Assembly: GCF_039877785.1 (NCBI RefSeq)
Contig: NC_092066.1
Location: forward strand, 5,379,152 to 5,443,151
DNA from: Chaetodon trifascialis
Lineage: Eukaryota
Direction: 5' to 3'
DNA: 64,000 nt
The position numbers and the translations under genes are program-made. A model generated the notes under the pieces. The model worked only from the letters and a program-made list of their open reading frames with translations, had not been told where the DNA came from and made no database searches. Positions 1-64,000 of this stretch are shown piece after piece; position 1 is the first letter of the stretch; each line of letters starts with the position of its first letter.

Positions 1-1068
1 CCTGGGGCCCTTACTCTTCATCATCTACCTCCTTCCGCTCGGCAATATCTTCCGTAAATTCAACATTCATTTTCATTGCTATGCTGATGACACCCAGCTC
101 TACCTCACAACCACACCCTCGTCCTCTCTTCCGCCCACCTCCATTACTGACTGCATCTCTGAAATAAAATCCTGGTTCACCCAAAACTTCCTTAAATTAA
201 ACAGCAATAAAACCGAGGTTCTCCTCATTGGCAGCAAATCCACCTTATCCAAAACCAACAGCTTTTTTATCACCATTGACAACTCCACTGTTTCACCCTC
301 CCCCCAAGTTAAGAGCCTGGGCGTTATCCTGGACAGCACACTATCCTTCCACTCCCACATCAATAACATTACCCAATCTGCCTATTTCCATCTACGAAAT
401 ATGAATTGCCTCCACCCCTCCCTTACCCCTCATACTGCCGCCATCCTTGTTCACAGCCTCGTCACTTCCCGCCTGGACTACTGCAATTCTCTCCTCTTCG
501 GCCTCCCTCACAAATCTCTCCATAAACTTCAACTGGTCCAAAATTCAGCTGCCCGCATCATTACCCAAACTCCCTCCATCCATCACATCACTCCTGTCCT
601 CCAACAGCTCCACTGGCTCCCGGTTCAGTACCGCATACAATTCAAAGTCCTCCTGTTTACATTTAAGGCCATCCACAACCTCGCCCCCCCTTATCTGTCT
701 GATCTCCTCCACATCCCCACTCCATCTCGAACCCTAAGATCCTCCTCCTCCATCCAACTGTCTGTCCCCTCCACTCGTCTCACCACCATGGGGAGCAGAG
801 CATTCAGCCGCTCTGCTCCCCGTCTCTGGAACTCACTACCACCCCAACTCAGGAACATTGACTCTTTTACCCACTTCAAATCACAGCTCAAAACCCATCT
901 GTTCAAGACTGCCTATTGCACTTAACACCCTGTTTGCTGCCTTTTATTGTTTTATTGTTTCATTGTTTTGTCATCGATATTTTTAAAGTTTCTAAATGTC
1001 TTGTACGGTGACCTTGAGTGTCAAGAAAGGCGCCTTTAAATAAAATTTATTATTATTATTATTACTTT
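1..1068 (+). mobile_element. 3' portion of a non-LTR retrotransposon (LINE, L2/CR1-like clade): C-terminal part of the ORF2 reverse-transcriptase ORF (in frame from window start to the stop at 923-925), then a 3'UTR ending in a (TTA)n tail
   Basis: The ORF 401-925 continues upstream in the same frame to position 1. Its translation carries the C-terminal motif typical of fish LINE ORF2 (…[19 protein letters not shown]…[13 protein letters not shown]…[42 protein letters not shown]…[15 protein letters not shown]…[10 protein letters not shown]). A (tta)n microsatellite at about 1050-1066 is typical of an L2-type 3' tail. The element is truncated at the window edge. Confidence 0.7.
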
Positions 1069-2039
1069 CAACACATTTAACACATTTTTCAGCAACAGAT
1101 ATCTCACCAGGCTTGAAGGCTGGAACAGGATCTGCATTGAAGTCGTAATGTTTCATCTGTATTCATGGTACCAGAAAAGGGGTGGAGACAGCCTTGTTAT
1201 TGCCAGATTTGTGCGATCGATTGCATTTAAAGATAAACCAAGATCAAAGAGTTAACTTTATTTGCCATTTGACGTTTAAAGGAAGTTCTGTGAGAGACCT
1301 TGTGCAGCTGTGAGACATCAATGGTAGACATGTAAACACAGCTTATCAGCTAATGCTTTTACAGCTCTGTTATCTACACTGAAGTGCTTCTGTTATATTG
1401 ACAATGAGCCACATCGAGTTCAATAAAAACTCATTAAGTCAATAAAACTATTCCCAGTACAGGACACTGAATTTTACTGGTTTCATCATAGAATTAATAG
1501 AAATCACATAATACTGTTGTAGAATGTTTCAAGCATTGGTTTTTATTTATTTATATTTTTTTAAATATTCCATTATTCCATGACTGGCATGTCTGGCAGT
1601 GTTTACAGGTATTATCCTTTTCCTTTTTCTACATATTCAGTTTGGAAAATTTTGCTTTGCTGATCAAAATTAATGATAATTTACAGGAAGAAAGAAATGG
1701 ATGCATAAAAATTAAAACAAGGCTCAACAAGGATGGAAAAAAATAAACTCTTATATAGGTGAAGAGATGGGTGTACATATGAATATTGAATTTGTTCTTG
1801 TAACTGTGAAAATACACTGAGACCAACTTAAAACAGTCAGATTTGTATGTGTACACATGTCCAATAAAGCTGATTCTGATTCTGAAATACATCTAAAAAG
1901 CACAATGACCAACAATATACAACGTTTGTATACAAATAAGTGTTTCTGAGTATTCAGTGTGCATTCTGTCTGCTCTGGGTCCACTTTATTTTCTCACTTT
2001 TCCAGTGTGAACCTTAGGAATTGGGAGTTAATGTTTTTA

Positions 2040-2116
2040 TAGCGATCGAGGAAACCAATAACAGGAGTTTCCGTGCAGCACTTGAAAGCAGCATCAGGCT
2101 GCTCTCAAGCTCCCAG
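2040..2116 (+). promoter_or_regulatory. putative promoter / non-coding first exon of ApoL-repeat gene 1 (ends at the GTGAGG donor at 2117)
   Basis: There is a CpG-containing stretch followed by a strong donor ...ctcccag|gtgaggcgg at 2116/2117. It lies upstream of the ATG-containing exon at 2296-2490. No TATA box was identified. Confidence 0.3.
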
Positions 2117-2295
2117 GTGAGGCGGACACGCCCTCCTGGGGACGACAGCACAGGTAGAGGAAATAAAAAAAACTGGATTCGCAGGTTTTACTATTGTTAG
2201 CAGGAGGCGTCTGCTTTCTGAAAAGCCGCAGGAGTGACAAGGAGCTGTGGGAAGTGTCTCATCTCTGCCCTAATTTTTCTTTTCCTTTTTTTCAG

Positions 2296-2490
2296 AGAGG
2301 CTCTTTAACTTCACATCTTAGTGTGTGAAAACAACAGTATCGACACGAGACGGACGGAAAGTCTCACTGGGGACTGTAACGTCTCAACAAAACAAAACAA
2401 ATCAACAACAACAGCAAACAATAACAACAACAGCGGAATAACCAAACACTAACGCCAAACAAGGGCGGACTGAGAGAAGCTAACTCAATG
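2296..2490 (+). CDS. 5' exon of ApoL-repeat gene 1: mostly 5'UTR, with the initiator ATG at 2488-2490 immediately followed by a GT donor (atg|gtgagt), phase 0
   Basis: The acceptor is ttttttcag|agaggc at 2295. The sequence ...gctaactcaATG|GTGAGTtaac follows the classic pattern of a first coding exon ending right after the ATG. Phase 0 joins cleanly to exon 4601-4672 (QKAALFGGMFKRSS...). An alternative in-frame ATG lies at 4595-4597. Confidence 0.45.
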
Positions 2491-4600
2491 GTGAGTTAAC
2501 GTTTAAAAACTAGCTAACGTTCGTGTTTAAAGCGCACCATAAACCGAACATGTCGGTTAATGTCTGTGAAAGTAACCGCGAATGACGATGGAAATGCACT
2601 GTTTGACAGGAGCGATACGACAACCTGGATCTGGACTTGGAGTGTGAAGGAGGAGGCGTAGCTGTGAGTGTTATCTGTCCGTTGTCTTTCATGAAAGTTT
2701 AGCCAGCTAACGTTAGTGTTGAAAGGTTTTTTGCGGAGCTGCATTTACAGTTTGCTGAAGTCAGTTAACGACCGTGGTTTACCGAATTTAACCGACCTAA
2801 CCTCAATCTGTGCGACGGAAACTCTCCATGTACAAACACACACTTACACAGTGAAGTCCAAAAGTATGTGCTCATGTTTTCTGTTGTGCTGGCGCATCGG
2901 ATTTAACATCTAACAATGACTATGAGGCTGAAAAGCTGACTCTCAGCTTTGAGTGCTCAGTGTACAAACCGTAGCTCTGTCATCACGGCCGGATTAACCG
3001 ACCAGCATGGTCCAGGGCGAAAATGTGCCACTGGGCCCCCATTAACCCCCCACACCAGATTAGATATATTAATATGAATATCCACAGCACAAGACTGCAT
3101 CAAGTTTGAGAAATTAAAGAATGAGGCTGGTTGCATAGGTTGTTTGCTGTAACTTGATGTTGGATTCAAATGGAGGGCAGGAAGTGAAAACCAATGGACG
3201 AGATGGAGGAAAGTTCGTAATCTGCTAGTTTAGAAGAAATTACAAGAGAAAACTGTACAGAAAATCAGAGAAAATGTTGGATGTGACCTTTATGTTATGA
3301 GGCAGCTGCTATTGAGGCAGTAGATATAACAACTACCTGCTCATTCAGATGTCATTCTGCTCTAGAAACCAAATCAAAGTATTCAAAAGTATGGAGGCAA
3401 ACAACTTTCTTGTTAGCCGTTGGGTGCACAACCTTGGTACCTAGGCTTTCCCCCTTATGGACAACAACTTTTGGTACTCGATCAAGCTCCTTATGGTGTC
3501 TCGGTTTGATCAAATTGACCAACCATAATCACAACACAGCTGCATTTTGAGTGTGTGTTGAAGTGCCTCCTATGCAGAAAATCACTTCCTGCCCTCCATC
3601 TGCAACTCGTGCCACAAAAAAGAGTGATGTGACGATATTTCAACAAATCCCATGAAAAGACCAAAACCAACAACGTGTTGCTACTGACTGACAAAAATCT
3701 TTAAACACAACTTACAAATATATAATTCGTTTTTTAATATAGGCTCAGAAATTTTCTAAAGCAGCTGGGCACTGCAGTTTTTAAAAAACGTTACTTAAGT
3801 TTGGGACTACTTTTAGCAGTGGATTAACACACTTTTTGTGTCAAGTGAGTATTTCCAGCTGCAGAGCAGTTTATGATGGACTGAGTCAAAATAGACTGAA
3901 GTATTCAAGTTATTGTGCTGAAGGAACATGTGCGTATTATTGAAGAGTCTTTCAGTTCAATGATCACAAACCAGTTGACTCATAACACACCTGAAGCTGC
4001 TGGAGCCCTTGAGTCCCTCCTACTTTATTTAATACTGTTATGTAAAGTACAGAAAGGGGTTTGTGTTCTACACTGTTTATTAGTTAAACCTGAAATAAAG
4101 CATCACAGTTTCTGTTTATATCAAGACGATCATCAAGAAACTTACAGACCTTTTTGTTTACAGCTGCATCCTTAGAAAAGGCTTTAAATGTTAAGCTAAA
4201 AAAGGCTAAAATCTGTTTACTGTCCAGTCTGATGTATTGTAGTGCTCCAGTCGTTCTTTAACAGGCTGATCAGTATTATGGTCAGTTTTCACAGAGCTAG
4301 AAACGCACCAATCACCCTAAATTTACTGTCGTCAAGGTTTCAAGTCCAGACATGAAACCAGCTTCAAGTCCGGACTTGAAACCTGGACCGTGGGATGTGA
4401 ACCAGTGAATGCGTCCGCTCATCCATAGAGTCATCTGTGAATTGTCGGTCATTCGAAGCATCTTTTCCGTGCAGGGGCAGATTGATGCTGCTGACTCACA
4501 GGTCATGGCAGCGAACGTTCACCCTCTGTTACTCGCTCACTCTCACTGAAGCTGCTCTGTCAGAACTGAATTAGTTTGCTCTTTTTCGCCCCTCATGCAG

Positions 4601-7600
4601 CAAAAAGCGGCGTTATTCGGTGGAATGTTTAAAAGATCCTCTAAGTCTGCAGAACCGTCTGTCCAAACTCAGGTGAGGTCATAGATTGTTTTTTAACTTC
4701 AATCATCAAATTCATTTGATAAGTTAATACACTGATCGAATGTCTCTTGAATGTTTCATTTAAGATGCTCACCTGTTCTCATGCTGTTCATGTGTGCAGT
4801 AATAAAATCACAATAACTGCTGCTTTGTGAAATCTGCAAATGATGGAATTACAGCATCTGATTCTGCGTCTGCTCACAAAGTTTGTGTGTTGATGTTACA
4901 GGACAGTTTATCAGCCAGCAGTGAACTTTCAAAGAGCAGCGACAGTCTGACTGACAACAGCGCCAAGGTGAGGCTCAGGAAACAGTCCTGGAAATTTAAT
5001 TTTTCTTTTCAAACTTTTTTTCTGGCCATCAGTAACCAAACTGAGGAGCTTTCATTGTGCTATGAATAATGGCAGTGTTTTTTAGCTTATAGACGGACGG
5101 ACTTATTTATTGATATTTCAGGAGAAAGGAGGCGTGTTCAAAGGAATGTTTAAGAAGACGACCAAAGCTGGCAAAGAGGGCCAACCGCAGGTGGGTAGTG
5201 AAATCATTAGTCGATTAATCAATCAGTTGATCAGCGAAAGATCAGTCAAGAGAAAGAAAAATGGGTCTCAGGTTGCCTTTATTTTGACAAATTTTTCATC
5301 ATTTTATTTTCATGTATTATTTATTTACCTTTATTACTCTGTATTTCTGAGTTTATGCTACTGAAAAATCTTTTGTAATCACTTGAATCTGTATTGTACC
5401 CATCAACAAAAATGGGAAGACGTAAAAGAAAAGTGATGGTCATAAAACAATGAAATATTTAAATATGTGTCTCCATAGTTGTTTTGAAATTCACAGATGA
5501 GATTCTAAAGCTTTTCAATCCTTTACAGGACAACCTGTCATTACCGAATCCTGAGCTGTCTGTCAGTACTGACAGTTTAACAGACAACAAGTCGTCAAAG
5601 GTGAGTTTACGTTCTGCTCTGTGAGATTTTTGGTTTTCTCACGTCAGTCTTTGAAAGTGAACCTTTTGTCTGCAGGAAAAGTCAGGCGTGTTCAGTGGGA
5701 TGCTCAAACGATCTCCTAAACCAGGACACGCCCGGAGGCCTTCACAGGTGAACCATTGATCTGCTATCTGCTGTCTGCTGTCAAAGATATGTCCAGAGAG
5801 TAAATCATCATGACATGTAAACTGTTGTGTTATTTCCTGACTGATCATCATGTGTTTCAGGATCTTTTGGAGAACGAGTTCACAGGCAGCAATGACAGTC
5901 CGTCTGAAAACACCACAACTAAAGTGAGTCTCATCAGCCAAACCAGTTTTTTAAATGCAAAAACATTCAAAAACACAAACAACTGGAAACAAATACAAAC
6001 GACGCTCACAAGCCTGTGATGCTGCTGGAGGCAGTTTGTTCTTAACTGTGATTTTAAAGCATTTTAAGCACTTTTTTTTTTTACTCTAAATGACCACAGA
6101 GCTCTTCCTTAGTGTTGACCAGCGACACATGTTGGTGATTCTGAATTGATTTAACCTCCAGTGGTTGTGTAGACCTCGACTCAGTGAATGGTGAGTTTGG
6201 GAAGGGTGTGATTTGTTTTTGTGGCTGTTTGGAAGCTGAACCTGCCTGCATCAGCAGTTTGGATGAGGTGCTGGCCAGCGTGTGAAGCACCAAATCCCCG
6301 TCTGTCCATCTGACAGCTGCATCGGTTCAATAGACAGAACAAAAGGTTTTATTTTCCGTTTCATTTCAGGGAACGTATAAGCAACTAATATGTGACTTTT
6401 TATTTTTCAGGAGTCAGGAGGGATGTTCAGCGGGATGTTTAAAAAATCCTCAAAGCCACTTGGAGCGAGGACACAGTCTCAGGTGAGAACTGCGCGTCTC
6501 ACTTTTACCTGTGTCACATTATTAATCGGTAACGAGTGTTTGTCTCTTGCCTTCAGGATGAGTTGTGGGCACCCTGCGAGCTCTCAGGCAGCAGCGACAA
6601 TCTCTCTGCAAACAGCAACACTAAGGTGGGTTGTGACAGGCAGCTGCTCATCTCCATATTCAGCCGCTGTGACTAACACTTGCTCCCTGTTTTCAGTCTA
6701 AGCTGATGGTACAGTCACATCACACCTCTGTCCTGCATGTATTTGCTCCATTGCTCATTCACTTCATCTAAAATCTGTGTTCAAGCATGCGTTTCTTGTT
6801 TTAGTGCAGCTTCCACACAGCCGCCTGTCAGTTTGCATCTACTGGTGTGAACACTGATGCACTTTGCTTTGAAACAGGAAAGTCATCATTCTTCCATATT
6901 TATTGATCAACCACATGACGATTGTGACATCACATCCTGTTTCAGGGCTGAGCGGTGTCACTGACCTGTGGGATAATGTGACTGTACCTTAATGCTGTTT
7001 GTATAGAGCTCAGCTCATTATATGCAGCGTCTGGGAAAGTGTGTTTCTGTGTTTGTTCTTGTGTGTGTTGGAAGGGCGAGGCAAACCTGCAAGTGTTAGC
7101 GTTTCAGAGGAGGCTACAAGCGGCTGAGTGAAGGGCGTACCGATCCATCGGACATTTGAAACCTAACTTCCTCCATTATGGGCAGAATTTCACAAAACCG
7201 TTCCATGTGACTTTCTTTTTTCCAGGAGTCAGGAGGGATGTTCAGTGGGATGTTTAAGAAATCCCCAAAGCCTTTCGGAGCGAGGACGCAGTCTCAGGTG
7301 AGAGCTCTGCACCTCATTTGTCTCACATATACCTGCGTTAGCTTATTAGGAGATGAAGGTAATAATCAGACGGGGATGTTTGCATCTCGCCTTCAGGATG
7401 ATTTGTCTGCACCTGGCGAGCTCTCAGGCAGCAGCGACAATCTTTCCGTGAACAGCAACACTAAGGTGAGGTCGTGAAAGCGGAGGAATTCCTTACTGAA
7501 CTCCTCCATTTTGGGCCAAATTTCCTTAAACCGCTTTGATGTAACTTTTGTTCCAGGAGGCAGGAGGGATTTTCAGTGGCATGTTTAAAAAAACCCCCAA

Positions 7601-8496
7601 ACCCTTTGGAGCAAGGACGCAGTCTCAGGTGAGAGTCATGGAGTATTGCTGCATCTTACAAATCTCACCGTTAAACCGTCTTACTACAAAGCAATTCAGC
7701 AGGATTAATGTTAATTACTCTGCATTTGTTTCTCGCCTTCAGGATGATTTGTCTGAACCCAGCGAGCTCTCAGGCAGCAACGATAATCTGTCTGAGAATA
7801 ACAACACGAAGGTGAGGTTTCTTAAAGCCAGCCACTGATTCTGCAGCATTAACCATGAGTAGTAAATGAGTGAATGTAGTGATTTGACATGTTGGCTTCA
7901 TATTATTTTCTCAGGAGAAAGGAGGAATCTTTAGTGGTGTGTTCAAAAAAAAAGGTGCCAAATCTCAGTCTCAGGTAAGACGGCTAAGTTTTTCAGACAG
8001 CTAACGAGTGTAAACAAACTGCCAGTCCGCCATTGTTGTTGTTGTTGTTGTTTTAGGCTCATTATACAAAGCAACAATGGGCATGCACAGACTGAGGTGA
8101 TGACACCATTGTTTCCCAGACACTCTATTTTACCTGTCCATGCACGCCTGCTCCTTTCTGCAAACAAAAACATGAAAGATAATCACATAAAAATCAAACA
8201 TGGCACCTTTAACGCTTGTTAAATGTTCGGTGTTTCGGTTGTTTTCTAGTTAACAGTTGCTCCATTTAATTTCTCACCTTTCTTGCTAATAGTCACCCAC
8301 AGTCTGCTTTGCTCCAGTGTCTGCAGTTCTTAAGTGAAATGTTGACATTTCACCTCGAAGTGAAGCTTCTGAGCGTCCTTTTTCGTCTTGGCTGTTGCTT
8401 TCTGACTGTGCGCTGTGTCCCTCTGTTCAGGATGATTTGTCCGTGGGTGGAGATCTCTCTGCCAGCAGCGACAGTCTCATAGAGAAGCCTTCAAAG
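4601..8496 (+). CDS. ApoL-repeat gene 1, N-terminal exon-pair repeat array: 14 short phase-0 exons in strict alternation of type A (basic, GMFKK-xPK) and type B (acidic, SSDSLSEN)
   Basis: Every exon has an AG acceptor and a GT donor, a length that is a multiple of 3, and no stop codon.
- 4601-4672: QKAALFGGMFKRSSKSAEPSVQTQ
- 4902-4967: DSLSASSELSKSSDSLTDNSAK
- 5122-5190: EKGGVFKGMFKKTTKAGKEGQPQ
- 5529-5600: DNLSLPNPELSVSTDSLTDNKSSK
- 5676-5747: EKSGVFSGMLKRSPKPGHARRPSQ
- 5861-5923: DLLENEFTGSNDSPSENTTTK
- 6411-6482: ESGGMFSGMFKKSSKPLGARTQSQ
- 6557-6625: DELWAPCELSGSSDNLSANSNTK
- 7226-7297: ESGGMFSGMFKKSPKPFGARTQSQ
- 7397-7465: DDLSAPGELSGSSDNLSVNSNTK
- 7557-7628: EAGGIFSGMFKKTPKPFGARTQSQ
- 7743-7811: DDLSEPSELSGSNDNLSENNNTK
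- 7915-7974: EKGGIFSGVFKKKGAKSQSQ
- 8431-8496: DDLSVGGDLSASSDSLIEKPSK. Confidence 0.75.
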
Positions 8497-8616
8497 GTGT
8501 GAGACGACGCTCACCGCACTGCACTCCTCTCGTCACGCATCACAGAAACTACTTTACACTGTTGGTCATGTTCTGAGATTAATGACATGCTGCTCATGTG
8601 TAATGTGTTGTAGCAG

Positions 8617-10459
8617 GATAAGGAAAAGGCTGAACGCTCGAGTGAGAATACCTCCACCACAGAGAAGCCCAAAGCCAAGCAGGTGAGTGACTGATCTCCT
8701 CTCTGTTGAAGTAAATCTGCTTTATATCAGCTGTGACGTTAAGGTGAGGGTTAGGGCTGTTTTTAAGTGGACTGCAGCAGTGTCTGTGTCATTTCAGAAC
8801 GGTTTCAGTGCGATGATGAAGAGCACCTTCTACACTGACAAACAGGTAAGAGCGGCAGACTGAACTCTTGACTTTTGCTGCATATCATCAGTTCATCTTC
8901 CCCATCACACGCCCCTGAAGCTAAATAGTATCTCAGTCAGAAACGCCTGAAAACAATAAAAGACAATGATGAAGTCGTCCACAGATGATTGTTGTACTAC
9001 TGTTGTTTATATTTTACTGTAAATTTGGCTCCTTGTGCAGGAGAAGAACCCAGATTCTGACCGTGAGGAGATATTGGACAGTGGAGAGGGCCAGCCCAGT
9101 CAGAAACAGGTTTGTGAGGTTTTCTCTCTGGGTTTCAGTCAGCAATTTATTTTCTTTATTGTTTCCCTATTTCATATTTTTTTTGTCTCTCGTTTGTTTT
9201 GTTTCACATTCAGAGCAAACTCGCTGAGACGATGACAAAGCTGAATCCGTTTCGATCCGCAAACAAGGTAAGGAAGGTTTAGATGTGATAGTGCTCGAGA
9301 GATAAGTAAAGTTTCCTTTGATGAATGGATGTATTGAAGGACCGTAACTGTGCAGCCTCTTTTATGTGTCGTTCATAAAATAATGATTTCTGTCTTCTCG
9401 CTGCAGCCGGAGAAGCAGGCGGGCTCAGACGACGAAGATCCACCTGCGAGCAGCGAGAAGTCATCAGGCAACAAACAGGTGCTTTGATATTTGCTCGTTC
9501 CTGTTTCATAAGTTTGAAGTCATGTTTGTTAGGGGTTGAAAAGCCTCTGCACATTGTTTGTCTGTTGTCAATAAAAAAGGAGAAGCTTGCTGCTTCCTCA
9601 CGTGTTGCTCTATTGCCAATCTTGTGAGTGTGTGTGGGCACATGGGTGAAACAGGCAGCGTGAAGTGCTTTGTTCTGCTTTGGTCAGAAAGTGGAGAGTC
9701 ATGAGCCAAAGGTTTCAGATTTACCCACAGGTTCTGTCCGTCGTCCAGCTTTACTTCTCTTATCTTGTGGATTTATTAGCGGACTCATTGTGGCTGATGG
9801 CAGACAAAGCAGATACTTATCTAAAATGCTGAAGCGTTCCCTTAAATCTTTCCACCTCAGAGCACCGTGGTTGGAGCCATGTCCAAACTCAATCTGTTCC
9901 GCTCTGCAAATAAAGTAACTATGCTCTTGATTGTGTTTGGTCGTGGTGGAGGTGTTGGTGAGATAGTCATGATGATGAGGTTTAAGGTGGCAGGAAGTCA
10001 TCATAGTGGTGGTGGGACTGTGGTAACGGTGATGGAGGTGATGTTTGTAGAATCTTTGGTTCGTTTTAATGAGTTGTAATGGTGTGCTGAAGACTTAAAG
10101 GACCATACCTGTGATTTCTCATGCTGCACCCAGTTTACTACAGAACACATGCACTTAACATCACAGCTAAACCCTGTGATGAATGACACAACTCAAACAG
10201 GTTTCAAGAGAGCAAATGGATTTCTGTAGTACATGGATTGTAGTTAAAGAGTTAAACTAGCAAAAATAACTTGGTACGGTCCTTTAATTGCTGCACAAGT
10301 AATCTGATTTTGGTCGATGCTGTTTAAATGCTAACGCTGAAGTCCTTCGTTCAGAAAGACACTGAAGACACAGAGACGCTCAAGGAGGATGGGAAACAAG
10401 TGGAAGAGAAACCGAAAATGGTCAGTCTATTTTTTGCATCACTCATGAGTCATCAGTGA

Positions 10460-10511
<52 letters not shown>

Positions 10512-13500
10512 CTGATCAGCTTCTGTCAAAAACACCCTCCTCCTCACGCTCCTCCTCATCCCCTTTACCTCCCTTTAAATCCAGCTTGCTCGTCGTCAAA
10601 CCTCACCGTCCTCCTGCTCCGACACACTGTGTGACTGTGTGTGTGTGTGTGTGTGTGTGCGTGTGTGCGTGTGTGTGTCCTTGTCAGGTCAAAGGCAACA
10701 TGATCCAGCGAGAGAGCAAAGAAAGAAGTGAAACGCCGTCGGTCCCACCCAGACCAACTGAAGAGGTTCACAAGCAGTAGAACACAACTGGCACTCAGAG
10801 ACGTGGTCCATGTGAGACTATTCGTCCGTCCCTCTGCTGTGAATTTTATACTTAACGCTGTGATCTTTCCTCAGGAGATGAAGAGCATATCGACATACAG
10901 CAAAGTAAAACCAAGAGGAACTGAGGGTCATCAGGTACAGTTTGCACTTCTCAGATTTGCTCAGTGACTTGTGGGCTGTCTGCACATCTCTGCTTCCTCA
11001 GAGCCTGAATATATTTGAAGATATCTGTTAAAATACAATTAAAAGGAGTTAATGATTTTATATTCCAGCAAGCCACACAATGCTTCTGACTGTCATGCTT
11101 TGTATGGAAAGGTGTCACTAGTTTCTCATACTTTGTCCTCTGCAGGACAACAAGGACGTGAACTCCAGAGAGAAAAAAGCTAAAGCTGCAGAAAGTCCTG
11201 AAGTTCCCGTCAGACCTTCAGATGAGGTAGTTTAAGCTTTCAGCCTTATAGGAAAAAATGTCTGTGTGTCAGTTTGGAGCTGATGTGTGGTTAAAGAAAC
11301 TGCTCTGCTTTAATTTCAGGAGCTGAGCAGAGCAGAGAGACGTGCTCTGCAGAAGCACCATCAGGTACGGACAGTCAGGCCAACATATTGGTTTGTTATT
11401 GAATATCAGCTATTGGATATAATGGAGTTTTTTTCCCCCCTGAGTCAGAAATGTGTTTTGCTTATTGTTCCTTCACTTGATGTTTAACCTTCACTGTGCA
11501 GAACGAAGCATGTGCAGACTTTGACTCTTTGTCGAAAACACTTTTCCTGAGATTACTGTAGTTATAATCTAATGAGTTTAATTTGCTGCAGAGCCAATCA
11601 GATGACGAAGGCCTCAAAAACGAAGAATCTGCTGAAGCCAAAGGGAGAGACGAGAGCAAAACAGTACGTTTATCTCTTCATCACTGTCGATAAGATTGCA
11701 TTAATTGCTAATCAGAGGCTGACTGACTGCAGTATTTATCTTACGTCTGTGTGTGCTGAGCGTGAGACTTTCTCTGTCAGTCTATGTGTGATAGGACTCC
11801 ACATACATGAAGGTGTAAACAAACACAGTATTTGCTCCAACATGTAAACGTTCTAGTTCCTGCTTCCTACTTATCACTTCTTTCATTCAAATGACATGCG
11901 ATACCTCCGGGTTATTGTTACTGTGAGGTTTGTCCAAGCTCGTGGATTGAACTTCTTAACATCAGCTTCATTGTTGTATAATTCATAGACATTTCTCCAA
12001 AGTTCAGCCTGATATATTTGGTATTCCACTTTGGGATATCCGGTAGATTAGAACGATGTTTGGCTGCACAGCATGAATTTCTTTCCCCACAAAGCCACTG
12101 CTTATTGAGGGGCTGTTCAGTGGAAATAGTAAATCTCTCAGTGATGGGAGCAGATGATAATGAGATGAGACATACAGAAATAGAATAGTTACCTGCATGT
12201 TTGAGGGAAGTTATAGCCTCTCATCTAACACATCATCACTGTGCCGTTTCTTTTACAGACCAAGGTGAAAAAGCATCATAATCCGTTTATGCCTCGTGCA
12301 GCTGCTAAGGTTTGTTTTATTTTGATGTTTGCACTTCTTGTAGAGTCATGAAGACATTTGTCTTCTTTGCTCGTCCCTCAGTTTGTGAGACACGATGTTT
12401 GATTCATTACCTCCTCAAATCTTTGGCAAAGGCTGCAGAATGTTAGAATCTAAGTTCATTCACATGCAGCCTTGTGTAACCTCTTTCCTCCGGGCACTGA
12501 TTTGTTTCACTGCTATGCTCACACTTTGTTGTTTACTTCAGGCTCCGTCTGATGATGAGGGGCTGGGAGAAGAAGATGATCCTTCGTCCAAAGAGGAGCA
12601 GAAAGACGAGGAGGGCAAAGACAAAACAGAGGAGGTCTTTTAACTCATTTCCTTCCGCTCCATCTTTGCTTGTTGATTGGTTAAACAGTCAGCTGGAACA
12701 AATGCTTCAAAATCTTCCTCAAAGTAACACAGAAATCCTGATTTTTTTTTTCCTTTTTTTCATTTCAGACAAAAGTCAAGAAACCTAAAAGACACAATCC
12801 CTTCATGCCTCGAGTCAAGGTAACAGTCAAATATGTACCAGCTTGCTTCCTCACGTGTGGACAAAGCCTGCTTGTGTTTTAACACATCAGCTAACTGCAC
12901 TTTGTCCTCATTGAGCAGTTCACATCATTGAGGACAACACGATCGTCCGCATCCTTCCACCCTAAAAACAAAAATCAGGCATTTTTGTTCTCAGACAGCG
13001 GCTCTGTATCAGTCTGCAGCCTGTTCAGCAGACATTGTGTTTCTGCACGTCGCTGAACTGGAGAAACAAGAATCTGAGTGGGCATGATACGTCATCCTGC
13101 AGGTCACGGTCCTGAAGCGCTGTACGCCACATCCACCCATTCCAGGCATCCAGTGCTCGTTATTCTCTGCCAATTAAGTTCATTGATAGGTGCGTGTTGA
13201 ATATATGGAGGAAAAAAGTTGATGTCAGCAGGTGTTAACACAAATGAAACACGCTCCAGTGGAGGATCTGCATCACACCAGCCCACGTCAATACAAAGCT
13301 ACGTCAGAAATGCCCTCCTGTTGGCTGTTTAGTGCACATCGTTTGCTTTTCACTCTGTTCTGGTCTGAAACGTCTCTGTGGAACAAAAGAAGCTGTGTCC
13401 ATATCATGTTCACTTCCTCCTGCCGAATGTTCCACAGTGCAACATTTCTCCTTTGTTATGGGAAAGTTGCAGTTAAGCAACACTTTCACCCGTCACCATC

Positions 13501-16500
13501 ATCTCTCTTTGCTCACTGGAGTGCTCCTCTGTGTGACCTTATTTTGGCGAGGTTGCTAAGTTAGCATAGCTGAAATTTCAAATACTGCCTTTTATGAGCA
13601 CGGCATGAGTTTGTCACCCGGTTACTGTTTTGAAGGGAAGAAGTTATCAGTTATTATGCCCTTTTTTGTCATTTTTAAGATGTTAAAAATGATCACTCTT
13701 ACCTGGTGTTGCTTTTGGCGGCCTGTTTTAATTTTAGTCTTAGTCTAGTCTTTGTGTCAAGCTGTCATTTTAGTTTTTATTAGTTTTAGTCACGTTCATA
13801 CTCTTTTTAGTCTAGTTTCAGTCGACTTAAAGTCTGAGTACTTTAGTCTTATTTTAGTCAGAGTTATCCGGGACTATTTTAGTCTAGTTTTAGTTGATGA
13901 AAATTGTATTTTACTCTCTTTTTAGTAATGCAATTCTATTTAACCCAGTCAATATAGTATAAGTACCTAGTAATATAGACGAAACCAAAATTATCTTTTA
14001 GCCAAACCCATTTCACAATTCAAACAAGGTTGTCTTATTATATATTGTTACCTTATAGAGTCAAGAATACACCCATTCCAGACACCAAGACGCTCTGATG
14101 TGAATTTACAACATATTTATTTTACCAAGCAAAGCCGGCTGGCCATCGGTCCTGTTCTCTGTGTCGGTTGTCTGTCGTTAACATTAACCTACCGCAGCTG
14201 CATCTTCTAAATAACGCCGTGAGTGGGAACTAATGCCGTGATGTCACCTGCGACTGCGCAGTGCGACCTGAAGCAGCCCCTGAAGTGAGACACAGGAAAC
14301 AGAAATACTGCAAAATAATAAGAACAACGCGACTAAACGAGACGAAATAACGTTAGAACATTTTGTCTCGTCTTGTTTTAGGCAACTAAAATAAAGAGAC
14401 ATTTTAGCAGAGTTTTTATTTTGTAAACCACATTTAGTTTCATTTTTATTCGTCATCAATATTTCATTATATATTTAGTTATAGTTATCGCCACATGACC
14501 AGCATTTACGTTGCGTCTCGTCTCCTTTTCGTCACACGATAAAGGTTCGTTGACAACGATATTTAGTCAGAATTTTCGTTGACCAAAGCAGCACTACTCC
14601 TACCTCCAGATCAGCTCTGCCTCTGAATAATGGTTGTGTTGCTGTCTGGACTGTATGGGAACCAATATGAGCCTCAAAGCATGTTTTGATAAAGCTATTG
14701 AAAGTGCTTTAACTGTGTGTTTGTGTTCATTGTTTTAGGGCAAAGTTGTAAAGAAGCCTGCGCAGGACGGAGCTGCAGGCAACACAGCAGAGGTAGAGAA
14801 ACAGATGATCTTCAGGAAGTCTTTCTTTCTTTCCTTCAGTCACCTCGCATTACATTTAGAGCGACTTTTAACCTTTTCCCTCCCAGTCTGTGTCTGTGTA
14901 TTTATCCACCAGTCTGACATGTTGCCGTCTTACTCACTGTGGTTCAGGATTATAAAAGGCCTGTTTCAGTCACCCAACCCATCCCTGAAAACAACCCCTT
15001 TCTGTTGTTTGTCTCCAGGGTCTCCGCTCAGCTCCCAGCAGAGACTATTATAGTTGACATGTTTTTTTTTCCTCCACTCTCAACATGAAACCCACCCCCA
15101 CACCTTGGCTCCACCACACGGTCTTTGTGCATGCATGTGTGGAAGATAAGAGGAGGAGGTTGCAATGTGCCCAGACTTGTTTCTCTGCTTCCCTTTTCAG
15201 CGTGTCCATGGAAGATTTAAGCCCTTTGTACTTCTGCAAAAACAGCAGAAATAAGTCAGTTCAGTCAGAATCCTTTTCCCCTCACTTCCTCCTCTTTATC
15301 TCACCATATACAGTGTAAAAAGTGAAACTATGTGACGCTTGATGAGTTCATTTGACTTCTCGCTCTTTTATATGTCTCTCAGCCTTTTTGTCCTGCTGAC
15401 GTACACTTCAGCTGTAGATCCAGACTTTTGGCTTCACACAGGAAAGCATCTTGATGTTAGTTTTGGATTTTTAAGCAGTATTTTTCCTGTTGTTTCAGAA
15501 TGAAGGTGCAAACAGGTCCTTGTTTGACCAACTGGAAGACTTCCGTATTGATCCAACCCAGCCTGAAGACAGACAGGTTTGGCCTCTGAGAGCAAAATAT
15601 GTCACCATAGTATCATTTCAGCATAATCTGACACATTATCAACTATCTCTCCAACAAATAATCCAAGTTTTAGCTTTAGTGCTCATTCATTGGGTAATGT
15701 AAGAAAACTGCAGGTGGCCAGAATGGGTTCAGAACAGATGATGACGATATTTTTCTGTTACGATAGATTCAGAGTCTCTCTATTTTCTTTGTGTATGTTA
15801 CTTAAATGTTGTCAGTTATTATTGTTTCATGCACAGCGTTATGATGTGTTATATTAGTGTATTGTGATGACCAGAGTGAGTGTGAACTGTGTACAACCCA
15901 TGAAGAAAAGCTGCTAATATACAAAAATCAGGATCTTGATTGAATCTCACGGTGTCTTTCAGGATGTGGAGGATCTTATGGAGTGGTGGAACACAGTGGA
16001 AGGTAAATCATAAATAAAATGTTTTTCACTTTGTTTGGCTTTCTTTGGGCTGTGTTTTAAGAGTGGAAGGCCAGTTTTTTAGTTTAACCTTGAACCACTT
16101 ACACTGTGTGACCAAAATATGTGGACGTGCCTGTTTACATACCCTAGTGTGCTGTTTTTCTTGGTTTGGACCCCTACGTTCCTATTAAAGGAAATCTTAA
16201 TGCTGCAGCATACATTTATATTTTAGAAAATAGTGTTCCTCGTTATAAAGTTTCAACATGATGGTGCTTCTGTGCACAAAGCCAGGCCCATAGAGAAATG
16301 GTTTAGTGGCCTGCTCAGAGCCTTGACCTCAACCCCATCCAACACCTTTGGGATGAACTTGAACGCAGACTGCGAGCCAGACTTTATCTCTCCAATGTCA
16401 GTGTCTATTAAAACAGCATATTCGTGCCCATACTTGTGGAATAATGCACTGGATGTTTTGTGTCCACATACTTTTGGCCATATAATATAAGTAGGATTGT

Positions 16501-16587
16501 GAGAAAGCTAATATCGTTCTTTATTACTCCTTCAGTTTGGGAAGACACGCCTCAAGATGATGACATGACGGAAAAAGAAGAGGCGAA
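8617..16587 (+). CDS. ApoL-repeat gene 1, middle exons: additional repeat modules and linker exons joining the array to the ApoL domain
   Basis: Exons carry AG...GT boundaries and are in frame, phase 0 unless noted.
- 8617-8682: DKEKAERSSENTSTTEKPKAKQ
- 8798-8845: NGFSAMMKSTFYTDKQ
- 9041-9109: EKNPDSDREEILDSGEGQPSQKQ
- 9214-9267: SKLAETMTKLNPFRSANK
- 9407-9478: PEKQAGSDDEDPPASSEKSSGNKQ
- 9861-9914: STVVGAMSKLNLFRSANK
- 10355-10420: KDTEDTETLKEDGKQVEEKPKM
- 10688-10765: VKGNMIQRESKERSETPSVPPRPTEE (weak donor gttcac; an in-frame stop lies 15 nt downstream)
- 10875-10934: EMKSISTYSKVKPRGTEGHQ
- 11146-11226: DNKDVNSREKKAKAAESPEVPVRPSDE
- 11320-11364: ELSRAERRALQKHHQ
- 11592-11663: SQSDDEGLKNEESAEAKGRDESKT
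- 12259-12309: TKVKKHHNPFMPRAAAK
- 12542-12634: APSDDEGLGEEDDPSSKEEQKDEEGKDKTEE
- 12769-12819: TKVKKPKRHNPFMPRVK
- 14739-14792: GKVVKKPAQDGAAGNTAE
- 15499-15576: NEGANRSLFDQLEDFRIDPTQPEDRQ
- 15963-16002: DVEDLMEWWNTVE, ends in phase 1
- 16536-16587: (V)WEDTPQDDDMTEKEEA, ends in phase 2
The 10688-10765 and 25956-26036 exons of the two genes are clear paralogs. Confidence 0.6.
10461..10508. repeat. (CA)n microsatellite
   Basis: A perfect dinucleotide run, with a (GT)n partner at about 10637-10678 on the other side of a short unique segment. Both lie in an intron of gene 1. Confidence 0.95.
13690..14600. repeat. putative non-autonomous DNA-transposon relic, rich in TTTTAGTC/TAGTCT words and with internal palindromes
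   Basis: The words ttagtct/ttttagtc recur densely between 13730 and 13900. A palindromic segment lies at 14330-14390 (cgactaaacgagacgaaataacgttagaacattttgtctcgtc). The element sits within the intron between exons 12819 and 14739. The family is unknown. Confidence 0.3.
16090..16490 (+). mobile_element. internally deleted Tc1/mariner (Tc1-like) DNA transposon relic inside an intron of gene 1
   Basis: The translation contains the Tc1 transposase C-terminal motifs (FQHDGASVHKA...PAQSLDLNPIQHLWDELERRLRARLYLSNVSV, spread over frames because of frameshifts). Inverted terminal repeats are gtgaccaaaatatgtggacgtg (about 16108) and tgtccacatacttttggcc (about 16461). Confidence 0.6.
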
Positions 16588-17078
16588 GTAAGTGAATAGA
16601 TGTTCATATTTATATAACAATAATAATGTAATATTTCACTGTCTGGCATCTTTGCTCTCTCAAAGTGGTATTCAGCCATGCAGATTTCACGTGGAGTGTT
16701 GAGATGTAAAATATCTTCCACGACCTCAATATAATTATGAGAATAAAATTTAATTTGTTCTCTCCTCAAATCTCTGAAACGTCGCATTTGAAAAACTATG
16801 ATTGATAAAAACAGTGACTCAGAAACAATGCCAGCACTCCTCTGGATAATCCACAGAACATGCTGTCAGATGGTTCCTTTATTAGAGTAGCTCCAAAGAA
16901 AAAGCTGATGACAGAAGGTTGTGTGGATTATCAGAAAATCAGAACCTGGTTTCTACGGTTTTGTGGGAGTCGAATGGTTAAATGAAACGATCTGCATGCA
17001 GACGTACACCAGTGGTGAGTGAGAGACGATGACGTTTAAAGATAATGAAGGTTATAACTCTCGTCTTGCTTCTCTCAG

Positions 17079-18021
17079 GGCTTTTGCTGTGACGGCGGAG
17101 AAGGTGCAGAAGGGCATCCGTGTCTTCAACAAACTGTTCTCGGAGCGCGCTGAGAGCCTCTGGCAGCACGTCATCGACCTGAACAGCATCGCAGACGGCC
17201 TGGACAAGTTCAGCAAAAACACAAAGATCGCTCAAATCACCGGCGGCTCCACCAGTGCCATCGGGGGCGTGGCCACCATCGCCGGCCTCGCTCTGGCACC
17301 GGTCACCATGGGAACCTCCTTGATTGTGACAGCGGTGGGACTGGGTGTCGCCACGGCTGGCGGTTTGACGTCGGCAGGCGCCGGCATCTCCAACCAGGTC
17401 AACAACTCTATGGACCGCAAGAAGGTGGAGAAGATCGTGCAGGATTATCAGGAGAAGATGGTCGACCTCAACAAGTGCCTGAAGTTCATCAAGCAGGGAA
17501 TCGAGAACCTGAAGAAGTTCGACCTGATCAAGATGAAAGAACACGCCTACAACCGCGACTTCCCTGTGCTCAGCAGTAGTTTCTACGAGGACGGCGCCAT
17601 GGCAGGAAAGGCCATCCTCATCAACGCAAACGAGATCATGCGCGTGGTGCAGATCGCCAACGTGGCGGGCAGCACGGCGGCCAGAGCGGTCCAGATCGCC
17701 AGCATGGCCACCGGTGTGCTCACCGGACTCTTCGTAGGTATGGACATCTACTTCGTGGCCAAAGACTCCAAAGAACTCAAGAAGGGGGCCAAGTCCGAGT
17801 TTGCCGCCAAAATCAGGGAGGTCGCCACGCAGCTGCACGACGGTCTGGTGGAGCTGAACACGATACGAGAGGAGCTGCAGTGCACCGGGCCGGAAAACAA
17901 GGACGCAGGCGAAGAGAAAGAGAACGAGAAAGAAAACAAATACGACAGTTCAGATGAAGATGAAATCGACCGCATTAAAAAAGCCATTAAAAAGGACATC
18001 GAGAGCCGAGAATACGTTTGA
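17079..18021 (+). CDS. ApoL-repeat gene 1, terminal exon: a complete apolipoprotein-L (ApoL) domain plus a short acidic tail, with the stop at 18019-18021
   Basis: The acceptor is tctctcag|g at 17078, and phase 2 gives K-AFAVTAEKVQKGIRVFNKLF... The translation has the hallmarks of the ApoL family. A glycine/alanine-rich hydrophobic hairpin (KIAQITGGSTSAIGGVATIAGLALAPVTMGTSLIVTAVGLGVATAGGLTSAGAGI) is followed by ...ILINANEIMRVVQIANVAGSTAARAVQIASMATGVLTGLFVGMDIYFVAKDSKELKKGAKSEFAAKIREVATQLHDGLVELN... This matches the long ORF 17029-18021 in the track. An AATAAA at about 19622 could be the polyadenylation signal. Confidence 0.85.
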
Positions 18022-21000
18022 CAGGAACAGGTCAAGGATTCAATGGGAAGTCAGTTTCTCAGTTCCCCCATTTTAAGTGTTTTTGATGTGCCGCACAAAC
18101 CTCAGCATGCTGCTGCTTTGTTAGCATCTGAGAGGTGTTTGGTGCCAGTTTCTTAAAATGGAAAACTAAAATCAGGCCAGTTCTGAAAGCACAAAGACTA
18201 CAGAGGAGGACATACAATGGTTTCTAAAACGTGTGGACTTCTTGAATCACAACAGAGAACAAACAGCATTTATGCGACACTACTACGTGTGAAACAGCCA
18301 CGTTATGTTTAAGAAAATGAGATTCAAATATTTAACTAGCTGATGTATTTGATTATTCCAGTTTTAGATTCATTGAAGAAATAGGTGCAAAGTATTTTTC
18401 AGACTTTTATAATTCAGACTTTAACGTATTGCTTAGAGTTTCATACTGAAAGACAAGGATCAGGTGTGGAGACTGTGTGTACTCTTAGTGATTAGTGCCT
18501 TTATTAGTTATGATGCAGTAGGAAATAACAGTACAATGCAACGTAGCACGAGTCTGTTTCCTTGTGTTTTAACTGGGCTGCAACAAACCACTTCTCCCAG
18601 CTTGAGGCTTGATGATCAATAGGCTTTGTTTTACGTTGTTTTTACAAAAAGAGGCGATGAAATGACCGACTCATGGTGAGAAAGAACCAGGACGAGGTTA
18701 CACCAGCTGCTCGTAAATCCATCACTTTGTGAGTGAAGTCCTTGCTAGCTTGCTTGCTTAGTTCTTACTAGCTGCCATCTACTTTCAAGATAGTGGGTTA
18801 CACATTAAAATTTAAGGAATGGCTCATTTACGAAAGACTTTTTAGTAATTCGTAAATCACTTTTTGGGAAACATCTGTGGCGTCAAAAGTGTGTAAACAG
18901 GAAGCCACAAGCAACACAACTTCCAAACACGCTAATATGACCAGGGTCATGTGGTCGTTTGCTGTAGTTCAATGTTTTAAAGGATTTTTTGGTAATTTGT
19001 TGTATAATGTGTGTTTTTTTTTTAACATAGTTATTAAACAGCATTTCGATCAGGTGTCAGATATGTCAACCATATTTACGTCAGGCTAAACTGGTCATAT
19101 ATTAGCTGGCTAATGTTAGCTTTGACAGGCGGTTCTGCTAGCTTAGCATTTACACCTGGATGCTGCTGGATTTAAATATTTAGTAGCAACTTAACTCTGT
19201 CTGAGAAAGCTTTTGTGGAGCTACTGCTTTTAATTTAGTGACGGGTGAATCTCCACTCAGTAAACACTTTGAAGCACAAGAGTACTTTTAAACGTCTGAA
19301 CGGGTGGTGCGAGCCACAGGTCTTCTGTCATATTAGATGTTTTAATGCTTTCCAGGTGAAAAGGTATCCCTTATTAAACAGCTGACTGTTAAAAACCAGC
19401 CTGGACTGTGTCAGCCGGTCCTGAAAAGACCTGTTTGCTGCTTCCGTTAATGATGGCATTGATTTTTAATAGACTCTTATCTCAAAGTCCATGTTTGATA
19501 TGCCGTCTGATGATGTCAGCTCCGATTAATGAACCTAATATTTATTTTTCAGTCCTATTCTGGGTGTTGTTCAATAATGATACCTTTTAATGTGCAATAT
19601 ATTGTAAAACTCTGTGTGTAATAAATGCAAATGTAAAATTGATAATTAAAGGTCCAAAGAACATTTTCTGCCAGTTTGTGTATTTTGTAAAGTCTGTTTC
19701 CCACCAAGCAAACACTTTATTTCCTTCTGCTGACCGATGTGTGCTTACTGGTGTTACATGCTCAGATAATATCCAGGAGAAACTTCTTTGTCAGTCCTTC
19801 AACACTATTTACTTTTCTTCAGTCATTTCTGTGATGGATGGAAGTCTGCTGGCTGCAAACGTCTCAGTATTTCTGTCATCTGTCACAGTTTTGACATGAT
19901 CAAACCTGTTATCTTGTATAAACACTGTTATGAGAGTACGGTTACATTTATGTTGCCATTACAGGCAATATTTTGCCACCCCCCACACACCACCCAAAAA
20001 AACAAAACAAAACAAAAAAAACCCTGACATATTCATTGTTTTTGTTTTTTCATAGAGACAAAGATGAAATATGTATAATAACACAGATGTAGGGTGACAC
20101 CTGAATGATGGTCAGTACTTCATATTAGAGTGATTTACTAATGTTCAGACCAAATAAAACACTAATACACTCAACAATGACAGTCAAAGCCCATCGTGGC
20201 TTCACACAGGGCCACAGACTACACCCAAGCAGAACAAAGCTGCACCGTGCTGGTCGGGGTTTGGCGCGCACACCCACACCCAACAGGTGTGGTTACAATT
20301 ACATGTGTATATTTATATTTATATGTGCGTGCGTCTGAATTATTTTCCTGTTGTTAGGGGGAGGTTTTGGTTCAAAACATCATTTATTTAGATGATCTAA
20401 TAATATAATTGAACAGTTAAATTATCAAACATAATAATGAAAAATAGAATGTGAGATGTGAAATGATCAGAAAAAATAAAACTTCGTTCACACGTCATTG
20501 TTCTGGTTTCAGGTGAGCGTTGCATTTTTCCTCTCTGTTTTTGACACTGTTGACACTCCTGAAACTGATGAGTCACAGCCAACAGGCACAGGTAGACCTC
20601 AAACTGGCCACGCCCCTTCTCAGGTGCGTCCACAGACACCAGAAACCCAGGACGGAGAACGAATCCGCATCCTCTCGACTGAGGAAACCAGGTGAGATGT
20701 TCGACTTTCGATGCTGCGTTTAATCTTGGGAGCAGTTATCAGACAGACTGAGTGACTAATATTTTTTTTTATTTGGCAGAAAGTCGCCTTGTTATATAAC
20801 AGGTGAGTTCGTTGTGAGGGTTTGAGGCTCAGGAGCTCCCAGGGCGTGTTTTGGTTTGTTTAAGATGCTTTGTTCGACCTGTCAGGAGTGTTGCCTTTGG
20901 GTGGTGTCGGAAATGTTGGTGTAATGTGGAGGTCAGAGAATCATGGGAACAGGTAGCTTGAACATGAGCAGATAAGATTGAAAGCTGCATTGACAGTGAT

Positions 21001-24000
21001 GTGTATATTAATGTTTTACATTTTATGTAAGATAAACTAATAATCTTGCCTGCTTCTATTTCACACATATGCATATTTTTGTAGATATTGCAAAGGCTTT
21101 TCTTTGATGCAGTGCTTATGAGGGTTGACAAATTTCCAGATAAAACAGGACGTTGACACTCGGACTGTTTATTCAAAATATATTGATTTTTTATTTATTT
21201 ATTTATTTTTTGGCTATCTGACTTTAATAAGTATTAAAGACATTATTTAAAAAAAACAAAAAAACAACCCTCCTTTCCTTTTGTGAAATAGACCTAACCT
21301 CTCATATATATAGCTGTGTGCATCTAAATATACACAAAACATAAAATAATTCAGATAAACATAGTAAAATATGTGCTATACTTATAATCAATAAAAAGTT
21401 ATTTTGACAAAAGTAGTTTTTTCGACCCCATGACACCTCCGAATCAGTCTTATTCAGCAATGTGACATTTCTGTGGAAATATATGGAGATATTTTTATCG
21501 GTCATTGTAAATGAATCCAACACTACTTACAAAAACAAGCCAAAGCGCTTGAGCCGGATGCGAGTGAGGCGGTGTGATTTCGGAGTTTTGGAGGAGCCCA
21601 TGAACGCCTCCTGCGTGCAGATGTGCGGGTGTGGTGAAGTTATTAAAAGTCCTGGGAATGTGTTGACAGTGAAGGAGCCGTCTGTGCTCTCATGTAAATT
21701 TGGCACAAACTGAACGTGAAATTTCGCTAAATTGTCTTCAAATCTCCGGTAGGTGAAATTATGACATTAGCGTGACTTTGTTTTGTAGTTTTAAACGTCT
21801 GTAATTGATAATTTAGCGTCGGTTTAAATGAGGAGTTCACTTTTAGCTTTAAATGTTTGCTAGCGTTAGCAAAACGGTGCCAGCCTTCAAGCTAACGTTC
21901 AGTAAGTCAGCGGTGCTGCGTTCAAAGCGGCAGATTTAGGAAATGTGTTGTGATACTTCTCCAAATACTTCATACAGTAACACGAGTTTCTTACAGTATT
22001 AGTTAGTTTTTCTGAGCCGTGGTAAAAAGTTTACAGGCTATGAAATGCAGAAGTAGAAATATAACAAAGTACTTAAGCCAGACTGAAGTGTGTAACAGTT
22101 TTCAGGTACTTAAAAATTGCCATTTTTGTGCCTCGTCATACTGCATTATTTTCACTGCACTGCATACTGCTAGTGATAGCTACTTTACAGGTAAAGGTTT
22201 TGCAAGTAAAACACAATGAACTTCTAAATATGATGTATTCTTATGTAGTACTGAAATGCTAATAATGTGCTGAAAGTACATTATGCTGCTGATAGTACTT
22301 TAGAGTGCAGTATTGTCATCTATTCAATGAATCACTTACTATTGTGATAATTGCTTAATCAGTTTGAATATTTTTAAGGAGGATTTCAGCTTCTTAAATA
22401 TGAATATTTTCTTGTTTCTTTGCTCCTCTGGGACAGTAAACTGAGTGTCTTTGAGTTGTGGACAAAATGAGACGTTTGAGGACGTCACGTTGGGCTTAGG
22501 GAAACACTGATTAACACTTTTCTGACATTTTATAGACAAGACAACAAATGGAAATTAATCAACAAATAATTGCTACTTGCAGCCTCACTTGTTCGGTGTG
22601 TGGTATTTCTGAATGCAACAAAAATTTATTTTATAGATTAAATGATGGATTTTGGCATATTGTATCCAGTACTATATGTAGGAGTTAGTTTGCAGTACTT
22701 CGCTCACTGGAGTCAAAGTAAATAGAAAACAAATGTACGTGAGCCCTTTGATTGATCAATAAAATGTTAACAGGATCACAAAGAGGGAACAAAACGTGGT
22801 TTCTCCACCTGTAAAATGCTGTAATGGAAAGAATGGAGCACATGTTTGATCTGTGTTCAGATGAGACGTCACTCTACATGGCAGTATTTTGTTTTTCAAA
22901 CCCCACGAGAGCCAAAACCAGCAAAGAATTTCTCCTGTTAACAAACGTCTGCGTAGCTAAAACCTGATATGGCTCATAACCAACAACAACAAATGTAAAA
23001 TCTTAAGATATTTAATTAACTGTCATATATGAGATAGACTAAGCAGTTAATCAGCTATTCGTTGCTCCTCTGCAGTGAAGACTGTGTTCGCTGTAGCCGT
23101 TGATAGAAATGCAGTATCACGTGCTTCACAATAAACTGCACTGTAGGCTTTGTTTTAATTAAGGAAGATGTGACAGTGCAACACTTTCATGTGTTTTAAT
23201 GACTGACAGGAGTTTGTTTAATATTGGTAAAAGTTAAAATAATGGCAGCCTTATGTTTGATCCGGGAACTGATTTGCATGTTTCCGTATTTAAACTCATG
23301 CTGTGATCTGCTGCTCTGTGTCTGTGTGCTCTTAATGCTGCACAGCTCACCTGGTGTGAAGGCTGATAAGCTGAACTTGAGATGTTCTCAACACTTTCTC
23401 ACAGTTTAAACTGGGTTTTTATTTTAGAAACACGCTTTTCCTTTAAGGCTGTGAGACATGATATCAGACTTCACGCTGTGACATTTCACCATGATTCATA
23501 GTTAAAGGGTAATGGTGAACGCTGTATATCATAAAACAAATCCAGACTGCTAACAAACCCAAACAGCGACATTAACACCTGTTTTCCATTATTTACCTGC
23601 CGTGACTTTTTGCAGTTTTCTGACATTTAATGGACCAAACAACTAACTAATTGAGAAAATGATGGACAGAAGAGATGGACAGTAGATAATGAAAATGATC
23701 ATTAGCAGCAGCCCAGGTGAAAAGGCAGTTAACTGAATGCTCCAAACGCACAGGTGGATTATGGGAGAAAGGATATAACAGACCTCCAATTGCATTAGAG
23801 GACGACATGTGAAAGAGCTGTTTATCTGACGAAAACCTCTTTCACAGAGAAATGTAACAGTAGGAAAGTTACCAGATGTTAGTGATTACATTAACGATGC
23901 ACACTAAAAACAAGCTTAATGCCTTTTTCCCCCTTTTTTTTAATGAACCTTGGATGCACAATAATATCCTAAGATGCATCACACACAGGAAATGTGGGAG

Positions 24001-24299
24001 CTGCTCACAGCTGCAAAACATTACAAGGAATTGTGGCTGGTGGAGACACGCTGGAGGACGGTGTTAGAAAATGAAAAACAAGCTTTAATTCTTTGGACAA
24101 AGTGCTCTCTGCTTTAAACTGCGTTCACAGCGTGTTGAACGGGCGTAAAGCAGGAAAAGGTTGATCATTAAGACCCCACGTTCAAGACCTGCGAGACAGT
24201 TTTCCAGCTGTGTTATGAGAGAAAATCAGAAACTCATAATAACAGTCGGCATAAATCTGTAAACTGCGTTTATTTTTTGTTTACATGCTGAAAGAGCTT

Positions 24300-24476
24300 C
24301 TAAATAGTACACATACTGTTGAACTGGAATGCAGGCGTCATCGTTACTATCACACCTGTGCTTTTCCTGTCGCGACATGTCGAGCGGTGTGCTGTGAGGA
24401 GCAGTGGGAGCTGCTGAGAGGGTTTCTCTCTTACTTCCATCCTGTCCAGTCGGCTTTTAAAGAGGCGGTCCAAGCG
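24300..24476 (+). other. putative non-coding 5' exon of ApoL-repeat gene 2, with donor c|gtaagc at 24477
   Basis: There is a GTAAGC donor 63 nt upstream of the acceptor of the ATG-containing exon, mirroring the 5' structure of gene 1. The TSS is not identifiable. Confidence 0.25.
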
Positions 24477-24539
24477 TAAGCGCTTCGATCACAAACCTGC
24501 GATCGGTCCTGTTTACGCTGTTTTTTGTCACTCTTACAG

Positions 24540-26441
24540 GCAGGATGGAGGCGTGTATGATGAAGCCAGAAGTCAAAAAGAAGCCGAAGCTGGTGAGAAC
24601 AGTCACAGGTTTACTGAATATTGTAGAACGTGTAAAAAAACACAGATGGAAATATGAATTACTGCATCATCACTCAAAGAGCCTCATGTTTTCTTCTCTG
24701 CTCGCAGCCTAAACCTCCTCCAAAGCCCACAGAGGTACTGTAACAACCCTTTGATCAGTCAATCATTAGCTTGAGTGGTTGTTTATGTGCGACTTCAGGA
24801 TGTTACAGCGAGTTAAACTGTCGTTACAGAGACAAAGAAATGACCCAGAGAGACCAGCTCCTCTGGTGCCCCCCCGACCTGCAGACACTGTGAGTGCTCA
24901 CCGACCTGGAAGACGTCCTGATCTTTTACAGACCAGAGGTGTTTCTCTGAAGGGTCTGCCATATGTTTTTATTATGTTTACCTTCTACTGGAGGAGCAGT
25001 GTGCCAACATTTCTAAAGATCTGCTAATGTTGAAATAGATTGCATAAGCTGGGTTCCAGTGGAGAGATGTTTTCCACTCTGTGAGGTGGAAAACTGAAAG
25101 ATAATCCACAAAATCCAGATCAGCAACAAAGATATATGTAGTTTTTATGCTGCACACGCATTAAAACTTAACACAGGTGTACCTACAGGCCAGTCTAAAA
25201 CCAGTATGACAAAGTGCTCCACCACTGAACGTGACTGCTTTTAGCTGTGTTCTGTTGTCATAAGTTTTCTTTGAGGAAATGCCCTCTTTGGTTCTTTAAA
25301 TAAAGGTTGAATGAATGAACATTAACACAAGCTGACGTCTGTAATTAGCCACTGATCAGGACTGATATGAGCAGTAAAAACAACAAACTCTCGTAAAGCC
25401 GCTGAAGACACAGAGGAAATATGGAGCACAGGCCACTTTATAAGATTTACTTGGAGACGAAAATATTTTAACCATTCGTGTTTTCTGTGCAGGAGCTGAG
25501 TCAGACACAATACCGCATGAAAAGAGCAGCAATGAACAATGAGGTACCTTCTTTTTTTACATTTCCATTATTTCTGTTTTACTCGATAGTTTCCTGTAAA
25601 GAGAGATCGAAGCGGGGGAGGGGATGATGTGTGAGAATATCCTGGTAAATGTTGAGGACAACCAGACTTTTCTTGATTTAAATACAAGTAAAACAGGGAT
25701 TTGTGATGGCGAAGTGGTTCAGACACATGCTGTGAAAAAAATCATCTTTGAACAAAGAAAAACAAAATGAGATATGAAAGATCATGTGACAAAAATGATG
25801 CTACAGACGCACCACCAAAAAGATCAGTGCTTTAAACATCAGTGTCATGATTTAATATGTGGGTTTACATGTCCAAACTATATTCTGACGTACCAAAAAC
25901 ACTCTTATTATGGCTGCCTTCAGGTGTTTTTCCTCACTTTTTTTGTGTGTTTCAGACCAAAGGAAACTTGATCCAAACAGAGACAAAAGAGAAACCGACT
26001 GAATCTCCCGTGGTTCCACCCAGACCCACAGAAAAGGTACGAAACACCCAAACACTCATCATATCATGATACTCAGCAGTACTAGTATTGTCGTATTTTA
26101 GAGCAGTGAGAACAATTTACAGTGAAGAACCGACCAGAGCTGCACGAGGTTCCACGTTTCTGTTCCTGTTCCAGATCTCTTTTGTTATTGTTCCCTCGTG
26201 TGTGTGTGTTTGTGTGTGTGTGTATGTGTGTTTGTAGGAACTGAATGCCACAACCAGATACAGTGAGCGCAGGAGGGTACAAGCTGAGGACACACAGGTA
26301 CACACACACACACACAATGAAATACTTTGTTCCTCCTTGCTTGGTTTTATAAATCACAGTTATCGTCCTTCCTCTTCCTCATCAGACTTCCAGAGAAAAC
26401 AACCAATCAGAAGCGCCCAAAGATGAGGCAGACTTCAAACA
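24540..26441 (+). CDS. ApoL-repeat gene 2, N-terminal exons: putative start ATG at 24545, then proline/basic-rich VPPRP modules
   Basis: Exons are phase 0 with AG/GT boundaries.
- 24540-24592: ATG at 24545, MEACMMKPEVKKKPKL
- 24708-24734: PKPPPKPTE
- 24830-24889: RQRNDPERPAPLVPPRPADT
- 25493-25543: ELSQTQYRMKRAAMNNE
- 25956-26036: TKGNLIQTETKEKPTESPVVPPRPTEK
- 26238-26297: ELNATTRYSERRRVQAEDTQ
- 26385-26441: TSRENNQSEAPKDEADFKQ
The 25493, 25956 and 26238 exons are paralogous to gene 1 exons 11320, 10688 and 10875. The true initiator could lie further upstream. Confidence 0.5.
26197..26234. repeat. (TG)n microsatellite (imperfect)
   Basis: A gtgtgt run immediately upstream of the acceptor of exon 26238, in an intron of gene 2. 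Confidence 0.9.
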
Positions 26442-26593
26442 GGTATTTCAGCTGGAGCTGTTATCGGCTGTCACGTAGTGCAGTTCAACCCTGATCCCAG
26501 AAACGACGGGACGCTGTGTAAAACATTTCAGAAGTCGGTGATCAGCGAATCCTTCTAATGCTCAATTATTATTATTCCGTGTGCTTTGTTCAG

Positions 26594-29500
26594 AGTGATC
26601 CGACGGTCCTGACTGGGATGTTTCGGCGGAGCCAAAAAGGCCAAACGCCTTCGTTCACTGTAAGCGATGCAGCTGCAGCTCGTCTCTGCTCCGTAAATCA
26701 CACATGACCTCTCTAAGTTAAAACCAGAGGCTCAGTTCAAAACATCATCTGCTTTTTGAAGGTTTTTAGAGTCAGTGTAACTTGTCGTTTGTGTTTGCTT
26801 CACCTGCAGAGGACAATTTTGAAACAACAAAATCTTGATATGTAGGCCTACATGATCTCATAGATGTTGATTCAAGAACTTAAATATACTAATACTCAGT
26901 CACATAAAGCATAAACGTGTGTTTTAGAGCTTTGAATCAGCAGCTGTTGAGTGTCTGTCTGGTTTTCTTTCTTCCTCAGAGCTATCTGATCGACAGCTGC
27001 GCTGAGGAGGAAAAGTCTGACGATGCCCCGGCCAAACAGGCTCCTGGCAGCAAACCGGTGTGTGCGTATGTACATTATGCGTGTGCGTCACTGTTGATGT
27101 TCTCAGCTGGTTTGTGACATGTGACTGCGTTCAACAGAGTGCTCTGAAGGGAGTAATGAAAGGATTACAGTTCAAGTCATCACCGAAGGTATGAAGCACC
27201 GCCTGCCTCGGTGTTTTCTGCTGGTGGCGGCTGCAGTGTTACAGCGTCTTACACCTGTAAAAAGTACCCTCTCCTGTGTGGTGGCGGTGGTAGTAGTAAC
27301 GACATGTGGTTTTATTTTTCTCTGCTGGCACATCCCTGTTGAAGAATCAGTGCATTACATCCTATTTTTTTACATTTCTGTATCAAAATGTTCATATCTT
27401 TCAGTGTTTTACCTCCTGGATTTATTTTAATGTTTATTTTTTATCGGACTCCTTTGGTGGCTTCAGGGTCTTTCGTCCAGTCTGGGACTTTGGTTGCGTG
27501 TCGTTCTCTGTCTGCACTCACTTCCTGTCATCTCTCGGCTTGGAAACATTCTCTCACTGTCAGCATTTAAAACCTGCAGCGTCACAGCTTCACACAGTGA
27601 CACATGTGGGCTTACGGTTACGCGCTGCTGCCTGACGTTGAAATAAAGATAGAGCACAGTAGAAAGCATAAAAGAAGTAAAATACAACATTTTGAAAGGA
27701 GTGCAGCAGCGCAGACTGTGAGTGCAGTCTGGATCTGGAAAGTCATAAAAGCTAAAGTGAAGACACGTTTTTAGCTTTCCTTTAAAAATATTTAGCAGGT
27801 GAGATCTGCCTGTGATCCACAAAGGCTGCTGCTGGGAACACTGGTCAGAATTTATTCTGTTTATTTTAAGTTTTAAATTAAATTTCTCAGTAAGGTCACC
27901 TGAAACTTTGAGGACTTTTGGCTTTTAACTTTAAGATGTTCATCCTCCTTCATCCACAAAGCAGTTGTAAATACGGACGATGAGGTGACTGGAAGCAACA
28001 GGACGATCTTTATGAAACGTTAAGCAGTCAAAATGTCTGTCTGTTCTCTCGTCTGCTTGTACTGATGATAAAATCAGGATGATCATAATGTCGCTGAAGA
28101 TTGGTGTCTCTTCTCTAAGGCCAGTGTGGAGCCAAGTCCAGGCGGCGTCACGGAGGACGCAGGCGCAGAAAAGGAACAACCTGCAGAAAGAAACAAGCAG
28201 GAGAAGAACGCAGAACCCAAACAGGTAAGAGACGAATGACAGCGTCTGACTGCCGTCGCTAATATGTGCTTTCACAGTGTGTTCACTTAACGGCGTTAAC
28301 ATCTGATTTTTTGTGTCAACCTCTCCGTCAGGACTTCGGAGGTCTGATCGCCGGAATGTTTCGGAAAACTCCCAAAGAGAAAACGCCATCTCCCGCGCTG
28401 ACGGTACCATCGAGTCTTCTGCTCGTTTTCTGGTCCAACGTTCTGACTTTCAGCCTCTGACTCTCTGTTTTGCTCACTGACAGGTCAGCAAAGCAGACAG
28501 CGACCCTGAAGATGCAGAAGAAGCAGAGGAGAAAACATCTGAACAATCCCACGTAGGTCTTCTATTTATTTCTTCTTTTTTCGCTCTTCTGAAACATAAG
28601 AACATTTGGAGTGGAGGGGGGTTTTAAGGATGGATCCAGGCCCCCGCTATGTGTGGCTATGAGCTTCTCACTATCAGCAGATCTGTGAGGGGATTCAGTA
28701 ATCAGCGTCTGCAGTCAGTCAGCTGACGACGGTTTGACCTCGTCAGCGGCACAGAGCTCAAACTGTAATCTCTTCAGTTGTCACTCACTTGTTTAGTGTT
28801 TGGATTCCCAGAAAAAGTCAGAGTCAGATAAGCGTCCTGTGTCTGAACATCCCAGCCACTTTCAGGCGGCGTGTCTTCTGTTTCCTTTATTTGTATCATC
28901 ACAAACTGAAATCTTTTGCAGGAAAAAGGAGGCTTCTTCTCCGGCATCCTTAAAAAACCCAACAAAGCACCAGAGGAGACTCCTGCACAGGTGAGGGACA
29001 AAAAGTGGCTTCTTCCTCCTTAAAACACAACAGAAAAGTTAATGTTGGTGTTTTTCATTTCACTGTGTGTGTTTCTTGCTTCCCGGTGGTGTTTCAGGAG
29101 AATCTGAGTGTCAGCAGCGAGCTGTCCGCCAGCAGTGACAGTCTGTCTGAAAACAAGGTGAGCAGCTCTGCGTCACCGTCCCAAACTTATCTTTAATGAC
29201 AGTGTACACACAGACGCCTCACTGACCTGACCTTGACCAAAATAAATCCTCCATTACTGAACGTGTGCTCGTGTCTGTCTCAGGAAAAAGGAGGAATATT
29301 CAGCGGGTTGTTCAAGAAGTCTCCGAAAGCGGCAGAAGCGGCTCAGACCGACGAGGTGATGGAGCTGAAAACAAGTCAGCAAGATAAATAACGTCATCAG
29401 TTTAATCCACACTCACACTGAACCAGCTCGTGTTGTGTTGCAGGACCAACAGTCTCTACATGACAGTCTGTCAGGCAGTAACGACAATCTGTCTGAAAAC

Positions 29501-32500
29501 TCAAAGGTGAGCTCAGCAGTGTTCGTATGACAGCAGCATCGTCAGTGTTATCACATGCAGCAGTCACTGACCCTGCAAATCTGCCTGATGTCAGCAGGAG
29601 AAAGGAGGATTTTTCAGCGGGATCCTCCGGAAGTCTCCCAAGATTCCCGGAGAGGGAACACCTGGGCAGGTAAAAACGGTTTTGCACATGTTTTAGATGC
29701 TCAGTAACAAAACAAACAGATGGAGTTCGGCGTGTGAGTACATGAAAGATCAGAGTAATCGAAGTGGTCAGCGACGGGGATCTTCACTTTCTGTCAAACC
29801 GCTGAGACTTTGTTGTTTATGTTTGTTTCAGGATAAACAGCAGCTGCAAACGGACCCATCAGACAGTAAAGAGACTGAGAACAACAGCACGAACGTAAGG
29901 AACCCAGAGTGACTGAGTTAAGGAGGAGGCTGACTCTTATATCCACTTTGAACACTCCTCTTTTCCTGCTAACGACTGACTTCAAGCCTGATGTGTTAAT
30001 AGAAGCTGATTTGTAGCTTTACGTATTTCTTTCCTCCTTCCTGTATTTCCTGTACCAATAACTGAAAGAAAGAAAAGGTTTTTGCGAGCGAGTTCTTCTC
30101 TTCTTCACGTTATCAGGAGAAAGGAGGCGTTTTCAGCGGCATGTTCAAGAAATCTCCCAAACTGTCAGAGAAACCCCGACTGGAGGAGGTAAAGATTTAT
30201 AATCTGAGCATCTGCAGAATGGATGAAGTCATCTGAAAAGTAACTAAAGCTCTCAGACAAATGTAGTGGAGTAAGGTTACATTTCTATTACTCTAGTAAA
30301 GTACAAGTACCTTGAATTTTGTACTTAAGTACAGTCTGAATTGTGGCTCACGGCCTCCTCAGCCTTCCTGTCAATCTTCAGTCTTCATACTCTCACAGGT
30401 GCAGTAACTCTTGTGTTGCTCGTGTTGTGTTCAGGGTGCAGAGTCGTTGCACGGCGAGCTCTCCATTAGCTCCGACAGCCTGTCGGAGAACAAGGTGAGT
30501 CCTCATGATGGAAGAATATCTGCAGCTCCGGAGGAGGATCGGCCTCCTGATGCTGAAATGAAAGAAAAGAGGTCGTCGGTTTGCCTCAATGTGTTTTCTG
30601 CTCTCTGTAGGAGAAAGGCAGTTTGTTCAGCGGACTCCGGAGAAAGACTCCCAAAGCAGCCGGAGAGGTACGGCTCCTCAAACACGAGCAGGTGTCATGA
30701 GCATGACCACATGCAGCGCAGCCAGTTCGATGGATGTTCTTGAATGTGCTCACAGGCTGTAACATGAGTCATTGAAGTATTGAAGCATCTTCTGTTTCCT
30801 GGAGCTGCTCTCTGTTTCTGACTGTTTTATTCTCATTTCAGGAGAATCTGTCGGCACAGAAAGATCTGTCAGCCAGTAACGACAGTCTGTCTGAGGCTGC
30901 CAACACCAAGGTCAGCTTTTGCTGTAAAAGGAAGATTTGATTTCATTGTGTACATTTTCTATATTTCTTCATTAATTCGTTGTTGTCTTTCTGATTGTAG
31001 TAGTATGACGTGTCTCCATGTGTTTCCACATATGTTCTATGTCTGGAAGACTGAATTTAACTGTGACGTGTAAAATAAATGACTGTGTTTCAGGAGAAAG
31101 GAGGCGCCTTCAGTGGAATATTCAAGAAGTCGACCAGGCTTGCAGACAGTCCTCCCACAGAGGAAGTAAGACGTCCTCTCTGTTTGTCCCATCCAGTCTT
31201 CCTTTAATATTCTTAAACAGGTGTCAAGTGTCTCATAGGTAGTTCCTTTTAATCTCAGGTGTAAAAGAGCAGTCAGGGAGCTGGGCTCAGTGTTAATGAT
31301 GAAACATACTGTGGCTCTGACTGTTGTCGTCTTTCCTCAGGACAAACAGCCACCAGGCGATGAGCTCTCAGGTAGCAGTGAAGCTCCGTCTGAGAGCAGC
31401 GCCAAGGTGAGTTTTTCTTTTCTGCTTCATTCAGAAAACGGTCCTGAATAACTTCAGCTGAAGAGAGAGCACCCACTGCATGAACATGTGTGTTTCAGGA
31501 AAAAGGAGGAATATTTAGTGGAATATTTAAGAAGGCTCCAAAACCTGCAGACGCTGCTCAACCGGAGGAGGTAAAACTGTCATTTACAGCAAAGTCGACC
31601 TGTTTCATTACCTGTTTGTTGGTGGAAAATTAGGAACAAAAACTCAAGTGATTAGACGTTGGTGCAGATTCAGTATTTGAGCATTTTTTTTAACATTTTC
31701 ACATGATCGTCATGTATCCCATGACCATCTGTTATCAAGATATACTAATGCAAAACCTTTTATCACTTCTCACAGGACGAGTCTCCTGACAAAGAGCTCT
31801 CAACCAGCAGCGAAAATCTATGTGAGAACAAACAGGTGAGCGAGTTTAAGACGATGAATGACTTTGTTTCGTAAATGCTTCACACTCTCGCAGCTCATCC
31901 TGAAGCCTTTTTCTTGTCTGTCTCATCAGGAGAAAGGTGGACGGCTGCTCAGCGGACTCCTGAAAAAGACTCCCAAAGCGTCTGGAGAAAAGACGGAGTC
32001 GCAGGTGAGTTAGTGTTTACAGGACGTGAGATCAGTTTCCAAACCTGCACACAAATTCACCTGTTTCATAAAACATCAACGGGCCTGTTTCAGGACAGAG
32101 AGGCTCAGAGCGAACTGTCGGCCAGCAACGACGACCTGTCTGAGGGCAGCAGCACCAAGGTGAGCAGCGCAGCAACAAAAAGCTCCAGGTACACGTCTTC
32201 TGAGGGAGCGTTCACTGACACCCTGCTCTCTTTCAGGAGAAAAATATCTTTAGCAACATGTTTAAGAAGCCGCAGAAAGCAGCAGAGGGTGCTGCAGCAG
32301 ACAAGGTACCGAGATTTGATTCGGCCCATTAAATCAGCGTTATTTTAGTAAGTGTAGTGGATTTTTACTGTCGTCTGGTCTGAATGCAGGAGCTGGAGGA
32401 GAACAGTAAAGATCGGTTATCAGGCAGCTGTGAAAATCTGTCCGACGCCGCCCCGAAGGTACTTCAGCATCAAAAGAAAGCCTCTTCTTCTCTGTTTTTC

Positions 32501-35423
32501 TGTGTGCTGCTGTCACATGAACACGGACTGAAACCTGATCACAGAGATCAGATTGAGGATGAGATGATATCTGTGTGTTCAACTAGAACAGATTACAAAT
32601 ACAGATAGGCACATCCTCGAGTGTGAGTGCGTCAGTTTGAGTCAGGTTGAGCTGACTTCCTTTGGGAGCGGCAGTAACTTCTGACTCTTGATTCACTCTG
32701 AATGTGTTCACTTGAGAAAATTGACAAAGATCTGTGTTTCAGGAGAAAAAAGGAGGCCTGGCTGGCATCTTCAAAAGGTCATCCAGCATCGATAACCTTT
32801 TCGATGAGGTGAGTGTCGGCCCTGTGCGGCCTCTGTTACGCCTGACGATAACGTCACTTTGACATGAATGAAATGAAACCGTGTTAATGGCTTTTTATCC
32901 CTGGTCTTAAATCAGGAGAAAGGTGGGCTGTTCAGTGGACTTCAGAGGAAGAAAACACCCAAAGCGTCTGGAGATGAAGCAGCTGCAGAGGTGAGTTTTA
33001 TGTTACGCTGCGAGCATCACTGTCTGTGGTTATCGTCCGCATTAATACAACGTCCATTGCTATTTTTTCAGGACAAAGACGACCAGAAGGAGCTGATGGC
33101 AAGTAATGACAGTCTGTCTGAAAACAACACCACCAAGGTACAGTGTTTATTTAAATTCACTTTAACATGCAGCAGACTTTCTCATGTACATAAAAAACAC
33201 ATTTTAGAATATTTTAGTTTGTTTTTGCTTCAGTTTGCACTTAAAAAATGAACATTTCGACATGCCAGTGCTGTTTTGTTTTATTTTTAACTGTGTTCAA
33301 TGTCTGTTTGCAGGAGAAAAGTATTTTCAGTGGCATGTTCAAGAAGACTTCCAAACCAGCAGAGGAGACGACAGCAGACGAGGTACAGTAATGACTCCTT
33401 CACATGAAGTTTATACTTTTGCTCTTAGTTTTGCTCTTTCTTATGTTTTATTTTCGGTTCAGGAATTAAACGCCGGTGATGATCAGATGTTCTCTGCCAG
33501 TTGTGAAAATCTGTTAGAAGCGACCACATCAAAGGTGTGAATGATGTCCGACCATCACACACAGCCTGTTTTTCTCTGTTCTGCCACTTACGATTGATTG
33601 TTTACGTGTGGATGTTTCGTCCGTTTCAGGAGAAAACTGGAGGACTGGCAGGGATCTTCAAGAAGTCTCCCAAGCCGGCTCCACGCTCCATTGTTACTAA
33701 GGTGACCGGAGGAGCTCGCTTTGTTTGATCTCATTTCTGTTTTTTATGGTAAAATTCTTCAGAAATAACCTTCAGCAAGTTGAAAAAAAAGTTCCTTTTT
33801 GTCCTCCAGGATCCGCTGAGCGACTCAAAGGAGCTGTCCGCCAGCTGCGACAGCCTCGTAGAAACCGCTGAGGTGAGACCTGAAGTCTGTGGATGCACTT
33901 GGTGACACTCAGAACAGAAAGCACGAGAAAGAAACGCTCAGCACACTTAAACCCTGCTGGACCAGCACTACCAGGAGACCTCGTGATTTAGACATTAGCC
34001 GCCACATCTGTACTTTATGTGGTGCATTCACACAAAATAAATTAAATCTGTATTTCAGTTTTATACTTTGTCCTCCAAGTACGACGTTGAAGCCCTGCGT
34101 GGCATCAGTGTTTCATTAGACGAGCGTCCATTCAGCAGCCACATTAATGACACAGTTTAGGGTTGTTTTTCCGACTTTCTTCATGTGTTACAAGCATAAA
34201 TACATGTTTGCAGCTCGTTCACATCAAGCAACAGCTGCTTTGCGGCTGTGCTTTAATGCGACAAACTGTTGTTGTCTGTCGTCGCTCATTTCAAATCTCA
34301 GCGAAGCCGCTGCTGCTCAACATGCAGCGAGCTGCGATCAAATCTCGTGTTCGTTCAGTTCAGCTTTAACGTCTGTTTCCTGACAACAGAAAACAGATGT
34401 TAAAAGAGCATTTGAAGCTCAGTTTGCAGAGCCTTCCTCTCTCCTGATCCTCTGCCAGCAAACATATAAGACAGATTGTCGGTGCCATTATTTACAGCTT
34501 TACATTTACTTTTTAACATCCCAGTTGGTTTTTGAGCTGCGACCCAGATGTTTCAGTGTCAGTAGCTGCGTTTCCATTACAGTTGTTCGCAAAATAAAAG
34601 CGATATTTCTGAAATTTCGACAAAGTTCAAGTGCTACTTGCAGGTGTTTCCATTGAACGGTGTTTTGCGAACTAACCGAAATTCTCGTAAATTCTCGGCC
34701 GTCCCGCGAGACTGGAAGATGGCCGAAAGCGTTATGCGTCTCGGTACACTGATCTCAGGAGCTGGTACGGCTGTTGCTGTCCTTATTATGAACAGAAGGC
34801 GGAGGCAACGTATAACTGTTCAAAGGCGAAGCCCTTATGTGTGGCAGCGGCCACGAATAAGGGATTTCTGGGAGAAGATTGTAAATGAGGAATTCACAGA
34901 CGAACTGTGGATACAACATTTTCGGATGACCCGGGCCACGTTCAACGAGCTTTGCGATGTTCTTGAACCTCTTGTGGCACCAGATGCGACATGTAAATGC
35001 GAAAAAAGTGTTTCCATTACACTTTTGCGATACGCTTTTATATTGACACGTCTGAAAAACCACCTCATGAGAGCGTAAAAATGTTTTTGCGATATTTGAG
35101 AGGATTTTCGAAATATAGGTGTTTCCATTACCAGTATTTTATTGCGATATTTAGGTTTTGCGCATTTCTAGGGGTAATGGAAACGCAGCTACTGACTCCA
35201 AACACTGAAATTTATTTCATTTTATTTTGCAGGAGGATCAACTGTTTACTAGTCAGGATAATCTGTTGGAAGCTGTGAGCGCCTCAAAGGTGAGTCTTGT
35301 AGAGTGTATTATTATTCTGTCAGCTCGTTCGGACTTTCAATGAATGCTTCATGTTTTATCTGTTGAACAGGAGAAAAAAGGAGGGTTTGGTGGAATTTTC
35401 AGGAGGACGCCCAAAACACATCA
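26594..35423 (+). CDS. ApoL-repeat gene 2, exon-pair repeat array: about 33 short phase-0 exons, mostly alternating type A (EKGG-FSG-FKK-PK) and type B (D--ELS-S-DSLSEN--K)
   Basis: All exons have AG/GT boundaries and lengths that are multiples of 3.
- 26594-26659: SDPTVLTGMFRRSQKGQTPSFT
- 26980-27057: SYLIDSCAEEEKSDDAPAKQAPGSKP
- 27138-27188: SALKGVMKGLQFKSSPK
- 28120-28224: ASVEPSPGG...EKNAEPKQ (AAG acceptor)
- 28332-28403: DFGGLIAGMFRKTPKEKTPSPALT
- 28484-28552: VSKADSDPEDAEEAEEKTSEQSH
- 28922-28990: EKGGFFSGILKKPNKAPEETPAQ
- 29098-29157: ENLSVSSELSASSDSLSENK
- 29284-29355: EKGGIFSGLFKKSPKAAEAAQTDE
- 29444-29506: DQQSLHDSLSGSNDNLSENSK
- 29598-29669: EKGGFFSGILRKSPKIPGEGTPGQ
- 29832-29894: DKQQLQTDPSDSKETENNSTN
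- 30117-30188: EKGGVFSGMFKKSPKLSEKPRLEE
- 30435-30494: GAESLHGELSISSDSLSENK
- 30611-30667: EKGSLFSGLRRKTPKAAGE
- 30842-30910: ENLSAQKDLSASNDSLSEAANTK
- 31094-31165: EKGGAFSGIFKKSTRLADSPPTEE
- 31341-31406: DKQPPGDELSGSSEAPSESSAK
- 31499-31570: EKGGIFSGIFKKAPKPADAAQPEE
- 31776-31835: DESPDKELSTSSENLCENKQ
- 31930-32004: EKGGRLLSGLLKKTPKASGEKTESQ
- 32094-32159: DREAQSELSASNDDLSEGSSTK
- 32237-32305: EKNIFSNMFKKPQKAAEGAAADK
- 32390-32458: ELEENSKDRLSGSCENLSDAAPK
- 32743-32808: EKKGGLAGIFKRSSSIDNLFDE
- 32916-32990: EKGGLFSGLQRKKTPKASGDEAAAE
- 33072-33137: DKDDQKELMASNDSLSENNTTK
- 33314-33382: EKSIFSGMFKKTSKPAEETTADE
- 33463-33534: ELNAGDDQMFSASCENLLEATTSK
- 33630-33701: EKTGGLAGIFKKSPKPAPRSIVTK
- 33810-33872: DPLSDSKELSASCDSLVETAE
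- 35233-35289: EDQLFTSQDNLLEAVSASK
- 35370-35423: EKKGGFGGIFRRTPKTHQ. Confidence 0.7.
34551..35209. mobile_element. non-autonomous Harbinger (PIF/Harbinger superfamily) miniature DNA transposon in an intron of gene 2, carrying a remnant of the HARBI1-like transposase N-terminus
   Basis: Terminal inverted repeats are tttcagtgtcagtagctgcgtttccattac (34551-34580) and gtaatggaaacgcagctactgactccaaacactgaaa (35173-35209). Sub-terminal gtgtttccatta(c) repeats occur at 34644, 35010, 35121 and 35170. The internal ORF 34638-35078 encodes ...RRRRQRITVQRRSPYVWQRPRIRDFWEKIVNEEFTDELWIQHFRMTRATFNELCDVLEPLVAPDATC..., the conserved N-terminal region of Harbinger/HARBI1-type transposases. The DDE core is absent. 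Confidence 0.65.
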
Positions 35424-35640
35424 GGTACGATTTTCGAGAGCGACAGACCAAGTGAGGGGAGCAGTCACATTCTTGAACACAAATAAAGAACACAGTTAGC
35501 AGCGTGATGTGAAATGATGCTAATAACAGGTATAAATGCAGAGAGCTAGCATTTTGAGTGCATTAACTGATCCCTATAAACTCCTGAATCCTGCACAGCT
35601 GTTAAACATTTATCTCTGCTGCCAATCTCTTCTTCTGCAG

Positions 35641-37342
35641 GAGAGTGAGGACATGGAGGCCCCGGAGGGAGGCGGGCTGAGACGCAGGAGAACCATCAAG
35701 AAAAAAAGACGGGTGAGCTGTCTGTTGTCCACGTTAAACACAGCTCGTCTTCAAAGTCGTGAAAGTTTGGAAAATGCCTCATTTTAACCGTTATGTTTTC
35801 AAGGCTGCAGTAGGAATGTGCTTGAATCTGAATATAGTCCTTGCACAGTGCTTGATTTTCAGCATGATTGTGTTAAAGGTCTTTCCTCATCGACGAACCC
35901 TTCTTCTCTCGGTTTGTTTTCTCAGGTCGTGTCATTCCGAGTCAAGACAACTCTTCCCAAAATACCGAAGATAAGTTTAACTTCTCAGGTAAGTGCTGAG
36001 CTCTTCCAGCTGATCCTTAGTTAACACTCACTGCGCTGTTTTCTACCTCGATCCTGTTCTTTGACTGCGTCACCACAGAGAGAAACATGCCTCATCCGCT
36101 TTTTATTCATATTTCCTTTGTTTTCTGTTTTTAGTATTAACAAGTGCTAAATTTCTCTAATGACATCAATTATTCTCTCCCCCGCCCCTACAGAGTTCAG
36201 ACCAGATGCCCATTATTGAGGAGGCCGTTGAGCTGCAGGACATGAGCCCAGCTCAGGTAACATGATATTATAATGCAGACATTTAGTGATGTTCACAAAC
36301 ATCCAATCAAGACTCAAACTGAGCCCAGATGTTCACTGAACATCTGTGTATGAATGCCTTGTTTCATTAGCCAGTTATTAAAATTTTACAAACGTAACAT
36401 CATATAAGAATCAGCAAATTAAATCCCTTATGCAAAGCTCAGCGCTGCTCATAAGAATCTCAGCCTGCACAAACAGGAACATGCTCAAAGCATTATGGGT
36501 GTTTTTAATAATATTGTTGGTAGTGTGATTCAATTAGTCATTTAATCGTGTATTTCTTTTGTAAAGCACAGCCTTTAGTACCAGTCACCACTCCACACCT
36601 GCAGCCTGTGAAGAATTAGCATTTAGCTTTTAGTTAGCTTAGTTTGAAGTGATCATGAGCGATGTGTGTGACAGTGAACACACTGGAAGAAGAAACCCTT
36701 TGCTGAACGTCAGCTATATAAAACCATACCGACAGTCAGCTGGTGATGGTTTATGGGATGCTGACAGGCACACAGAGGGAAGGGTCGTGGCAGATGCTAA
36801 CTCTTCACACTGAATTGTTTTCCAGGAGAGCTCAGTGGAGGTCCAGCCTGTGGAGATGGCTGCTTACCCCTCTGAAGACGACCCCCATGAACTTCAGGAG
36901 GTGTGTTTCTGGGACACTTTCACACCTGGAGTGTGGTTCATTTAGTCCAGAAAAGAGGCAAAATTAGATACTGTCGCAAACAAATAACTGATAATAAGTA
37001 CTATTAATATTACTACACTGCAAATTAGCTTTTCATTGACAGAGGTGTCTGTTTTCAGGAGAGTGATGAGTTGATGGAGTGGTGGAACACAGTCAAAGGT
37101 TGGTTTGATTGTTTTCACCCTTTGTTTGTTTGGACTGTTTGTTTAGCTGCTCCACCAGGAGAGTTATCACGGATGTCAGTGAAGACACACACAAAAATAA
37201 ACATAATAATTTGAGTGTAAAAGTCATAAAAAGATAAAAGAACCAGACACAAAACACTGTTTTACATATTTGCTTGCTGGTGGTTTCCAGGCTGGGCAGA
37301 GTGGAACGAGACATCCAATTTCCAGGAGGATGAGGAGGAGAT
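35641..37342 (+). CDS. ApoL-repeat gene 2, linker exons between the repeat array and the ApoL domain
   Basis: - 35641-35712: ESEDMEAPEGGGLRRRRTIKKKRR, a basic cluster that looks like a nuclear localisation signal (NLS)
- 35926-35988: VVSFRVKTTLPKIPKISLTSQ
- 36194-36256: SSDQMPIIEEAVELQDMSPAQ
- 36826-36900: ESSVEVQPVEMAAYPSEDDPHELQE
- 37059-37098: ESDELMEWWNTVK, phase 1 out
- 37291-37342: (G)WAEWNETSNFQEDEEE, phase 2 out
The last two are paralogous to gene 1 exons 15963-16002 and 16536-16587, with the same EWWNTV / W-E-- motifs and the same phases. Confidence 0.6.
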
Positions 37343-37541
37343 GTGAGTCTCATTTATGCTTAAAAAGTCTTACATTCATCGTGGTGAACCCTGCAGAAAC
37401 ATGTTGTTCTGTATTTGTCAGCTTTGGGGTTTAAATGTAAATATATTAAGACTCCATGTTTTGCTTTGTTCCTCAAATTTTGAACATTAGAACTTTAAAC
37501 TGCACCTCGTGAGTCTCACGCCTTCACTCGTGTCTCTCCAG

Positions 37542-37956
37542 GGCGCTGGAGCAGGCAGCTGATCGCGTCTACATGGCAGCTCGTCTGTTTGTGCGCCTTT
37601 TCAACCAGCGGGGGGCGTCCTTACAGCATCGCATCCTGGAGCTTTTGGCTCTGGCCGACGCTGCGGATCAGTTCCACAAGAAAACGGTGACGGCTGCGGT
37701 GGGGGGAGGGGTGGCCAGCGTCGCGGGCAGCGTGGCAACCATCACGGGGCTCATCCTGGCGCCGTTCACATTCGGTGCCTCCATCATTGTCATGGCGGTG
37801 GGCATCAGTGTGGCGACGGCGGGCAGCATCGCCTCAGCGACAGCCAATATCACAGATACAGTTCACTCCAACATGGACCGAAAGAAGCTGGAGAAGATGA
37901 TCCAGAGCTACCAGGAGGAGATCAAAGACATCAGAGAGTGTCTGGAGTTCGTGCAG
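37542..37956 (+). CDS. ApoL-repeat gene 2, ApoL domain part 1 (the hydrophobic G/A-rich hairpin region)
   Basis: The acceptor is ctctccag|g at 37541. Phase 2 gives M-ALEQAADRVYMAARLFVRLFNQRGASLQHRILELLALADAADQFHKKTVTAAVGGGVASVAGSVATITGLILAPFTFGASIIVMAVGISVATAGSIASATANITDTVHSNMDRKKLEKMIQSYQEEIKDIRECLEFVQ, and the donor is cag|gtgagg at 37957. The region is collinear with gene 1 residues of the 17079-18021 exon. It overlaps track ORF 37573-37998, whose read-through into the intron hits a stop. Confidence 0.85.
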
Positions 37957-38059
37957 GTGAGGAACCTCAGGTGTTACACATATCCGGTGTTTATGTGAGT
38001 GTGTACTGACAGACAGAGGTCCATCATAGTCAGATATGATCAGATCAGACAGTGAAGTT

Positions 38060-38460
38060 TGGCTCATCTCTCTCTGTGTCTCTTTCCCTCGCGCTCTCTC
38101 TCTCTCTCCCTCTGTGTGTTTCTCTCACTCCCTCTCTCTCTCTGTTTGTGTCTCTCTGTCTGTCTCGTTCTCTCTTGCTTCCCCCCCTTTCTGTGTGTGT
38201 CTCTCTCCCTCCTTCCCTCCCTCCCCCACTGTGTCTCTCTCTCCCTGTGTGTCTACCTCTCTCTTTCTGTGTGTGTGTGTCTCTGTCTCTCCCCCTCTCC
38301 ACCTCCCTCCCTCCCTGTGTCCTTCTCTCCCTGTGTGTCTCTCTCTCCCTCCTTCCCTCCCTCCCTCTCTGTGTCTCTCTCTCTCTTTTTCTGTGTGTGT
38401 CTGTCTCTGTCTCTGTCTCTCCCTCTCCCTCTTCGCCTCCCTCCCCTTGAGGTTTCTGCC
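38060..38460. repeat. TC-rich simple/low-complexity sequence ((CT)n, (CTCC)n and (CTGT)n variants) filling the intron that splits the ApoL domain of gene 2
   Basis: About 400 nt are almost entirely C/T, with interspersed tgtg. This generates spurious long ORFs on both strands (38036-38536 +, 38045-38632 -). Confidence 0.9.
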
Positions 38461-38585
38461 TGTTAAAAGGAAGTTTTTCCTCTCTGTAGATAAAGATTTT
38501 GGGGTCTGTCCCAGCTCTATATGGAAAGTGTCCTGAGACAACTTCTGTAGTGATTTGGTGCTGTATTGTCTCTGTGCGTCTTGTA

Positions 38586-40233
38586 GGCCGGTATGGACAC
38601 CCTGCAGGAGTGGGACTTTGAGAAATACTCACAGAGTGCTGCCAAAAAGGCTCTGAACCACAACCTGAAGCACGTGATGAAGGAGGGCGGCCGTGCCGGA
38701 AAAGCCCTGATGATCAACACCGATAAGCTCATCAGCACTGTGCAGGTTTTGGGCGCTGCAGGAGGCGCCGCCAAAGCCGCCCAGGCCATCAGCGTCACCA
38801 CAGGGGTCATGTCGGCCCTCTTCCTGGCTCTGGATGTTTTCTTCCTCGCCAAAGACTCCCACGAGCTCCGCAAGGGCGCCAAAACTAAGTTTGCCAAAAA
38901 GATCCGGGACGTCTGTAAAGAACTTCAAGACGGCCTCCTGGAGCTGAACAAGGTGAAGACGCAGCTGCAGAAGACCATGGACGGCATAGAGGTGGAGGAG
39001 TACGAGGAGATTGAGGAGGTGGAGGTGGAGGTGGACGAAGATTTAGAGTCGGATCCGAAGAAGCTGGCCGAGTTGGAAAAGGAGCTGGACATCCTGGAGG
39101 AGAAACTGGACAGGAAGGTCGAAGAGGAGCAGAAGAAGAGTAAAGAGATGGAGAAGGAAAACTTGAAAAATAAGACTGAGAAAAAGGAGGAGAAGAGCGT
39201 TAAGGAAAAAGGAGAGCCACAGGAAAAGAAGAAGGAAGAGGAAACGGGAGAAAAAGACGCTAAGAAAGAGGGAAAGAAGGAAAATAAGAAGGGGAACAAA
39301 GGTGAAGAAGAAAGCAAGCTTGAGATCCCTGACATGGAAAAAGAGCAGAAAAATGAGACCCTCAAAGAGGCCAAAGAGGAAGTTTTAAAGGAACAATCTC
39401 AGAAAGGAAAGAAGAAGGACAAAGACACCGAGAACCGAATTACAGCTTCAAAAGAAAAGGACGAGAGCGAGAGAGACACAATGAGAGACAGCGGAGCAAA
39501 TAAAAAGACAGACGAGAAGGGAAAAGAGGGCGTTAAGAGCAGATCAGGTGACTCCAAAAAGGAGGACTGGGGAGGAAAAGCAAGTTCTGAGAGGGTCAAG
39601 ACAGAGAGAGACAGTGAAAGGAGTCAGAGCAGGAGAGAGGAGGAAAGAGTGATGAACAAAGAGAAGGAGGAGGAGAGCGGGAGCACGAGGAGGCACAGCA
39701 GCAGGAGCGACAAAGACAGACCCCACAGGAGTGAAAGAGGGAGCAAACATGATGAGGAAAGAGGCACCAGCAAATACAGCGACAGGACGGAGAGCCGGAG
39801 GATGGAGGAGGAGAGAGGAGTGAGGGACTGGAGAGCTGAGATGGCAAAAAGCAGAGAGGAGAAGAGAGAAAGCAAGGGAGGACAAGAAGCTAAGAGAGAG
39901 ACGGCGAGGGAGGATTCGCATCGGAGTCACGGAGCGGCGTCGAGGAGGGAGCATCCGGAGAGAGAGGAGAGGAGTCACTACAGGAGAGGAGCAGCCCCGC
40001 ATGATGACCAGAGGGAGAGAGACGAGAAACGAGGGAGCAGGATCGAGAGTGCGAGGAGGCAGTTTGAGAGGGCGGAGGAGGAGGAGAGGGCGAAGAGGAG
40101 AGAGGATGGAGAGTGTCAGAGGAGGGATCAGCAGAGGAGAGGAGGTGAGGAGAGAGACAGGGAGCACGGACACAGCCGGCGAGGATCCCGAGCGCGATCC
40201 AGCGTGCTGCTGGAAGACGGACTGTACATTTAG
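38586..40233 (+). CDS. ApoL-repeat gene 2, terminal exon: ApoL domain part 2, then a long K/E-rich and a long R/E/D/S-rich low-complexity tail of about 400 aa, with the stop at 40231-40233
   Basis: The acceptor is cttgtag|gcc at 38585, and phase 0 gives AGMDTLQEWDFEKYSQSAAKKALNHNLKHVMKEGGRAGKALMINTDKLISTVQVLGAAGGAAKAAQAISVTTGVMSALFLALDVFFLAKDSHELRKGAKTKFAKKIRDVCKELQDGLLELNKVKTQLQ... This is homologous to the second half of the gene 1 ApoL exon. The tail continues as EVEEYEEIEEVEVEVDED...KKEEKSVKEKGE...RSDKDRPHRSERGSKHDEERG...RRGSRARSSVLLEDGLYI*. It corresponds to track ORF 38593-40233. An AATAAA lies at about 40532. Confidence 0.85.

Positions 40234-64000: not shown

Follow-up and report, generated by a model that had tools for sequence, protein, structure and literature searches.

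A translated, highly charged C-terminal tail on the fish ApoL-domain protein apold1a

In gene 2, the last coding exon ends in a translated segment at 38950-40233 of the window (the whole 64,000-nt stretch of Chaetodon trifascialis DNA that was analysed), and sequence comparison identifies the gene as orthologous to teleost apold1a (apolipoprotein L domain containing 1a). Judged by codon alignments, the tail that this segment encodes beyond the ApoL domain is an extension of the protein under purifying selection, weaker than that on the domain itself, and we lean towards reading it as a flexible, near-neutral polyampholyte tether that would present a PDZ-ligand-like C-terminus. Little is understood of the endothelial gene APOLD1, and its fish orthologue has ~430 additional residues; their bulk charge, their extreme C-terminus and a small number of short motifs are kept across the spiny-rayed fishes examined.

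Identity and exon layout of gene 2

The top database matches to gene 2 are named apold1a or si:rp71-1g18.13 and are 85-95% identical to it across the ApoL part. Its exons are colinear with the spliced transcript contigs of two relatives (L001 and L003), and the exon junctions coincide (Table 1). Pfam PF05461 (ApoL; gathering cut-off 25.9 bits) matches the products of 37573-37956 and 38587-40230 with 75.9 and 35.0 bits, respectively, and a local phmmer search with the tail alone points to homology with the apold1a tail of protein P0001 (E=1.9e-40). The exon carrying the N-terminal half of the domain is bounded by an acceptor AG at 37540-41 and a donor GT at 37957-58, its junction agrees with the spliced contigs, and it shares 89-93% identity with apold1a orthologues. 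Given that the second Pfam match stops at exon-product residue 121 (nucleotide 38949), the coordinate at which the tail begins is exact.

In the last intron, 366 nt of CT-rich sequence (38067-38432) are of low complexity (TRF); between the flanking blastn blocks the equivalent gap measures ~140 nt in a relative's genomic contig (L002) and ~600 nt in the window. Downstream of the stop codon, 41377-41417 matches the 3' end of the L001 transcript (2961-3001; 92.7% identity, blastn), and AATAAA occurs at 40533 and 41581. An exact look-up of the gene 2 exon product and of the gene 1 product returned no identical protein on record, and Pfam gave no matches to four unrelated ORFs of the window.

Table 1. 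Features of gene 2 in the window (~, approximate boundaries)
Feature	Position	Strand	Basis
5' part of gene 2 (apold1a orthologue)	31079..37376	+	tblastn with orthologue proteins, blastn with L001/L003, translations
Likely start ATG	31079	+	
Small N-terminal exons	~31082-31165, 33624-33695, 33807-33875, 35905-35994	+	
Further small N-terminal exons	~36817-36918, 37050-37103, 37289-37343	+	
Exon with ApoL N-terminal half, including hydrophobic hairpin	37542..37956	+	Pfam PF05461, E=5e-21
Last intron	37957..38586	+	sequence, TRF
Start of last coding exon, ApoL C-terminal half (exon-product aa 1-121)	38587..38949	+	Pfam PF05461 positions 222-297, E=1.4e-8
End of post-domain helix (KVKTQLQKTMDG), then acidic patch IEVEEYEEIEEVEVEVDEDLES	38950..39051	+	conservation, motif counts, AF2
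Conserved helix DPKKLAELEKELDILEEKLDRKV... (aa 156-198)	39052..39180	+	AF2, alignment
K/E-rich spacer (aa 199-331)	39181..39579	+	composition, pLDDT <50, indels
R/E/D/S/H-rich mixed-charge segment with conserved islands	39580..40173	+	composition, alignment
Island RRHSSRSDKDRPHRSERGS	39688-39744	+	alignment
Island EEERGVRDWRAEMAKSREEK	39805-39864	+	alignment
Island EDSHRSH	39910-39930	+	alignment
Island KRGSRIESARRQFERA	40027-40074	+	alignment
Conserved C-terminus SRRGSRARSSVLLEDGLYI	40174..40230	+	C-termini of long-tailed models
Stop codon TAG	40231..40233	+	
Probable 3'UTR (approximate end)	40234..41600	+	blastn against L001, poly(A) signal scan

Translation of the tail and selection on it

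The frame of the last coding exon starts at 38587 and stays open to the TAG at 40231-40233. A preliminary description of this DNA had put the stop-free run behind the ApoL domain at about 430 codons, and 38950-40230 holds 427 codons with no stop, against 9 and 25 stops in the two remaining plus-strand frames and an expectation of 16.5 (mean of mononucleotide shuffles) or 12.6 (first-order Markov simulation); zero stops were reached in 0 of 5000 trials for shuffles and simulation alike. Polyadenylation or splicing before 39000, looked for in the transcript contigs of the two relatives, was not seen in either. Both contigs run through the tail into ~1 kb of 3'UTR, which counts against the untranslated run-on that the preliminary description had allowed for, and the open frame is conserved in orthologues, the tail being kept in all retrieved isoform models of Solea (5), Mastacembelus (5) and Pholidichthys (6). 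A 120-nt segment of the window has no counterpart in L001; an intron was considered, but a deletion is more likely, and ORF P0005 is also without this segment. With its start at MDTLEEW, P0005 has the look of an unspliced call on genomic DNA, from a species closely related to that of L001.

Gap lengths are multiples of three in 14 of 16 and 15 of 15 cases in two nucleotide-level alignments (29 of 31 in total); for L003, which is more distant, 6 of 16 gaps in the nucleotide alignment are multiples of three, and this alignment is too unreliable for gap-phase counts and was not used. Codon alignments give a dN/dS of 0.22-0.30 for the tail, against 0.04-0.14 for the ApoL part at 38587-38949. In a comparison of frames, dN/dS is 0.37-0.38 for the ORF frame and rises to 0.77-0.97 when the frame is shifted. 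In low-complexity sequence, all of these values are sensitive to alignment and to compositional constraint. Also, differences at third codon positions of the tail are 1.5-1.7 times as frequent as at the first two. The earlier argument that a stop-free, purine-rich frame of this length points to selection agrees with both the frame-preserving indels and the frame-specific dN/dS. Compared with its closest relatives, the tail shows 57-71% identity over aligned codons together with many in-frame indels, and it changes mainly through such indels in purine-rich (GAR/AAR/AGR) sequence.

Composition, segments and predicted structure

The block order proposed previously is borne out by composition: an acidic EVEEYEEIEEVEVEVDED stretch is followed by a K/E block and then by an R/E/D/S/H block. 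The K/E block (exon-product aa 188-332) contains 28% K and 22% E at a net charge of +0.01, and the R/E/D/S/H block (aa 333-548) contains 23% R, 19% E, 12% S and 5% H, with E+D at 25%. Charged residues make up ~55-59% of the window's tail, its net charge is about zero and its opposite charges are well mixed (kappa 0.08-0.10, below the 0.15 of shuffled sequences). The underlying DNA is 78% purine and 8% T, with purines at 72% of third codon positions, and AGR codons account for 47 of 55 arginines in the tail vs 1 of 9 in the domain. Repeated units are visible in the K/E blocks of Xiphophorus and Stigmatopora proteins. Gene 1 (17029-18021), which had been credited with a 45-residue acidic tail, carries one of 46 residues following its ApoL domain.

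Apart from one confident and conserved helix, the 427-residue tail is predicted to be disordered. The AlphaFold (AF2) model has a helix at residues 101-133, low pLDDT at 136-150 and a single confident tail helix at 157-199 (block pLDDT 83-89), and pLDDT is below 50 for residues 204-548, the exceptions being a low-confidence helix (410-422) and a handful of residues. The acidic patch, in which Y-E-E-I lies at 39001-39012, is strongly conserved among 30 orthologues. The conserved helix has leucine-zipper-like 3-4 spacing at residues 160-178 before continuing as a K/E helix; 25 sequences without exception carry L160, L163, E166, E171 and L174, and the dN/dS of the segment is 0.10-0.21. The K/E spacer, by comparison, is variable in length, poorly conserved in sequence and the site of most indels relative to the relatives. 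The alignment of 30 orthologues has almost no positional conservation over most of the K/E block, and a moderately conserved island, KDKDTENRITASKEK, lies at 39415-39459. For the R-rich segment, with its four islands, dN/dS is 0.24-0.34. Pfam gave no matches in the tail.

At the C-terminus, a basophilic RRGS site lies ~15 residues upstream of the terminal DGLYI (40216-40230). The motif [DE]-G-L-x-I-COOH is near-invariant in long-tailed models, 47 of 52 of which end in I; among these 47, p-2 is L in 45, p-3 is G in 41, p-4 is D or E in 44, and p-1 is variable (Y, N, S, D, H or I). Class II PDZ-binding C-termini take the form hydrophobic-x-hydrophobic-COOH, with p-1 free to vary. The window ends in L-Y-I and so has hydrophobic residues at p0 and p-2, which makes it a candidate PDZ ligand on the strength of a pattern of only three to five residues. 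The assignment to apold1a, the conserved short motifs and the near-invariant C-terminus all go beyond the preliminary description.

KEKE motifs occur in K/E-rich tails, such as those of triadin, calnexin and MAP1B, and were reportedly defined by Realini et al. in 1994 as stretches of more than 12 residues with over 60% K plus E/D, without W, Y, F or P and without five like charges running. Residues 158-210, 213-246 and 249-282 of the exon product conform to this definition, which denotes a compositional class only and implies no homology or specific partner for the tail.

Distribution across fishes and comparison with APOLD1

An exhaustive phmmer search of 1.84 billion (1.84e9) proteins with the tail returned only 10 hits. 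Nine of these are C-termini of long fish proteins, with the ApoL domain confirmed here in seven and on record for two, and the tenth is a 95-residue fragment without the domain. In this search, tail homologues were found only at the C-termini of percomorph ApoL-domain proteins (apold1a). When the tail by itself was the query, a word-index search of proteins returned nothing, a false negative of its candidate selection: local phmmer at an equal database size gives E=1.9e-40 to P0001. In 47 orthologue models the charged fraction of the tail is 0.46-0.59, the net charge -0.02 to +0.07 and the mean K/(K+R) 0.78 in the proximal and 0.31 in the distal half; from these comparisons, tail length, near-neutral charge and the order of a K-rich proximal and an R-rich distal half are conserved in the fishes examined.

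A Gadiformes model has the C-terminus ...GSRSRANVALSDGLDI, and one island each was read off sequences of Lampris and of the earlier-branching euteleost Aplochiton. A profile HMM of percomorph tails did not reach the tails of Albula, Aplochiton, Lampris, cyprinids and protein P0042, and pairwise BLAST to tails outside the reach of the profile gave marginal local matches only (E=1e-7 to 1e-4). Homology of the tail beyond acanthomorphs is not statistically established. In otophysan apold1a (zebrafish, carps) the tail is just 50-80 residues long and is without a DGLYI-type C-terminus. Teleost apold1b resembles apold1a in its ApoL domain, acidic patch (here without Tyr, VEVEEEE) and start of the DPKKLA.LEE helix, but it ends at ...DPKKLAQLEE, without K/E or R-rich tail and without DGLYI. 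Given that otophysan apold1a is short-tailed and that apold1b stops at this point, the long tail is dispensable for the core function of apold1, a point against the proposed role as a tether.

Teleost apold1a models such as those of Anarhichas minor (LOC142956895), Cynoglossus semilaevis (apold1a) and Solea senegalensis (XP_043885659.1) share with gene 2 the ApoL domain and the exon structure, as well as the EEYEEI patch, zipper-like helix, K/E block, R-rich block and C-terminal DGL[YN]I. The tail is present in the apold1a database models of other fishes, yet it is unstudied; a literature search found no mention of apold1a and nothing relevant on APOLD1 together with PDZ. It is otherwise an ordinary feature of a gene that has already been modelled, and the finding is sound.

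APOLD1 has been traced to amniotes only (PMC8557400). The protein is located at endothelial junctions and Weibel-Palade bodies, and its loss leads to a human bleeding disorder (PMC9973481). Amniote APOLD1 (VERGE) is similar to gene 2 in its ApoL-type hairpin region (31% identity over 118 residues, E=1e-16) and in having a helix or coiled coil after the domain. Unlike gene 2, it is 161-352 residues long (median 246), has neither a K/E or R-rich tail nor a long N-terminal extension, and continues for ~25-30 residues past the post-domain helix.

Proposed role of the tail and alternative explanations

Under the tether reading, which we consider the most probable without regarding it as secure, the tail would be a flexible attachment to the ApoL domain in the membrane and would probably face the cytoplasm. 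Close to the domain, the short zipper-like helix and the acidic EEYEEI patch may serve as elements of interaction or oligomerisation, and the well-mixed K/E block would act as an expanded, non-sticky spacer, the exact sequence of which may drift. The R-rich part could contribute docking motifs and sites for basophilic kinases (RRHS, RRGS). With L at p-2, I at p0 and a variable p-1, the hydrophobic C-terminus would then dock a scaffold partner as a class II PDZ-type ligand, and phosphorylation at the nearby RRGS could regulate this docking. In this tail, nature offers a clean case of a disordered region in which physical features are under selection more than the sequence is, and the C-terminus is a candidate docking motif for which partners can be sought experimentally.

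An extended form of this proposal, which we consider improbable, is that the long tail is an insertion between the ApoL helix and an ancestral G-L-aromatic-hydrophobic-COOH motif, giving a phospho-regulated tether, with a K-rich spacer and a sticky R-rich part, to PDZ-type junction or cytoskeleton scaffolds. The comparison made here is between the fish ...DGLYI and the mammalian ...AGLFF, which loosely resemble each other. If true, an ancestral docking motif would be a testable handle on the molecular function of APOLD1 at endothelial junctions.

That the region is untranslated, a 3'UTR or run-on with an open frame as a by-product of T-poor composition, has a negligible chance of being right. 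Such purine-rich composition does lower the frequency of stops, and long spurious ORFs exist on the minus strand too, but composition would still leave the 9 and 25 stops of the neighbouring frames or the 12.6-16.5 expected from simulation and shuffles. This reading is already contradicted by the comparative sequence data, in which 29 of 31 indels are multiples of three, the dN/dS signal is specific to the frame and dozens of species share a conserved C-terminal motif directly ahead of the stop. A more serious contender, though still unlikely, is that the tail, though translated, amounts to filler that is essentially neutral and was produced by purine-rich slippage, with selection only for an open frame and a harmless composition, and with no part having a specific function. 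The barely conserved, indel-filled K/E block, the lineage-specific tandem expansions in other fishes, the strong purine bias at the DNA level (third codon positions included) and the fact that cyprinids and apold1b paralogues manage without a long tail would all fit this explanation. It accounts poorly for a dN/dS well below 1 solely in the ORF frame, for islands and a near-invariant C-terminus conserved across percomorphs, or for the recurrence of the C-terminal motif in the Gadiformes model and of single islands in Lampris and Aplochiton. In 46 of 47 models the K-to-R gradient, the charged fraction and the net charge stay within narrow ranges, and neutral drift should have brought frequent nonsense truncation, yet 47 of 52 long-tailed models share the terminal residue.

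The preliminary description had likened the tail to the RS/RD/RE domains of splicing factors and to MAP7-like E/K coiled coils. It is quite improbable that the R-rich half is an RS-like or Arg-rich mixed-charge domain conferring condensation or nuclear-speckle/RNA targeting on the protein or a cleaved fragment of it. Like nuclear-speckle domains of this kind, the tail is a disordered, well-mixed polyampholyte with an Arg-rich, Ser-containing distal part (R 23%, E+D 25%, S 12%), and it is arginine rather than lysine that gives mixed-charge domains their cohesion (10.1101/771592). RS domains have been defined by S+R of at least 0.6 in a 60-residue window at an S/R ratio of ~1, and mixed-charge domains by a charged fraction of at least 0.7 and a positive/negative ratio of 1±0.3, also in 60 residues (10.1101/771592, Greig et al.). 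S+R in the tail peaks at 0.42, in the 60-residue window starting at aa 333, and the 16 RS/SR dipeptides of the R-rich block are mostly isolated, with at most two in a row. The charge density is ~0.55, and no 60-residue window of the R-rich block reaches 0.7; exactly 0.70 is found in only five windows (starts aa 171-176), which are K-rich (20-22 K, 1 R). When every Ser is counted as phosphorylated, 57 windows pass the mixed-charge criteria. The likeness is compositional only, and the tail differs further from nuclear-speckle proteins in being joined to a membrane-inserting ApoL domain, in a protein for which Pfam gives no RRM or other RNA-binding domain, and in having no homologues outside apold1a in the exhaustive phmmer search. 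Slightly less credible still is a tail that forms a long, stiff rod of the MAP7/myosin type, as a coiled coil or as an ER/K single alpha-helix, and keeps the C-terminus at a set distance from the membrane. The confident helix at 157-199 with its heptad-like leucines runs into K/E sequence, and i to i+3/4 E-K pairs are abundant, but AF2 has no helix past residue 199 save the low-confidence one at 410-422, pLDDT beyond residue 199 is 33-45, most 30-residue windows contain 2-6 Gly or Pro, a hydrophobic content of 8-9% is too low for a coiled coil, and the tail has no Pfam match, MAP7 included. The automatic names 'myosin', 'neurofilament' and 'futsch' of several orthologues, which might be taken in favour of a rod, are artefacts of low-complexity matching; together with 'DNA ligase 1-like' and 'myb-like', they illustrate how the tail misleads automatic annotation.

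Identity and Open Frame of Gene 2

That gene 2 is apold1a and that its C-terminal tail after the ApoL domain is coding sequence is, taken as one joint claim, very nearly certain. The product of 38587-40230 matches hundreds of fish proteins carrying PF05461; the named ones among them are annotated as 'apolipoprotein L domain containing 1a', apold1a or si:rp71-1g18.13. The window comes from a fish genome: all database relatives of its ApoL genes are fishes, and the homologues of the tail are percomorphs. Placed by tblastn with orthologue proteins and by blastn with two spliced contigs, the gene extends from about 31079 (ATG) to 40233. Models of apold1a in many fish genomes already include the tail, and gene 2 is another species' copy. 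Orthologues also carry automatic names such as 'myosin-1', 'neurofilament medium polypeptide', 'DNA ligase 1-like', 'forkhead-associated domain-containing protein 1', 'microtubule-associated futsch' and 'myb-like protein X', evidently driven by the low-complexity tail.

Features of gene 2, its tail and gene 1 (nucleotide positions in the window; aa numbering of the 548-aa product of the last coding exon)
Feature	Position	Strand	Remarks
Gene 1	17029-18021	+	ApoL-domain ORF, 330 aa, intronless, Pfam E=5e-37
Gene 2, small N-terminal exons	from ~31079	+	series; tblastn/blastn
Gene 2, ApoL exon	37542-37956	+	
Gene 2, last intron	between 37956 and 38587	+	630 nt
Gene 2, last coding exon	from 38587	+	C-terminal half of ApoL and tail contiguous in one exon
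End of helix common with domain	aa 122-133		
Acidic patch	aa 134-155		IEVEEYEEIEEVEVEVDEDLES, nearly invariant
Y-E-E-I	39001-39012		within EVEEYEEIEEV
Conserved helix	aa 156-198		AF2 block pLDDT 83-89; leucines 160, 163, 167, 170, 174
K/E block	aa 199-331		predicted disordered; hardly any positional conservation; most indels
R-rich block	aa 332-548		islands RRHSSRSDKDRP, EEERGVRDWRAEMAK, DSHRSH, RGSRIESARRQFERA
C-terminus			SRRGSRARSSVLLEDGLYI

The Pfam ApoL match ends exactly at nucleotide 38949, and the frame of the last coding exon, entered at 38587, remains open until the TAG at 40231-40233. The stop-free frame noted in the preliminary description is confirmed, as the 427 codons of 38950-40230 contain no stop and the other two forward frames contain 9 and 25. 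Mononucleotide shuffles average 16.5 stops and first-order Markov simulations 12.6, and not one stop-free sequence arose in 5000 trials of each; the open frame is therefore not accounted for by the low T (8%) and high purine (78%) content of the interval. The blocks described from the sequence were likewise recovered, namely acidic EVEEYEEIEEVEVEVDED, then K/E (K 28%, E 22%) and then R/E/D/S/H (R 23%, E 19%, S 12%, H 5%). The tail is made of purine codons, with 72% purine at third positions and AGR used for 47 of 55 arginines vs one of nine in the ApoL domain, a make-up consistent with expansion through slippage in GA-rich DNA. Opposite the tail, three S/L/P/F-rich ORFs on the minus strand (38925-39374, 39544-40173 and 39890-40354; 149, 209 and 154 aa) are by-products of the pyrimidine-rich strand and not genes.

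The last intron carries a CT-rich low-complexity tract on the coding strand (38067-38432, 366 nt, TRF periods 2 and 86), shortly before the last exon with its purine-rich sequence. Several long ORFs arise from this tract on the two strands, all of them spurious. This tract is lineage-specific, since the flanking blastn blocks are about 140 nt apart in L002, a genomic contig of a relative, vs about 600 nt in the window. Further upstream, the N-terminal exons 31082-31165 and 33624-33695 both encode FQEK(G/T)GG(A/L)(F/A)(S)GIFKKS; several FQEK...GIFKKS-type repeats occur in orthologues, and the apold1b analogue is a repeated GMFKGxxQKVNPFKS. Amniote APOLD1 lacks this N-terminal extension, which is fish-specific.

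Transcription, Translation and Selection

Comparative evidence strongly suggests that the tail is expressed and translated. The Logan contigs L001 (SRR28473478) and L003 (SRR14563179), which come from relatives and which we infer to derive from RNA-seq, have splice junctions coinciding with the exons of the window, L003 joining four of them. Both cross the whole tail and its stop and reach 0.6-1.0 kb of 3'UTR; close to its end, the L001 3'UTR contains a block that aligns with 41377-41417. Every isoform model retrieved, whether from Solea (5), Mastacembelus (5) or Pholidichthys (6), likewise has the tail in full. Because these contigs and models keep it, the polyadenylation site or splice donor before 39000 that would have argued against the extension was not seen in relatives. 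A consensus-like donor, AAG/GTGAAG at 38953/38954, lies at the start of the interval within the invariant LNKVKTQ codons, and both transcript contigs run straight across it.

Gap phase was counted on nucleotide-level alignments built without codon information. Gaps were multiples of three in 14 of 16 cases against L002, where the two exceptions adjoin and compensate each other, and in 15 of 15 against L001. Nei-Gojobori dN/dS was lower in the ApoL part (0.04-0.14) than in the tail (0.22-0.30), and omega on the nucleotide alignment was 0.37-0.38 in the ORF frame vs 0.77-0.97 in shifted frames. Differences at third codon positions were 1.5-1.7 times as frequent as at the first two.

Architecture and Physical Character of the Tail

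The translated, selected tail is predicted to be disordered. It is a polyampholyte close to neutral overall, and both its motif islands and its hydrophobic C-terminus are conserved. The helix at aa 156-198 is a short zipper-like element leading into the K/E sequence, and AF2 pLDDT is below 50 across essentially all of aa 204-548. The two main blocks have a charged fraction of 0.55-0.59, a net charge per residue of +0.01 to +0.03 and 8-9% hydrophobic residues, and their charges are better mixed than in shuffles (kappa 0.08-0.10 for the tail vs 0.15 ± 0.03-0.04). Bulk features are kept over 47 orthologue models even where sequence differs, including length after the helix (203-391 aa), charged fraction (0.46-0.59), net charge (-0.02 to +0.07) and, in 46 of them, the change from a proximal K-rich half (mean K/(K+R) 0.78) to a distal R-rich half (0.31). 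The K/E block is enlarged by lineage-specific tandem repeats in Xiphophorus and Stigmatopora, where the sequences show some five units of ...KKSKESVLDIFKIKKEKKEEKSMKE... in X. hellerii (P0041) and some six of ...SLQKEKREKEKTP... in S. argus (P0020). In the tail of the window's gene, by comparison, all repeats are short and degenerate (TRF scores 30-55).

Two motifs deserve mention. The tyrosine of the acidic patch belongs to a Y-E-E-I sequence in 37 models; cyprinid models read Y-E-E-E there, and apold1b models have an acidic patch without the tyrosine (VEVEEEE). Phosphorylated Y-E-E-I is the textbook optimal ligand of Src-family SH2 domains, and its presence is only a lead towards a candidate phosphotyrosine/SH2 ligand. 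The C-terminal residue is I in 47 of 52 long-tailed models. Of these 47, 45 have L at p-2, 41 have G at p-3 and 44 have D/E at p-4, and p-1 can be Y, N, S, D, H or I. Class II PDZ ligands follow the pattern hydrophobic-x-hydrophobic-COOH, which this candidate C-terminus (L at p-2, I at p0, p-1 variable) matches at the sequence level.

Distribution across Lineages

An exhaustive phmmer search of 1.84 billion representative proteins with the distal 265 aa as query returned only 10 matches at E≤0.001. Nine of them fall at the C-terminal ends of long proteins (785-1627 aa) with the ApoL domain just upstream, Pfam-confirmed in seven and on record for the database proteins P0004 and P0036; the tenth is a 95-aa fragment without the domain. 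The named matches are all percomorphs (Solea, Pholidichthys, Oreochromis, Mastacembelus, Brachionichthys, Cynoglossus, Channa, Anabas and Dunckerocampus). Read by eye, and thus not statistically secure, the C-terminus of a Coryphaenoides (Gadiformes) model is ...GSRSRANVALSDGLDI, and islands appear to be kept in Lampris (...ETENCFTTEREK) and Aplochiton (...ETERGLRDWKAE). The tail of Albula is long, K/E/G-rich and ends in ...REPLSI. In cyprinids and loaches the protein continues for no more than 50-80 residues past the domain, and apold1b paralogues end at ...DPKKLAQLEE.

Amniote APOLD1 (161-352 aa, median 246) has no such tail, the fish gene holding about 400 inserted residues in comparison. 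The mammalian endings loosely resemble the fish ...DGLYI: among the amniote proteins P0143-P0262, placentals mostly end in ...(A/P)GLFF and marsupials in ...GGMFF. Bird and reptile models end otherwise (...PGPSS, ...RPSS, ...RRLAL), and a shared origin of the mammalian and fish C-termini is therefore only a weak possibility. APOLD1 has been traced only to amniotes (PMC8557400), and the literature searched neither mentions apold1a nor describes or studies the tail. A word-index homology search with the tail gave no match, despite a 68%-identical orthologue in the same database that local phmmer finds with the same query (E=1.9e-40); word-index nulls for low-complexity queries are not to be trusted.

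Alternative Explanations and Proposed Mechanism

The preliminary description had weighed a selected extension against untranslated run-on. The latter is extremely improbable, being contradicted by the transcripts, the indel phase, the frame-specific dN/dS and the isoform models, and the cautious preference for selection voiced there is correct on this comparative evidence from relatives. That the tail is neutral filler, maintained only in frame, agrees with the K/E block but is at odds with the islands, the C-terminus and the constrained bulk features, and we consider it unlikely, though worth keeping in mind. The analogies drawn earlier do not hold. An RS-like or R-rich mixed-charge domain, as in splicing factors, is quite improbable for the R-rich part, given that S+R peaks at 0.42 vs the 0.6 of published criteria, that a charged fraction of 0.7 is reached by five K-rich windows only, and that the protein context is that of a membrane protein. 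A long coiled coil or single alpha-helix, as the likening to MAP7 implied, is highly improbable in view of AF2 and the Gly/Pro content.

As a tentative and possible mechanism, we propose that the tail would extend from the membrane-embedded ApoL domain as a flexible tether with a docking end. The well-mixed K/E part is proposed to be an expanded, inert spacer: expansion is a known property of well-mixed polyampholytes, and lysine-based mixed-charge sequences lack cohesion (10.1101/771592). The R-rich part would offer interaction-prone sequence together with basophilic-kinase consensus sites, RRHS at aa 368 and RRGS at aa 531, the latter of which, about 15 residues upstream of the C-terminus, could gate a PDZ-type interaction. 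The tail neatly illustrates conservation of a disordered region at the level of its features, and it supplies a candidate C-terminal docking motif in an under-studied vascular gene.

Gene 1 and Other Features of the Window

Gene 1 shares 42-46% identity with apold1a proteins across the aligned region. Its acidic tail is present and short as described earlier, with a length of 46 aa rather than 45. A 286-aa ORF overlapping it on the opposite strand (16978-17838) is probably spurious. The first 1000 nt of the window show a strong C-over-G skew (GC skew -0.54); the 174-aa ORF at 401-925 has no Pfam match and may be a degraded repeat element.
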